This document shows, piece by piece, positions 1 through 64,000 of a DNA stretch of 64,000 nucleotides. A program made the translations under genes and the position numbers. This DNA comes from a virus. Location: positions 48,375 through 112,374 of the IMG/VR virus record IMGVR_UViG_3300037140_000076; one strand, given 5' to 3'. Numbering within the stretch: position 1 is the first letter of the stretch; the number at the start of each line of letters is the position of its first letter. The notes beneath the pieces are model-generated. The model made no database searches. It saw nothing but the letters and a program-made list of their open reading frames with translations, and was not told the DNA's origin.

Positions 1-377
1 AATGATTTACATAGCTCAACCAGGTCAATCATATTGATTGCAATAGTATTAAACTTAGCCCAATCTTTTTCATCAATGCGAGAGGTGTAAGTGAATAGAG
101 AGAGATATTGATTATCGTCAATCACAATTGCCTTGATTTCTGAACGATTATCACTTACATATTTTAGAACTTTGGCAATAGTCTTTGTGCTCTTAGTCAC
201 AAGTAAATTACCCTGGCCGGTCTCCATATTAAATTCTGGATACTTTGTTTCGGAACCTGGGAATGGCAGTTCTTTTCCTACTACATTCACAATGAATGTA
301 TTTTTGGAGGGGAGATTCTTAACCGACCTGGATTTACCAGACGCGCTCTCACCAAGTATTAAACTTACTCTTGCCAT
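1..377 (-). CDS. AAA-family (Sak4/AAA_24-like) ATPase, 3' end runs off the window
   Basis: Manual translation from ATG 377: MARVSLILGESASGKSRS (Walker A) ... AIVIDD (Walker B). Not in the ORF track because it has no stop in the window. Confidence 0.8.
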   Translation of the reverse strand, partial: MARVSLILGESASGKSRSVKNLPSKNTFIVNVVGKELPFPGSETKYPEFNMETGQGNLLVTKSTKTIAKVLKYVSDNRSEIKAIVIDDNQYLSLFTYTSRIDEKDWAKFNTIAINMIDLVELCKS

Positions 378-446
378 TTGTTGATTTATTTAAAGCAAAT
401 ATAATAATAATATTTCGAATTCTAAAATGTCTTTGTTAAAGAAATG

Positions 447-677
447 TTAATGTCTATGTCCTCCTCTACCCCCGCCTGAATGTATTCTCCTAACCTGAGA
501 ACGGTATGAATGACGGTAATAACTATCCCCATCATAATAGTGATATGCTTCACGATGACCTCTGTAATAATAGTACCATACCCCCCTTTCATAATAATAC
601 CCATCAGGAGGAGGTGTAGTTCTACAGCTACTTGCTATAGATAGTAAAAAAATAATACTTAATAAAATGTATTTCAT
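447..677 (-). CDS. small putative lipoprotein
   Basis: Signal peptide with lipobox-like IASSC; Tyr-rich mature part. Confidence 0.55.
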   Translation of the reverse strand: MKYILLSIIFLLSIASSCRTTPPPDGYYYERGVWYYYYRGHREAYHYYDGDSYYRHSYRSQVRRIHSGGGRGGHRH

Positions 678-693
678 ATGTGTGTTTTTAGTT

Positions 694-1225
694 TTATAAA
701 TTATTTGCTATTTTAAATGTATCGTTTAATATTGCATCTCCATCCATCTCGGTCTGGACCAAATCAAAACGGGCCACAGACAGGGGAATTGATAATATCA
801 GTTCTTCAAAGAACAGGACCCATTCCCCCGTTTCGACAACTCTTAAAGCTTCTCTTACGGTAAGATAGTCTCCCTTCTTAGGATATTTCAAACCATACCT
901 TTGACGTTCTTCATCAAAGTTATAGTTACATTTAACCATATCTCCTTTCTCAGGTACTCTGTTTTGCATCGTTTTTGTTTTGTGGATACAATATAAGCTC
1001 ATCTTCATAACAGGCAATGATTATGCTTTTTTCAGTTATTACATAGCATCCTCCTATTTCAAAAATTTCAATATCTTCTTCACCCTCTTTTATTTCTTTT
1101 ACAACAAGAGCAATAGCTGCCTTTATTTCAGGATCAACCCTTCCTATTGTTTTGAGTTCTGCCACAACATTGTCCTCAATCCTGCAAGAAATAATTATAA
1201 TATCTTTATCTGATTTCATTATCAC
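694..1225 (-). CDS. two small hypothetical proteins (694-~969 and 950-1225)
   Basis: ORF track; tightly packed in the replication operon. Confidence 0.5.
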
Positions 1226-2376
1226 ATTTTTATTCCTTTCAAAGCTAATTCGAGTTGGGGATTTGAAAAATACTCTGAAAACTCAAAAAGATCTCTTCTA
1301 GTTTCAAAGTTTGTATATCTGTTTTTCTTTCTATCAAAACGAAACCTAAGTTCCATTGGAACTCCAACTAATTTTTGTTTTTTAATCTTCTGAGAAGTAA
1401 ATATTACTTGATCATCAATTTTATCTTTTGCGTATACTGGTCTCTGAATTGATAATATATTATCCGTTCCATCTCCCCAGGTTCCCCCTCCCTTGATAGT
1501 ATAATAACTTGGTTTAGGAAAGTAACCGTTATCCTGCATCCTTGGTGTCAATTGGTGCATTACAAGATGTAAGGAGATATTAGTTTGTCGAGCAAAGTCA
1601 GTACACAACGTTGTAACATATCCTGCATATTTATCATCGGCATTCATGAATTCCTTGGGCCTGTTAATCTTTATTATTGGATCTATAACACAAACCGTTA
1701 CTTCTTCCGTCTCAATTAACTTTTCAAATTCCTTTAATACATTTATTAAAGTGTTTTCTGGAGGACGAATATAAACAAAATAAAAATAGTCCTTAATTGA
1801 ATTATATATTCGTCTGTATGTTGATTCCTTAATACATCCCAGGGGGTTATATTTATCCGTTGATCTCCCGGAAGCTGTATGAATTAAATCATCAAAGAAT
1901 TCTTTAGCCGGAAAATCCTCCGGAGCATAAAACGCAACTCTTGTCTTCTCCACAATACACTTTACAAGGCAAAGAAACCGCAAGAATTGAGATTTACCTT
2001 CATTAGTATAACCGGTCCATATATTAAATTCTCCGCGTCTCCAGGTCCAGGCTTCATCCAAACCTTTAATATATGTTGGGGTTCCTTTCTCTTTACCTTT
2101 TTTAAGATCAGAGATCATATCCTCAATACAATCTTCCATCTTAAGAACACTAAAAAGCTCTCTCTTAGCAATATCCATACCAAGCTTGACCTGTTCTCTT
2201 TGGTATTTATCTACAATTGTCTCGTAAGAAAAGCCTTTTACAAGAGCTTTAAATACTCTTTTGTAATCAATAAATTCAGCATTAGGGAACTCATCAGAAA
2301 ATTGTCTGCACTGTGCTATAATATAAGGAGATGAGTTTTCTGCTAATTCAATAAATTCTATGAATTCTTTGATCAT
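1222..2376 (-). CDS. dnaB: DnaB-like replicative helicase
   Basis: Walker A TGYTNEGKS, Walker B CVIDP, SF4 motifs LVMHQ and IKGGG..D; likely start MIKEF at 2376. Confidence 0.85.
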   Translation of the reverse strand: MIKEFIEFIELAENSSPYIIAQCRQFSDEFPNAEFIDYKRVFKALVKGFSYETIVDKYQREQVKLGMDIAKRELFSVLKMEDCIEDMISDLKKGKEKGTPTYIKGLDEAWTWRRGEFNIWTGYTNEGKSQFLRFLCLVKCIVEKTRVAFYAPEDFPAKEFFDDLIHTASGRSTDKYNPLGCIKESTYRRIYNSIKDYFYFVYIRPPENTLINVLKEFEKLIETEEVTVCVIDPIIKINRPKEFMNADDKYAGYVTTLCTDFARQTNISLHLVMHQLTPRMQDNGYFPKPSYYTIKGGGTWGDGTDNILSIQRPVYAKDKIDDQVIFTSQKIKKQKLVGVPMELRFRFDRKKNRYTNFETRRDLFEFSEYFSNPQLELALKGIKM

Positions 2377-2380
2377 TATA

Positions 2381-3001
2381 TTAAAATAAATCTTTCTTCT
2401 TAATAACCTTAGTTCCCACTTCCTCAAGTTCTTTATTTTGCTGATCTACTTTTTTATCAACAAATGTCTTTGACCACTTCTTATCATTTTCAAGCCAGGT
2501 TCTTAATCTTCTAGTTACATCAAATATTTTCTCAGTTTCAAATCTTAATTTTTTTCCTCCTGGATTCTTTTCTGTCCAATAATCATAAAATTCCGTACAC
2601 ATTTCTTTTTGATAACCTTTCTCTTTTCCAACCTGACGAATAGATTGCCAGAATTCTGATTTACGAGTTTCGATTGGTATAGGTTCGGTTTTAATTTTAA
2701 CTCCAGGATCTTCAGTTACACCGTCTCTAAGTACTGAAATATAAGTTAATAATCTTTCTTCTGTTTTTTGAAACATTTGTTCACTATCTAAACCCATCTG
2801 AAGAGATCTGATAGAAATACCCATATCAAGAGCACCTATTATATCCAGATATACAGATTCTGTTTTAAGAAACACAGACCCATGAAGATCTAACTGATCA
2901 TTAATCTTTTTTAAGAAGAATAAAATAGTTTCATTTGATCCCGAAGCTGTGTTTTTATAACCGCGAGATGACATTATTTGAATTGCTTCTTTTGATTCCA
3001 T
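2381..3001 (-). CDS. replication initiator / helicase-loader-like protein
   Basis: C-terminal FYDYWTE...KLRFETEKIFDVTRRLRTW, typical of Bacteroidota phage replisome organisers; directly upstream of dnaB. Confidence 0.55.
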   Translation of the reverse strand: MESKEAIQIMSSRGYKNTASGSNETILFFLKKINDQLDLHGSVFLKTESVYLDIIGALDMGISIRSLQMGLDSEQMFQKTEERLLTYISVLRDGVTEDPGVKIKTEPIPIETRKSEFWQSIRQVGKEKGYQKEMCTEFYDYWTEKNPGGKKLRFETEKIFDVTRRLRTWLENDKKWSKTFVDKKVDQQNKELEEVGTKVIKKKDLF

Positions 3002-3002
3002 A

Positions 3003-3287
3003 TTAATTTAATTGTGGGTCTTTAGGTAAATCAATAAATTTAACAGAACGTAATCCTCTTAATTCCCGGTCCAGCTTAGTAAACTCTTTTATTTGATCAA
3101 GACATTTAGAAGCATGAACGCCTTTAAGTTGAGGAATAAGTTCCTTCAAACGATTAAACTTTTCAAGATCTTCCTTTGTTTTAATGAAGTCAATATAGTC
3201 TTCATTATATTCTGCAATATAAAAGTCACTCATACTACGTGCGTTTTTAATTCTTTTTAAAGATACTTTTGGGGGTCGTCCTTTCAC
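3003..3287 (-). CDS. hypothetical protein
   Basis: ORF track; coupled to its neighbours. Confidence 0.55.
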   Translation of the reverse strand: MKGRPPKVSLKRIKNARSMSDFYIAEYNEDYIDFIKTKEDLEKFNRLKELIPQLKGVHASKCLDQIKEFTKLDRELRGLRSVKFIDLPKDPQLN

Positions 3288-4450
3288 AGTTTCAATATTT
3301 TTAAATCTATATTTGATATATTTCCTGTTGCTTTTTCAATCCACCCCTTTACTACCGTTGCTTTCCAAGTTGGAGGAGTAACTGTCGTATTGGGTCTTGG
3401 ATTCTTGATTGGAGACGTTTTAAGATACCAGGGAACCATAAATATTACCTGGGCCACTTCATCAATTCCCAAACGTTTCATTCTACCTGCCTTCTGTTCA
3501 AATTTTGTAGTAGATCCTGACATTGATTCGAAAATTGCTATTTCTGCCTTTTTAAGATTAATACCTCTCTGTATTTTACTTACAACGGACAGAGCATTTA
3601 TCTCACCGTTTTGAAATTTAGTAAGATTATCTTCTCCCTCATTCTTTCCGTGAAAAGAATATTTACAACACCGATTAGCCTGTTCTGTAAGTTCACAAAA
3701 TATAACAACTCGATTGTTTTTATCTCTTTGATAAATGAAATTCAGAATTTTTCTACAATTAAGATAAGAACTTTCAAGTGCATTTAAAAAATGTTTTCGT
3801 TTTCTTAACCAAAACCGCATATCAGGATCTTCAAATCCAACTTCCGCTCTCATAAGAGATGAGATCTTCTTAGTCAAACTCTCATAAACTTTGGATTCCG
3901 CTTCACTCATCTTAAAGTTATAAACATAATATTCTGTTCGGTTTACTACTCCTTTATCCTCAGCATCATCCATAGAAAGCTTAAAGACAATAGGAGCAAT
4001 GACTACCAGGATCTTTTTCTTTTCCGGAGTTAAAGTTCCTGAAGCTAAAATTATATACTTCCAACTATTATTTTGAAAGAACTTTACATAAGAGGGGGTT
4101 AGGGCATAATCAACTTCATCCCCAATAACCAAATCAAACTCTATACCGGTCCATTTGTATGTCGTCTGATAACATTGTAGACTTACTGCGTCTTTGAATT
4201 CAGGTGTACCCCACTTCTCCAATTCAGCCGGGAATCCGTCTTTTTCAGAGTCCCTGAGCCTTCTGTTATCACAAAGATATAAAACATTTTTGATTTTACC
4301 AGCATTGAAGAGTTCCAGGGCTAAGTCAATGAATATCTTGCCTTTACCCGATCCAACGGTGGAAAGGAAGGAAGCGTTATAATTTGCTTTTCTGACGGCA
4401 ATTTTACATTCTTCTTGATTCTTTATCCTAGCTTCCAGTGCTTTATCCAT
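3284..4450 (-). CDS. SF2 DExD-type helicase
   Basis: Motif I STVGSGKGK, II DEVD, III SGT, VI QKAGRMKR. Confidence 0.85.
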   Translation of the reverse strand: MDKALEARIKNQEECKIAVRKANYNASFLSTVGSGKGKIFIDLALELFNAGKIKNVLYLCDNRRLRDSEKDGFPAELEKWGTPEFKDAVSLQCYQTTYKWTGIEFDLVIGDEVDYALTPSYVKFFQNNSWKYIILASGTLTPEKKKILVVIAPIVFKLSMDDAEDKGVVNRTEYYVYNFKMSEAESKVYESLTKKISSLMRAEVGFEDPDMRFWLRKRKHFLNALESSYLNCRKILNFIYQRDKNNRVVIFCELTEQANRCCKYSFHGKNEGEDNLTKFQNGEINALSVVSKIQRGINLKKAEIAIFESMSGSTTKFEQKAGRMKRLGIDEVAQVIFMVPWYLKTSPIKNPRPNTTVTPPTWKATVVKGWIEKATGNISNIDLKILKL

Positions 4451-6414
4451 TAGAACAATTTTAAATTCTGTGAATGTGGATCAATCGCGTCTATAATTTT
4501 TCTACAAGATTGAGTATAATATTTATAATTTATGTTATATTCCTCCATTGGTTTATCCTGGAATATATTAAAGTAAGTTGTGTTCCACCCCTTCTCAATC
4601 TCTACAGTTCTTCCAGCAAGCTTGGCTTCCATCTTATACTGCTTTTTAAGAGATTTAAATTCTTTGGATACATAATACCGAACTACGGTTTCGTTTATAA
4701 TATCTTTTTCAATCGTGTTGGTTTCAAAATCTACGTAATGTTCTACAAGATTAAAATCCTTTTTAACTTTCACCCCTCCACAGAAATCATAAATGTCCTT
4801 GCAGCTTTTTATGTAATCCTGAATAGGAACGTTGTTAACATAGAATGCTTCCAGGGCTTTGGGTATAACCAGGAAGGAGGGGTTCTTATGATATTCAAGT
4901 TCCTTGTCTTCCGGCTTCATTGAATATGCAAAGAGGCCCTTTCTCTTTACTTTTCCTTTTTCATCAACAGCAAGATAGTTATTAACGTCCATAATAACAA
5001 TCTTTTTATACATCTTATCTTCCAAAGCAAGTTTTGTATACACTTCCCACTTCTTCATACAGTCCTTAACGTTCTGTTCTTGTTCAACCGGATAACCAAT
5101 CGTAACTCCATCTGTATTTATCTGGTAAAAAACAACTCCTTTTACTTTTATGCTTAATACTTCAGCAAGCATCAAAAGAAGAAGCTGACCATTAACAGTA
5201 ATTGCAAACGTGTACTTCGGGTCATGTAAGTAATTATTAGGTTCCTTACTAAGCCCATAAGTTGCGTTAAGAATAATCTTAAATACCAAATTCTCAGGGT
5301 CTTCTTTTGGAATCTCCTGGCGCATCTTAAAAAGATTTTCATAAACGTCACAAAAGACCTCTGAAAGATGTTCGGGATATAATCTGTTTTTAATACCCAA
5401 GTTGGGATAGAAGGAAGTTACATCAATATCTTTAATCTTCCAGGTCTCTGTGCTGTTGTATACCCCAGGCTTTGTACATCCATGTATACCGCCCAGGCCA
5501 GTAACTACTTCCTGGAGGTTGTGAAACTTGAATTCCTTTTTTACCTTCTTTAATTGCATATTGTTCTCTTCGAACTTGTATGGATTAAATTCCAGGTCCT
5601 CATAAAACTTTTTAACTGCGTTGAGGATGGGGTCCCTAAACTTAATATAGTCGAATAGGACATCTATTGTAGCAATCCTGCTGCGATATGTACGTTTCTC
5701 CTTCAAGTCCTTATAACGTATTCTCATTGCTTCAGAAAGGAACTTTCCAAAGATGTCACGGGCCATGCGTGGCTCTGAAGCATTCATAAGATTTAGTTCA
5801 TACTTTTCTGAGAGCTTAAATCTTAAATCAGTTTCAAATTTGTTAAGTTCAAATAATCTATGAGTTGCATGAACATCGTTTGCATCGTATATAACAATCT
5901 GAGTTACCTGTTCCTGAGAAGTTATTTCTTCAGAGTGATGGATCGGCATTGATTCAATGTTTGGAAATCTCATTGTGAATTCCAACCACTTTAATGAACA
6001 ACGTTTGCCCATTCCATCATAATGCTTCTGCTTATATATGTCAATGTGAGGGATGGTAAATTTCCATTCCGGGATAAGGTTCATCCATTTCTCTTCTCCT
6101 TCTTCAAGACCTATTATCCATTGAGCTTTTTCATGAAGTCTCCGGGCAATATCTTCTCCAGACCAGGATCTCAATTTTTTAAAATTGAACATCATGTATT
6201 CAAGTATCTGGCAGTCAAATCCGTTACAATTGAATCCAACCAGGATATAATAATGGTCCTTTAGCTTCCTTAAGAACTTCATCATCTCAAAGAAGTCATT
6301 CTGGAAGGGACTTATTACAAAATACTTTTCCTTCTTCGTGGTCCAATCCATGAAGTACGCTGTGAAACAGTTTGCAAGAGTTTCTAAATCATATATGGTA
6401 TAGCGTTCTTCCAT
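4450..6414 (-). CDS. polB: family B DNA polymerase with 3'-5' exonuclease
   Basis: Exo motifs YDLET and GFN..FD; polymerase motifs DIDVTSFYP, KIILNATYG, INTDG. Confidence 0.92.
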   Translation of the reverse strand: MEERYTIYDLETLANCFTAYFMDWTTKKEKYFVISPFQNDFFEMMKFLRKLKDHYYILVGFNCNGFDCQILEYMMFNFKKLRSWSGEDIARRLHEKAQWIIGLEEGEEKWMNLIPEWKFTIPHIDIYKQKHYDGMGKRCSLKWLEFTMRFPNIESMPIHHSEEITSQEQVTQIVIYDANDVHATHRLFELNKFETDLRFKLSEKYELNLMNASEPRMARDIFGKFLSEAMRIRYKDLKEKRTYRSRIATIDVLFDYIKFRDPILNAVKKFYEDLEFNPYKFEENNMQLKKVKKEFKFHNLQEVVTGLGGIHGCTKPGVYNSTETWKIKDIDVTSFYPNLGIKNRLYPEHLSEVFCDVYENLFKMRQEIPKEDPENLVFKIILNATYGLSKEPNNYLHDPKYTFAITVNGQLLLLMLAEVLSIKVKGVVFYQINTDGVTIGYPVEQEQNVKDCMKKWEVYTKLALEDKMYKKIVIMDVNNYLAVDEKGKVKRKGLFAYSMKPEDKELEYHKNPSFLVIPKALEAFYVNNVPIQDYIKSCKDIYDFCGGVKVKKDFNLVEHYVDFETNTIEKDIINETVVRYYVSKEFKSLKKQYKMEAKLAGRTVEIEKGWNTTYFNIFQDKPMEEYNINYKYYTQSCRKIIDAIDPHSQNLKLF

Positions 6415-6787
6415 TAAATTTCACTTATTTTTACTTTTATAGATATAGAAAAGTTAAAAAGAATTAAAAGACCATTAGTGAATCTTCCCGTTCCTGGGCC
6501 AATCCCCATCCATTTATATTCGTGGTTTTCTCTTGCATATAATAAAATCAATTGTCCATCCGTAGATGAAGGAGAAATTTCTGCACCCGAATTAAATTCA
6601 TAAACTTCTTTAATTTTCATATTATTTATTTTTACGATTAAAATAAAAAGCCAATACCGAGACCCAGGAAAAGAATACAAAAAAGAAATTGAAAAGCAGT
6701 CCATCCTCTTCCGTTTCTTCATTAAGATATAATGTTCCAGCATATAAACCTCCTAAGATATATAAAAAAAATAATACTTGTTCCATA

Positions 6788-7804
6788 TTATCTATTTAAA
6801 AAGTCTTGTATTGGTGCGCTTAATTCACTATCTTCTAAAAGATCGGCATATTTCATTTTAGCATCTGCTCTTTTTTCTGCAAATCTATTCCTTGCTCCTT
6901 TCCCTAACCAGCTTTCAATTTCTCCTCTAATTAATTCTTCAGCTTTTTTAGGAGTAGTAACAATTGCATTGGCTTCGCATTTTTTTTCTCCTATAGTCCT
7001 TAAATAAGTTTTAACATAAGGAAGTCTATTATTTCTATGGAGAGGGGATGCTAAATTCTTACCTGATCCGGTAATTAGGTTGTCTATCCAAGTATATTTA
7101 TTTTTTATGATAAAATCATAATTTAATCCAAATCTTTTAATTTCCAAATTAGCCGGATCATATCCTGTTTCTCCATCTCCCCAATTAACTTCACTAACTT
7201 GTTCAAGGTTATTACGAAGCGTATCACTTATACGCAATCCGTCCGGATCATGATCACCACAATATAAAAGTACACAAGTTAATCCTTTATATTCGGCTTC
7301 TTTAAATCTCCTGGCATATTCTGCACGTTGCAGGATAGAACTCCATCCCTTTGCATTCGCTACAGGAATATGATACTGAGCACAAATAGGTTCAAATAGA
7401 GTTTTTAAATCTATTTTTTCAACAAGCATTTGTATATAATATTCTTCTCCCTCCCACCAATCAGGAGTATAATATCTATCACCTGTTAAGACATCGTTTA
7501 ACATCCATGCAAGGATGTCTTCCATACTTTTTCCGTCTTCAGAAGACGGTATCTCAACACCTGTAAACGCTCTGGCATCTTCTTCAGCTACAAAGTCAAC
7601 AGGAAGTAATCCTTCCTTTCTACAGCGATTAACTGCTGAATCTACTTTGTCAAACTGGTCCTTATTTATATGACCCGCTTGTTCCATAAGATAACACCAT
7701 CCCCTGGATGATACTTTAAACCCGATTTTATAGCTCATCTCCTGAAGTAGATCCGCAAATTCTTGTAGAGTTTTTTTGGTAAACTTTTTATTAAAGTCAA
7801 ACAT
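6788..7804 (-). CDS. Topo VI-A/DUF2220-like TOPRIM-domain protein
   Basis: SSRGWCY helix, MLVEK, YCGDHDPDGLRI. Confidence 0.65.
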   Translation of the reverse strand: MFDFNKKFTKKTLQEFADLLQEMSYKIGFKVSSRGWCYLMEQAGHINKDQFDKVDSAVNRCRKEGLLPVDFVAEEDARAFTGVEIPSSEDGKSMEDILAWMLNDVLTGDRYYTPDWWEGEEYYIQMLVEKIDLKTLFEPICAQYHIPVANAKGWSSILQRAEYARRFKEAEYKGLTCVLLYCGDHDPDGLRISDTLRNNLEQVSEVNWGDGETGYDPANLEIKRFGLNYDFIIKNKYTWIDNLITGSGKNLASPLHRNNRLPYVKTYLRTIGEKKCEANAIVTTPKKAEELIRGEIESWLGKGARNRFAEKRADAKMKYADLLEDSELSAPIQDFLNR

Positions 7805-8270
7805 GATTTATTTTTTATTTAATAATAAACTAATTCCTGCAAGACAGAAAATCATTCCTGTAATAATTTTTAAGTTAAACCAGTAATGAATTATTGGTAC
7901 ATAATAAGGCTCGGTTGTGAACTCAAGTATAATAAGTATAGGACCTAAAAAGAACAGAACAATAAGAAATATAAGTGCTGCTTTAGTTTTGATTTGTTTC
8001 ATTCTGTTGGCTTTTTAGATATGTAAATTCCAACAAACAACCATTCAATCTCCAAAGACTTGCTGTGGAAGTTTGCGTTTATAGCGGGGATGAATGCCCA
8101 GAAGTATGGATTAAAATCTACATCTATAATAAATGATATTCTTTTCATACTAATAATTTAATGAGGGTCTGGGTCCAATCGCATCATGATTTATATATGC
8201 ATTCACTATCAAGCAAATAACAAGACTTGCAACTATCCCAAAAAAGATCCATCCCCAAAGCTTTTGTTCT

Positions 8271-9080
8271 TTATTTAGGTTTGCCATCTTTTTCCATTTT
8301 AGCTTTGAAGGATTCTAATTTATCTAAGGAGTCTTTACTGATAAAGGAATAATTTAGTCCAACAATTAAAGGTTCCACCAATCCCCTGGGGTAGAAGGGT
8401 TTGTTATCATATACATATTTCTCTGCTGCTGCTTTGGTAGGGAAGAAAGTATCATATGTAACAACGCTACTCTTCTGAATTTCAAAGGCCATTATCTCAA
8501 AATCTTCAGTAAACACAAACCAATATTTATCTCCCTCAAACAGGTCCACATTCTTTCCATTCTCATCTTTTAAAGTGATTATGGGTTTGCGGAGGGGGAT
8601 TTTTCTTAAATCAGAAATATCATCCCACCCAATAACATCAGAATAATAAACTAGCCATGTTTTATTTTCACCTTTTATCTTATCTGGGCGTACTTTATAT
8701 TCAAATGATTTTATAACATGTTTATAGACTTCGGTTTTGTTAGTAACTTTTTCCCCCACACTCCATTCCACTCCATTTACTGAAATGGTGTGGATTGTTA
8801 TATCGCGTAAATTCATATAAGCTTCAACATATTCCTCATAGGAAATATTTTCCTCATTAAAAGGAAAAATTCTTCCACCGCTGGCTTTAAACGAAACTAT
8901 TCCCGGAAGAACTTCTTCTTCATATACTGGTTCATAAGTTTCTGGATATTGTTCTAACTTTAGAGTTCCCATAATAGTAGAATCAATAGCTATATTCATA
9001 GGATTCTTTTTATATATTTCTCCCTTCTTTACAAAAGGACCATTTACTTTTCCTACGTAATGTTTGATTTTCTTGCTCAT
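8271..9080 (-). CDS. hypothetical protein
   Basis: 269-aa ORF. Confidence 0.6.
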   Translation of the reverse strand: MSKKIKHYVGKVNGPFVKKGEIYKKNPMNIAIDSTIMGTLKLEQYPETYEPVYEEEVLPGIVSFKASGGRIFPFNEENISYEEYVEAYMNLRDITIHTISVNGVEWSVGEKVTNKTEVYKHVIKSFEYKVRPDKIKGENKTWLVYYSDVIGWDDISDLRKIPLRKPIITLKDENGKNVDLFEGDKYWFVFTEDFEIMAFEIQKSSVVTYDTFFPTKAAAEKYVYDNKPFYPRGLVEPLIVGLNYSFISKDSLDKLESFKAKMEKDGKPK

Positions 9081-9406
9081 AAATTCTCAAATTTTAATAT
9101 TAAAAATGATTGTAATTCGGAAATTAAAATATTCCACTGGGCCTGGGTAAGGTCGGTAGTGGAAATCTCTTCTTTAAATAACTCTACGAACAGTTCGCTT
9201 TTCACAAGATCATGCAGCATGTCCTTGGTCCACCCGGTATCATAACTCCATTCCCCCAACTGGGCAAAATAGAGTTTCTGGAAATCCCTTGTAGTTCCAT
9301 TATGCTGCTTAATAAGGCACAAAATATAATCTCCATCAGTCATATGACTAACGGAGCGGTTAAATAGCTTACCATCCTTTATTTTTGCGTTACAATAGTA
9401 TGGCAT
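9077..9406 (-). CDS. NinB/YbcN-like recombination protein
   Basis: QKLYFAQL...DTGWTKDMLHDLVK...STTDLT pattern. Confidence 0.55.
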   Translation of the reverse strand: MPYYCNAKIKDGKLFNRSVSHMTDGDYILCLIKQHNGTTRDFQKLYFAQLGEWSYDTGWTKDMLHDLVKSELFVELFKEEISTTDLTQAQWNILISELQSFLILKFENL

Positions 9407-9889
9407 TATTTTTTAGGGCGATTTATAACTCTTAAAAGTAATCCTTTTGTCTTTAACAGTCTCCTCAAAAGAGTGATCTTTTGGGAGGGGGTGGTTGTGA
9501 CATCATCATTTATCTTCACTGCTTTACGTGAAAAGATTGTATTAAAATAAATACCGTCTTTTGAATTTAAAAACTGTATTTTTTTCTTTACTTCGCAGGG
9601 AGTAGATGCATTTAATATATCTTTTATAGAACATCCTAATTGTAAAGAAAATTGTCCTAAACAACATTCATATCCTTCTTTATTAAGTAATCTAGTAAAT
9701 CCTATTCCTAGTTGGTTCCTTGAACCAACCTATCCCCCACTCCTCCATTTTGAATAATCCAGTGTTAATGTTTTCATTGTTTTTATTTTAGTTAAAAGAA
9801 AAGAAAGCTCGAAGATTTTAGCATCTAAATCCCGACAGTTTTCGATGACACTTTCTTACTGTCCTTTTATAGTAGGACAAACACATAGT

Positions 9890-10618
9890 TTATACTAAAT
9901 CAAATTCCTTTACCAGGAAATCGTTTAGTTGAATATGTTGTTTCAGATAAAGAGAAGGATGTGCATCTTTCAGAGCAACCGTAACGTTGTTGAAACTATT
10001 CCACAGCGTTCCTTCAATCCCGTAATTGAAAGAGGGATTCTCAATCTCTCTTTTTATAATTCCAAGCTGAGTATCTGTGATTAGGGCTTCTTCGATAAAG
10101 AGCCTTCCCATAAGTTCGGAAGTAGTTCTCTTTGTCATTTCGATCTCCTTCATTCTTTCACGTTGATACTGGAGCCTTTTAAAGGTATCACCAGCTTTAG
10201 CGATATGACCCTGCATTTGATCAATGAATTCCTGGAGGACCGTTCCGGTATGTCTTCGTTTGAAGGCACCCATATCTCCGATTACCATACCATTTTCACA
10301 CACAATAACGTGGCCTCCCATAGCTATACGCAAAGGCATTGTTTTGTTGTAAGAGTTATGGAACATTAGACTGATGTTCATTTGTGAATCACCATGTTGA
10401 AGTTGGTAACGGCCTATCACCTGTTTACAATCCATTGCGGTATTGTACTGTTCGCTTAAAACTACGATACCAGCCTTATCCAGCCCTTCCAGGACTGTAT
10501 TAATGACTATACCATGTGGAACCGGTGCATAAGACTCGGTTGCCAGGGGAAGAGGTGTGGCAATGATTTCAGCCCGGAGTACCCCTGCTGGCAATTGGGA
10601 AGAAAGAAATTTTGACAT
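9890..10618 (-). CDS. DUF932/DUF945-family protein
   Basis: YAPVPH, NSYNK, VCENG, RRHT, TLWNSFNNVT. Confidence 0.75.
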   Translation of the reverse strand: MSKFLSSQLPAGVLRAEIIATPLPLATESYAPVPHGIVINTVLEGLDKAGIVVLSEQYNTAMDCKQVIGRYQLQHGDSQMNISLMFHNSYNKTMPLRIAMGGHVIVCENGMVIGDMGAFKRRHTGTVLQEFIDQMQGHIAKAGDTFKRLQYQRERMKEIEMTKRTTSELMGRLFIEEALITDTQLGIIKREIENPSFNYGIEGTLWNSFNNVTVALKDAHPSLYLKQHIQLNDFLVKEFDLV

Positions 10619-10928
10619 AATTGTTGATTTTGGGTGATGAATTAGAGCAAAGATAACATAGTTTTCCTATATAACAAGAAATGTTAAAGAAATTAACAAT
10701 ATAATAGGTTAAAAAGATAGGACCTCAGACTCAATACGAGCCTCATGACGGACCTTTGGAGGGCGGGAAGGGATTATATCCACTTTGGAGTAGATAGGCT
10801 CGTCCTTGGCAGATTTATAGCCAAAGAAGAACACCATACAGGTAAAGATACCCAGGCCAAGGAGGATGAAGGGGACAAGGGGGAAGGATAGAACTATCCA
10901 AACCCCGGTAATTGCGTTGTTGAGTTTT

Positions 10929-11363
10929 TTATTTCTCATATTGTTTTTTTAGTTTTAAAGTATATTCTTTGATTTTTGGAACCAGGTCCAAATTGTTCTC
11001 GGCCTTTGTATGCGTTTCCCAAGATACTAATATGATGTTCCACTTCTCATATCTAAATTGTGGGTATGCTGATTTTCGTTTGCCCAGGACATGATGGAAG
11101 TATAACGTTAACGGCTCCCCGTATATCGGTTCTCCTGTCTCAAAGTCTATGTGTGGTCGTTCATTCCAAATCTCAGCAAATAAAAGTCTATCCTTCTGAG
11201 TTAGCTTCGCTCTCTCTCCCAAGATTACGCTTTGGTTTTTGCTTACTTTCCGGATAGATTTAGTTCTGTTTAGAGAATACCCTGTTTTACGTTGATGATA
11301 AATACAATATCCTTTTGAAAATACAGGATTATTACATTCTTTATATTGACAGGTCTTAGGCAT
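10929..11363 (-). CDS. HNH-like nuclease with N-terminal Zn-finger
   Basis: CxxxxC...CxxH; FHH...YPQFRY..WNIILV..ETH. Confidence 0.6.
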   Translation of the reverse strand: MPKTCQYKECNNPVFSKGYCIYHQRKTGYSLNRTKSIRKVSKNQSVILGERAKLTQKDRLLFAEIWNERPHIDFETGEPIYGEPLTLYFHHVLGKRKSAYPQFRYEKWNIILVSWETHTKAENNLDLVPKIKEYTLKLKKQYEK

Positions 11364-11366
11364 TCG

Positions 11367-11918
11367 TTATGCTGCTTTTTTTACTGGATATTCAGAATCG
11401 TTTTCTAACAGTTTATCCTTAGCAAAATCAAATGTATAACCTGTTTTATCCTTAGCGGTATAATAAGCATATCCTTTCAACTTCTGATCTACTGGAATGT
11501 TATAGGTGTCCTTAAGGAGATTACGAAGCACTCTTTTTATGTTAAGGTTTTCGATTGGAGTCTCAGTTGTTAATTCTAGCTCCTCTACGTGACTTCCTTT
11601 TCCAAGATTAATGGTGATCGTATAAATAAGTTTCAATTTGCTTCTTTTCTTAACGTGGAACTTTCCTTTGATCTTTTTATAGTCAAGATATTTGTAGAAC
11701 ATGTCTCCCAGGTGGAATGAAGGTTTCCTTATCTTCTTTGAAGCTATAGGGGTAGCAGGTGCCACAGCGGGTAATTCCGTTTCTTCTAAAGTAAATTCAT
11801 GATCTACTTTCATATCAAGATCAGTTTTTACTTTTAACTTTTCCATCAATTCTTTTACTTCATCCTCTGTACTAATGTTCTGTTTTGTTCTTGACATATT
11901 GATAGTTTTTAATTTCAA
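11367..11918 (-). CDS. hypothetical basic protein
   Basis: ORF track. Confidence 0.55.
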   Translation of the reverse strand: MKLKTINMSRTKQNISTEDEVKELMEKLKVKTDLDMKVDHEFTLEETELPAVAPATPIASKKIRKPSFHLGDMFYKYLDYKKIKGKFHVKKRSKLKLIYTITINLGKGSHVEELELTTETPIENLNIKRVLRNLLKDTYNIPVDQKLKGYAYYTAKDKTGYTFDFAKDKLLENDSEYPVKKAA

Positions 11919-11948
11919 AAAAAAGGCCCAATATAGAAATACCGGGCC
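11916..11948 (-). terminator. intrinsic terminator after tmRNA
   Basis: GGCCC/GGGCC hairpin followed by a U-run on the minus strand. Confidence 0.6.
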
Positions 11949-11973
11949 AATACTTATTTCTAAGGTTTGTCAG

Positions 11974-12331
11974 TGGACTAGTCGGAATTCGAATCCGAGT
12001 CTTCAATACAAAAAATCTTACTTTTCTTTATAGGTTTAGGATAACGATTTAATCTTACTACCGTTCCAAAAGAATTTTCCTACCCTCCACCACTCGGTTT
12101 AGGTCCGAGAACCATGCTACACCAGCCATTTTCTGTTTCAAGGTATGACTACCCATGCATCAAGCTAATTCCAGTTCTTCACTGAAAACCGAAGCGAGTA
12201 TCGCTTCTCCTTCTGCAATACGTTCAGCTTTAGACTTTACGTTTGTTTGTTGCATATTTATTAAGGATGTTATATACTGCATCCACCTAAAATAAAACCT
12301 TTCAATACTGAATCAATAGCCTTTCTAGCCC
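11974..12331 (-). ncRNA. ssrA: tmRNA
   Basis: 5' GGGCUAG pairs with 3' CUAGUCC-A, including the G3:U70 Ala identity pair; T-arm UUCGAAU near the 3' end; 358 nt; internal ORF 12255-12160 MQQTNVKSKAERIAEGEAILASVFSEELELA*. Confidence 0.9.
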
Positions 12332-12338
12332 ATAAATT

Positions 12339-12526
12339 AAAATAGTAGAGAGTCAAAGAGGTACGGATACGTGAAGACTATATTTCCCAATCTTTATAGT
12401 TATTTCCCGTTGCAACAGTAATAACACCTCCAGTTTGTCGGAAGCTTTTTTGATTGGTACATCTCGGACACCGTTTCGACCACGCCCATGATCAGTGGGT
12501 TTGTGCGGTTCTTCATCTACTATTTT
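12339..12526 (-). ncRNA. unknown ~190-nt structured RNA
   Basis: 11-bp terminal helix AAAAUAGUAGA/UCUACUAUUUU; no ORF; lies between the tRNA-like gene and tmRNA. Confidence 0.5.
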
Positions 12527-12687
12527 AAAAAAGTTAAAAAATAAGTCCCTTTCCCTTCACTATCCCAGGGTGGTTAATAAGGACTTATTTTTACGTACGC
12601 TGTTTTAGGCTACAGATACCTCATACGTAACCATTGCCGTTAGAATATAGACCGATTTATGATACTATACAACGGTTGGATTTTTCG

Positions 12688-12756
12688 AACATCCAAGAGG
12701 AATCGAACCCCTGCTTCACCCTACACGGGTGCGTCCTCCCACTAGACCATAGATGT
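12688..12756 (-). tRNA. tRNA-like RNA with a 5-nt anticodon loop (pseudo/decoy tRNA)
   Basis: Acceptor ACAUCUA/UGGAUGU, D arm, CACCC-GUGUA-GGGUG, T arm AGGGG-UUCGAUU-CCUCU. Confidence 0.65.
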
Positions 12757-12806
12757 TGCCATAAACACGTTATTCGGAACACAAAGATAAGTAACTTTTT
12801 TGAAAC

Positions 12807-13346
12807 TTACAAATATTTAAATTTATATCCAAATGCGTGTTTTTCAAGACCATTTAAAACATGCCAAATAGTTGATTGTCTTATTTTTAATTGTCTTGAA
12901 GCTTCCCTTTGAGAAATAAATTTTATTTTTTTGTTTTTAGGAGATATAACTAAAATCTTAGTTGGTTTATTTCCCATGACTTTTTTCAATATATCCCTTG
13001 CATGTTGTATATTTTGTTGCCTTGTACACCATTCAAGCTGAGAGGCCCGGTTATCAAGTTTATTTCCTTTCTTATGATTTATATCAAATCCTTTTTTATA
13101 TCCTTTTACAAAATGTTTTCCAACTAATATATGAACCTGGATTTTAGTAGATTTTCCATTTTTGGTTAAATCTAATTGTAAGTATCCTTTAGCATTTGGA
13201 GAAAGAATTCTATTTCTTCCCTTAAATTTTTGTAAAATTCCATGTTTGGTTTTTATTATTCTATCAAGAGATTTAATATTACCATAATTACTTATTTGAT
13301 AATAACCTTTGTATCCTTTTATATCTTTCCATTCTTTTTTCCTCAT
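12807..13346 (-). CDS. NUMOD4-HNH homing endonuclease
   Basis: EWKDIKGYKGYYQISNYG; INHKKGNKLDNRASQLEW. Confidence 0.9.
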   Translation of the reverse strand: MRKKEWKDIKGYKGYYQISNYGNIKSLDRIIKTKHGILQKFKGRNRILSPNAKGYLQLDLTKNGKSTKIQVHILVGKHFVKGYKKGFDINHKKGNKLDNRASQLEWCTRQQNIQHARDILKKVMGNKPTKILVISPKNKKIKFISQREASRQLKIRQSTIWHVLNGLEKHAFGYKFKYL

Positions 13347-13873
13347 AGTTCAGATAATATTATTTTTTGCTCATCAAGATGAAATTTACCAAAGTGTTGT
13401 TTTACACATGCTTGATAAATTATTTCTGATTTAAGAACTTTAGTATACATAATCCAATCTGCACTTGTTCCTGTTAAATAATCTTTACTTAATCCAATCT
13501 GTTCATAATAAGCTTTGACTTCATCTTCTACAGTAAATTCAAACTTATAACGAGCATGAATATAATCATGGATTGCGCGAAACATTAGATTATAAACTGG
13601 ACCCCAAAGTTCACTATCATTTCCTGATACATTAACCTTAATTCTTCCTTTATTAAAGTCAGGAAGAACTTCCTGAATTGATTCATAGTTATAAGGATCA
13701 TCCTTAGTAAAGTCAAAATGAACAGTATGACTTAATGAATCAAACATTTTACAAATCAAAGTTCTGAATTGAATTCTTTGAAATTCACTTATAATATTAA
13801 TTTCATTATCAGCAGTTACGTATCCTTCTGCAATTCTTTTAATTGCGTTAGGTCTTAAGAAATAATTATCCAT
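13343..13873 (-). CDS. hypothetical protein (FRAIHD motif)
   Basis: 176-aa ORF. Confidence 0.6.
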   Translation of the reverse strand: MDNYFLRPNAIKRIAEGYVTADNEINIISEFQRIQFRTLICKMFDSLSHTVHFDFTKDDPYNYESIQEVLPDFNKGRIKVNVSGNDSELWGPVYNLMFRAIHDYIHARYKFEFTVEDEVKAYYEQIGLSKDYLTGTSADWIMYTKVLKSEIIYQACVKQHFGKFHLDEQKIILSEL

Positions 13874-13878
13874 ATAAA

Positions 13879-14352
13879 TTAATTTTTAACTCCGCTATCA
13901 ATTGCTGAATCACAAATCCAAGCCCAATCGGTTGAATTTTTGTAACCCATTAATATGATAGTAGAAAAATTTTCTTTTATCTGATCCTTTATTCTAAAAT
14001 ATTCAGTCTTGTCATAAGTTTTAGAGGTTCCAACGTCTGTACTACAATAAACATATAGGTAATAAGCAAAACCATTATCCTCATTAACTTTGTTTTCAGC
14101 ATAAACCGTAAAGGTTGTTACACCTGTATAGTTATCCTTTGAATCAAATTTTGCATAAACATTAGTTGCTGTGTTTCCTGTCTTGTAAAAATAGAAAGTA
14201 GCGTTTGTTTGTTCCCATACATTACTCCAGTTTGCATCTGAATCATCTTTGTGACAGATTTTACTAGCGTGAAGGGTGGTGGTGAGAGATTGAGATTTAA
14301 CTCCTGTGATTGCGATCATAATGATGGCAATTAGTAACATGATCTTTTTCAT
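13879..14352 (-). CDS. secreted/periplasmic protein
   Basis: Bacteroidota-type signal peptide MKKIMLLIAI...VKS-Q. Confidence 0.6.
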   Translation of the reverse strand: MKKIMLLIAIIMIAITGVKSQSLTTTLHASKICHKDDSDANWSNVWEQTNATFYFYKTGNTATNVYAKFDSKDNYTGVTTFTVYAENKVNEDNGFAYYLYVYCSTDVGTSKTYDKTEYFRIKDQIKENFSTIILMGYKNSTDWAWICDSAIDSGVKN

Positions 14353-14480
14353 TTGTGTTTGTTGTTTGTTTTTAATTTAAAATAATGCATAACCTATTAA
14401 AGCAATAGCTTCTAATAATAAAAATAATCCAATTGTAAGGAATGGATGCCTCTGCCAAAAACTGTATGGATTCCTCATAA

Positions 14481-15389
14481 TCAATTATTTATGTATACTT
14501 GAATGTATTGAAAGTAATTAATAGTTCCATCCTTATCAACTTCTTTGAGCCTAAAGATACCACTTTTTGCGTTAATGTCAAGGGATGCCTTTTGTTCGGT
14601 CTTGGTACAGGATATAGTTCCCAGGGTGAAGACCAGCATTGTAACCATTGACATGAATACTTTCCTATTCTTTCCCAAGGATAGCAGTAACCCGATAATG
14701 AACAGAATCACAAGACCCGAAGCGATCCCGGCCTGTAGTGATCCGTTAACGTTCCCAGTGGCATAGTAGACTGTTGAGGTATACGTACGCTGTATCTGTG
14801 TATCTCCATAAGAGTCATAATGGGCAACCATCCTTTCACTATTATCCGGCATTAGCTGCCAAACTTCATAGTAGCTTACATTCTGCTCCATACTCAAGGT
14901 CCAATCAAATTCAATCTTGTCTGGTGCCTGATACTTGCCAGTAAAACTTAATAGATTGATCGGGAGGGCCAAGCATTGATCCAACAATGTCTTGTAACTA
15001 TATGTCCCGCTCAACCATGTAGGATTCCCAGGCCAGTTATCATTCTCCGTCCCGTATAGATTAGTGATGTAGGAGGGAACGTTAATCTTAAATTCTGCGT
15101 CTCCAATTGCACCAACCGAATCATTCTTACCAGAGGAAGTCTTTTTGCTAAGATCAATTGTAACACTCCAAACGACAGGGTTATTAACCGTTATCGTTGC
15201 ACTACCGTTCTTTGTAGCATAAACGTATCCCTTTAGATTCTTAGTACCTACAGTCCAATCATCCATTTCAATTGTAACTGTTTTGTTTGCCGAACAGTAT
15301 GCAAAGGGAACAATGTAATGGGCTTCTGCTTTGTAGCCGATTAGGGTAGTCAATAGAATTAGAATGACCCCTAAGATTAATTTTTTCAT
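14481..15389 (-). CDS. membrane protein with T9SS-substrate-like Ig domain
   Basis: Signal peptide; LPINLLSFTG...W...EQNVSYYEV...FRLKEVDKDG..Y, split by two hydrophobic helices. Confidence 0.6.
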   Translation of the reverse strand: MKKLILGVILILLTTLIGYKAEAHYIVPFAYCSANKTVTIEMDDWTVGTKNLKGYVYATKNGSATITVNNPVVWSVTIDLSKKTSSGKNDSVGAIGDAEFKINVPSYITNLYGTENDNWPGNPTWLSGTYSYKTLLDQCLALPINLLSFTGKYQAPDKIEFDWTLSMEQNVSYYEVWQLMPDNSERMVAHYDSYGDTQIQRTYTSTVYYATGNVNGSLQAGIASGLVILFIIGLLLSLGKNRKVFMSMVTMLVFTLGTISCTKTEQKASLDINAKSGIFRLKEVDKDGTINYFQYIQVYINN

Positions 15390-15408
15390 TTGTGTTTTTT
15401 AAAGTGAA

Positions 15409-15588
15409 TTAATAACCGATGAAGTGAACATTCTCAGGACAGCCCATCTTACGGACTTTAATGTAGTCGTGACCTTTTGTTTCGAACTTTACGTTGGGAT
15501 CATGTTTAACGACAACACATGATGAGAAGGAAAATGATACTGAAAAGAGAAGTACCAATATCCACGCTGTAATAATTACCTTTTTCAT
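15409..15588 (-). CDS. small putative lipoprotein (59 aa)
   Basis: Manual translation MKKVIITAWILVLLFSVSFSFSSC...; below the ORF track cutoff. Confidence 0.5.
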   Translation of the reverse strand: MKKVIITAWILVLLFSVSFSFSSCVVVKHDPNVKFETKGHDYIKVRKMGCPENVHFIGY

Positions 15589-15605
15589 TTTGTTTGTTTT
15601 TATGT

Positions 15606-15902
15606 TTAAAAGTTTTTACTGTTTTCATCCCCTTCCTTAGCAGGAAGAACATTTTGGAAATTGAATATACTGGTTGAATATTCCGGCTCCTTAACTTTAA
15701 TACTCCTTTCTACAAAGGAAAGATCATACCCTAACACATTAATGACAGATATAAGAACCTCTATACTATAGTTTTTACGATCCTTCTCCATCTCTAATAT
15801 CCTACGATAGCCCACGCCAGCCCTGTCAGCCAGATCATATTGAGATAGTTTCTGCTCAATTCGTTTTTCACGAATGAAGGAGCCGATGTTTGTTTTGTTC
15901 AT
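15606..15902 (-). CDS. XRE/Cro-C1 HTH regulator
   Basis: IREKRIEQKLSQYDLADRAGVGYRRILEMEK. Confidence 0.85.
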   Translation of the reverse strand: MNKTNIGSFIREKRIEQKLSQYDLADRAGVGYRRILEMEKDRKNYSIEVLISVINVLGYDLSFVERSIKVKEPEYSTSIFNFQNVLPAKEGDENSKNF

Positions 15903-16148
15903 AAAAATGTATTAGCATATTTGATTTGCTCCCTACGATTTGCAATCTGGGCATAGACCGTATTCTTTTCAATCGGTGACTTGCTTTGTAACTGCTGATT
16001 AAGTTCTATTATTGTTTCTTCCAAATCCGATATGAGGGAATGAGCCTTTTTCTTATTTAATATAACATTGTGTTTAATGAAATAAAGAAAATGCTTCTCA
16101 TCTTCTTCACTTAAAAATTCTGCTTCAATCATAAAATTGATTTAGTTG

Positions 16149-17042
16149 TTATACCAAATATTTTTTTGAATATTCGAAACGTTCCTTAAGATTTTTAACT
16201 TTACCTTGTGCTACCAATCTATTATAATCAAACTCTAATTGCTTACAAGCCTCTTTCAATTCATTAACAGCATAATCCGCTGTATATGATTTTTTATTTT
16301 TTCGATGAACAATTATTGTTTTTCCTTTGTTAGTTATATCCCATATCCAATTTAAAAGATGCAGAGCAAAGTCTACATGTAATTCCATTTCTTTTACTGT
16401 CTTAGGCATTACAAAAAATCTCAATTCAATTCTTCGAATATCATTATATAGGTGAGAATTAAGAGAATTAAGAGTCCTCCAAGAATAAAAATCTTCTAAA
16501 GTATCACCATCACTGTCCCTTAATGTCATAAAATCTCCCTTGCATAATAATAATGGATCAGACATAGAAATAACAGAACTTTTATTATCTGTTGGTGCAA
16601 GAAAAGCCCATACTATAGAAGGATTTCTAATAATAAAATTCCTAAGATTATAAAAAAAGGTTTCAATAAGAATTTGATTCTTAATTCTAGGCATAGTTAC
16701 ATTCAAATGACATCCTCCTTCCGTCTCCATATCAATACAGGATGAAGGAACAAATTGAAAGTTATTGCGTAAATAATTAATCATCTTTTCATAATCAATT
16801 AAGAAGTTTCTTTTATATGAATAGATGGTAGAAGGAATTTCTAAATGACCTCCATCCTCATAGGCTTTACGAAACCACGGATGATCATATCTGAATTTCG
16901 TTTTCAACTTATTCTCTAACCAGTCTACTGCATCACATATAACATAAGATTCTGAATGATTATAGAAAAAAGGAAGATTAAAGTTTTTTGCATTAGCACT
17001 GAATGTTGGTTCAACAGCAAATTTTTTGAATACCTTTTTCAT
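16149..17042 (-). CDS. amidoligase-like (COOH-NH2 ligase type 2) protein
   Basis: GGHLEIPS, GGCHLNV, RRIELRFF. Confidence 0.65.
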   Translation of the reverse strand: MKKVFKKFAVEPTFSANAKNFNLPFFYNHSESYVICDAVDWLENKLKTKFRYDHPWFRKAYEDGGHLEIPSTIYSYKRNFLIDYEKMINYLRNNFQFVPSSCIDMETEGGCHLNVTMPRIKNQILIETFFYNLRNFIIRNPSIVWAFLAPTDNKSSVISMSDPLLLCKGDFMTLRDSDGDTLEDFYSWRTLNSLNSHLYNDIRRIELRFFVMPKTVKEMELHVDFALHLLNWIWDITNKGKTIIVHRKNKKSYTADYAVNELKEACKQLEFDYNRLVAQGKVKNLKERFEYSKKYLV

Positions 17043-17053
17043 AATGGATAACT

Positions 17054-19126
17054 TTATTTACCATTAATAAATCCTGTTGCTTTCTGAAAACCATTAAGAT
17101 CAACTTTGTGAAAAATTCCATCCACTTTAAAGCCATCCAATATAATGGAAGCCTTTGCACCTGCTTGTTTACGAAGTGTATTAACTGCTTCTTGATCTAT
17201 TGCTTTAACTTCAAAAAACTCAGTATAAGTTCCTGTCTTATCTGTTGTTCTTACTTTGAAAACCGTTGTAACTTCCATGATTGTATATTTATAAATACAT
17301 GCATCCCGCATGTTAGGATTTTTTTAAAAATCTGCCAAGGAAAATAATTAGTTCTATTGCACTTTCTTCATTGACTGCTATCCATTTTGTATCATTTCCA
17401 CCACTATCAATCCCTCTTATTTTTATAGCGTAACCATAATCCGGGGAGGGATTAAGATATTCAATTTGTTCCTTATAATAGTTATAGGGAACCTTTTCTT
17501 TAGTGTTAGTGTTCATTTCGTTGGCGTTTTAAAGATTCTGTAAAAGATATATAGTCCTAATCCTATAAATGCAATCCCTAGCCATGTTATCCTATCTAAA
17601 ATATAGATGCCTATCATGATTGATCCCATAGCTGAAAGTAGTGTGAACTTTTCCATTGTAGTTATTAATATGGGTAAAGATAAACAATAGTAATGTCTCT
17701 TTTCTTCGCACAATCGTAGATGGCAATCTGTTCGTTGTCGAACCCTCTACTATATGCCTCTTCAAACTCTTTAACGTTATACACAACGTCTATATATAAT
17801 TCGTTGTCATGTTTCCAACAACCTACAAAGGCATTTTCATTATCAACCAGAACATCAAAGGTATTACGATCAAATAGAAACACCCTAACATAATTTTTAA
17901 ATTCTTCAAATGTTGCAGGGATAGAAAACTTTTGTTCGTGTCCTTTAGTGGCAACCATATATCCGGTTGTTGGGTTAAGTTCTCCGGTATTAACGTTGTA
18001 AGACGCACCACCGGAATTCTTAAGACTTTCCCACAGGTGTTTAAAATTCATTGTAGTATTATTTATTTATGTCCGAAAATATTGTTAATGCATCTATTAA
18101 ACTAAGTTCATCAAGTACATAGGAATTGTTACGGCCTAATAGGTGTACTCTGAATGCGTCTACACCTGTTACCTTCCTTCCGTTGGTGTCCTCCCATATC
18201 TTATAAGAAAACATAACCTTGCCTTTTAATTCTCTTTTAATTGAATGTACAATGTTTTGCCTTAATTCTTCCTTGTCCGAAAATGGATCATTGTATTCTA
18301 AAAATGCTTGTTCGGGGGACATTTGCTTTAACATAGATTCAATTTAGAATGTGAAATGCAATGGCTTTTCAAGTCCCACACGATTTGCAGTAGTGTTAAG
18401 GAACTTGTTTGCCTTCTTACCATATTCCAGTTGCCTATCTTCCTTATTACGTATCTTCAATGTAAGAAGCAAGTCCTTTTCTTCCTTAGTCTTTTTAAAG
18501 ATATTAAAATCAATGTCGTAAAAGACTCCGGGCGCGGCCATATACCCATTTTGAATTGCTGGAACTACTTTAAAGACCCCGTTAATAAATCCGCTTTGCT
18601 CAATTTTTGTGTTAGTTCTAATTGCTTGCATGTGTTTATTTTAATAATTAAGACAATATTTTTATGCTGATTCAAAGATACCTTCCCCATTAGAGAAGGA
18701 CCCTATCTTCTTAAGCGAATTTTTTCCAAATGCTTCGTTTATTTTTTTGTTGATCTTAGGCCATACTTGATTAATCCAATGCCTTGCCAAATTTTCATTA
18801 ACGAAATACATCTCACTAACTCTAATTGATACAGAGACTAATCCGCAATATTCAGATAGTCCTATTTCCGCATGATTATTTTCAAGTATAATATTAACTT
18901 CTCCTCCTTCACATCTTTTTGATTTATCAAGGGATGGACAAATATCTTGAATAATTTCAATTATATAATCTTCAAAATCGTCCCAAAGTTCCTTTAAAAT
19001 ATAATAATCCGTTGTCTCTACTTCAATTTCCTTGCCCTCTTCATCCTCTACTAAACTCATTACAGGTTCCATACTAATGTATGCAACATAAGAGGCATGG
19101 TTTAAATAATCTACTGAACGTCCCAT
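17054..19126 (-). CDS. cluster of small hypothetical early genes (17054-17311, 17313-17516, 17665-18051, 18059-18334, 18344-18631, 18662-19126)
   Basis: Closely packed co-directional ORFs with AT-rich leaders. Confidence 0.55.
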
Positions 19127-19144
19127 AAAATTAATTTAGTGTTA

Positions 19145-19846
19145 TTAAAAAGGATTTTCGTTTGTAAAAGGTTTCCATTCTGTTGTTGTGTCGTGTTTCT
19201 TTAAGTCTCTTATCCTGCGATATGTTACCCATGTTATGGCCTGTAATTGGTGCGGTAATATGTCTAACTGTTTTGCAGCCTGTATAAAGCAATGTTGAAA
19301 GAAGTCATATTGCGCCCTTGTTAATTTCCCAGACTTTACACTTAAAGCATAAACGTTATCAGGGTTCTGTATACAACATGCTATAGCATGTCTGTCTATT
19401 GTTACGTCCGTAATTATATCAGGATTAATCATATTAAGGAAAAACCCCTTAGTTTTAAATCCTGCATTCGCAATTGAAAGGGCATTATAAATATCCGGTT
19501 CCGCACTCAAGTTAAGAATTCTCTTAGCTTTGTTCGTTTGAACTAGGGATTTAATACGTCTGGTTGGATTATAAAGGAATGACAAGGCAAAGCGTTTATT
19601 TTCGACCCAACCGGTTTGGGGGCTGAATGCTGCAATGATTCCCGCAGCCTGTTGCAAGCTTATGCCGAACCTTGCAGCAAGTTCCCTGCAATACTTGTTA
19701 GCTTCATTATACCAGCTTAAACCGTCCCGTAATTCGCTTAGGGAGGCAAGTTCATAGAACCGAAGGATCGAATTGATACACTTCTTTTCTGTCAACAATT
19801 CGCCTTTAAATTTTTGCTTCATAACATGAATTTTAAAGGTTAGCAA
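19145..19846 (-). CDS. phage HhH/glycosylase-like protein (DUF7178-like)
   Basis: GLSWY..A, IIAAFSPQTGW..N, KT..F, VTIDRHA, LQAITW. Confidence 0.6.
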   Translation of the reverse strand: MLTFKIHVMKQKFKGELLTEKKCINSILRFYELASLSELRDGLSWYNEANKYCRELAARFGISLQQAAGIIAAFSPQTGWVENKRFALSFLYNPTRRIKSLVQTNKAKRILNLSAEPDIYNALSIANAGFKTKGFFLNMINPDIITDVTIDRHAIACCIQNPDNVYALSVKSGKLTRAQYDFFQHCFIQAAKQLDILPHQLQAITWVTYRRIRDLKKHDTTTEWKPFTNENPF

Positions 19847-21477
19847 TATTGCCTCTTATTGTAAAAATAAACTCTTCATCTTCATTAAGAGAATCTGTAA
19901 TTCCTTCCCAGTCTATATTTTCCTCAATGTCCCCTATAAAAGCAGTATAATAGTTTTCTGCTGCAATTTTTTTGTACTTGTCAACAAGTTCACTGAACTT
20001 GTATAATTTAATTCTTACGGTTTTCATTTTATTTTTACGCCTGTTATAGTCTGCGCCTGACTTTTATTTAAAAATTGGTTGTATGGTTATTAATCTAACT
20101 TGAAAGTAATACTTGCCTCAATATCATGGCCTGAAGGAAGTTTGTGATATTCTTTGTGTAATGACATAAAAGTTTGTTTATAGTTAATTGATTGCATTTG
20201 CGTTCAGTCAGTAATTGATTTTTAAACCTTTGTTTTTTCATTGAAGATTTGTTTTGCCCATTGGTTGAAGTCTCCATAATCGTCTGGTACTTCAATATGG
20301 TGGATTGTTTTGTTTGGCTTAATACCCTTTGGTTGCAGATAGGGATCATAACCAAACAATCTAATTAGGATTAACCGAATAGTTTTCTTTACCATAAAAT
20401 TATTTTAGGGGATTAAATGTAGTTGAAATAAATATCCATTCTGTTTTCCCTTCGCCCTTGCCTATAATTTCAAAGCCTTTTTTCTGCAACCACATCTTTG
20501 CATTTTCCCATACGGAATAATCCCAATCATGATTTATAGTTATAGATTCACGAAATCGGAATGAAGATATTTTAATCCTTTCCCCACGCGAATTAGATTC
20601 AGGAATATATTTTGCTGTGATAAGATGGAAATTAGGAAGGGAGAGGGCCTTCATATCTTTTAAATTCATGATTTTTTATTTAATTGAATGATGTGAAATA
20701 TAATGAAGGCAATGATGTTTACCATATTGAGGTAAAGGAAAGAAAAAAGTGCAAGTGAAGTAAGCTATTAAGAAACCCATTACAGCCCCTATCAATATAA
20801 CAGAGACATCTAGTAATATTCTTTTAATCATTTCAATTTTGTTTTAAGTGAATCTAATTCCAGCCTTGTAAGATAATCTAATCCTACTGTATCTTTGTCT
20901 TGAACAAAAATAACAGAGGTATACCCTCTATTATCTGTGATTTGTTTTATTATCTTGTTTGGGTTAATGTTTGTTTTTATACCAGTTAAGATCAACATTA
21001 GTGAAATAATTGGTGTAAGCAAAGCAAAAAGTAAGATTGATTCGTCTCTGTAAGTTTGTTTCATGGGATTGATTTTAATTATCCGTAAATTATTTCATTC
21101 ATAACTGCTAATTGAAACCATGCATCCGCTGTGCTTGCATCATAATTTTGCTGTAATATTTCTGCAAGATCATAGGCATATTTTTCACTCATTGTTTGTT
21201 CTCCCTGTTCTATAGAATTCATAGATAATTTACCAATTTCTTCGCTTGTTTCAATATCGTGAACGGGAATTTCAAGTCCTGCTTTTAATGCACTCCAAAG
21301 TTTCCAAACAAAAGTACCATCAAAACAAGATTCCTTTGTTGTAGGTAATTCGGGAACACTGTTAATTAAATTACCTGCATGTTCTTCGAACATATACCAA
21401 TAATTTGAACCTCCTTCAATGGCTGAAGTTAATAGATTAGTACGTTGTTCGTCTGTTAGATTGATTGTGATAGGCAT
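19833..21477 (-). CDS. cluster of small hypothetical early genes (19833-20027, 20400-20669, 20828-21064, 21079-21477)
   Basis: ORF track. Confidence 0.5.
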
Positions 21478-21499
21478 AAGATATAATTTAGATAATTGA

Positions 21500-21537
21500 A
21501 TAAAAAGAAAAGGGAGAATGTAGAAACATTCCCCCTG
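21500..21537 (-). terminator. intrinsic terminator closing the large ncRNA
   Basis: Minus strand reads AGGGGAAUG-UUUCUA-CAUUCUCCCU followed by UUUCUUUUU. Confidence 0.65.
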
Positions 21538-22310
21538 CTAAGAAACCCATTGAAAACTAAAAGAATGACCGTCCGTAATAAGATAAAGCAAAGGTACTTG
21601 TTATTGGTTATAGTGTTGAAACATTAGGCGAAGGCTTATAGCTTCAGCGTCCTTGCGATTTGTTAAACTAGTTAACTCTGTGTCCTTAAAGGTAAGGTTA
21701 CCTTTGCTTTAAAGGTCTGGAAGGTAGCAATTGAGCTACTACACTTGTTAAGGTGTAAGATTCTGAATTACTCCCAGACACACTATTCCCGAAGGAATAG
21801 ATTTAAAGATCTTTAATTTTTCACGCCCTTTTAAACTTCGGAATAACATAGTATTCTTACTAGGTCAGCGATTAGTTAACGCTTACTACTTTCCTGCAAC
21901 CTGTAAAAACTCTATGTCGTTTTCACTATCTAATTGCCCGGATTTTATTCACGTTCAAACATTAACCCGAATGCATCCTATGCATTCATAAGGGTGAAAG
22001 GGAAATAAAATCTTTGGTTCGTCCCTTCCTTCGCTCCATTGCCGATTGTCGCACCTATTCGGGCATCCAATTTTCAGGCAATTCAATACAGGTACCGACC
22101 TGCTAACGTGTGGTTACTATCAGATTCACCACGCTAATCCGTTCCGTTCGTTCTAAAAATACGGTTCTCAGGCCGTTAACTACTTCACCATATACTCAAT
22201 TACTGACTTAACAAGGTCAGATGAGAACATGGCCGGAATAATGATAAGAATTTAGCGAACACACGATTCCCAGGATGGGAAGTGGGCATCAATACCCTCA
22301 ACTCATTCGC
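21500..22310 (-). ncRNA. large (~800 nt) structured ncRNA candidate
   Basis: No ORF >=60 aa; nested long-range helices; cUUCGg tetraloop; G:U pairs only on the minus strand; promoter-like element upstream and terminator downstream. Confidence 0.65.
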
Positions 22311-23024
22311 ATATACAATATTACAACTATGCGCTGAAACGTACAAGAGTAAATATACTCATTCTTTAATAATAGCCAATATATAGTTATCCACAATATT
22401 TGGAAGTCTCAATATTATTTCGTATGCGCTAAAACGTACTATGCGAATATCTTTGTATATGTGACAGGATATTTGATTGATCCTATTAGCCCCCTTTGGG
22501 GGTTGGGGGCTGTAGACAACCAGAAGGAATAAATAATGAATTCCCCCTCCCCGCTTCAATCCATTACCGACAACCTGTCATAATCTTATGCGCTAAAACG
22601 TATATGCGCTATAACGTACATGGATTGGAATTAGTCCTGTTGTGGGGTTTTGGGCCTTTTAATAGACAATATTCTCTAAAAGGGACCGCATTCCCAGGAC
22701 GGTCCTATCCTCCCAAAACAAACCACCACCCCCATCCCCAGACTCATTCCGGTATGTACACTTTAACGCATATACATTATAAATCATATTGGTTATGTCA
22801 ACTACTATGTATTACCATGTATGTTTTAGCGCATATTCCCAATCCCCCACTTATTTTTAAAATTGGACAGAATCTAGGATTGGGAATTGAAAACAGAATT
22901 GGGAACGATGCCGGGGGTGGGAGGGCAGTCCCAAAGTTGGACGGCACCCAAGTTGATGGTGCGTGTATTGGAGGGTATATATAATATATTTTGAAATGTA
23001 AATTTAACCTATTATCTTTATATT

Positions 23025-23426
23025 ATGGATCAACAATGGAAAGACATACCAGGATATGAAGAATTGTATCAGGTGAGCGATATGGGTCATATTAGGGGCC
23101 TCAAACCCTCTCCCCGCTTAAAGGGTACCTATCTCATACCTGTCTTACATAATGGAAAGTATCATCGTGTACGCTTTTTCAAGGAAGGTAAGAGAAAATC
23201 ATTTTTTATACATATACTTGTTGGTAAAGCGTTCGTTCCCAACCCCTTAAACCTTACAGAGATTAATCATAAGAAGGGTAATAAACTTGATAATAGGGCT
23301 TCAGAACTTGAATGGACTACAAGGCAAAATAATATTCTTCACTCTTATAGAGTGCTCGGTACTAAATCAAAAGGGAGAAGTTACCCATGTTGTAGATTAA
23401 AACCAGGTTATTTTTCAGTTATATAA
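23025..23426 (+). CDS. NUMOD4-HNH homing endonuclease
   Basis: WKDIPGYEELYQVSDMG; INHKKGNKLDNRASELEW. Confidence 0.88.
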   Translation: MDQQWKDIPGYEELYQVSDMGHIRGLKPSPRLKGTYLIPVLHNGKYHRVRFFKEGKRKSFFIHILVGKAFVPNPLNLTEINHKKGNKLDNRASELEWTTRQNNILHSYRVLGTKSKGRSYPCCRLKPGYFSVI

Positions 23427-23430
23427 TTTT

Positions 23431-23457
23431 CCCGCTTCTAATCTAAGCGGGTTTTTT
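23431..23457 (+). terminator. intrinsic terminator
   Basis: CCCGCTT/AAGCGGG plus T-run. Confidence 0.7.
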
Positions 23458-23793
23458 GGGTCCTGTTTAAAAACTTTAACATTCCTTTGGGAATTTAATT
23501 GATTTAAAAACCGTATCTTTGCCACCGGCCTTCCGTACTAAGGCCCTAACAGGCCGCACAAGGACGGTAAGATGGGGGATACTATATAAAAGACCCCCCC
23601 CCTCCTCTTCTCTCTAACAATAATGTACGCTTTAGCGCATATGCGTTAAAACGTACATAGACAATGTGTCCAACATAATGTCCGAGTTATGCTTTGTAGC
23701 TGGATAAGGACTTTAAAGACAACCGGGAGGGGGAAAATTAAATTTGGATATTAAAAAAACTCTTGTTACCTTTATTCCTAAAATCATAACAGT

Positions 23794-24282
23794 ATGAAAG
23801 GATTGGGAAGATTATGGAAAATGAAAAAGGATACCTCTTATTCTGAGGAGTCCGAGAACTCCTTTCAGTTCCTTAAAAGACAAAAGATATACCGGGAGAC
23901 CGGGGATCTTTACCTGGATAGGTTAATTATAATTCGCTGTTTTCTGGGATCAATTATGTTTCATAAGATCTATCTGACGGACAGCGATTGTATGCATGAC
24001 CATCCCTGGAGCTTCAGAACTATCATTTTAAAGGGAGGATATTTCGAGCAGATTCCCCGGTTCAAAAAAGGTTGTTCATTTTGGCATAATGAACATATTG
24101 AAAAATGGTATAAACCAGGCACAATCCTCTATCGTCCAGCAGGTTGGGTTCATAGATTAAGGATTACAAAGCCAGCTTGGACCTTGGTATTCACCGGTCC
24201 CACCAAACGGGAGTGGGGATTCTGGACTCCGAAGGGATGGCTCAAGTCAAACAAATATAAAAATGTTGGGAATTGTCAATAA
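23794..24282 (+). CDS. cupin-fold phage protein
   Basis: MHDHPWSF..IILKGGYFE...HRL...WTLVFTG...REWGF. Confidence 0.7.
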   Translation: MKGLGRLWKMKKDTSYSEESENSFQFLKRQKIYRETGDLYLDRLIIIRCFLGSIMFHKIYLTDSDCMHDHPWSFRTIILKGGYFEQIPRFKKGCSFWHNEHIEKWYKPGTILYRPAGWVHRLRITKPAWTLVFTGPTKREWGFWTPKGWLKSNKYKNVGNCQ

Positions 24283-24301
24283 TTAAATGTATATTCGCAT
24301 T

Positions 24302-26474
24302 ATGCTCAATAAGAACCTTTTAAATTTTACCCTGGTTGTTTTCTCATATGGTGCTATCTTATTGACAGTCTTATACTTAAAAGATAAATCGAAGAAATGA
24401 AAAAAATCCTGATTGATTTCACAACTGTTTTAAAAAAGAAAGATAGATTTACAGATCATGCCGGGGTTGAACATAAGATAAAAGAAGTAACGTATGCCCC
24501 CTCCAACGGGACGGTATATATAGAGACGACAGAAGGGAAGATGATTAACCTTACTAAAGCGTTGATTAACAAAGATATATTATGTCTACTCAAGAAATGA
24601 TTCGTTGGATACCTTTAGAAGAATATAAAATAATGCAACAATCTGAAGAGGAATGGAAAAAGATGAATTATAGAATATTCATGAGTACTTTTTGGGGTAT
24701 GGAAATACCTAAACCATTAATAAATAAAGAGTTATGATTAACACCCTTCTTTGTTTTTTAGGTATTCATAGATGGCATTCCGTTAGAAATGGACCTAAAA
24801 TCCCTTTTTCAAGATGTAGATATATTTTTTGTACTCGTTGCGGAAAACAAAAATAACACACTGATAAATAAAGACTTATGAACTTTGCAAAACTCTTCTC
24901 TATTGATGACGATACCCAGGTGCTTGTTAGGCTCGAAGATGGGTTTGATGAAACCACCGGAGAAGAAATTACAAACGTTACTCAAACAACTGAGTACAAC
25001 GGAGTTACAATGGAATGTTCTAAAGGATTCCTGGAAGTAAAAGACGCTGAAGAATATTTTAAAAAGTTCTCCCTGGCTCTTGCCATTACTTTTCATGAGG
25101 ATGCCCGGAAGGTTATTTTCGATATGGTGGAGGAAGGCTGATTTGGAATTGTGAAGGTTTTGTTATAATTTTATACCTATGCCTGAATTAACCTATGCCT
25201 TTCAAATCCTCACTGCAACTGATCTGATGGTCCTTCAAGACGATATGAACGATCTTGGTATATGTGGATACACAGCGGTTGGGGGAGTGACCTATTCCTT
25301 CTTTGATCCAAACAGCCCTAGTGGATTTACCTACGTCCAGGTTATGAAATTAATAATAAAGAACTTTTAACTTTTTGTTAACTTTAGATTGATTATATTC
25401 GCATTATGAAAGAACATAGATCAAAACAAATGGGACCTGGAGGCGGTGGATGGCTTTCAGACCTGGAAAGAGATCAACCTATAAAATCAGGAGCAACACC
25501 CCTTACATTACCAGGCACCACCTCAACAAGGTTTGAAGTTTTCTTTCAATTCAATGATGATGCACCGGTTAGGTTTGCAGAAACAAGAACAGGACTTAGG
25601 ATAGACCTAACTGAAGATGGTCAAGACGTTGAATGGAGGGATGGGGATAAGAGATTTAGAATTTTTTTAAAAAAGAAGACATGACAAAAATAAAACCAGA
25701 CGTCACCGAAACTAACCCATTCGTTATCTATCCCCCCGATTCCAATGTAATTTTAAATCTTCCAAAACCAAATTCTGTATCTAATTTTGAAAAGGATTTG
25801 CTTGAAAAGTTTAACGAATATGATGGTCCTAAAAGCACCCGTGGTAAAGTACCCGATGAAATTCAACCTCTTAAAGATAAAGAAAATATTTTTCAAGATA
25901 CCCATGCTATAAACAATTCAATGGTTTTGCAAAAATTAGGATTTGAAGAAAGATCAGCTACCCAATGGTATCACCCAGTTCTTGGAGATGATATGGAACA
26001 TAACTGGCTTCATTTTGATACTCAATATGATGATACTGAATCTATTGTACCAAAGATTTATAAAACAGGATTTGTACAAGGTCAGAAAAATATTCGGATG
26101 GGTATTAAAAAGGTACTCGATATTTAAAAACAACAATTACATGGCAGCTAAAAAAGAAACTAGAAAATCATTTTGTATTACCGCTAAGATTATTATCACA
26201 ACAAGTATTGAAGTTTATGCTAATACGTTTACTGAAGCTGTGGATTTATCAAGAGGTTTAGGAGTAGATAATTTTGTTGAAGTCATTGGTGATCACATTG
26301 ATAGTGAATTCGGCATAGAAGGTATTTCTGCTTTTCCGAATACCGCAACACTTTAATTATGTACGAAGACTTATTAAAGGACCCTCCCGACACTGAGGAA
26401 GATATTCCAGATATACTTCAACCCCCAGGCCCCGCTGTTCCGGTGGCTGGATTATGTTTTGCTGAAAGATTATA
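24302..26474 (+). CDS. cluster of small hypothetical genes (24302-24400, 24397-24600, 24878-25141, 25179-25370, 25406-25684, 25681-26127, ~26141-26356)
   Basis: ORF track plus manual translation; several have their own Bacteroidota-type promoters. Confidence 0.5.
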
Positions 26475-26543
26475 ACAAAACTCAGTGATAATTATCATTG
26501 GATTTAGTGATAAAAATAAAATTATAACAAAATTTTGTTATAA
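26470..26543. promoter_or_regulatory. three copies of the 22-bp palindromic operator TTAT(A/C)ACAAAATTTTGT(T/G)ATAA
   Basis: Perfect palindrome at 26522-26543 just upstream of -33 TTTG; degenerate copies at 26470 and 26492. Confidence 0.75.
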
Positions 26544-26545
26544 AA

Positions 26546-26577
26546 TTTGGTAGATTAAAAAATTCTTCTTAGGTTTG
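26546..26577 (+). promoter_or_regulatory. Bacteroidota sigma-A promoter (-33 TTTG, -7 TAGGTTTG)
   Basis: Matches TTTG ... TAnnTTTG. Confidence 0.7.
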
Positions 26578-26595
26578 TAGTCTAAATGATTTTTT

Positions 26596-26742
26596 ATGGT
26601 AGTAGGTATAATAATTGGTTTCGTTGCTGGCTTTGTAATTGGAGCACTTGTGTTCAGAAACAATACTACAAAAGCTAATGCCGTAATAGCAACTGTTCAG
26701 GCAGATACTGCAACCGTAGTAGCTGACGCTAAAAAAGTTTAA
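26596..26742 (+). CDS. small single-pass membrane protein (48 aa)
   Basis: MVVGIIIGFVAGFVIGALVFRNN... Confidence 0.6.
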   Translation: MVVGIIIGFVAGFVIGALVFRNNTTKANAVIATVQADTATVVADAKKV

Positions 26743-26773
26743 TCAAATGGGTGGAGACGCTTAAAATATTACA

Positions 26774-26851
26774 ATGCAACAATTTACAATGATAGTGGAT
26801 AATAGAATTAATGCCGGAGGCGAAAATCGTCTTTCAGGGATTCTATTGTAA
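26774..26851 (+). CDS. leader peptide 1 of tRNA array 1 (MQQFTMIVDNRINAGGENRLSGILL)
   Basis: A-rich TIR; codons 6-17 match all ten downstream tRNAs; overlaps the antiterminator strand. Confidence 0.8.
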   Translation: MQQFTMIVDNRINAGGENRLSGILL

Positions 26852-26876
26852 CATCATTAATAATATGTTAAACCTT

Positions 26877-26913
26877 TAGAACCCTGGATAATAAATCCAG
26901 GGTTTTTTATTTT
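26877..26913 (+). terminator. attenuator terminator 1
   Basis: AACCCTGGAT/ATCCAGGGTT stem plus T-run, directly before tRNA-Val. Confidence 0.85.
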
Positions 26914-26985
26914 AGACAATTAGCTCATCGGGAGAGCGGAGCCTTTACACGGCTTGCGTAGAGGGTTCAATTCCTTCATTGTCTA
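26914..26985 (+). tRNA. tRNA-Val(TAC)
   Basis: Cloverleaf; GAGCC-TT-TAC-AC-GGCTT. Confidence 0.88.
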
Positions 26986-27041
26986 CATAATGACCGTTAT
27001 AACGGACATTCTCCCCAGGAAATGACCGCTATAACAAACAT

Positions 27042-27112
27042 TTTCCTCTCGTTCAATGGAAGGACGACTGCCTTCTAAGCAGTGAATAAGTGTTCGACTC
27101 ACTTGGGGAAAA
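27042..27112 (+). tRNA. tRNA-Arg(TCT)
   Basis: ACTGC-CT-TCT-AA-GCAGT. Confidence 0.88.
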
Positions 27113-27117
27113 CATAA

Positions 27118-27191
27118 GGCTTGTTAGCTCAGTGGCCCAGAGCGGGACTTTGTTAAAGTTCGGGTCCTTGGTTCGAATCCAAGACGAGCCT
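27118..27191 (+). tRNA. tRNA-Asn(GTT)
   Basis: GGACT-TT-GTT-AA-AGTTC. Confidence 0.9.
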
Positions 27192-27238
27192 CAAAATTAA
27201 TTTGGATATGTCACAAACTTTATGTATATTGTGTCATA

Positions 27239-27640
27239 ATGAAAATTTGTACACGATGTAAAGATAAAAAAGAACTATCTGAGTTCTATAAAAGTCCAGG
27301 CAGTAAGGATGGTTATCGCATTTATTGTAAAACATGTTATAGTAAGTTACGAAAGAGGACATATAATTTTCAAAAAGCAAAGAAATTATTTTTAAAAAGT
27401 AAATACAAAATAACTTTAGAAGAATTGGAAGTTTTATTTTTAAAACAAAAGAAAAAATGTGCTATTTGTAATGAACCAAATGAAGAAGTGTCTACTAGAA
27501 GTGGGTTACATATAGACCATGATCATGTTACAGGAAAAGTCAGAGGTTTACTTTGTAAAAACTGTAATCAATTGATAGGCAATGCTAAAGATAATATAAA
27601 TATTTTAGAAAATAGTATAAAATATTTATTATGTTCTTAA
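27239..27640 (+). CDS. endonuclease VII-type HNH nuclease
   Basis: CAIC...LHIDHDHVTGKVRGLLCKNCN. Confidence 0.88.
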   Translation: MKICTRCKDKKELSEFYKSPGSKDGYRIYCKTCYSKLRKRTYNFQKAKKLFLKSKYKITLEELEVLFLKQKKKCAICNEPNEEVSTRSGLHIDHDHVTGKVRGLLCKNCNQLIGNAKDNINILENSIKYLLCS

Positions 27641-28437
27641 CATTCACAGAAGAAGGGCATTCGTATGAGTCAATTCCAGCCGTTTCCTGGACTTCTGTGA
27701 CTAAATTAATAGAAAGCTACTGCAATCCTTTTGATGAGGAGGATCAAGCTCTGAGGAGTTCACAGAATATGAATTCAAAATGGTTTGGGATGGACCCAGT
27801 GGAGATTATCAAACTCTGGAAGGCTGAAAACCTTCGTTCCACTGATGCCGGAACCTGGGTCCACAACAAATGGGAAAAAAATGTTAGCTCTTTAAAGCAC
27901 AAAGAGTGGGAAGGAAAGAAATTAAAAGTTTTTCCTGGAAAATGGGAAGGAGAAACTAAAATTGCACCGGCCCAGGAACTTGAAGAAGGGGTTTACCCTG
28001 AACATATTATATATAATGAAAATCTTCAGGTGTGTGGACAGGCTGATATTGTTAATGTTAGGGATGGTTTTGTAGATGTAATTGATTATAAGACTAGTAA
28101 GGAGATTGAGGACCACTCTTATGGATTCAAGTATGGAAATGCGAGTATGATGTTGGAACCGGTGAACCATTTAGAGGATTGCAACCTTTCTCATTATGTT
28201 CTTCAGCTTGGTATCTATATGAGGCTCATCCTGTTAAAGAATCCGGCTCTGAAACCTGGTAAACTGATCCTCATTCATGTAAAAATGGATATTAATGAGC
28301 TTGATCAATATGGATTTCCTATCCTAAAAAGGACAAAAGAAAACGGATATAAAATTAAAAGAACAAAAAATTATAATATAAAATACATTGAGAATGAAGT
28401 TCGTAGTGTATTAAAAGATCATTATTTAAAATTGTAG
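27631..28437 (+). CDS. PD-(D/E)XK exonuclease
   Basis: SVTKLI, GTWVH, PEH...CGQAD...IDYKT, YVLQLGIY. Confidence 0.8.
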   Translation: MFLTFTEEGHSYESIPAVSWTSVTKLIESYCNPFDEEDQALRSSQNMNSKWFGMDPVEIIKLWKAENLRSTDAGTWVHNKWEKNVSSLKHKEWEGKKLKVFPGKWEGETKIAPAQELEEGVYPEHIIYNENLQVCGQADIVNVRDGFVDVIDYKTSKEIEDHSYGFKYGNASMMLEPVNHLEDCNLSHYVLQLGIYMRLILLKNPALKPGKLILIHVKMDINELDQYGFPILKRTKENGYKIKRTKNYNIKYIENEVRSVLKDHYLKL

Positions 28438-28582
28438 GGTGGCGAAATTGGCAGACGCAACCGCTTGTCTCGCGGTCGTGGATAAGGAAATAGATAGTAG
28501 ATAGACGGTTGACCAGCAATGAATTAACTTCTTTTGTCTCCTGTTGAATCCCCACTTAATGGTTCGAATCCATTTTCTACAG
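28433..28582 (+). ncRNA. tRNA-like RNA with ~81-nt variable region (loop centre GTC)
   Basis: Acceptor TGTAGGG/TTCTACA, Leu-type D loop, ACCGC-TTGTCTC-GCGGT, T arm AATGG-TTCGAAT-CCATT. Confidence 0.7.
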
Positions 28583-28702
28583 CAATTGATCAGTATGTTG
28601 CAGATAGAATCTGATCTGGCCCTACGCACTGCAAAGCGTTGAGGGAGCGCGTCCGGGATAAGTAGACCTGGTAAGACTACGCTAGGAAAAAGTCTTTTAT
28701 AT

Positions 28703-28777
28703 TGCGGGATAGAGTAAATGGATAACTCGAAGGTCTCATAAGCCTTGTCTATGTCGGATCGTACCCGGCTCCCGCAA
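28703..28777 (+). tRNA. tRNA-Met(CAT)
   Basis: TGCGGGA/TCCCGCA; AAGGT-CT-CAT-AA-GCCTT. Confidence 0.85.
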
Positions 28778-28778
28778 C

Positions 28779-28886
28779 GGTGGTGTCTTGAACGTAGTCC
28801 TGGGAAACAACAAGGGAAGTACAACTAACGGGTTACTGAAAGGGCTTTGTAGTTCAAGAATTAAACAGGTAAAGCTGGCCGCTACT
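28779..28886 (+). ncRNA. unknown ~108-nt structured RNA
   Basis: GGTGGTG/CGCTACT closing stem; TCTTGAAC/GTTCAAGA helix; fills the gap between two tRNAs. Confidence 0.5.
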
Positions 28887-28888
28887 TT

Positions 28889-28962
28889 GCGCCATACGCA
28901 TTCCGGTAGTGTGCCTGGCTTCCAACCAGGATGAGTCGGTTCGATTCCGACATGACGCACCA
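28889..28962 (+). tRNA. tRNA-Gly(TCC)
   Basis: CCTGG-CT-TCC-AA-CCAGG; CCA encoded. Confidence 0.88.
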
Positions 28963-29042
28963 GGACAAGACGGAGGTTCGAATCCTCCCGGCTATGTATC
29001 CGTAATTGGGTGACGCAGTAGTTTAGTGGTTAGAATATGTCC
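28963..29042 (+). ncRNA. circularly permuted tRNA-like (YrlA-type) RNA
   Basis: GGACA/TGTCC closing stem; T arm GGAGG-TTCGAAT-CCTCC comes before the D arm TAGTTTAGTGGTTAGAATA. Confidence 0.7.
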
Positions 29043-29045
29043 AAT

Positions 29046-29117
29046 GCTCCTTTCGTCTACTGGCTAGGACATCACTCTTTCCAAGTGATTAAGACAGATC
29101 GAAACTGTCAGGGAGTA
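29046..29117 (+). tRNA. tRNA-Glu(TTC)
   Basis: TCACT-CT-TTC-CA-AGTGA. Confidence 0.85.
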
Positions 29118-29123
29118 CAATAT

Positions 29124-29198
29124 GGTACATTAGGGGAGTCCGGAGTCCCTGCCTCACTGTCTATGAGGAGATCATCGGTTCAAATCCGATATGTACTG
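29124..29198 (+). tRNA. tRNA-Asp(GTC)
   Basis: CCTCA-CT-GTC-TA-TGAGG. Confidence 0.88.
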
Positions 29199-29255
29199 CA
29201 AGATGGAACGTTTAGTACGTCTGAACACGAAATAATGGTTCCCCATCTTTTCTAT

Positions 29256-29330
29256 ATTCGGATAACTCAGTCTGGTCAGAGGGCGACTCTTATAAGGTCG
29301 CAGTCAGTGGTTCAAATCCACTTCCGAATA
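29256..29330 (+). tRNA. tRNA-Ile(TAT)
   Basis: CGACT-CT-TAT-AA-GGTCG. Confidence 0.88.
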
Positions 29331-29402
29331 CTGGTTCGTATAAAGGCACGAATTGTTCGAAAGATTCGTGTAAATACGTAATTTGCAAATTGCAAATTAT
29401 AC

Positions 29403-29476
29403 TGACCTATGGCGCAGCTTGGTAGCGCAGCACTCTGATAAGGTGAAGGTCCCTGGTTCAAATCCAGGTGGGTCAA
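29403..29476 (+). tRNA. tRNA-Ile(GAT)
   Basis: CACT-CT-GAT-AA-GGTG. Confidence 0.9.
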
Positions 29477-29519
29477 CTCTGTTCATATTTTTTCTCTGTT
29501 CACGAAAAGTGAACAACCT

Positions 29520-29590
29520 GGGCCAGATCCCGAAGGCAGGGCATCTCGCTTGCACCGAGAATGAAGCGGGTTCGATTCCCCATGTGTCCA
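29520..29590 (+). tRNA. tRNA-Ala(TGC), divergent
   Basis: TCTCG-CT-TGC-AC-CGAGA; G3:U70 present; mismatches in acceptor and T stems. Confidence 0.7.
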
Positions 29591-29631
29591 CTTTTTTCCC
29601 AAATTTGGAAATGTGAAAAATTTTCACTATA

Positions 29632-30159
29632 TTGAATTCTTCACATCCAAATTTAAATAATATGTTAAAGTTCATCCTAGACAACCCAGAGAAGACACTT
29701 TTCGGTAAGATTAGAAACATTGGTTTTGTATTTGCACTGGAATTAATTTACTTAAGTATCATTGTTTTTTTATTGAAACAACTAGATCCCTTTGATCTAT
29801 ATACTCTTATGCATCAATATAGTTTACCACATGTTATAGACGCTAATGCTATTGGGATATTTTTCTTTGCTTGTATTTGGGCACCCCTATGGGAAGAAGC
29901 GGCTTTCAGGTATGCTCCTATAACGATTGCCAAGAACTTTGGACCTCAATTTTTGTTCCCGGTTATAATAATTAGTAGTGTTTTATTTGGTTGGGGTCAT
30001 GGATCTGGACCTGTTAGTCTTCTTATTCAGGGAGTTGGGGGATTCTTGTTTTCCCTGCTTTATATTAAAAATGGTTTTAGTTATAAATCTTCAGTAACTG
30101 CCCACTTCCTTTGGAACCTTTCTCTTATGTTCCTCCTTCCTGTTTTAATAGCAAATTAA
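29632..30159 (+). CDS. CPBP/Abi (CAAX-II) intramembrane protease
   Basis: EEAAFR, FGWGH, H..WN; multiple TM helices; likely start at 29662. Confidence 0.8.
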   Translation: MNSSHPNLNNMLKFILDNPEKTLFGKIRNIGFVFALELIYLSIIVFLLKQLDPFDLYTLMHQYSLPHVIDANAIGIFFFACIWAPLWEEAAFRYAPITIAKNFGPQFLFPVIIISSVLFGWGHGSGPVSLLIQGVGGFLFSLLYIKNGFSYKSSVTAHFLWNLSLMFLLPVLIAN

Positions 30160-30210
30160 ATTTTGTAATATCAATTCTTTTAAGTACTTTAGGGTCATAA
30201 TTTAGTTATT

Positions 30211-30990
30211 ATGGCCCTAATTGCTATGGCGGTATACTCAACTGAGGAGAACGGAAAAAATGAATATCTGGATAAAACTCTTCAATCATTGGAAGAGACT
30301 GTAGATTTTACTAAACATCGTCTAATTCTATCTGTTAATGCTTATACAGCAGAAACTCTTTTGATATTCAGAAGATTTAAAGGCATGTTTGAATTGATTT
30401 TCAATAAAGAAAATCTTGGAACCGCTGAAGCAATTAACCTTGCTTGGAAAGATCAATGGCCGGGAGAAAATCTCATTAAGATGGATGATGATGTTGTCAT
30501 AAATGTTAATGGATGGGTTGATCGCATGGAAGAAGCTATTCAGAGAGATCCAACGATAGGTCAATGTGGTCTAAAAAGAAGAGATTGTACAGAAACTCCC
30601 TGGAATCCCGACCCCTTTTATAAATCAAAACTTGAAATGCTTCCTCACTCCCCCGGTGAGAAATGGATTGTAGTAGAAGAAGTATCTCACGTTATGGGGA
30701 CTTGTGTCATGCACTCTGCTGCACTACTTCACAAAGTAGGATACCTTTATCAACCAAAACTTTATGGATTTGATGATTCGTTTATGAGTCTTCGGTCCCG
30801 AATTGCGGGATTTAGAAATGTATTTTTGCCTGGTATAGATATTGAGCATATTGATAGAGGAGATACCGGGTTTCAAAAATGGAAAGAGAAACATGCTGGA
30901 GAGTGTTGGCAAGAATATATGCAAGTGGTAAGAGATTATACATCAGGTAAAAAAAGCGTTTATTATAATCCATTCGAAAATGATAAATGA
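30211..30990 (+). CDS. GT2-family glycosyltransferase
   Basis: ENLGTAEAIN, KMDDD, YGFDDSFMSLR. Confidence 0.8.
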   Translation: MALIAMAVYSTEENGKNEYLDKTLQSLEETVDFTKHRLILSVNAYTAETLLIFRRFKGMFELIFNKENLGTAEAINLAWKDQWPGENLIKMDDDVVINVNGWVDRMEEAIQRDPTIGQCGLKRRDCTETPWNPDPFYKSKLEMLPHSPGEKWIVVEEVSHVMGTCVMHSAALLHKVGYLYQPKLYGFDDSFMSLRSRIAGFRNVFLPGIDIEHIDRGDTGFQKWKEKHAGECWQEYMQVVRDYTSGKKSVYYNPFENDK

Positions 30991-31684
30991 TACAATAGTT
31001 CTTACTGCAATATATCATGAGTTTTGGGGAACAGAACAGTTTAGAAAATCTGTTGAGAGAGTAGGTCTGGATGTTTATAATGTATTTCCTGAAAACACCC
31101 CATATAGAGGAAACGGTTTTATTTATCAATACTTTTACAAAGCCTTTTTAGATCTTAAAGATAAATATAAAACAGTTATTTATTCGGATGGAGCAGATAC
31201 AGTTTTTCAAAAAGCATTTGTACCACCAACTGATAGAATAATTTATTCTGTTGAAAAAGCAATATGGCCTCCTGCCGAACGCTTCCCACATCTTAAAGTT
31301 CTTTATGATAACTATTATAACAAACACTGGCGTAGAAATGATTGGCCTTGGAAATATTTGAATGGGGGAAACTGGTGTGGTCCCATTCATCTATTAATTG
31401 AATGGTATGAACGATACGGATTGAAAGATTTGACAGGAGATATAAATGGTCAGAGAGAGCAAGCCGAAGCTTTTATGAAAGCAGATGCAGATGGTTTTCC
31501 AATTAAGTTCGATCATAATTGCGAATATTTTCAGACAACAGGTTTTGAAAATCAAGGAGATTTCAGTTTAGCGGAAGATGGAAAATCAATTATAAATAAT
31601 TTAACAGGGACGATTCCTTGCGTTCTTCATGGGAACGGGCGAACTCCGATGAATGCCATATATAATAGATATAACGTACAATAA
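30980..31684 (+). CDS. PLOD/LH3-type glycosyltransferase
   Basis: YSDGADT, YSVEKAIWP, KYLNGGNWCG, EYFQ, LHGNG. Confidence 0.75.
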   Translation: MINDTIVLTAIYHEFWGTEQFRKSVERVGLDVYNVFPENTPYRGNGFIYQYFYKAFLDLKDKYKTVIYSDGADTVFQKAFVPPTDRIIYSVEKAIWPPAERFPHLKVLYDNYYNKHWRRNDWPWKYLNGGNWCGPIHLLIEWYERYGLKDLTGDINGQREQAEAFMKADADGFPIKFDHNCEYFQTTGFENQGDFSLAEDGKSIINNLTGTIPCVLHGNGRTPMNAIYNRYNVQ

Positions 31685-31685
31685 A

Positions 31686-32741
31686 ATGACGAACAAAGAA
31701 AAAGCAAAACGACAAAGAGACCGAAGAAAAACCTATTCATTGTCAAAAAGAAAAAAAATAGCAAAGCAGGTGAAGGCGTATGCCGAAGCAAATAAAGAAA
31801 GACTTTCTTTTTTAAAAGCAGAAATGTATAGAATAAATAGAGAGTATATTTTACACTTCAAAGCAACACATCCTTGTGTAATTTGTGGACAGACTGATCC
31901 TTTCGTTTTAGACTTTGACCATTTAGATCCTTCTAAAAAGGAAGCAACGGTTGCAAATATGTTAGGTAGAACAGCTTCTCTAGAAAAAATAAAAAAAGAG
32001 ATAGCCAAATGCCAGATATTGTGTGCTAATTGTCATAGAAGAAAACATTTTTATGAAAAGAACAAATACAATTTTAAACAAAATATTGTTTTAATCGGAG
32101 GCGGTAATCATGTTCAGTACTGTATTGATATAATTAAAAAACAAAACAAATACAATATTGTCGGTATCATTGATTCAGTTAAAGATATTGGAGAAATTGT
32201 ATACGATTATCCTGTCATAGGAAGACAAAAAAATATTGTTGAACTTTCAAAACAATATGGGTTTGAAAGTGGTATAATTACTGTTGGAGATAATTGGGCA
32301 AGATATAAAATATATGGAGATATTATTGAGGCTTATCCATCATTTATGTTTGTAAACGCAATTCATCCTTCAGTATTAATAGGCAATAATGTAAAGATAG
32401 GTAAAGGAGTAATAGCAATGGCGGGTGTAATATTTAATCCTGGAGCAAATATTGGAGATTTTACTTTCTTTGCAACAGGTGCGCAAGTAGAACACGATTG
32501 TATAATAGAACATTTTGCAAGTGTATCAGCGGGGTCTATTCTTGGTGGTCATGTTCATATAAAAGAGTTTGCTGCTATTACTCTAGGGGTAACAATAATT
32601 GATCGTCTTACTATTGGATGGAATACAGTAATTGGATCAGGGTCTCTTGTAACAAAAGATATAGATGATAATGTGTTGGCATATGGAAGCCCTGCGAAAG
32701 TAATAAGAATAAGACAACAAGGAGAAAGATTTTTAAAATAA
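31686..32741 (+). CDS. HNH nuclease fused in-frame to a NeuD/PglD-like sugar acetyltransferase
   Basis: N-terminal CVICG..LDFDH..CANCHRRK; C-terminal IVLIGGGNH, hexapeptide repeats, AYGSPAKVIR. Confidence 0.8.
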   Translation: MTNKEKAKRQRDRRKTYSLSKRKKIAKQVKAYAEANKERLSFLKAEMYRINREYILHFKATHPCVICGQTDPFVLDFDHLDPSKKEATVANMLGRTASLEKIKKEIAKCQILCANCHRRKHFYEKNKYNFKQNIVLIGGGNHVQYCIDIIKKQNKYNIVGIIDSVKDIGEIVYDYPVIGRQKNIVELSKQYGFESGIITVGDNWARYKIYGDIIEAYPSFMFVNAIHPSVLIGNNVKIGKGVIAMAGVIFNPGANIGDFTFFATGAQVEHDCIIEHFASVSAGSILGGHVHIKEFAAITLGVTIIDRLTIGWNTVIGSGSLVTKDIDDNVLAYGSPAKVIRIRQQGERFLK

Positions 32742-32746
32742 TAAAT

Positions 32747-33538
32747 ATGTCACCATCCCACGCAATAGAATTAAACCATAGAGGTTATACTATTATACCA
32801 AATTTGATACCGCCTATTATTGTTGATGGATTGAGATATGCGTTGAACTTTTCATTTGATAAACACAGACAGATACAAATTGATAATAATAATGATATAG
32901 TTACGGAAGGCGTTGCTCTACATGTTTTATTAGATAATAGAAGATTTATTGAATTCTTACAATATCTTATGTTTGATATTAAGTTGTATTCCTTTCTGGA
33001 AGAAAATTATTTTAAATCAAAATTCATATTGAATTCGATGAGTGGCTTGAATAACTTACCAAACCAACCAAACTTTTCGTCCATAGTTCACCGTGATTTG
33101 AGATTTTATACTGGCGAAATACCAGTCATGATAAATGCCCTTGTGATGGTTGACGAATTCACTGAAGATAATGGTCCCACCTTGTTATTACCATATTCTC
33201 ATATTGATTTCGAAGAAAAACCAACCAATGAATACTTTCGAAGAAGTTCAGTGAAAGCTCTCGGTGAAGCCGGTAGTGTTTTATTATTTAATGCAAACGT
33301 TTGGCACGCATCTAGCTTAAATACTTCTCGTAACGGAAGAAGAGCATTACCAATAACATTCACTAAATCACTTATAAAGCAGTTATTGGATTATCCCAGG
33401 GCTTTAGGATACGATAGAATGGAAAGCTTTAGCGAACCAATGCAACAGCTTCTTGGGTATCATGCCCGTGTACCAGCCAACTTAGATGAATGGTATCAAC
33501 CTTTTGATAAACGATTTTATAAAAAAAACCAAGATTAA
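32747..33538 (+). CDS. PhyH-family 2OG-Fe(II) dioxygenase
   Basis: VHRD, DEFTEDNGPT..LPYSH, GSVLLF...WH..S.N. Confidence 0.85.
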   Translation: MSPSHAIELNHRGYTIIPNLIPPIIVDGLRYALNFSFDKHRQIQIDNNNDIVTEGVALHVLLDNRRFIEFLQYLMFDIKLYSFLEENYFKSKFILNSMSGLNNLPNQPNFSSIVHRDLRFYTGEIPVMINALVMVDEFTEDNGPTLLLPYSHIDFEEKPTNEYFRRSSVKALGEAGSVLLFNANVWHASSLNTSRNGRRALPITFTKSLIKQLLDYPRALGYDRMESFSEPMQQLLGYHARVPANLDEWYQPFDKRFYKKNQD

Positions 33539-33547
33539 AATAAACCA

Positions 33548-33794
33548 TATGCCAATATTAATTTCTCGAAAACAGAATATAGTTCGATCATATACTTTTG
33601 AACTTAATCCAATAGAAACTCAAAAATTTGAAGATGAGATTTTGAGTAATTTTTGGGATGCAACCAAAATTCCTGAAGACGAAAGAGCAGAGTTCAAAGT
33701 AACGTATACTATAGATTTTTATAAAAAACCAGTAGAAGAAGAACCCCAACCCCAGGATGGGTCACATATTATACTAGGATTACCTTCTATCTAA
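33548..33794 (+). CDS. hypothetical protein
   Basis: ORF track 33486-33794; likely start MPIL. Confidence 0.5.
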
Positions 33795-33796
33795 TA

Positions 33797-33828
33797 TTTG
33801 GTAATTTCAATTATTTTACATATATTTG
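33797..33828 (+). promoter_or_regulatory. Bacteroidota promoter of array 2 (-33 TTTG, -7 TATATTTG), 4 nt before the leader ATG
   Basis: Consensus match. Confidence 0.75.
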
Positions 33829-33832
33829 TTTT

Positions 33833-33901
33833 ATGAAACATATCAATTCATATTATTCACTGAGTCTACTCTTATCGTCTTACGATACGGACCTGGGATA
33901 A
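33833..33901 (+). CDS. leader peptide 2 of tRNA array 2 (MKHINSYYSLSLLLSSYDTDLG)
   Basis: 12 consecutive Ser/Tyr/Leu codons upstream of Leu/Ser/Tyr tRNAs. Confidence 0.85.
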   Translation: MKHINSYYSLSLLLSSYDTDLG

Positions 33902-33936
33902 TATTGAATTAACCGAACTGATTCGGAAAAGTTATT

Positions 33937-33970
33937 ACCCTGGGATTTTTATCCTGGGGTTTTTTGTTTT
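33937..33970 (+). terminator. attenuator terminator 2
   Basis: ACCCTGGGAT/ATCCTGGGGT plus T-run abutting tRNA-Leu. Confidence 0.85.
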
Positions 33971-34044
33971 AGGGATGTGCTGCAATTGGTAGATAGCTAC
34001 GCCTCAAAAGCGCATGTGTGTGGGTTCGAATCCCTCCTTCCCTA
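33971..34044 (+). tRNA. tRNA-Leu(CAA), short variable arm
   Basis: Loop CT-CAA-AA; TTCGAAT T loop. Confidence 0.78.
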
Positions 34045-34073
34045 CTAAAAGCGTTACTAACGCTTTTCAGTAT

Positions 34074-34153
34074 ACCTTCGTGACTTATACGAAATGGCAC
34101 AGTTACCGGTCTTAGAAACCGGGTCCTTGTGGGTTCGACTCCCACCGAAGGTA
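34074..34153 (+). tRNA. tRNA-Leu(TAG), enlarged D loop, short variable arm
   Basis: CCGGT-CT-TAG-AA-ACCGG. Confidence 0.82.
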
Positions 34154-34190
34154 CAATGTTTCCCTTATTAATGAGGTAAACAATTTATAA

Positions 34191-34270
34191 CCCTCTGTGG
34201 CTTATAGAAATAGGTACACTTAACCGACTTAAAATCGGAGCTTGTCATGGTTCGAATCCATGCAGGGGGA
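34191..34270 (+). tRNA. tRNA-Leu(TAA), enlarged D loop, short variable arm
   Basis: CCGA-CT-TAA-AA-TCGG. Confidence 0.8.
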
Positions 34271-34275
34271 CATAC

Positions 34276-34362
34276 GGAAGGCCCCAGTTGACTGAGGTAC
34301 ACGGTCCTGAACACCGCTAGGAGGCTAATACCCTTGTAAGAGTTGGACTCTCTTGCTTTCCG
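34276..34362 (+). tRNA. tRNA-Ser(TGA)
   Basis: CGGT-CC-TGA-AC-ACCG; long V arm; G73. Confidence 0.8.
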
Positions 34363-34480
34363 CTTTATATCTTTTAACATATAAAATCAGTAATATATTA
34401 CCGATTATATCTAATAACGTATAATAAGGTAGAATATTTTGCAACAATCGGCAATTTATTACCGATTTTGCCGAAAGTTT

Positions 34481-34564
34481 GGAAAGTTAATTAGCAAGAG
34501 CTAACCCTCCCCGCTAAGGAGTGGGACCGGGAAACTGGTTGTGGTTCGTGTCCACAACTTTCCG
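34481..34564 (+). tRNA. tRNA-Ser(GCT)
   Basis: CTCC-CC-GCT-AA-GGAG; long V arm; G73. Confidence 0.82.
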
Positions 34565-34612
34565 CAAGAGGAAACATTTGGAAGTTTCCTCTTTATTTCG
34601 TATGTTTGTAAA

Positions 34613-35059
34613 ATGAAAAAGATATGTTCAAAATGCAATATTGAAAAAGAAGTACAAGATTTCAATAAACGCACAAACAGTAAAGACGGATATGATCCAA
34701 GATGTAGAACTTGTACAAAAGAACGAGATGTTTTAAGATATACTAAAAATCCCAAACTTTTTAAAGAAAGGGCAAAAGTTAAAAACACTTTTATAAGAGA
34801 TAGAAACAGACAATTTTTAATTGAATATTTAATTGATAAATCATGTATTGATTGTGGAGAAACCGATGCTGTTGTATTGGAGTTCGATCATATAGAACCT
34901 TCAACAAAAATTGATTGTATTTCAGAAATGATTCCACGATCAAGTATTGAAAATATTAAAACTGAATTAAATAAATGTGAAATAAGATGTGCAAATTGTC
35001 ATAGAAGAAAAACAGCTAAACAATTTGGCTGGAAAAGAAAACACCTGGAATTATGTTAA
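34613..35059 (+). CDS. HNH endonuclease
   Basis: KICSKC..CRTC; CIDCGE...LEFDH...CANCHRRKT; start MKKI 4 nt after TATGTTTG. Confidence 0.85.
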   Translation: MKKICSKCNIEKEVQDFNKRTNSKDGYDPRCRTCTKERDVLRYTKNPKLFKERAKVKNTFIRDRNRQFLIEYLIDKSCIDCGETDAVVLEFDHIEPSTKIDCISEMIPRSSIENIKTELNKCEIRCANCHRRKTAKQFGWKRKHLELC

Positions 35060-35083
35060 GATTAGATAAAACTTTACTCTTAT

Positions 35084-35154
35084 TGATTGAATACCAGGGC
35101 AGTAGGCACTGTCTGTAAAACAGAGGCACGTAGGTTCGAGTCCTACTCAGTCAA
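35084..35154 (+). tRNA. tRNA-Tyr(GTA), short variable arm
   Basis: CTGT-CT-GTA-AA-ACAG; GTAGG-TTCGAGT-CCTAC. Confidence 0.78.
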
Positions 35155-35158
35155 CAAA

Positions 35159-35213
35159 TTATAACTGAATTTTGTTATAAATTTGGAAATTTGAAAAAGT
35201 ATTATTAAGTTTG
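35159..35213 (+). promoter_or_regulatory. 22-bp palindromic operator plus promoter of array 3 (-33 TTTG, -7 TAAGTTTG)
   Basis: TTATAACTGAATTTTGTTATAA followed by ATTTGG ... TAAGTTTG. Confidence 0.72.
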
Positions 35214-35224
35214 CAGTTAAGATT

Positions 35225-35317
35225 ATGAAACAGACTATCAACACGCGATTTTTTTGGCATCAACCGACCCCTCAAGGTCCAAGGGCTAAAGTTATGCGTG
35301 ATACAGATATAGGTTAA
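35225..35317 (+). CDS. leader peptide 3 of tRNA array 3 (MKQTINTRFFWHQPTPQGPRAKVMRDTDIG)
   Basis: Codons 7-19 TRFFWHQPTPQGP cover all seven amino acids of the downstream tRNAs. Confidence 0.85.
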   Translation: MKQTINTRFFWHQPTPQGPRAKVMRDTDIG

Positions 35318-35345
35318 ATAATCTCTTTTCTGCTTGCAACTTTTC

Positions 35346-35381
35346 AACCCTTGATTTTTCTAAACCGAGGGTTTTTTATTT
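35346..35381 (+). terminator. attenuator terminator 3
   Basis: AACCCTTGATTT/AAACCGAGGGTT plus T-run abutting tRNA-Pro. Confidence 0.82.
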
Positions 35382-35457
35382 CTAGTAATGGAGGAGTCCG
35401 GCCATCCTCGCGTGCCCTGGAAGCATGAGAACCCAGGTTCAAATCCTGGTTACTAGA
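35382..35457 (+). tRNA. tRNA-Pro(TGG)
   Basis: CGTGC-CC-TGG-AA-GCATG. Confidence 0.85.
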
Positions 35458-35462
35458 CAAAT

Positions 35463-35534
35463 TCCTCTTAAGCTTTAATGGTGAAGCTCCAGTTTTGTAA
35501 ACTGGTGAATGGGGATCGTTACCTCAAAGAGGAT
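35463..35534 (+). tRNA. tRNA-Thr(TGT)
   Basis: CCAGT-TT-TGT-AA-ACTGG. Confidence 0.85.
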
Positions 35535-35618
35535 CGAAGCCGGTTACCAAAATGTAAAAAAGCCGCCAGAACGTGTCTGGTTACTTGTTAAGACAAGTTG
35601 TAAAAAAGTTTGGGTTAT

Positions 35619-35693
35619 GTGTCTTGGGCAGGTCTGGTGACATTGCATCCGTTTGAAGAACGGACTAACAAGGTTCGATTCCTTGAGGATACG
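35619..35693 (+). tRNA. tRNA-Phe(GAA)
   Basis: TCCGT-TT-GAA-GA-ACGGA. Confidence 0.82.
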
Positions 35694-35698
35694 CTTAT

Positions 35699-35770
35699 TC
35701 CTGGATCGTATAACGTGTAGTACAGCCGTCTCTGACACGGTTAGCAATTGTTCGACTCAGTTTCCGGGAA
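35699..35770 (+). tRNA. tRNA-Gln(CTG)
   Basis: GCCGT-CT-CTG-AC-ACGGT. Confidence 0.85.
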
Positions 35771-35775
35771 CTTAA

Positions 35776-35846
35776 ACCCCTTTAGCATAAAGGTAATGCT
35801 GGTGGCCTTGACCCACCAGAAGTTCGGTCGGTACGAGCAGGGGGTT
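35776..35846 (+). tRNA. tRNA-Gln(TTG)
   Basis: GGTGG-CC-TTG-AC-CCACC; atypical T loop. Confidence 0.78.
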
Positions 35847-35847
35847 C

Positions 35848-35918
35848 TGTGAATCTAGTTCAATGGTAGAACGGCTGGCTGTGAACCAGGCAATTAGGGT
35901 TCGATCCCCGGTTTCACA
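35848..35918 (+). tRNA. tRNA-His(GTG)
   Basis: CTGG-CT-GTG-AA-CCAG. Confidence 0.78.
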
Positions 35919-35964
35919 CAACGCATGAATTTTTAATAAAAATTCATGCAAAATATTAACATAA

Positions 35965-36036
35965 CCTCCTTTCGTTCAACGAATAGGACCTCTGGCAACG
36001 AACCAGAAAATAAAGGTTTGATTCCTTTAGGGAGGT
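35965..36036 (+). tRNA. tRNA-Arg(ACG)
   Basis: TCTGG-CA-ACG-AA-CCAGA. Confidence 0.8.
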
Positions 36037-36041
36037 CAATT

Positions 36042-36110
36042 ACGTGCCAGGCTAAGGCAGCCAAGCAAACTCCAAATCTGTAGGAGATAGTTCGATTCTA
36101 TCGGTGCGTG
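36042..36110 (+). tRNA. tRNA-Trp(CCA)
   Basis: Loop CT-CCA-AA; GATAG-TTCGATT-CTATC; G73. Confidence 0.8.
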
Positions 36111-36591
36111 CAAATTATAACAAAAAGCAATTATAATTACTTTTTGTGATAATATTCACACAAAATTTTGTGATAAATGTTGGAAGTGTCAAAAGTATTG
36201 TTTTACTTTGCACCCAACTTTCACCAGTAAAGGACACGCCACCACGAAAAAACAATGATATGAAGTGGCGCAACTACGTCTTGGCTTTTTTTGGGGGAAC
36301 CTACGGAGGGGGGCCTCACCCCTCTCATATTATTGATTTATAATACGTTAAATGATTACCGGGTAATTTACTGGGCCTGGTAAAGCTTATAATTTGGTTA
36401 TGTGCTTTGAATTACATATATTTACAGAGGTAAAAAGCACAAAAAATATAAAAAGAGATTCAAGGGGATCATTTAAGATATTACCATCACAAAAATTCCT
36501 ATCTGGTTATAATCAAAAAACGTAATCTGCGTCCATTTAAAACGTTTAAGCAGATGGCAGTGAATTAGGAAACACTGTTGCCCGGTGGTAT

Positions 36592-36620
36592 AAAAGATGC
36601 AATTTATTGCATCTTTTTTT
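36592..36620 (+). terminator. intrinsic terminator
   Basis: AAAAGATGCAAT/ATTGCATCTTTT plus T-run. Confidence 0.7.
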
Positions 36621-36674
36621 ATTTAACATAGTCTTAACTTGGTTTTATAATAAAAAACAGTTACATTTGCAAGT

Positions 36675-37022
36675 ATGAGAGCGTTGAAGATAGAAAAAAA
36701 GACTGATTCGAAAACTCAACAGATAAAGCTTGTATTATCAATCATTTGTCTATTGAATAATATTACTCTCTCAGAAACAGATTATATATCTCTTGCTTTT
36801 TTTATTCAGTATAAAATGAGCCACAAAACCGATGATTTGATAATCAAGAGTGGGGTGGTCAAGAACATGGACGTTTTAAGAAACGTTAAAACCAGGTTAT
36901 GTAAGAAAGGATTTTTAAAAAGAGATCCTAAAGAATACAAAACCTATGATTTGAACATGAGTGCGGGGGAGTTTAATTGGGAAGACAATGATATTCGATT
37001 AATTATAAAACTCAATAATTGA
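36675..37022 (+). CDS. hypothetical (possible winged-helix) protein
   Basis: 115-aa ORF with promoter TACATTTG. Confidence 0.55.
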   Translation: MRALKIEKKTDSKTQQIKLVLSIICLLNNITLSETDYISLAFFIQYKMSHKTDDLIIKSGVVKNMDVLRNVKTRLCKKGFLKRDPKEYKTYDLNMSAGEFNWEDNDIRLIIKLNN

Positions 37023-37372
37023 AAAATATTGACTATATAATTTTGAAGACCTCCAGGGACATGGATATTCCTAAAGAAAAGGTTAAGATAATAGTGGATA
37101 CCTATTGGGATGGAGTGTATAAAAAACTTTTAAATTTAGATTCTACAACTGTTTTTATAAGGAATGTGGGGCTGATAACAATAAGTAAATTTAAATTAAG
37201 AAAGTTTATTTATAAATTTATTGATAAAATAAGATTTTTAAATAAAGGAGATAATTATTCTGAACAACAAAAACAAAAACTCAATCCTCTTTATATTAAA
37301 AAATTGAGGAAAGCTCTTTCTCAAAGAAACATTATTGCTAAAGACTACGCTAAAAAATTTGGAAACACATGA
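37019..37372 (+). CDS. HU/IHF-like protein
   Basis: IILKTSRDMDIPKEKVKIIVDTYW...TVFIRNVGLI, HU-fold pattern common in crAss-like phages. Confidence 0.55.
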   Translation: MKNIDYIILKTSRDMDIPKEKVKIIVDTYWDGVYKKLLNLDSTTVFIRNVGLITISKFKLRKFIYKFIDKIRFLNKGDNYSEQQKQKLNPLYIKKLRKALSQRNIIAKDYAKKFGNT

Positions 37373-39218
37373 GTTTAAGAAAAACTTTTGGTGAGTATTT
37401 GGACATGGTGAAGAATGGTTTTAAAAACAAAGATAAGATCATTGAAGCAATGCAGGTCTCTGCTATGATAAAGAACGGGAAGATTGGAAATGGTTTGGAG
37501 GTTACTAATGAGGCTGTTGCTGAAATACTTAAAAGGAAAGATATTTGTGCTGAGTGTCCTTTCAATAGTAGAAACACAAATAAAGAAACTTATAAATCTA
37601 ATTTACCCTGGGAGCATTGTACTCTTTGTAAATGCAGGATAGGATATGATGATAGCAAAGAATATTGTTTATCTTGTGTATGTGGAGCCGAAGCCTGGAA
37701 TGAAATGAATCCTGATATGGAACCGATGGAAGTGAAATGGACAGCATTTAAAAACTAAAAATAAATATTATGTGCGTAGTTAGTATGGTAGGAGATCATT
37801 ACTCCGATAAATTTAAGGATGATTGGTATAAAAGGTTTGTACCTTGGACTCCTCCTTCTACTTCCCCTTATACGCCAAATCCTTTGAGTATACCAACATT
37901 TATTCCAATGGCAACAAAGGAAGAGTTTGATGTTTTAAAGAAAGAAGTTGAAGAAATGAAAAAACTTTTAATTAGAGCAAAGATATACGATGAAAAAAAC
38001 AATGAACCAGATTGCGAAATAGATGCCAAGATAGAGCTTCTTAAAAAGTTTGCAGAGTTGGTTGGTATAGACTTAAGTGACATTTTTAAAAAAACAACAT
38101 GAAAAAAAGCACAAAGATTATTTTATTTGTAATATTTCTTGTAAGTATCCTTTTTTATAGTATCTTTGTATCAGCACAAAACCCAATAAAGAAGTTTCAT
38201 CCTGCGACTTATGAATCTGATAGTGTTGTTTATGTTCGTGGTGATCAAACTATTTCTGTAAATGATAGCATTGATGTAATTTTTACAGATACTGCAAACT
38301 TAATAAGAATTGTTAATATAACTAAAAAAACAATTCTTAATGTTGAAATAGTACACGCGGTACGTTCAGAAGTTATTGAATCATATAATGAGAAAGGAGA
38401 AAAAGAAAATTTAACTGTAGGTTGGTTTTATTGTTTAGTAAACGATCAAGAGCAAATGGTATTTACAACAATATCTCTTCAAGATGGAGAGATCGCGGGG
38501 GTTGGTATAGGCACCGAAACATATTTTACAGTCATGTCATTAAAAAGAAAGAAACAATACGATAAAAAACTTAAATAAACAGTATGACCACAGAAAGAAC
38601 GCTTCCAGGTAAGCCTGATAAGCAAAGAATGCAGACCACACAGCAGATTTTTCATAATCTTCTGGAGATCGTGGAACTTTATCCTCAGTATTCTGTGGCC
38701 CAACATGTGGCTGCAATCAGTCGAAGAAAAAGTTCAACCGGTAAAGATTTATTTCATTGGTCTGATGATGAACTTCTTAAAAAGATCGAAGCTCACAAGA
38801 CAGAACTCGAAGGAGAAGACATTATGAATTATGATGATGGTGAAATTGATTAAAATATTTTATGACCATAAAGAAAACGTTTTATATAGACATTTATAGT
38901 TGTAATGTGCATGTAACGGCGGCTGATGATGTAAGACGATCAATAAATTATTATTTAAAAAAACACGGAGAAAAAATCATAGAGTATGATGTAGAAGGAC
39001 TTTTTTTCGTTCCTATAGATCAAGTTTCTGATTATTATTTATTTTTTAATCTTAAAGGTTTAGATGTAAATACTTTGAATCATGAAATATCTCATCTTAT
39101 TGAAGAAATTTTAATACATCGTCATATTAAAGCATCAGGAGAACAGAGAGCGTACTTACACGGATCTACATGTGAAAGAATATATAATTTCTTTAAAAAG
39201 AAAAAATGTATTAAATAA
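37369..39218 (+). CDS. hypothetical genes (37369-37758 Cys-rich; 37770-38102; 38099-38578 signal peptide; 38584-38853; 38862-39218 HExxH zincin-like)
   Basis: ORF track; motifs CAECPF..C..C.C and LNHEISH. Confidence 0.55.
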
Positions 39219-39219
39219 C

Positions 39220-39295
39220 GGCCAGGTACCCAATGCTGGACGCGGGGTTAGTCTGCAAAACTTACTTAACACCAGTTCGATTCTGGTTCTGGTCT
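39220..39295 (+). tRNA. tRNA-Cys(GCA), stand-alone
   Basis: GGCCAGG/TCTGGTC-T; loop CT-GCA-AA; U73. Confidence 0.82.
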
Positions 39296-39307
39296 CAAAA
39301 AACAATT

Positions 39308-39751
39308 ATGCCAGCAAAGAAAAAAACAAATTTTGTATCTTACGAACTTGCTCGTCTTGATAAATATCTAAAACAACTTACTTCTTATCTTGATGCCCAC
39401 CCTCCCGATAAAATGGAAGATAGAATAGAGTGGATTGAGACTCCCAGAGGTGCAGAAATTCCAAAAGTTATTTCTTCAATAGAAACACAACTCAAAGTGT
39501 TTATGTCTACACTGGAAAAACTTCCAAAACTTTTATCTGACGTTAATAATCTTCGTAAAGAAGTAGAGGGAGGACCAAAAGAAATTGAATTAAGAGGAGG
39601 AGCAGAACGCCCAGGATTTATGGATAATGATGAACAAACCGGAGATGAATTTGAAGATATTCCAAACGACAAAACACTTCCCCCTTCCACCACAGAAGAA
39701 ATTAAGGACCCGGAATTTGATGATGAAACGTACTGGCAGGAGCCTGATTAA
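39308..39751 (+). CDS. probable terminase small subunit
   Basis: Directly upstream of TerL; helical with ELRGG and an acidic tail; the ORF-track start overlaps tRNA-Cys. Confidence 0.5.
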   Translation: MPAKKKTNFVSYELARLDKYLKQLTSYLDAHPPDKMEDRIEWIETPRGAEIPKVISSIETQLKVFMSTLEKLPKLLSDVNNLRKEVEGGPKEIELRGGAERPGFMDNDEQTGDEFEDIPNDKTLPPSTTEEIKDPEFDDETYWQEPD

Positions 39752-39753
39752 TT

Positions 39754-41856
39754 ATGAGTATAATAACCAGTCCGGAGTTTTTTATTAATATAAAAAAGAT
39801 ACCGGATAAAGCTTCCAAAGAATATCTGCCCTTCTTCAGGGCAGAAATGAATAAAGTAAAACAGGGTGTAACCATTGCTGGAGTAAGAATTCCAGGATGG
39901 TTATATTGGCATATAAACCACTGGGTAATTGATATAGATGTTCCAGTACAAGGCACAAATATTAATTATGTTGAGCGTAGACCATCACATCCTTTTTTAA
40001 GGGATAATGATTGGATTATTGCAGAACATATTGAAAGAGCAGAAAGTTTAAAAAAAGGTGTATTACTTCTTGGTACTCGTCAGCTTGGTAAAAGCGAAAT
40101 AGGAGCTTCTTATAACGGGAGAAGAGGTATTGCTTTTGAAAATAGTCAAAATGTTATTGCTGGTCTTTCTGATCCGGATTTAAAACTTCTTCTTGGTAAG
40201 TTGGATAGAGGGTTTACAAATCTTCATCCCTATTTTAAACCAATAAAAATAATAAACGATCCTAAGAAAGAAATTATTCTTGGATATAAAGACCCCCAGG
40301 GAGAAAGAGTTAAATATTCTGAATTCCTAATTCGAAATTTAGATTCAGGAAAGAATACTGAAAACTTAGCGGGTCCTACTACTTCTTCACTTACTTTGGA
40401 TGAGTGTGGTAAAGGAGATTTCCTTGAAGCCTTCATTGCTGCTAAACCTGCTCTTGAAACCGCTTATGGTTGGAGAGGTATGCCTTTATTTATAGGGACC
40501 TCTGGTAGCTTTGATAAGGCTGAGGATCTTCAAAGGTTCCGGGAAAATCTTGACACTTATAATTTTATTGAAGTTGAACTTAAGGATGAAAAAAAACAGG
40601 ATATATATTTTATTCCAGGTTGGATGTCATCTCGTGCGAAAAGAAAAAAAATAAGATTATCTACTTATAAAAAAGTACCCAAAGGAAGCGAACTTGATAC
40701 TATTGCTATTCATGTTGTAGAAAACCCTGAAGAAGAAATACAAAGAATTTTAGATTATAGAGAGTCATTAAAAGTTGCTGGAGAAATAACATTGATGAAG
40801 AAAGAGACAATGTATTATCCTTTAAATGAAGAGGAATTATTTTTAATTGATGATAGTGATAATATATTTTCTGATGTAAAAGAAATATGTAAAGCTCATT
40901 TACTTTATTTGGAAACAATTGAAGTGAGTGAAGAATATGGATGGATGACAAGAGACGAAAATGGTAAACCAAAATTCGTTCCAACTAAGAATGCTTTTCC
41001 TATTAAAGATTTTCCTGCTGGAGAACATGAAGATAAAGATGCCCCTATTATTATATGGTCCCATCCTATGGAAGGCCAAGAATTCGGGATTTTGCATGTA
41101 GGTGGAATTGACCCTTATAACCAGGATGAATCATTTTATTCCCCTTCCCTGGGAACCCTATATATTTATCGTAGGACATATGATCCTTTAAAAGGCAATC
41201 ATCAAGAATCATTTGTTGCTTCATATTCTGCTCGTACAAAGACTATATCTAAATGGAGGGAGCAAGTAAGACTTCTTTTAGAATATTACGGAGCTACTGC
41301 TTTACCGGAAAATGAAGAGCCGGGTCTTATTCGTTGGTTTGATGAAAAACATATTGGACATTATCTTGAAGACGGTCTTGATCTAGCAAAGGAAATAAAC
41401 CCCAATACCACCAGTAATAGAAATAAAGGATTATCAGCTACTACAGCAAATATAAGATATGGAAATGGTCTTTTAAAATCTCATATTAACGAAGATCTGG
41501 TTATGGGCCAGGACCCTTTAAGCGGGGAGAATATAATAAAGAAAGGAGTAATCCGGATAAAGGATAAGGTTTTATTAAAAGAGGTAATTGCTTATACCCC
41601 TGCCATGAGCATTAAAAGTAGGGCAGGGACCTCTTCAAATGCAAGGACTAAAAAGAAAGCTACCAACGTTGACCGGATTGTAGGGGCAAGACATGCTCTG
41701 ATCCTGGCAAAATTAAAAGATAAATATTTTCCCCTTGCTAAGATAAAGAACCCCCTCTCTACAAATAAGCCTGAAAAAAAGGCTATTAAAAGCCCTTTTA
41801 CAGGTATAAACAGTCCTTTCGGATCTCGAAGATTTCCCTTCGGTGGAAAATTATAA
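39754..41856 (+). CDS. terL: terminase large subunit
   Basis: GTRQLGKS, LDECGK, IGTSG, nuclease VGGIDPY; upstream of portal. Confidence 0.88.
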   Translation: MSIITSPEFFINIKKIPDKASKEYLPFFRAEMNKVKQGVTIAGVRIPGWLYWHINHWVIDIDVPVQGTNINYVERRPSHPFLRDNDWIIAEHIERAESLKKGVLLLGTRQLGKSEIGASYNGRRGIAFENSQNVIAGLSDPDLKLLLGKLDRGFTNLHPYFKPIKIINDPKKEIILGYKDPQGERVKYSEFLIRNLDSGKNTENLAGPTTSSLTLDECGKGDFLEAFIAAKPALETAYGWRGMPLFIGTSGSFDKAEDLQRFRENLDTYNFIEVELKDEKKQDIYFIPGWMSSRAKRKKIRLSTYKKVPKGSELDTIAIHVVENPEEEIQRILDYRESLKVAGEITLMKKETMYYPLNEEELFLIDDSDNIFSDVKEICKAHLLYLETIEVSEEYGWMTRDENGKPKFVPTKNAFPIKDFPAGEHEDKDAPIIIWSHPMEGQEFGILHVGGIDPYNQDESFYSPSLGTLYIYRRTYDPLKGNHQESFVASYSARTKTISKWREQVRLLLEYYGATALPENEEPGLIRWFDEKHIGHYLEDGLDLAKEINPNTTSNRNKGLSATTANIRYGNGLLKSHINEDLVMGQDPLSGENIIKKGVIRIKDKVLLKEVIAYTPAMSIKSRAGTSSNARTKKKATNVDRIVGARHALILAKLKDKYFPLAKIKNPLSTNKPEKKAIKSPFTGINSPFGSRRFPFGGKL

Positions 41857-41894
41857 CAAAATTTAGTGATAATTATAACAAAATTTTGTGATAA
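41851..41894. promoter_or_regulatory. two tandem 22-bp palindromic operators upstream of portal
   Basis: TTATAACAAAATTTAGTGATAA + TTATAACAAAATTTTGTGATAA. Confidence 0.75.
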
Positions 41895-41961
41895 TTTGTT
41901 ATAATTTAAAAATAATTGGTAATTTTGTAGTTACTTTAATTATAATTTGTTATAACTCAAT

Positions 41962-44619
41962 ATGTTACCTGAAAGTACACCAATAGATTCGTTACCGGCC
42001 CAGATGATTTCTTATAAGCAGAAGGTAGCGAAGAATAAAAAATGGGGTAAGGCTTGCATGGATGCCTTGGAAACGCTTGGTCGTAGACAATTCTATGAAA
42101 ATCTGCGTTTTGTAGAGAACTATCAGATGGTGAATGGTAAATTTATGCCCCACCATTATATTGAAGAAGAAGGGTATAAGGACATGATTACCCAGTTGAC
42201 CAGGGAGTTCGAGATTCCGTCAACATTAAGACATTACGACATTATAGGTAAGCTCATCAATAATCTCACAGAAAAGCTTAGTGAATTCCCCGATGTATTC
42301 CGGGTTGAAGAAATATTCGAATCAGATTTAACGAACGAATATGTCCGTACTCAAACGGATCTTATGCATAAATCGGTACAGGCCGATATTAACAACGAAA
42401 TAATGGCCCGTTTAGTGGCTGAAGGGATTGATCCCAATAAACAAGATTTTAAATCTGAAGACGAAGCTATGCAGTATCAGAAAGAGATTCAGGACCTTAA
42501 GCAGTCCATGACTCCTCCTCAGATACAGAATTATATGGCTACCTCCTGGCAAAGTCAGGGAGAAATATGGGGGGAACATCAACTTACCCTGGACCGTCAA
42601 AGATATAAGCTGGATGATATGGAACGTAAAGAGTTTAGAGATATGCTCTTTACTGATCGTTGTTTTCGTCATTACTTTCTTACTGCTGACGGTTTTGAAC
42701 AGGAGACATGGAATCCATTAAATACTTTTGTTCATCTGGCTCCGGAACTTGATTGGGTTCAGGACGGAGATTATGCAGGACGCATAATATACTATACAAA
42801 GGCAGATATTATTAAAAGATATGGTTGGAGAATGAATGATAAAGATCTCAAGGCCCTGGAATCGTTGGATGAGGATGAGGCCGAGAATCTGGATTTTAGT
42901 GGTTATCCTTATAAAACTTATGCTCCTTTCGCAGATCATAAAGCTTATGATATTATAAGAAGAACAAGCGGTTATGATCCAATTCAGAACATACCACTTC
43001 TCGGAGATGATACTCTTTTTCAAATAACTAATAATCTTCCTTTTGTAGATCGTCAGGCTGGTTTATTTAGGGTAACTGAATCATATTGGCTTAGTCAAAA
43101 GAAAATTTCAAAATGGGTTTATATTGATCCTCAAACAGGGATGTTAACAAAAGATCTCGTAGATGAAAATTTTGTTTTACCAGACGGAGCCACTGAAGTG
43201 AAAGGTGATTTTTTGGATGGTAGTGATGTCAATACATTATATACTACCTGGGCAGATGAGCTTTGGTTTGGAATAAAGATTTGTTTTGCTGTTAAGGATA
43301 CTGACGCTATTTATCTGGGTCTGGAACCATGCGATTTTCAATTTAGAAGTGATGAAAATCCATTCCTGGCAAAATTGCCGGTATGTGGACGTATATTCAA
43401 TAATCGTAATGCTCAATCAATGTCCCTGGTAGATATGGTTAAACCGCATCAGATTGGATATACTATGTGTATGAATCAAGCTTATCAAATACTTGAAAAA
43501 GAAATCGGAAAGTTCATGGTTTGGGATGTAGCATTTTTTAACACCTTAAAAGATTGGGGTGGAGAAGATAGTTTCCAGAAAGTGGCATTACTTGCTAAGG
43601 AACTCGGTCATGTGTTCGGAGATACTTCTCCGACTAATATGAAAGGAGCCAATCCAGGAAATACTTTACCGAAAATGGTAGATATGGATCTTACTGCTCA
43701 ACTTGTTAGTCGTATGAAGGCAGCAGACTATTTTGAACAAAAGGCACTTTCACAATTAGGTATTAGTGAACAATTTATAGGGCAAACAAAGGCTACTGAA
43801 ACGGCTGAAGGAATAAAGAGTTCTATCAGTCAGACTCAGCTTACTGTTCAGAAATATTATACAGATTTTTTCCAGTATAAACAACAGTGTCTTTCAATGA
43901 ATTTAGATATTGCTCAATATGTCCAATCTAAAAATAAAGATTTTACAATTAATTATACTAAATCTGATCAGAGCCGTGTATTTATTAAGATGCTTGGTAC
44001 TGATCTTTTGTTAAGAGATCTTCATGTGTATGTTGTTAATTCTCAACAACTATTGCAGCAAATGCAACAGTTGAAACAGTTATTCATGAGTAGTAACACA
44101 ACAGGAGCTTCACCTCTTGATCTGGCAGAGGTTATTACTGCTACCTCTCCATCAGCTATAAAGGTCAAGCTCAAAGAATCTTTTGAAAAACAACAGCAGC
44201 AACAGCAGCAGGAATTCCAGCAGAAGCAAGATCAGATTAAGGGTGAACAAGACACCGCTATGGAGAAGGAAAATCGCCAGGATAATAGAAATGATCAAAA
44301 CAATACAACTAAGATCCAGGTTGCTGAGATTTTGGCTACTAAGGGTTCTACTAAAGAAGCGGCCCCTGAACGTTATGATCAGCAAAGCCAGGGAGATTAT
44401 GCCCGTTTCAATGCTAAGGCTCAAGTGGATAGCGATAAAACAAACTTGCAGCGTGAAAAAAACGAGATCGAAAGAGAAAAGAATACAAACACTAATGTAT
44501 TAAAAGCTAAAGAATTAGATATAAAGAGGGAAGCAATCGCTGCTAAGAATAGAGAATCTAGTGCAAAAGTTCACGTAGAAAAAATAATTCACAATAAACG
44601 TGACCGGAAGACGAAATGA
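41962..44619 (+). CDS. portal protein
   Basis: 885 aa after TerL; LRHYDII, SLVDMVKPHQ..Y, coiled-coil C-terminus; crAss-like gene order. Confidence 0.85.
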   Translation: MLPESTPIDSLPAQMISYKQKVAKNKKWGKACMDALETLGRRQFYENLRFVENYQMVNGKFMPHHYIEEEGYKDMITQLTREFEIPSTLRHYDIIGKLINNLTEKLSEFPDVFRVEEIFESDLTNEYVRTQTDLMHKSVQADINNEIMARLVAEGIDPNKQDFKSEDEAMQYQKEIQDLKQSMTPPQIQNYMATSWQSQGEIWGEHQLTLDRQRYKLDDMERKEFRDMLFTDRCFRHYFLTADGFEQETWNPLNTFVHLAPELDWVQDGDYAGRIIYYTKADIIKRYGWRMNDKDLKALESLDEDEAENLDFSGYPYKTYAPFADHKAYDIIRRTSGYDPIQNIPLLGDDTLFQITNNLPFVDRQAGLFRVTESYWLSQKKISKWVYIDPQTGMLTKDLVDENFVLPDGATEVKGDFLDGSDVNTLYTTWADELWFGIKICFAVKDTDAIYLGLEPCDFQFRSDENPFLAKLPVCGRIFNNRNAQSMSLVDMVKPHQIGYTMCMNQAYQILEKEIGKFMVWDVAFFNTLKDWGGEDSFQKVALLAKELGHVFGDTSPTNMKGANPGNTLPKMVDMDLTAQLVSRMKAADYFEQKALSQLGISEQFIGQTKATETAEGIKSSISQTQLTVQKYYTDFFQYKQQCLSMNLDIAQYVQSKNKDFTINYTKSDQSRVFIKMLGTDLLLRDLHVYVVNSQQLLQQMQQLKQLFMSSNTTGASPLDLAEVITATSPSAIKVKLKESFEKQQQQQQQEFQQKQDQIKGEQDTAMEKENRQDNRNDQNNTTKIQVAEILATKGSTKEAAPERYDQQSQGDYARFNAKAQVDSDKTNLQREKNEIEREKNTNTNVLKAKELDIKREAIAAKNRESSAKVHVEKIIHNKRDRKTK

Positions 44620-44716
44620 TAATGCGAGTATGCGTTGAAATTTAGACTTGCTTTTATAATTTCAAAAACATTATATACTTTTACGATCTGCTCAACAAAT
44701 TAAACCAACAAAGAAT

Positions 44717-46063
44717 ATGTTTGACAATTTATCAACTGCGGTAATACCCGCAACCGAAGAAGACATATTATCAGTCTTTGGTGATGAAACAAAGGACAAA
44801 AAAGATAAGAAAACTCCTGATAAAAATCAAGACCCGAAGGATTTTAAAACAAAGAATCAACCTTCAGGTAAAACCAAAGATAAGAAAACCACATCTGCAA
44901 CGGGAAATACTGACCTAGTAACAAAGAAAAATACTCTTACTGATTTTTCTGAAGCGGATGACAAAGATGTTTTTGAATCTCAGGATGACGATGATGATGA
45001 CGATGATGAACCAGAAGAGGATACAACTAAAAAGAAAGTTGTAAAAAAGAAAGATGATGAGGAAGAAGATACTTCTGACGATAATGAGGATAATGAAGAT
45101 AATGAGGATGCAGAAGACGATAATGAAGATAAAAATGAGGATGACGATGAGGAAGAAGGTGCTGATGCCGTAGATGAGGAAGCTCAGATAAAGAATTTTT
45201 TGAAAACAAGGGCCGATTTTCTTATAAAGAACGGAGAATGGGTTGATTTTGAAGGAAGTGAAGACGTTGATTGGACTGAAGAAGAATTTGCTAAGATCGA
45301 AATTGATCAAAGAAATTATCAGAAACAACAAATGTCTGATGAAATCCTGGATAGCTTTGGACCAATCGGAAGAGACATTGCTACTTACGCACAAAATGGC
45401 GGGGACCCTGACAAGCTCATTGATATTTTTAAAGAACAACAGCGCGTTGAAAATCTTTCAGTTGAAACTGAAGATGGACAAAAAGCTGTAGTACTTAAGT
45501 ACCAAACTGAATTCCTTAATCAGAAACCGGAACGTGTAAAAAAATACATTGATTCTCTGATTGCTGATAAAGATCTTGCTGCTGCTGCAAAAGAAGCTAA
45601 AGAAGAAATGGAAGGCATTTTGACTCAACAATCTGATGAATTACAGAAACAACAGGATACTAAAATAAAAGCTCAAAGAGATAATCAGAAAGCAAGTATT
45701 CAAAAGTTTTCAACAGACGTTACTAAACTCATAACAGCGGATGCTACCATTCCTGAAGATGAAAAGAAGAAACTGATAAAAGTTCTTACAAAGTACGATA
45801 AGAGACTTCCAAATGGAACTCCTGTAAATGAATTTTATCAAATATTTGCAGATTTAAAAAAAGATTTACCTGGTTATATAAAGTTTGTACGTTTCGCAAT
45901 GAATCCTGAAAAGTATGAAAAGGCTTTGAAAACAAAAGGTAATAATGAAGCAACCGATAAAGATTTTAAATTGATTCGGACTGCAAACAAAATAAAGAAA
46001 ATTAAATCGAAAGACACCGCCTCTAAAAGCGGAAAGATTGGAACTAAATTCCAGTTATTATAA
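44717..46063 (+). CDS. acidic scaffolding-like protein
   Basis: D/E-rich tract; lies between portal and MCP. Confidence 0.6.
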   Translation: MFDNLSTAVIPATEEDILSVFGDETKDKKDKKTPDKNQDPKDFKTKNQPSGKTKDKKTTSATGNTDLVTKKNTLTDFSEADDKDVFESQDDDDDDDDEPEEDTTKKKVVKKKDDEEEDTSDDNEDNEDNEDAEDDNEDKNEDDDEEEGADAVDEEAQIKNFLKTRADFLIKNGEWVDFEGSEDVDWTEEEFAKIEIDQRNYQKQQMSDEILDSFGPIGRDIATYAQNGGDPDKLIDIFKEQQRVENLSVETEDGQKAVVLKYQTEFLNQKPERVKKYIDSLIADKDLAAAAKEAKEEMEGILTQQSDELQKQQDTKIKAQRDNQKASIQKFSTDVTKLITADATIPEDEKKKLIKVLTKYDKRLPNGTPVNEFYQIFADLKKDLPGYIKFVRFAMNPEKYEKALKTKGNNEATDKDFKLIRTANKIKKIKSKDTASKSGKIGTKFQLL

Positions 46064-46082
46064 AAAGTAAAAGCAGAATAAT

Positions 46083-47732
46083 ATGTCAACTTTCTCTCTC
46101 CCAAGTTTCGCCTCACAGAATGGCTATACCGTCATTGCTCGCCATAAAATGGATTGGGGCAAATTTACAGACAGTAATCACATCTATCAGGCTCTTGGAC
46201 AGCAAGCGTTCATTGATAACCTGGGCTTGGTAACTCCTTTTAATCAGTATGGTTTGGTGAACACACCAATTCTTAATCTGATTAACGTTAAGAAATCTGC
46301 ATTATATCTGGATAATGTTGAAGGTAAATTCCGCTTCCAGATGCCGTATAAGCGTGGTCTTCCTTATGTTGTTGACACATTTTATACAAGTACTATTGAA
46401 AGACCCGGATTAGACGGTGCTCGTTTTATCATTAAATTGAGCGAACCATATACTAACGGTGATGTAATAAGCACAGATCTTCGTAATTCTCCTTCCTTGG
46501 TTGTAACTGAAGAAGAAGTTGTTTATGAACAAGATGGTTGGTTACACACTGTAGAAGTTGCTTCTCAGAATCGTAAGAATACTTACTACTCTAAGAGATG
46601 GCTTAAACCCGGATCTCAGTTCATTAAAATTGATCATGCGATTGACGAATATTCTTCTCAAGGATCTTCTGTTACTTCTCAGCGTTTAGGTTGGTTAGAA
46701 ATGGAAGCAAATCTTGGTTCTGGAGAACGTAAAGTTGAACACTGGATTACTTTGCAAGGTGCTATCATGGCCCTGGCTGCTGACGATAAATTGAAATCAA
46801 AAATCAATGGTCAGTATGACTTAACAAGTCTTGGTTCTATCCTGGCATTCTTTAATAGAGATAAGAAAGGTAAAAATATTCCTGGCTCTGGTTCATGGTT
46901 GGCTACTATTGATGCAATGGTACTTGCTGAACTTATGGCAATGCAGGAAATGAGTTTCATGTGGGGTAAAGGTGGTGAAGTAAGAGTTTCTGGTCGTAAG
47001 ACCGTTAAACTTGGGCTTGGTATCTACGAACAGTTGCGTACCGGTAACAGAATCACTTATTCTCGTGGACGTTTGAATTTGGATTTGATTGATGCTGCAA
47101 TTGCGAATTTGTACCGTGGTACAGGTATTCCAGTTGAAGATCGTAGAACAACTCTGGAAGTTGGTAGTGGTTTCTTAACTGAAATCTCTAAACTTATCCA
47201 GTTGGAAGCTACAAGTAAGAATATTGGTATCGTTAACACTGATCAGTTAGGTATTATATCTGGTAAGGACCCGATGAATTTAACTTTCGGTTTCAGATTT
47301 ACCTCATTGAGGTTCCCGAATGCCGGTCTAGTTGAATTCCGTTTGAACCAGGCTTTTGATACTGAATATGGACTTCGTAACACTGATCGCCTGTATGGTG
47401 AATTCCCTGACTATTCTTATTCAGCGGCTATCCTGGACGTAACTGATGCAAGAGCTTCAAACTCTGCTAAGAAATTTGAAAAGAATGAAATTCGTAATGC
47501 AACCGATTTTAACAAAGAAAGCAATTTCTATCTTGTTAAACCACGCGCTGCTTCTGAAGATTATTGGGGTTATATAGCTGGATCGGTTTCTCCTTATGGT
47601 CTATCAAGAACTAAGGGTGCTCTCCACGCTTCTAACAGACCTGGTTACGGTATGTTTGCTTACAACTTTGGTAACGTTTGGGTGAAAGATCCATCACGTA
47701 CCCTGTTGATTGAAATTGACGAGACTTGCTAA
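46083..47732 (+). CDS. major capsid protein
   Basis: 549 aa; FTDSNH near the N-terminus, GIYEQL, VWVKDPSR C-terminus; codon usage typical of highly expressed genes. Confidence 0.85.
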   Translation: MSTFSLPSFASQNGYTVIARHKMDWGKFTDSNHIYQALGQQAFIDNLGLVTPFNQYGLVNTPILNLINVKKSALYLDNVEGKFRFQMPYKRGLPYVVDTFYTSTIERPGLDGARFIIKLSEPYTNGDVISTDLRNSPSLVVTEEEVVYEQDGWLHTVEVASQNRKNTYYSKRWLKPGSQFIKIDHAIDEYSSQGSSVTSQRLGWLEMEANLGSGERKVEHWITLQGAIMALAADDKLKSKINGQYDLTSLGSILAFFNRDKKGKNIPGSGSWLATIDAMVLAELMAMQEMSFMWGKGGEVRVSGRKTVKLGLGIYEQLRTGNRITYSRGRLNLDLIDAAIANLYRGTGIPVEDRRTTLEVGSGFLTEISKLIQLEATSKNIGIVNTDQLGIISGKDPMNLTFGFRFTSLRFPNAGLVEFRLNQAFDTEYGLRNTDRLYGEFPDYSYSAAILDVTDARASNSAKKFEKNEIRNATDFNKESNFYLVKPRAASEDYWGYIAGSVSPYGLSRTKGALHASNRPGYGMFAYNFGNVWVKDPSRTLLIEIDETC

Positions 47733-47816
47733 TAAAGAGAGGGAGGGTATCCGAACAGTCGAAAGGCAGGTGACCCTTCCGGACACTCTTTCATATAATA
47801 AAAAAACAACAACAAA

Positions 47817-48701
47817 ATGGAATCTAAGATTATCATTAAACAGGTAGCTAATCCTGATAACCCACAGTTATCAGTAAAGTACATTGGATCAAAAGAATAC
47901 GCTACTCCAAAACTAGGTAAAGACGGAAAAATAATTACAGGGTTTGATGAAAACTCTTATGAACTTTTAAGTGCTCAGGATAAGGACGATGAGACAGGCA
48001 AGGAAGCTAAAAAGAAACAAAACGCTATAAAAAAACTTAGGGAAGAACTTGAAAGACTTTTAAGTGTTTCGCTTACTACGGATTCTTCTTTTTGGAATGA
48101 ATTCTTTATAGTTCTTGAAGATGAAAGGGAACTTGATCCTTTGAATCCAAGAGATATTCTTCATGAGAAGTTTTTATTAGCCAATAAATATGTGGCTCCT
48201 TCTTTTGAAGCCGTTACAACTGATCCTGAATATTTTAATTGTTTATTTTATATTCATAGAGAAAAAGAAGAAACAGCAAAGAAGGCCCAGAGTGAACGTA
48301 AACTTGATAAAGCTACTTCAATTCTTTATGCTCTTAGTGAGGAAAATCCGAATAAGTTACAGCAAGTTAGTGCTGATATATTTGGTTATGATGCTCATGA
48401 GATTTCACCTGATACTGCTTATATTAAACTTAAAGAGTATTTAGAAAATTCTGATGAAACACTTCAGAAACAAAACATAGCTCGTTTCTTATTGACAGTT
48501 CAAAAGACTCCAGAAGAAATAGCAATAAAAAAGATTTTTGATAAAGCTTTAAAAAAGAGATTTGTTACTTCCAAAGGTAATGTGTTCCGTAGAGGAGATC
48601 TTATTTATGGAAATAATTATGATGAAGCTCTGGAGTTTTTAGGATCACCGGAAAACTCTGGTGAATTGATTTCCTTGCAGAAGCAAACGGATAAAGCCTA
48701 A
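47817..48701 (+). CDS. conserved crAss-like structural-module protein
   Basis: Position after MCP; LDPLNPRD. Confidence 0.6.
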   Translation: MESKIIIKQVANPDNPQLSVKYIGSKEYATPKLGKDGKIITGFDENSYELLSAQDKDDETGKEAKKKQNAIKKLREELERLLSVSLTTDSSFWNEFFIVLEDERELDPLNPRDILHEKFLLANKYVAPSFEAVTTDPEYFNCLFYIHREKEETAKKAQSERKLDKATSILYALSEENPNKLQQVSADIFGYDAHEISPDTAYIKLKEYLENSDETLQKQNIARFLLTVQKTPEEIAIKKIFDKALKKRFVTSKGNVFRRGDLIYGNNYDEALEFLGSPENSGELISLQKQTDKA

Positions 48702-48703
48702 AA

Positions 48704-49384
48704 ATGACAGTACAAGAATTATATAAGAGGTTTTTATTAATGCTTAATAAAAACGATACTAACGAAGGTATCAATATTGCACCAGGGGTGTTTGTACTTT
48801 TATATAACTCTGAAATGTTGAGATGGTTAGATGAGGAGTTAAAGAAGGATGAGGATAACATAGATGTAAATAAGATTGAATTTTTATATCAAGGTGATTT
48901 TCCTGTAGTTCCCGCTGGCCCTCCCGATAAAAGAAAAAAGTTCATTGAATTTACATTACCGGCTGATTTCTACCAACTTTATGGATCTTACTCTTATGCT
49001 GATAAAGGCAGATGTAAAGATGTTATAATTTGGAATTGGGAAAAGAAACCGGGCGAAAATATTGCTGCTCGTTCTGATGAAAACAGCAAACCTTCGTTTG
49101 ATTATCAGGAAGCTCCTTTTGTAGTTGGTGCTGATAAGATGAAGATTTATTTCGATGATTATATTGTTAAAGATACATTCATAAATTATTACAGAACAGC
49201 AAGAAAAATTGACATAAAAGGATACATTCATTTTGATGGAACGGCATCAGTGAATATTGATCCAGAGTTAGATGATGATCTAACAATGGAAATCCTTGAA
49301 AGAACAGTGTTGGAAGTGACTAGAGAAGTTGTAGATGCAGAAGGATTTCAACTTGCAAAAGACCGTAAAGACGAAGACTATTAA
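48704..49384 (+). CDS. tail ring/adaptor protein
   Basis: KPSFDYQE, INYYR...D.EL; crAss-like position. Confidence 0.6.
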   Translation: MTVQELYKRFLLMLNKNDTNEGINIAPGVFVLLYNSEMLRWLDEELKKDEDNIDVNKIEFLYQGDFPVVPAGPPDKRKKFIEFTLPADFYQLYGSYSYADKGRCKDVIIWNWEKKPGENIAARSDENSKPSFDYQEAPFVVGADKMKIYFDDYIVKDTFINYYRTARKIDIKGYIHFDGTASVNIDPELDDDLTMEILERTVLEVTREVVDAEGFQLAKDRKDEDY

Positions 49385-49412
49385 GAATTTTAATAATTAA
49401 ATTTAGATTAAC

Positions 49413-51356
49413 ATGGGAAACGCTAAATCGTTTAGAGACGTATTTGTTGTAAACAATCCCGCTCTCTTAGGATCAGGTGCAAGTTCAGACGAATTGGCAA
49501 TCAGCCAAATCGGTATTTTTAACTATGACGTTAAAAAGGATCGTTTGTCAACAAGTGCTCCGAATTATAATGTAGATAAAGCTATTCAGCTTATTGTTGG
49601 TACTCCTGAAGTACCTACCAACTTGCTTGGTGCAGTAGCTGATGCAAGTAAAGTTTCTAAACCTATTAAAGGTAAGAAAATTACAAGTTGGAGCGGTCGT
49701 GCTGCTCAACGTGGTCAAACTCAGATCTTAACCCTTGGTTATGATGGTTTTGATACATTTAAGACGATTCGTTCTCATTGTAACGAACATAAAACCGTAT
49801 TTTTGAAATTGTCTGGTGGACCAATTGACCAGGGATTCCATACTGAAGGTCGTGGCCTGGTACGTGAATACTCTATATATAGTGGTTGCTGTGATGATTG
49901 CGGAGTTGATTGTGATAATGTATCTGCTGAACGTATGGCCGATGATTTAGTTTATCGGATCAATACTGACCCAATTTTATCTTTGGGTTCAGCTACAAAT
50001 CATCCTTACTCTCAAAAGAGCTTTACTAATAGATTAGTAAGAGCTAAAAAGATAACATCCTTGGCACCTCCCGTTCCAACTTCAACAGGTACTGGATACT
50101 TGTTACCAGTTTGTGATAACGGTGATGATACTTCTCTCGGTGCGGTTCAGGCTCAGTATCCTGGTGTACACATTAAAAGGCTAAATAGACTTGGTTCTAC
50201 CTCTACCTACGGGCAGATATTGCCATCTCTTTCTCCGGCTCCGGCTGCTTTTAATGATTCTGGTATTCCTATCATTACTGATTGTCCTACATGTCCTTCT
50301 GGATATACTGAAGTAAACGGACAATACGTTACTGAAGTTAGTCGTTTGGATGCTGGTAATGGTGCTGCTTTGATCGCAGTAGGTGCCGCTTATGGTGCTA
50401 CCGGTGTAACAGCCGTTGTTTCTCGTATAATTTATCAATTCGGTACTTCTACTTATATAATCGTTACTCCTTTTGAGATAACTTCTCCAATTGGAAGCGA
50501 CAGTATACTAGAACTTGGTTTTACTCGTAATAGTTGCGTGTTGACTACTCCGATTAGTATTCCTTGGAATGTCGGTGCTACTTTCGATGTATTTAGCAGA
50601 ACATATCAGATAACTTTAGAAGATAATGTTTGCGGAGTAAGCCGTTTGGCTGAACTTCAAACTGCTTATCCTGATCTCGTGATCACAGATAATGGCCCTG
50701 GTACTGGTGGTGGTGTATGCGTACACAACTTCTCTACCGTTGTATCTTCTAACTTTGTAGAACCTGGATGTCCAGCAGATGCTCCAATTTATATTCATCC
50801 GGATGCTTATCTGGGTATTTGTTGGAAACCAATCTTTACTCCTGAAACAGCTACAGTAGTTGGGGTTGTGGTTGAAGCTGCATATGTTGACTTAATTGCC
50901 AGCGAATGTGCATTCATCTTCTGGAGATATGATGCTGAACCTGTGTTCATTGAAATTTCTCAACATAGCCAGAACTATAATGACAATCCAACAATTTGTC
51001 ACGATGAATGGCCTACAACTGAGATCCAGCCTGTTAAGTTACCAATCGGTGTTGGTAGCCAGGTACGTGAAGAAGAAGCTTACTTCAAAGGATACGAAAG
51101 AAAGTACTGGGATATTAATCCTATCGTTCGTCAATATCAGGATTCTCTGTTACAGGCTGATCCGCTGAGATATTACGATCAGTACACAATAGCATTTGAA
51201 TTTGATTACCACGAATTCTGGTTCTCTGAAAAGTATACTGACAGCTATCGTGTTGAAGTATATTTCCCAGAAGGAACCGGTGGTGCATTCCAGAACGCAA
51301 TTAATTCATACGTTGCGAGTGTTGGAATTGACCTGGACCCTGTGGTTATTGTATAA
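49413..51356 (+). CDS. virion structural (auxiliary capsid/vertex-like) protein
   Basis: 647 aa, Cys-containing; position in the module. Confidence 0.55.
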   Translation: MGNAKSFRDVFVVNNPALLGSGASSDELAISQIGIFNYDVKKDRLSTSAPNYNVDKAIQLIVGTPEVPTNLLGAVADASKVSKPIKGKKITSWSGRAAQRGQTQILTLGYDGFDTFKTIRSHCNEHKTVFLKLSGGPIDQGFHTEGRGLVREYSIYSGCCDDCGVDCDNVSAERMADDLVYRINTDPILSLGSATNHPYSQKSFTNRLVRAKKITSLAPPVPTSTGTGYLLPVCDNGDDTSLGAVQAQYPGVHIKRLNRLGSTSTYGQILPSLSPAPAAFNDSGIPIITDCPTCPSGYTEVNGQYVTEVSRLDAGNGAALIAVGAAYGATGVTAVVSRIIYQFGTSTYIIVTPFEITSPIGSDSILELGFTRNSCVLTTPISIPWNVGATFDVFSRTYQITLEDNVCGVSRLAELQTAYPDLVITDNGPGTGGGVCVHNFSTVVSSNFVEPGCPADAPIYIHPDAYLGICWKPIFTPETATVVGVVVEAAYVDLIASECAFIFWRYDAEPVFIEISQHSQNYNDNPTICHDEWPTTEIQPVKLPIGVGSQVREEEAYFKGYERKYWDINPIVRQYQDSLLQADPLRYYDQYTIAFEFDYHEFWFSEKYTDSYRVEVYFPEGTGGAFQNAINSYVASVGIDLDPVVIV

Positions 51357-51376
51357 TAATTTATGATTTAGTTTTT

Positions 51377-51425
51377 GAGGCACTGTGGAAGTGGTATTTA
51401 ACCTGACCACAGTGCCTTTATTTTT
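51377..51425 (+). terminator. intrinsic terminator
   Basis: GGCACTGTGG/CCACAGTGCC plus T-rich tail. Confidence 0.7.
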
Positions 51426-51478
51426 AATATTATTTATTCATATTAAATTTTATCAGTTTTTAAAAAACTGTTCTAATT

Positions 51479-52183
51479 ATGCCAAAGATTATAGATTTTC
51501 CATCTCAGTTGCACTTTCATACGGATTCAAGACATTCAAGATTTTTAAAAGAACTTAAAAAGATTCTTATATTTTTAGGAGTTCCTTTTTCTGATCCGTG
51601 TTGTTCAAATAATCCAACACCTCCGGTATATCCAGTTTGTACAGATGATGTTACAATACTAGGAAATGGTTTACCAGGAAACTGTCTTCGTGTTGGTGTT
51701 CCACCTCCTTCATTTGGAGGACCATTTGCTAATTTTTATGGTTTGACAGCAGGAACCGGTAACGGTGGACCAACTGATTATGCTGCAACAGTTGCAGTTA
51801 AAACTTCAGCGGGTACAGGTAGAGTTCCATTTCCAAGAAATGGTGCAACTACAGGTGGTGCCGTTAACATTGATGGTTCAAGTTTCAGATTACCTAATAT
51901 AGGAATATATGAAGTTACTTTTGATGTACAAACTACTGAACCGGGTCAATTAGAACTTGAGCTTAATGGTGCTGATTTACCAGCAACTGCTACAGGTAAT
52001 CAGAACCCAACTTCTGGTGGACATCTATTCAGTGCTACATTTATTATTACAACTGTTGTAATAAATTCAGTATTGGCTGTAATTAATCCTGAAGGTAACT
52101 CACCTGCTTTGACAATTGTTCCGGCTTCCGGATCAAGCACTCATGCAAATGCTCAGAATTTGATCATTAGACAGATTGGATAA
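51479..52183 (+). CDS. fibre/decoration protein with BclA-C/C1q-like domain
   Basis: SSFRLPNIGIYEVTF...LELNG...AQNLIIRQIG. Confidence 0.6.
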   Translation: MPKIIDFPSQLHFHTDSRHSRFLKELKKILIFLGVPFSDPCCSNNPTPPVYPVCTDDVTILGNGLPGNCLRVGVPPPSFGGPFANFYGLTAGTGNGGPTDYAATVAVKTSAGTGRVPFPRNGATTGGAVNIDGSSFRLPNIGIYEVTFDVQTTEPGQLELELNGADLPATATGNQNPTSGGHLFSATFIITTVVINSVLAVINPEGNSPALTIVPASGSSTHANAQNLIIRQIG

Positions 52184-52264
52184 TAATATTTTTAAGCAGA
52201 AGATGTATGGTTTGAGAATCCGTTTAACTTCTTCTCTGAACTATACAAAGCAAAAATAATTAAT

Positions 52265-53324
52265 ATGCCATTAGGATTATATCGTAATAATTTAGATTTT
52301 GAGATATTAGAAACTGGAAATCCATCAACATTAGTTTTTGTAGATTCTTCACAATATATCGAACCTCCTGATAGACCTCTCCTTGAGGTTTTTATCCCAG
52401 GGTATTCTAAATACCTACTCGTTAATATAATACCTAATCAGGTAAATACATTCAATTCTAGCACACTTAGATTATCAGAAGCTTTACGTATAAGTCATTT
52501 AACTATTCTTCCAGACGGAGTTTGGAATTTTAAATATAAGATTTGTCCTTATGAATATGTCTTTATTGAAAAGAGCATAATGAGAACAACGCTTATAAAT
52601 CAAAAATTGGATAGAGCATATAATGAAATTGATCTTGAAAGATGTACTGATAAAACAAGTACATTTATTTTAGATCAATTAACAAGGGTTCAAATTTTAA
52701 TTAGAGGATCAAAAGCTGTTGTGAGAAAGGATCAAAAAAGAGCTTCTGAATATTACAATCTGGCTGATAGATTGCTGGATCAGGTATTAGATAAATTTTG
52801 TAAAAATTGTAATCAATGGGGTGCTCAACTTGCGGCCAACAGGGAGTAACGCCTGAACCTTATCAGTTTAAATATCATCCTCATATTCAGACACCGGTTG
52901 ATCCTCCAGTGGATGAAAATTGTGAATATACAACAAGTCAGCTTAATGTGTGGCTTTCTAAGTTAATTTGTTGTAAGGATACTGGTCTTTATGTTACATT
53001 AAAGATTAAGGCTTCAACGTTAAATAAATATTTGGGTATCGTAGGGTCGGCAATAAATTATAAATCCCATCCTTGTTGGTTTAAAAAAGAATTAGACAAT
53101 ATTGCGAATATAATAATTATTATTGAAAATAGTGGGAAATGTTAGATTTGAATCAAAAATTTATTTCATTAGCGGAGAGTGTGAGGGCAGAAGCTCTTTA
53201 TGATATGGCTTTTATTATTAGCGCGAATGAATTTCATTCATTAGACTTTTTTAAAGAACTATCTGATCAACGTAATTTAAACTTTAACATCTATACAAAT
53301 CATATACAGAATGCTCCTTTGTGA
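52265..53324 (+). CDS. tail hub/structural genes (52265-52849, 52816-53145, 53139-53324)
   Basis: LPDGVWNFKY motif; overlapping ORFs. Confidence 0.5.
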
Positions 53325-54345
53325 TAAAGCTAAATATAATTGTGGATTAATAGTTCCTTCATCTTGTGTTCCTTATACAGGGACAGATTTGACCGTATTA
53401 AGAGATCCTTCCTTATTACCTTGTAATGCAAACATTAATGAAGTTATAGGAGTTTTTGATTTTATTTTAAAAGAAGTTATAGATGGTAATGATCTTACAA
53501 ATTTAAATGCAAGATGTTTAGCTTTTACTCCTTCTATTGTAAAAATAAATCAACTTCATCAAATTGAAATTGATCAGATTTGTGCTAATACTGCGTCCTT
53601 ATCTTCGTTACAAACACAATTTAATGATTTAAATATTGGAACAGAGCCTATACAAATAAATTTGTTGTGTTTAACTCCGGCTGCTGCTGCTTGTTTGACA
53701 CCACCTAATACTTATCCATTAATTGCTGTATTAAATACAATAGTTAATGAAATTTGTACATTAATAACAGACGTTGCAGATATTTCAATACCTCAAATTT
53801 GTACAGACGGTGTTACAATACTGGGAAATGGTACACTAGGTAACTGTCTTCGTACAGGAACCGTTCCTCCTTCTTCTCTTCCGTTTGCTGATTTCTTTGG
53901 ATTAACAGCAGGAACGGGGAATGTTGGACCGACTGATTATCCGTCAACTATTCCGGTTAAAACGGGTGTTGGTACTGGTAGGATTCCATTTCCAAGAAAT
54001 GGAGCAACCATTGCTGGTGCGGCTACAAGAATTGATTCGTCAAGTTTTACGTTACCTAACGTTGGAACTTACGAAATCATATTCTCAGTTCATACAACAG
54101 AACCAGGTCAGTTGCAAGTTGAATTGAATGGCGTTGATATAGCAGAATCGGTTACTCCGAACATGAATCCAACTGCGGGTGGACATCCTATGTTTGGTTA
54201 TATTATTGTTACGACTACTTTACCAAATGAAATAGTAGCAATAGTTAATGCTGACGGTAATTCAACAGCTTTGACAATTACTCCTCCTAATGGGGCAAAC
54301 ACTCATGCGAACGCACAAAGATTAATAATTAAACAAATTGCCTAA
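53311..54345 (+). CDS. tail fibre protein with BclA-C/C1q-like C-terminus
   Basis: SSCVPYTG N-terminus; C-terminal domain paralogous to 51479-52183. Confidence 0.6.
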   Translation: MLLCDKAKYNCGLIVPSSCVPYTGTDLTVLRDPSLLPCNANINEVIGVFDFILKEVIDGNDLTNLNARCLAFTPSIVKINQLHQIEIDQICANTASLSSLQTQFNDLNIGTEPIQINLLCLTPAAAACLTPPNTYPLIAVLNTIVNEICTLITDVADISIPQICTDGVTILGNGTLGNCLRTGTVPPSSLPFADFFGLTAGTGNVGPTDYPSTIPVKTGVGTGRIPFPRNGATIAGAATRIDSSSFTLPNVGTYEIIFSVHTTEPGQLQVELNGVDIAESVTPNMNPTAGGHPMFGYIIVTTTLPNEIVAIVNADGNSTALTITPPNGANTHANAQRLIIKQIA

Positions 54346-54360
54346 TTAAAGTTATATACT

Positions 54361-55131
54361 ATGTGGAACAATAATAATGGATTTTTACATTGCGACTCTT
54401 GTGGTGGAAGAGGATGTGATCGTTGCCGTGGAAGTTATCCCTTTCCTGCTGAACCGTGTAGTCCACGTTTTTCATCATGTGGTAATGATGGATGTCCAAT
54501 TTTATTAGATACTTCTTGTTCTATTTATCATAAAAATAAGAATCAAATTTCAGGTTTAATTAATTTGAATTTACCAAACGGATCTACTCTTCAATTAATA
54601 CTTGAAACTATTGATGCTCAGTTAGGAAGCCTAAATGTTAATAATTGGAATATTCCTTTCTTAAGATCTGTTCCCTATACTATAAATAATTTGCCACAAT
54701 TTGCTGGTGCCGTGGATAGTGAATTTTCATTAATCGCTGGACAGATCACTACTTTACAAGCTGATGTAAATATACCAAATACTTCTACAGATACTTCTAC
54801 TGTTCATTTTGTTTTAACGGGAACACTAAGTAGAAATATAAGTGCAGATGTAAAAGTATCGGCTGTAGCAGGTAATCAATTATCTATTCAACCGGATGGA
54901 TTGTTCTCCCAGGCTCAAAATCTATCAATAGACTACATAGCCAAGACCTTGACCATTACAGACGGCAATACAGTAGACTTTTCATCTATTGTTAATGGTA
55001 ATGCTGGCTTCTTAGGAAACTTTACGGGATCTGATCCAACGGCTACTGACGGACAATATTGGTATAGAACAGATACTACTCAATTGAAAATAAAAGTAGG
55101 TGGAGTTGTGAAAATAATAACCATAAGCTAA
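54361..55131 (+). CDS. tail fibre-like protein
   Basis: Cys-rich N-terminus; ISADVKVS...GN.LSI..DGLF; DGQYWYRTD. Confidence 0.55.
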   Translation: MWNNNNGFLHCDSCGGRGCDRCRGSYPFPAEPCSPRFSSCGNDGCPILLDTSCSIYHKNKNQISGLINLNLPNGSTLQLILETIDAQLGSLNVNNWNIPFLRSVPYTINNLPQFAGAVDSEFSLIAGQITTLQADVNIPNTSTDTSTVHFVLTGTLSRNISADVKVSAVAGNQLSIQPDGLFSQAQNLSIDYIAKTLTITDGNTVDFSSIVNGNAGFLGNFTGSDPTATDGQYWYRTDTTQLKIKVGGVVKIITIS

Positions 55132-55144
55132 ATTAATTAAAGAT

Positions 55145-56524
55145 ATGTGCTCAATTTGTGGACGGCCTGATTATGTAAGATGTGATTGTCAAAGCGCACA
55201 GCCTTTTTGTGACCAGTGTGCTGAGGATAGTGTATGTCTTGATAAATTAGATTCAGCATGTCTTATATATCATTTTGGTAATCCTGCTTTACCTACTCGT
55301 CTTATTAATTTAGATTTACCTAACGGATCATCTGCTCAAACAATATTTGAAGCTATAGATGCAGCACTCGGTAGATCTGGAAGTGGCCCATTATCATCAA
55401 CCGATACTAATGCGATTCATCTATTATTAGACGGCCCAGGTAATCGTCATATAACTGCTACTTTAATTCTTTCTGCACAATCAGGAAATACCGCTGTAAT
55501 AAACAGTGATGGTTTATTTGTTCCTCTCCCAAATAATTTATATAAGGTTCAAGTTGATGGAAGTCACATTCCATATTATCTTGAAGATGCTCTTATTGGA
55601 GGAACTGATGGAATTGTATCTCTTAGTTTTGAACCATCAAACGGAATATTGTTTGGATTACCGTCAATAAATATGACGGCTGTTGTAGATGCTATAACAG
55701 GAAATCAGGCATTGATAGATTCTTTGTCGGGTTCTATACTAAATGATCTATTAAATAATCCTTCATATTTCTCTCAATTACTGGGTGCAATTGAAACTGG
55801 TATATTAAATGATCCTAATTTCATTACTGCTCTTACTCAGGCTATCTTGAATAACCCGGCAGCTAAAGCACTGCTTTGTAGCGAACTTGAAGCTTGTCTT
55901 AATCCAACAGGAAGCACTTGTAATGCCCCTATAATTACTGATGCAACAACAATGATTTCAAGTACCGGAGTTACTGTTGTATTGACTATTACTTACACAG
56001 ATGCTTCTCCATTACCTGATGACGGATACTTAGTATTCTATAGAAAGTTTGGAAGCTTGGGTGCATATACATCTGCTGGACCATTCCCTAATAGTTCAAG
56101 CCCGATTATAATACCTGGACTTTCTCCTTCCGATTATGAAGGTTATGTGGAATCTGATTGTGATGGATCATTCAGTAGTGGTGCAACATTTGTAACAAAT
56201 GATTATTATAATGTTGATATAACAAATGATCTTCCAAATCTGGTTATAACAAACGTCACTGGAATAGGAGGCTTCACATTTAGTGGACCGGTGGGCGTAG
56301 GTGGAAGAGATACAGGCGTTCATACAGGATTTACAGGAATTATTCAGGTTACCACAACAGGAACCGCTGCAATAACTGGAAATCTAGCCCTTGTTAAGAA
56401 TGGTGTAGTTGTAGATTGTATAAATATAACTGCAAGTAGTACCCCAGGAACCTTGACGTTTACTTCACAGACATTCCTTTCTACCGATCTTATACAGATT
56501 GAGCTTAATACAGGAACTTGTTAA
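55145..56524 (+). CDS. tail fibre-like protein with FN3/Ig-like domain
   Basis: LINLDLPNGS shared with the previous gene; GYLVFYRK...GLSP..YE. Confidence 0.55.
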   Translation: MCSICGRPDYVRCDCQSAQPFCDQCAEDSVCLDKLDSACLIYHFGNPALPTRLINLDLPNGSSAQTIFEAIDAALGRSGSGPLSSTDTNAIHLLLDGPGNRHITATLILSAQSGNTAVINSDGLFVPLPNNLYKVQVDGSHIPYYLEDALIGGTDGIVSLSFEPSNGILFGLPSINMTAVVDAITGNQALIDSLSGSILNDLLNNPSYFSQLLGAIETGILNDPNFITALTQAILNNPAAKALLCSELEACLNPTGSTCNAPIITDATTMISSTGVTVVLTITYTDASPLPDDGYLVFYRKFGSLGAYTSAGPFPNSSSPIIIPGLSPSDYEGYVESDCDGSFSSGATFVTNDYYNVDITNDLPNLVITNVTGIGGFTFSGPVGVGGRDTGVHTGFTGIIQVTTTGTAAITGNLALVKNGVVVDCINITASSTPGTLTFTSQTFLSTDLIQIELNTGTC

Positions 56525-56628
56525 TAAATTAAAAGGACTGAGTTTTGTTGGTTTTTTCTCAGCACTCTTTCTATCCCGGTTTCTACCGGGATTTTTGTTT
56601 TTATGAAATATTGTATTATATTTACATT

Positions 56629-57060
56629 ATGGAACAATGGAAGGACATAAAGGGTTATGAGGGTTTATATAAAATTAGTAGTCATGGAAGAGTAAAATCT
56701 TTGAAATTTAATAAAAAACGAATATTAAAATTTTGTTATGCTGGTGATGGTCGTTATTTAAAAGTTATATTGTTTAATAATGGAAAATTAAAAGGTTTTA
56801 GAATTCATAGATTAGTAGCGGAAACGTTTATTTCTAATTTTGAAAATAAATTAGAAGTTAATCATAAAGATGGAAACGCTTTTAATAATAATGTATCTAA
56901 TTTGGAATGGGTTACGCATAAAGAAAATATACATCATTCGAGACATATAAGTAAAAGTGGTGCTGTAATTTCTGTTAAAAAGATTAAATTGTTACATTTT
57001 AAAAATCCTAATTTAATATTACAAGATTTTGTTAATTTATTGATAAATAATTGTAATTAA
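56629..57060 (+). CDS. NUMOD4-HNH homing endonuclease
   Basis: EQWKDIKGYEGLYKISSHG; VNHKDGN..NN.VSNLEW. Confidence 0.88.
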   Translation: MEQWKDIKGYEGLYKISSHGRVKSLKFNKKRILKFCYAGDGRYLKVILFNNGKLKGFRIHRLVAETFISNFENKLEVNHKDGNAFNNNVSNLEWVTHKENIHHSRHISKSGAVISVKKIKLLHFKNPNLILQDFVNLLINNCN

Positions 57061-57114
57061 TTTTTGTTATAAATTCTTTGTTTTACCGATAATTGTATTA
57101 TATTTGTATAAAAT

Positions 57115-58491
57115 GTGTCCATTATGAGTAATTTCTCTTCGAATAAGGAAACGTTAAGTCAACAAATTAATACTTTTATTAAGGAAAACCCTATAAAATA
57201 CAGAGAAAGAGGATGTTATAACCAGTGTGCTGAGAGATTTGGATTAACTGCTGAACAGGTTAGGAGGATATACAGAACTTTAAAGTCCAGGGACGTTAAT
57301 TTTTGTCATGTAGAGGGAACTGAAATTCCAAAAACTACTTTAACAACAGCTTCGAATACAAACAGTTTTAAAGAAAATGTTAAAACTGGAGAAGCCGATC
57401 TTATAACTGTCACTAATAAGCGTATCAAGACCCTGGGTGATCTTATCGCAATTTGCGAGATAGATCTTGAAGTTTGGGATATTGTTTCATGGGAGTGTAA
57501 CAAATGGGAGGTTGGTGCCAAGAACGCAGCTAAAGAAATCGTTGTATCGCCCCTTTTCCAGGTCAAGGCGAAGCTATCTCGTAGGAAGATAGATACTGAC
57601 CTTCGTTTACAGAAAGAAGCCCTCCTTGAGGAGCTAAAGGGCTTTAAACCCAATTACGATCTGGATGTCATTAATCGTATACATACCGGGATTCTGAGAC
57701 CGGATAATCAAAGGCTCCTGGAGATCTGTATTTTTGATCCTCACTTTGGTAAGCTGTCCTGGAGAGAAGAAGCCGGGGAGGATTATGACATCAAGATCGC
57801 AGAAAAGAGGGTTAAGGACGCAATTAAAGATTTACTGAGCGAAGTTAACCTATCTACAGTTGAAAGAATCCTGTTACCCCTTGGTAATGATCTCATTAAC
57901 GTAGACAGCAGCAATAATATGACTTTCGCTGGTACCCCACAGAGCACCGATGTAAGGTATCCTAAAATAATCAAGGTCGTTCGTAGAGTCCTGACCCAGA
58001 TCATTTTAGATCTTTCCCTAATCGCTCCTGTGGATGTGGTAATTGTACCAGGGAACCACGATACGATCTCCTCCTTCATGATGGGAGAGATCCTGGACGC
58101 TACATTTTCCAGTAACCCGCGTGTAAACGTGGATAACGGTCCAAAATTAAGAAAATACTACAGATACGGTCTAAATTCTTTTCAATTTTCTCACGGAAAT
58201 GAAGAGAGGCATGAGGCTCTTGGATTAATCTTTGCTACAGAAGAAAAGAACCTTTGGGCGGCAACAAAGTTCAGATTCTCGCAACTCGGTCATTATCATA
58301 AGAATAAGAAGATCAATTATGTTAGCGTGGATGAACACCAGGGATTCCAGATTCAGATTTTGCCCAGTTTATCGGGGGTAGATGCATGGCACTACAAGAA
58401 GGGATACAAATCTCTTCATCAGGCCAAGGCACTCCTTTACGATAAAGATAAGGGGCCAGTCGGTGAATTTACCACAACCTCAACCCTTTAG
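57115..58491 (+). CDS. calcineurin-like metallophosphoesterase with N-terminal HTH
   Basis: DPHFG, LGND, PGNHD, SHG, GHYH. Confidence 0.82.
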   Translation: MSIMSNFSSNKETLSQQINTFIKENPIKYRERGCYNQCAERFGLTAEQVRRIYRTLKSRDVNFCHVEGTEIPKTTLTTASNTNSFKENVKTGEADLITVTNKRIKTLGDLIAICEIDLEVWDIVSWECNKWEVGAKNAAKEIVVSPLFQVKAKLSRRKIDTDLRLQKEALLEELKGFKPNYDLDVINRIHTGILRPDNQRLLEICIFDPHFGKLSWREEAGEDYDIKIAEKRVKDAIKDLLSEVNLSTVERILLPLGNDLINVDSSNNMTFAGTPQSTDVRYPKIIKVVRRVLTQIILDLSLIAPVDVVIVPGNHDTISSFMMGEILDATFSSNPRVNVDNGPKLRKYYRYGLNSFQFSHGNEERHEALGLIFATEEKNLWAATKFRFSQLGHYHKNKKINYVSVDEHQGFQIQILPSLSGVDAWHYKKGYKSLHQAKALLYDKDKGPVGEFTTTSTL

Positions 58492-58495
58492 ATAT

Positions 58496-58520
58496 AACCC
58501 CCTTTTAGGGGGTTTTTTAT
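58496..58520 (+). terminator. intrinsic terminator
   Basis: AACCCCCT/AGGGGGTT plus T-run. Confidence 0.72.
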
Positions 58521-58522
58521 TT

Positions 58523-58616
58523 TTATAACAAAATTTTGTGATAATTTTCGCATTTAAGAAAATATTCCATAATTTTGATCATTCCTGATCAAATTTATCA
58601 CAAAATTTTGTTATAA
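58523..58616. promoter_or_regulatory. two 22-bp palindromic operators
   Basis: 58523-58544 and 58595-58616. Confidence 0.75.
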
Positions 58617-58624
58617 TTTTTATT

Positions 58625-59317
58625 ATGCCTACCGTTTCTCAAGTAATATCCGATGTAAGACAAACTTTAAATGCTGTAAGTCTGGATGGATATATTCCTG
58701 CCAAGTACTTACATTCCAAGCTGTTAGACGCTGCTAAACTCTTTATTAAAAGAGAAGCTGATGATCGTAGGCTTTATTTATACCCAAATGTTTGGGTAAC
58801 AATTGACGATCTTGAATTGGCCGAAACCGAACTCATAGGATGTGCCGATATTGCGGTTCCCTACTGTACCAAGATAATGAAGTCCACAGTTAGGCTTCCT
58901 GAAATCTATACCACTCGGTATGGTTATCTTTTAAATATTAGTTCAGTAGACTATACAAGGAACTATATTCAGACTACTCCCAAACAATACAATTCCATAA
59001 AAAATAGAAAATATCAAGATCCTAATCTTAGATATTTTTGGATTTATAATAATCACCTGGTCATTCCGGAGGCAATGGTTAAGTCTGTTACTCTGAGGGC
59101 AATGTTCTGCGATAAGGCTCAAGGGCTTAGAATCGAAGGTTGTAAGGACCCAGGTTGTATTAAGACGCTGGATCAGGAATTTACTGTACCTGGTCATCTT
59201 CTTGATAATGTTAAAGATTATACTATACAAAAAATTGCAGGTGTTAAATTAAAAATACCTAAAGACGAATACCCTAATCTAAACGAAGGTAGAAAACAAG
59301 GGGACGAAACCAAATAA
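58625..59317 (+). CDS. tail ring protein
   Basis: KS...LP, YFWIYNNHL, F.VP; crAss-like position. Confidence 0.6.
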   Translation: MPTVSQVISDVRQTLNAVSLDGYIPAKYLHSKLLDAAKLFIKREADDRRLYLYPNVWVTIDDLELAETELIGCADIAVPYCTKIMKSTVRLPEIYTTRYGYLLNISSVDYTRNYIQTTPKQYNSIKNRKYQDPNLRYFWIYNNHLVIPEAMVKSVTLRAMFCDKAQGLRIEGCKDPGCIKTLDQEFTVPGHLLDNVKDYTIQKIAGVKLKIPKDEYPNLNEGRKQGDETK

Positions 59318-59319
59318 TA

Positions 59320-59844
59320 ATGCCAGCCAAAGGATCAGTTCTAAAATACGGGAATAGGGATTACGTGGTTAATAAAGATTTCTATAATAAACTTATAGAA
59401 AAAAATGATATTGGCCTTTCCTATTCAGAGGTATCAAACGTTATAAAAGAACATACAAAAAACATAGCCGAAGTAGTCGAAGACGAGCTTGATGGTTTTA
59501 AACTACCAAAGGGTCTTGGCTATATCTGTGTAGTCAAATATAAATCTACAAAGCTATTAATAAACTTTAGAAAAACAAAAGAGATTGGTAAAAAAGTATA
59601 TTTTACTAATCTTGATACAATGGGTTTTTGTGTATCTGTAAAGTTATTTAGAGTAGGGAGACCAGGTAATAATTCTTTTTATGATCTCTTTATGTTTAAG
59701 CCTTGTAAAAAGATAATGCAATCTGTTGTAAGAAAATTTAAATTGGGAAAACTTTATTCAGATTATACTATTTCCGATTTTATGGAAAAAAGCCGGTTAG
59801 AAAATTTATATTCTAAAAGATACAGAAAAGATTTAAAGAAATAA
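59320..59844 (+). CDS. IHF-like crAss protein
   Basis: GFKLPKGLGYICV, IN..KT......VYFTN. Confidence 0.6.
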   Translation: MPAKGSVLKYGNRDYVVNKDFYNKLIEKNDIGLSYSEVSNVIKEHTKNIAEVVEDELDGFKLPKGLGYICVVKYKSTKLLINFRKTKEIGKKVYFTNLDTMGFCVSVKLFRVGRPGNNSFYDLFMFKPCKKIMQSVVRKFKLGKLYSDYTISDFMEKSRLENLYSKRYRKDLKK

Positions 59845-59845
59845 T

Positions 59846-60796
59846 ATGGGAGTTATTAATCCAGAAAACACGCTTCAGTTTAGATCCACTGCACAACTGT
59901 TCAGCAGGGTTAAAGATAAGCTGAAGTCATTTGATTCTCAAAACATGATTGATGAAGGAACCTTCTTTGATCATGTTGCTTATATATTGGGTCAATTGGG
60001 TGCTGCTGTTTATAAGGAATGTGAAGCTGTTATTGAGGTTAGAGATCACAGAGCGGCATTACCTTGTAATTTTAAATTGTGGTATGCAGCATACAAATGT
60101 CATCGTGGTCATGAGGGACAAGGTGCTCCAGATATAAATGAACAAAACAATTTTGGTCAACCTTTTATATTTATACAGCAGATAGAAGAATCTGTTATTT
60201 GTCCTGAAAATTGTTGTATAAGCTGCGATAGAGGTAATGAAAAATCAAGAATAGTTGTAAGAAACTTTGTAAACGGACATAGATTTGAAAATCATTTTCA
60301 TGAACCTATGCCTCTTATTCTTAGTCCAAACGTAAAAGATAAATGTGCTCCTGAGTGTATGAAAGTTGTTCATGCTGGATGGAATGAGGTTACAATAGCT
60401 GATGGATTTATAAGAACGAAGTTTGACAAAGATTGTATTTATATGCAATACTTCGGTATACCGATTGATAAGGATTATCTTCCTATGATCCCAGATGAAG
60501 AAAGTATTGAAAAAGCAATCGAATATTATATTTACAAAATGCTTTTTGAAGAGTGGTATTTAAATTCAGCCGTTCAGAATATTGTTCAACAACTACAATA
60601 CGCTTCTGCTGAATATGATAAATATCTTACCCAGGCAAGATATTGGTGTAGACTTCCATCATTCCAGAAATGTTTACAGATGGTTAGAATTCAGAGACAG
60701 AATAACAAATTTTATCAATTCAATGTTGATAAAACAGTAGTAGGTTCAAATTATTTTGGATGGGGTGGTGAGCATGGAGGTTATCGTAGATTTTAA
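59846..60796 (+). CDS. tail tubular/ring protein
   Basis: IRT.F....YMQY.GIP.D...LPMIPD..SIEKAIEYYI. Confidence 0.65.
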   Translation: MGVINPENTLQFRSTAQLFSRVKDKLKSFDSQNMIDEGTFFDHVAYILGQLGAAVYKECEAVIEVRDHRAALPCNFKLWYAAYKCHRGHEGQGAPDINEQNNFGQPFIFIQQIEESVICPENCCISCDRGNEKSRIVVRNFVNGHRFENHFHEPMPLILSPNVKDKCAPECMKVVHAGWNEVTIADGFIRTKFDKDCIYMQYFGIPIDKDYLPMIPDEESIEKAIEYYIYKMLFEEWYLNSAVQNIVQQLQYASAEYDKYLTQARYWCRLPSFQKCLQMVRIQRQNNKFYQFNVDKTVVGSNYFGWGGEHGGYRRF

Positions 60797-60807
60797 AATA
60801 ACAATTA

Positions 60808-63800
60808 GTGGCAAATCGTTCTAAAAGTATATCACAGACAATAAAGGGTATGATCTGGGACCTGCATCCAATGCACTTCTCAGACGGCATGTATGCTTTT
60901 GCTCAGAATGCTGTTGTAGAGGGTATTGATGGTAATGGTTTTCCGGTTTTGCAGAACGAACCAAGTAATACGCTTGGTGTCAATTTTCCTTCCGGCTCTA
61001 CTGTAGTAGGGTTTACTGTTGTTCCCGAACAAAGTCGTATTATTTGGATGTTAGCCTTTCCTGAAACAGGAATGTCTGAAATAGGAGAAACCCTAAATCC
61101 TGATATTTGTCGTCAGTTTGCTAAGAACGCCCTGGGAAGCTGTGATGATTGCTCTTTGAATTTATTGGAAACAACTCCTTTGGAAAGCGGTCCACAAACC
61201 CCTTGTGCTAATTATACTACAATACAACCAGACGCATGTCTTAATTTTACTACTGCATTTCCTGTAACATCCAGTACATATAGGTTAACAGACTGTACTT
61301 TACAATTGGTGTTTACTGATGCTAATAATGCAAGAAGATATTTGGAATTTAATTACGTAAATGATGATCCTACGCAAGGATTGGTTATAAGAAACATTTT
61401 TTATCAAATAATTGGTTTTGCAAACCCTCCTTGTGATAATCCTATATATGGTCCTAATTTAGATTGTAATGCTTTAAACATACAGCCTAATTTTGAAACA
61501 CCTTGTATTCAGTTTGACGGTTTAACGGGGGGAGGATCTAACCTGGCCGGGGTATATCAGTTCTTTATTGCAATGTCTGATATTAACGGAGTTACCCTTT
61601 CTTCTTATTTATCGGCTACAAACCCAATACCTATTTTTACTAAGGCGGTTACTGTTGCTACAAATTATCCTACAGACCGGTCAATAAAGTTGACGATTGA
61701 GAATTTGGACCCAACTGGAGCATTTCAATATTATACTCTTGCTGTTGCAAAAACTATTGATGGAGTAACTTCATTCTTTTTAGTGGGGAACTTCCCTGTT
61801 ACTCAAACACTATATACCTACACAGGAAACAACCCATCTGAAATACCTTTAACAGCAGAGGTTATTTTTGCTTTATACCCATATTATGAAACTGCTGGAA
61901 CAGTAGGGCAATCAAATGGTATATTGTTTTTTGGAAATGTTAAAGAATATCCTAGACCAAATCTTCAAAGGGTTGCAAATGAAATTATCCTTCAATGGCA
62001 AACAATTGCCATACCTGAAGAAGTTTATTATGACCCAAACAACGTTGTAGAGTTTAGGAGTGCCATGAGAGATGAGGTTTACCCTTATGGTATTCAATTT
62101 ATCTGGGCGTGGGGTGATGAATCAAACGCATATCATATACCGGGTCGTGTAGCAATAGCTTCTGATTTGGAAATAATAACTAATGATGACGTTGTATCCC
62201 CAGATAATTGTTCAGGAACCCCTTTAGATCAAAGATGGCAGGTATATAATACGGCTACTATTTTAGGTGGAGATCTTTCTATTTATAATGGTTGTATAGA
62301 ATCTTGTTATCAATATGGAGATTTCTCTTATTGGGAATCAACCGAAACTTATCCAAACCTTCCTTTAATTTGGGGAGAACTTTGTGGTTTCCCTATTCGT
62401 CATCATAAATTTCCTGATTCATTAGTTACCCATATTCATAATCGTCAGAACGGGACTGTTGATGCATCTGGGGCAACTTTTCATCAGAATAATATTGTAT
62501 ATCCTATTGGGGTTAAGGTAGATCATGATAGTGTTAGAGCGGCAATAGCAAACGCGGTTACCCTGGGGTTAATAACGGCTACTGATGCTGCAAATATAGT
62601 CGGTTACAGAATTTTGAGGGGGAACAGGGTTGGTAATAAATCGGTAATTGCAAAAGGTTTACTATATGATGTTAACCAATATCAAAGAGTTGATATGGGG
62701 AATGGTAATAATTCTGTTGTTGACCTGGAACCTATTTTCTTTGCTAATTATCCATATAATGATTTAAGGTCAAATCCTTTTTTGACAAATAACTTTGAGA
62801 ACTATGCGTTAAATAATATACCAGAGGGTCCTGATTTACCTTTTACCTTTTCTAATAGATACACCTTCCATTCCCCTGACACTCATTTTAATCAACCTGG
62901 GCTTGGTACAGAGTTAAAATTGGAGACTGTAGAATACGGACAGTCACAAGGATTTTATAATAAATGTCAAAAACAACCTAAAGAAAAATTATTATCTGAG
63001 TTTTCTTATGGTCTTGCTTTTACTGGCGGTACCGCTCTTGCGATAGCGAAATTGGCTCCTCCAAGAACCTCTTCATATACGGTAAAAGGAACTATTGAAA
63101 CAACAGGTACTATACCAGAGATGCAATTTGCAGATGGTACTTCTTCTACCACCCTTCCATCAACTCCGGCAGATTATGATTTAATGGCAAAACATTTACC
63201 TCTTGCTGATGATACAATTTTGGATAGAGGGTTTGGTACTAAAACATATGATCCGTTAATTGCCGATGAGTATACTATTGTAAATACACCTTCTGCTGTG
63301 TTTCAAAATCTTAGCCCAACTGCGGCAGATGCTATTGGACAGGGTTCAGATAACCCTGATATGGCTGCTCTTGGGGTATTTGCTTCTGCACTGGGTATTA
63401 TAGGTTTATTAGGAGGATTAGTATTTATACTTAGTCAGATATTATCTGAAATGACTGTGATACTTGATCTTATAGATGCTCTTGTTCCTTATAAAGATTG
63501 GGCGATTCAATATAATTCGATTGGAAAATATAATGAATATACAACAGTCGCAAACGATAATGGAGTTAAAAGAAGAGTTATTTCAGCTTGGGATTATTTA
63601 GATGATACAAATCAATTTGTAAATGAACCAGTAGATCCAATAACAGGATTATTTGATGCTATTAAATTTAATAACCTATATAGAGAAGACTCTGTTTATT
63701 TAAAATACGCAGGAGACGCTTTTCCAGATGCGGGAACATCTTCTGGAATTGTAGATACAAGTAGGACGAGATTATCTGATTTCCCTTTTAATTGTACACT

Positions 63801-64000
63801 AAATGTTCCAAAGTATGAACCAATTTCTTCTTATTATGCGTCTATTAAAAATTATATTCCCGATCAATATGGGACGATTTATAATATTCAATATTTAAGA
63901 ACAGGTTCTTGTGCGTTCGATATGAATGTTCCGAATAGTTTATGTCGCGGAGTGTATGGTGGGGATACTTTTATAAGTAGATTTGCGCTTAAAATAAAAG
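60808..64000 (+). CDS. tail stabilisation / muzzle protein, runs off the window
   Basis: Manual translation from GTG 60808: KGMIWD..P...YAFAQNA...LQNEPSN; RDEVYPYGI; IRHHKFPD; GGDTFISRF in the same frame at the window end. Confidence 0.8.
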   Translation, partial: MANRSKSISQTIKGMIWDLHPMHFSDGMYAFAQNAVVEGIDGNGFPVLQNEPSNTLGVNFPSGSTVVGFTVVPEQSRIIWMLAFPETGMSEIGETLNPDICRQFAKNALGSCDDCSLNLLETTPLESGPQTPCANYTTIQPDACLNFTTAFPVTSSTYRLTDCTLQLVFTDANNARRYLEFNYVNDDPTQGLVIRNIFYQIIGFANPPCDNPIYGPNLDCNALNIQPNFETPCIQFDGLTGGGSNLAGVYQFFIAMSDINGVTLSSYLSATNPIPIFTKAVTVATNYPTDRSIKLTIENLDPTGAFQYYTLAVAKTIDGVTSFFLVGNFPVTQTLYTYTGNNPSEIPLTAEVIFALYPYYETAGTVGQSNGILFFGNVKEYPRPNLQRVANEIILQWQTIAIPEEVYYDPNNVVEFRSAMRDEVYPYGIQFIWAWGDESNAYHIPGRVAIASDLEIITNDDVVSPDNCSGTPLDQRWQVYNTATILGGDLSIYNGCIESCYQYGDFSYWESTETYPNLPLIWGELCGFPIRHHKFPDSLVTHIHNRQNGTVDASGATFHQNNIVYPIGVKVDHDSVRAAIANAVTLGLITATDAANIVGYRILRGNRVGNKSVIAKGLLYDVNQYQRVDMGNGNNSVVDLEPIFFANYPYNDLRSNPFLTNNFENYALNNIPEGPDLPFTFSNRYTFHSPDTHFNQPGLGTELKLETVEYGQSQGFYNKCQKQPKEKLLSEFSYGLAFTGGTALAIAKLAPPRTSSYTVKGTIETTGTIPEMQFADGTSSTTLPSTPADYDLMAKHLPLADDTILDRGFGTKTYDPLIADEYTIVNTPSAVFQNLSPTAADAIGQGSDNPDMAALGVFASALGIIGLLGGLVFILSQILSEMTVILDLIDALVPYKDWAIQYNSIGKYNEYTTVANDNGVKRRVISAWDYLDDTNQFVNEPVDPITGLFDAIKFNNLYREDSVYLKYAGDAFPDAGTSSGIVDTSRTRLSDFPFNCTLNVPKYEPISSYYASIKNYIPDQYGTIYNIQYLRTGSCAFDMNVPNSLCRGVYGGDTFISRFALKIK

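Follow-up and report, generated by a model that had tools for sequence, protein, structure and literature searches.

A leader ORF matched to its tRNA array: a probable ribosome-mediated attenuator in a phage genome

Known attenuators and the phage tRNA locus

Leader-peptide attenuators are known in Enterobacteria from the trp, his, phe and leu operons, and from the multivalent thr (Thr/Ile) and ilvGMEDA (Ile/Leu/Val) leaders, while the pheST attenuator, with its pheM leader, and the T-box riboswitches exert antitermination control on aminoacyl-tRNA synthetase genes. The tRNA genes carried by phages are usually explained by codon-usage compensation or by escape from tRNA-cleaving defences; their role and their control are a long-standing question. 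An inducible tRNA array has been described in Anabaena sp. PCC 7120, where the trn operon, comprising 26 genes, is silent and becomes induced under translational stress, and where the repressor TrcR acts at the promoter, on direct repeats that cover its -10 box and the transcription start (PMC8421152, PMC10272220); the 2021 paper on this operon mentions neither an attenuator nor a leader peptide nor a terminator (PMC8421152, PMC10272220). A full-text literature search found no account of leader-peptide (trp-operon-style) attenuation of tRNA genes. The pheV gene of E. coli, considered as a possible attenuated tRNA gene, was set aside, having only a promoter upstream and neither a leader ORF nor a terminator.

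The window analysed here, 64,000 nucleotides long, is part of a 112-kb IMG/VR phage record that is about 93% complete. Three tRNA arrays, all on the plus strand, are found within 26.7-36.1 kb of the window, just upstream of the genes for the terminase large subunit (39754-41856, phrog_6681), the portal and the major head proteins. As to the host, the promoters are of the Bacteroidota consensus type, but the nearest relative in culture has a cyanobacterium as its recorded host. The array with the order Pro-Thr-Phe-Gln-Gln-His-Arg-Trp is preceded by a leader ORF that begins at position 35225, and this unit (att3) is likely to be a ribosome-mediated attenuator of the trp/his type, which would sense the supply of charged tRNA and gate the eight genes behind it. 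The proposal is based on computational evidence: on the anatomy of the sequence and its statistical significance, on predicted alternative folds and on co-variation in relatives.

As in the enterobacterial attenuators, the unit comprises a predicted promoter, a short ORF with a regulatory codon run, a predicted protector (1:2) and an antiterminator (2:3) helix and an intrinsic terminator (3:4), and a ribosome stalled in the run is predicted to select the antiterminator. The enterobacterial systems, however, control biosynthetic enzymes, whereas the phage unit would control tRNA genes, and its product would feed back on decoding rather than on amino-acid supply. Moreover, the enterobacterial leaders contain a run of one to three amino acids, while the phage leader offers one or two codons each for seven, corresponding to eight tRNAs; the unit also differs in being phage-borne and in starting at a nearly leaderless ATG without a Shine-Dalgarno sequence. 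With pheST and the T-boxes it would share the antitermination control of translation-apparatus genes by tRNA status, but T-boxes bind uncharged tRNA directly and without an ORF, whereas the phage unit is an ORF with 13 different codons. A T-box riboswitch was ruled out, since no Rfam T-box match is obtained even at E <= 1; both at gathering thresholds and at E <= 1, Rfam matches only tRNAs in and around the element. What the unit would share with the Anabaena trn operon is a set of accessory tRNA genes whose expression is turned on by impaired translation; in Anabaena, unlike in the phage unit, control is at the promoter and there is no codon-to-array matching.

If the attenuator reading is correct, the phage would gauge decoding speed codon by codon and top up only the block of tRNAs that is short. 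Attenuation would then be extended from amino-acid and synthetase genes to tRNA genes, and the grouping of tRNA genes into arrays would be explained.

The leader ORF and its predicted folds

The features of the unit, together with those of its sister units, are collected in Table 1. A short ORF with its own start and stop codons lies downstream of a predicted promoter, whose last base is 11 nt before the leader ATG; the presumed transcription start is placed from the promoter consensus. In the initial annotation codons 7-19 had been read as ACG CGA TTT TTT TGG CAT CAA CCG ACC CCT CAA GGT CCA, which is exact, and the statement that 12 of these 13 codons belong to Pro/Thr/Phe/Gln/His/Arg/Trp was borne out, the exception being GGT at codon 18; CAG is indeed codon 3. 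The tRNA-Trp gene (36042-36111) is absent from the default ARAGORN output and was recovered at a relaxed threshold, which completes the eight tRNAs of seven amino acids that had been claimed downstream. The array is also uninterrupted, as previously described, with neither an ORF nor an HNH gene inside it.

Table 1. Positions of the att3 unit, its sister leaders and newly placed array-2 tRNA genes in the window
Feature	Position	Strand	Basis or remark
Sister leader att1	ORF 26774-26851; unit 26774-26913	+	Precedes Val-Arg-Asn...Met-Gly-Glu-Asp-Ile-Ile-Ala; scores 13/13
Sister leader att2	ORF 33833-33901; unit 33833-33970	+	Precedes Leu x3, Ser x2, Tyr; scores 12/12
tRNA-Leu(TAG)	34083-34154	+	Missed by default ARAGORN
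tRNA-Leu(TAA)	34191-34271	+	Identity settled by alignment
Two long-arm Ser-like tRNAs	About 34277-34365 and 34481-34565	+	Missed by default ARAGORN
Inverted repeat TTATAAC-N8-GTTATAA, just upstream of promoter	35159-35180	.	Direct reading
Predicted promoter, Bacteroidota consensus type: TTTG (35182-35185), 20-nt spacer, TAAGTTTG (35206-35213)	35182-35213	+	Consensus
Leader ORF, 30 codons plus TAA	35225-35317 (ATG 35225, TAA 35315-35317)	+	ORF listing
CAG, codon 3, covers tRNA-Gln(CTG)	35231-35233	+	Sequence
Region 1, predicted protector 5' strand (Arg-Phe-Phe-Trp-His codons)	35242-35261	+	MFE fold of untranslated leader
Codon run, codons 7-19, amino acids of downstream tRNAs	35243-35281	+	Codon scoring
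Region 2, codons 19-25, predicted antiterminator 5' strand or region 1 partner	35280-35300	+	Fold models, RNAduplex
Region 3, predicted antiterminator 3' strand; last 8 nt (35346-35353) are the terminator 5' arm	35336-35353	+	Fold models
Intrinsic terminator: hairpin 35346-35373, then T-run to 35381	35346-35381	+	Folding
tRNA array Pro(TGG), Thr(TGT), Phe(GAA), Gln(CTG), Gln(TTG), His(GTG), Arg(ACG), Trp(CCA)	35382-36111	+	ARAGORN, Rfam tRNA matches

The leader codons are enriched for the amino acids of the regulated tRNAs. The match was evaluated against chance by scoring all ORFs of 15-45 codons, in the six frames of the whole genome, for their best 13-codon window with respect to the seven-amino-acid set, which accounts for 25% of the residues in long ORFs. 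Among the 708 ATG ORFs (1,465 when GTG and TTG starts are included), the 35225 leader ranks first with 12/13, and the runner-up scores 10 among ATG ORFs and 11 with all start codons. Each of the eight tRNAs reads at least one codon under standard wobble within leader codons 3-15; ACC and CCT require extended U34 wobble, and GGT has no partner tRNA in the array.

The putative intrinsic terminator is located where it had been predicted, after the leader ORF and ahead of the tRNA genes, and is formed by a stem pairing 35346-35353 with 35366-35373 (-9.9 kcal/mol, 12-nt loop). The hairpin ends 8 nt before tRNA-Pro, which starts at 35382, and this distance leaves no room for a separate promoter. In the absence of a ribosome, region 1 pairs with 35283-35300 in the minimum free energy fold, and the terminator is then free. 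The antiterminator proposed earlier, between 35280-35297 and 35336-35353, corresponds to the helix that ViennaRNA predicts once the upstream part is masked; its core consists of CAAGGG (35280-35285) with CCCTTG (35348-35353) and of AAAGTT..TGC with GCA.ACTTT. Its overlap with the terminator 5' arm also stands, bases 35346-35353 being shared, and the two helices are mutually exclusive in the predicted folds. The best complement of the terminator arm found by RNAduplex falls at codons 19-21 of the leader (-10.2 kcal/mol).

Ribosome stalling was modelled by masking a standard footprint that begins 15 nt upstream of the first base of the A-site codon and reaches 12 nt past it. For the full leader at equilibrium, the predicted terminator probability, which is 0.76 without a ribosome, drops to at most 0.01 when the ribosome stalls at codons 4-11; it amounts to 0.24-0.48 at codons 3, 12 and 13 and to at least 0.64 from codon 14. 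A second model considered the nascent RNA, in which the terminator 3' arm has not yet emerged, and computed the sequestration of the 5' arm: its probability is 0.75 for stalls at codons 3-15, 0.38 at codon 16, at most 0.03 at codons 17-23, and 0.11 without a ribosome. A stall is thus placed as in an attenuator at codons 3-15 of the fold models, but not at codons 16-19 (CCT CAA GGT CCA), which lie inside or under the antiterminator 5' arm and would be unproductive. The attenuator reading of the initial annotation is therefore retained for its anatomy, co-variation and frame specificity, while these last codons of the run have to be removed from the productive stall sites.

Dinucleotide shuffles of the 35225 leader equal the observed sequestration of the arm in 1/60 cases, with a shuffle mean of 0.26, which in other units reaches up to 0.6; random leaders fairly often sequester a free GC-rich arm, so that the antiterminator is only moderately significant for each unit. 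Just after the antiterminator core, a ...GTGAT stretch (35294-35302; [MV]-[RC]-D) is nearly invariant in orthologues that otherwise differ; it falls outside the account given by the fold model, and it could represent a pause signal or an effect of the peptide.

Related phages and sister units

On the basis of a terminase homologue alignment, 149 loci were collected, 69 of them viral and 80 metagenomic; of the 64-77% TerL relatives from Logan, only L077 and L078 are included, via the metagenome scan. Thirty-five units, each consisting of a mini-ORF, a hairpin with a T-run and a first tRNA, were found in 16 phages, one of them cultured, whose terminases are 35-100% identical; a detection of units blind to the score recovered the same ones from the 149 loci. 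An intact ORF of 19-36 codons occupies the equivalent place in every relative. Hairpin energies lie between -8 and -21 kcal/mol. In all but one of the 24 units measured, the hairpin is separated from the first tRNA by 4-13 nt, so that transcription of the tRNAs is only possible through it. The layout TTTG-20 nt-TAnnTTTG is present 4-27 nt before the ATG in 13/24 units of relatives. The protector helix is absent in several relatives, in which sequestration without a ribosome is 0.6-0.86. In the closest relative, L003, which is 98.5% identical overall, the leaders are identical and therefore uninformative for the comparison.

A tblastn search of GenBank phages identified the Leptolyngbya phage Lbo-JY46 (L157, PP438436.1), with a TerL 41% identical and the same synteny; a nucleotide search of the same phages returned only two short tRNA-like matches. 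Lbo-JY46 has the same three units, with unannotated leader ORFs before its tRNA arrays (1839-1949, 5391-5471 and 6120-6185). Its promoters match the TTTG...TAnnTTTG consensus typical of Bacteroidota, while its recorded host is a cyanobacterium; this could mean that a phage factor recognises this type of promoter, or else that the recorded host should be re-examined. A literature search on Lbo-JY46 found no paper.

Leader codons 2-21 contain 200 of the 209 array amino acids of the 35 units from 16 phages. For the best 12-codon window, the mean score is 10.7 when the leader is read in the frame of the ORF; the two alternative frames give 4.8 and 5.1, and the best reverse frame gives 6.0. The array-matching signal is confined to the reading frame of the ORF. 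When arrays were re-dealt among leaders, the observed match was reached by 0/20,000 permutations, whether the initial collection of 24 units or just its 11 Pro-containing members were used, p-values that overstate independence, since the units are phylogenetically related. Trp is present in the leaders of all nine units with a tRNA-Trp and in none of the 15 without it. At the codon level, 296 of the 455 leader codons at positions 2-20 belong to a codon box served by a tRNA of the array, and 231 do so under strict wobble.

The leaders also differ among phages in parallel with the composition of the arrays. In L014, L018, L080 and L065 the Pro array includes Asp and Asn tRNAs, and its leader has D and N; in L014, L018 and L065 the Arg tRNA is absent from this array and R is absent from the codon run, and the array-1 leaders of L014 and L018 have lost D and N from their runs. 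Array 1 of L009 and Lbo-JY46 has Lys and Cys tRNAs at its start and a leader that has gained K and C, while in L023 and L032 a Pro-Gln-His-Arg-Leu-(Ser)-Tyr array is preceded by a leader made of those residues. The leader signature predicts the downstream tRNAs, including those missed by gene finders: tRNAs named by the leader were found only at a relaxed ARAGORN threshold in the case of Trp and Ser in L023, and of Ala in L014, L018 and L032.

Co-variation extends to the RNA elements. In the orthologues of the 35225 unit the terminator hairpin is retained by compensatory changes, and changes of the terminator arm are accompanied by changes of the antiterminator site: the pair is CAAGGG/CCCTTG here, and GGGTC/GACCC, GAGAGGG/CCCTCTC, AGGGCT/AGCCCT or CTGGGCTT/AAGCCCAG in orthologues. 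The best complement of the terminator arm falls at codons 16-24 in 27 of 30 units, with energies from -9 to -23.5 kcal/mol, and exchanging the arm of a unit for a foreign one gives equally good binding in 12% of swaps (median 7%). The last stall that still sequesters the arm correlates in position with where the codon run ends (Spearman 0.89 over 24 units), with a mean offset of -1.5 codons; the offset of the 35225 unit, -5 codons, is the largest but one among the 24.

Both sister leaders in the window are top or tied top for their own arrays in the genome-wide scoring of short ORFs. Scores of a leader against a foreign array are 0-5, except for the att3 leader against the array 1 set (10/13), a value due to the fact that this set covers half of all residues. 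At full equilibrium, the terminator probability of att1 shows no dip for a stalled ribosome, and its model thus depends on the order of co-transcriptional folding. An Rfam match of att1 to the 'greA leader' (36.7 bits, against a cut-off of 60) was rejected; it most likely reflects no more than the general likeness between leaders followed by a terminator. The leaders at 33833 and 35225 have common first codons (MK.) and the same C-terminal D-T-D-[IL]-G, suggesting a duplication with a rewritten middle. The ATG at 33833 is only 4 nt after the -7 box, and its mRNA is therefore probably leaderless.

Array 2 starts with Leu(CAA), Leu(TAG) and Leu(TAA), followed by two Ser tRNAs and Tyr. Four tRNA genes within 34083-34565 escape ARAGORN at its default setting. 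The low-threshold ARAGORN calls 'Stop', 'Pyl', 'Gly' and 'Ser(cga)' were discarded as misassigned, the alignment showing tRNA-Leu(TAA). Both Ser-like tRNAs apparently have C at position 33 of the anticodon loop, which is unusual, and the second one overlaps the beginning of an HNH-like ORF (34541-35059). In array 1, all tRNAs named by the leader are accounted for once a weak tRNA-Ala(TGC) at 29521-29591 is included. Within 28433-28700, a tRNA-like gene (28433-28583) is interrupted by about 70 nt that may be an intron, and is followed by an unassigned RNA-like sequence of about 110 nt and then by tRNA-Met.

Proposed mechanism and rival explanations

We infer that the leader is translated, where transcription starts, how termination and read-through alternate and what the physiological trigger is. 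Transcription would proceed from the predicted promoter, and a ribosome would start on the nearly leaderless ATG. If all leader codons are decoded fast, the ribosome would cover region 2 and reach the stop codon; with region 2 covered, the terminator would form and the polymerase would halt 1-8 nt before tRNA-Pro. If a charged tRNA is scarce, the ribosome would wait between about codons 3 and 15, where Gln, Thr, Arg, Phe, Phe, Trp, His, Gln, Pro and Thr codons would act as sensors; region 1 would be held open and region 2 left free to pair with region 3, capturing the terminator 5' arm and allowing read-through into the eight tRNA genes. When the ribosome is absent, regions 1 and 2 would pair and termination would be the default. 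The tRNAs of the array are thus probably made only while ribosomes decode the leader codons slowly, and each array would be under its own negative feedback, in which slow decoding leads to synthesis of the tRNA set and the restored supply turns it off.

Candidates for the natural trigger are a codon-usage mismatch, loss of host tRNAs during infection, a tRNA-cleaving defence and amino-acid shortage. It can be proposed, only tentatively, that the three codon-indexed attenuators form a counter-defence circuit, in which each array is a replacement set, turned on specifically once host anticodon nucleases or shut-off have depleted any one of its tRNAs, and the leader acts as an easily rewritable 'index'. 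Were this the case, phages could rewire the sensor through the leader each time a tRNA gene is acquired, lost or transferred from one array to another.

The same switch could in principle respond to a different signal, the leader sensing amino-acid starvation or the general translation capacity and its match to the array being a by-product of the amino acids relevant to the phage. Classical attenuators answer to charging, a stalled ribosome cannot distinguish a missing tRNA from missing charging, and the fold models fit equally; this explanation is nevertheless considered unlikely, since the composition of the leader tracks the tRNA genes behind each terminator to the level of the codon box, with AGA accompanying Arg(TCT) arrays and CGA accompanying Arg(ACG) arrays, and the Leu and Ser boxes behaving likewise. 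Leaders change, moreover, as tRNA genes move between arrays; as extra tRNA is no cure for amino-acid starvation, such a coupling would have no obvious purpose if starvation were the signal.

Somewhat less probable still is a translated ORF followed by an unregulated hairpin, which would be a processing or stability element or a fixed leaky terminator, or whose output would be protection from Rho or RNase. A complement of the unit's own arm directly after each codon run, co-varying with the arm and shifting its position with the length of the run, is not needed by a fixed terminator or a processing site, even though the terminator is modest, as its energy and loop indicate, and the protector helix is missing in some relatives. 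That the locus is an ordinary small protein gene with a terminator, or an untranslated RNA element, whose resemblance to the tRNA set is coincidental, appears very improbable: all three units of the genome have the top score among its 708-1,465 short ORFs, and the signal is frame-specific and co-varies with the arrays across 16 phages. AT-rich phage DNA is rich in short ORFs and hairpins, and the 35225 element has no protein or RNA family match, points that would agree with a coincidence; a minus-strand ORF at 35159-35347 was ruled out, however, as it is not preserved in the orthologues. The preferred interpretation remains a ribosome-mediated attenuator matched to its own array.

A further layer of control is possible. 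The inverted repeat upstream of the att3 promoter has similar TTATAAC-type copies at 26519-26543, 36112-36136 and 36152-36176; the repeat is conserved and adjoins the -33 box of several tRNA-region promoters, and, judging from its sequence, it is a putative operator for a DNA-binding regulator. The TTATAAC-type palindrome, used as a search pattern in viral contigs, retrieved only unrelated loci without tRNAs.

The region 36112-36330, directly after tRNA-Trp, contains two of the TTATAAC-type palindromes, a stretch that resembles a promoter, and an RNA of about 130 nt that is structured, poor in ORFs and ends in a G-rich hairpin (36306-36326). This structured sequence has no Rfam match and may be a candidate small RNA; a tRNA-like fold at 36257-36332 is called by ARAGORN only at a very low threshold. 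Elsewhere in the window, the phage encodes a tmRNA on the minus strand (11973-12331), with an unusual tag of 26 residues. Between arrays 1 and 2, a block of glycosyltransferase and PhyH genes includes a 362-aa protein (31653-32741) in which an HNH motif is joined to a PglD-like acetyltransferase.
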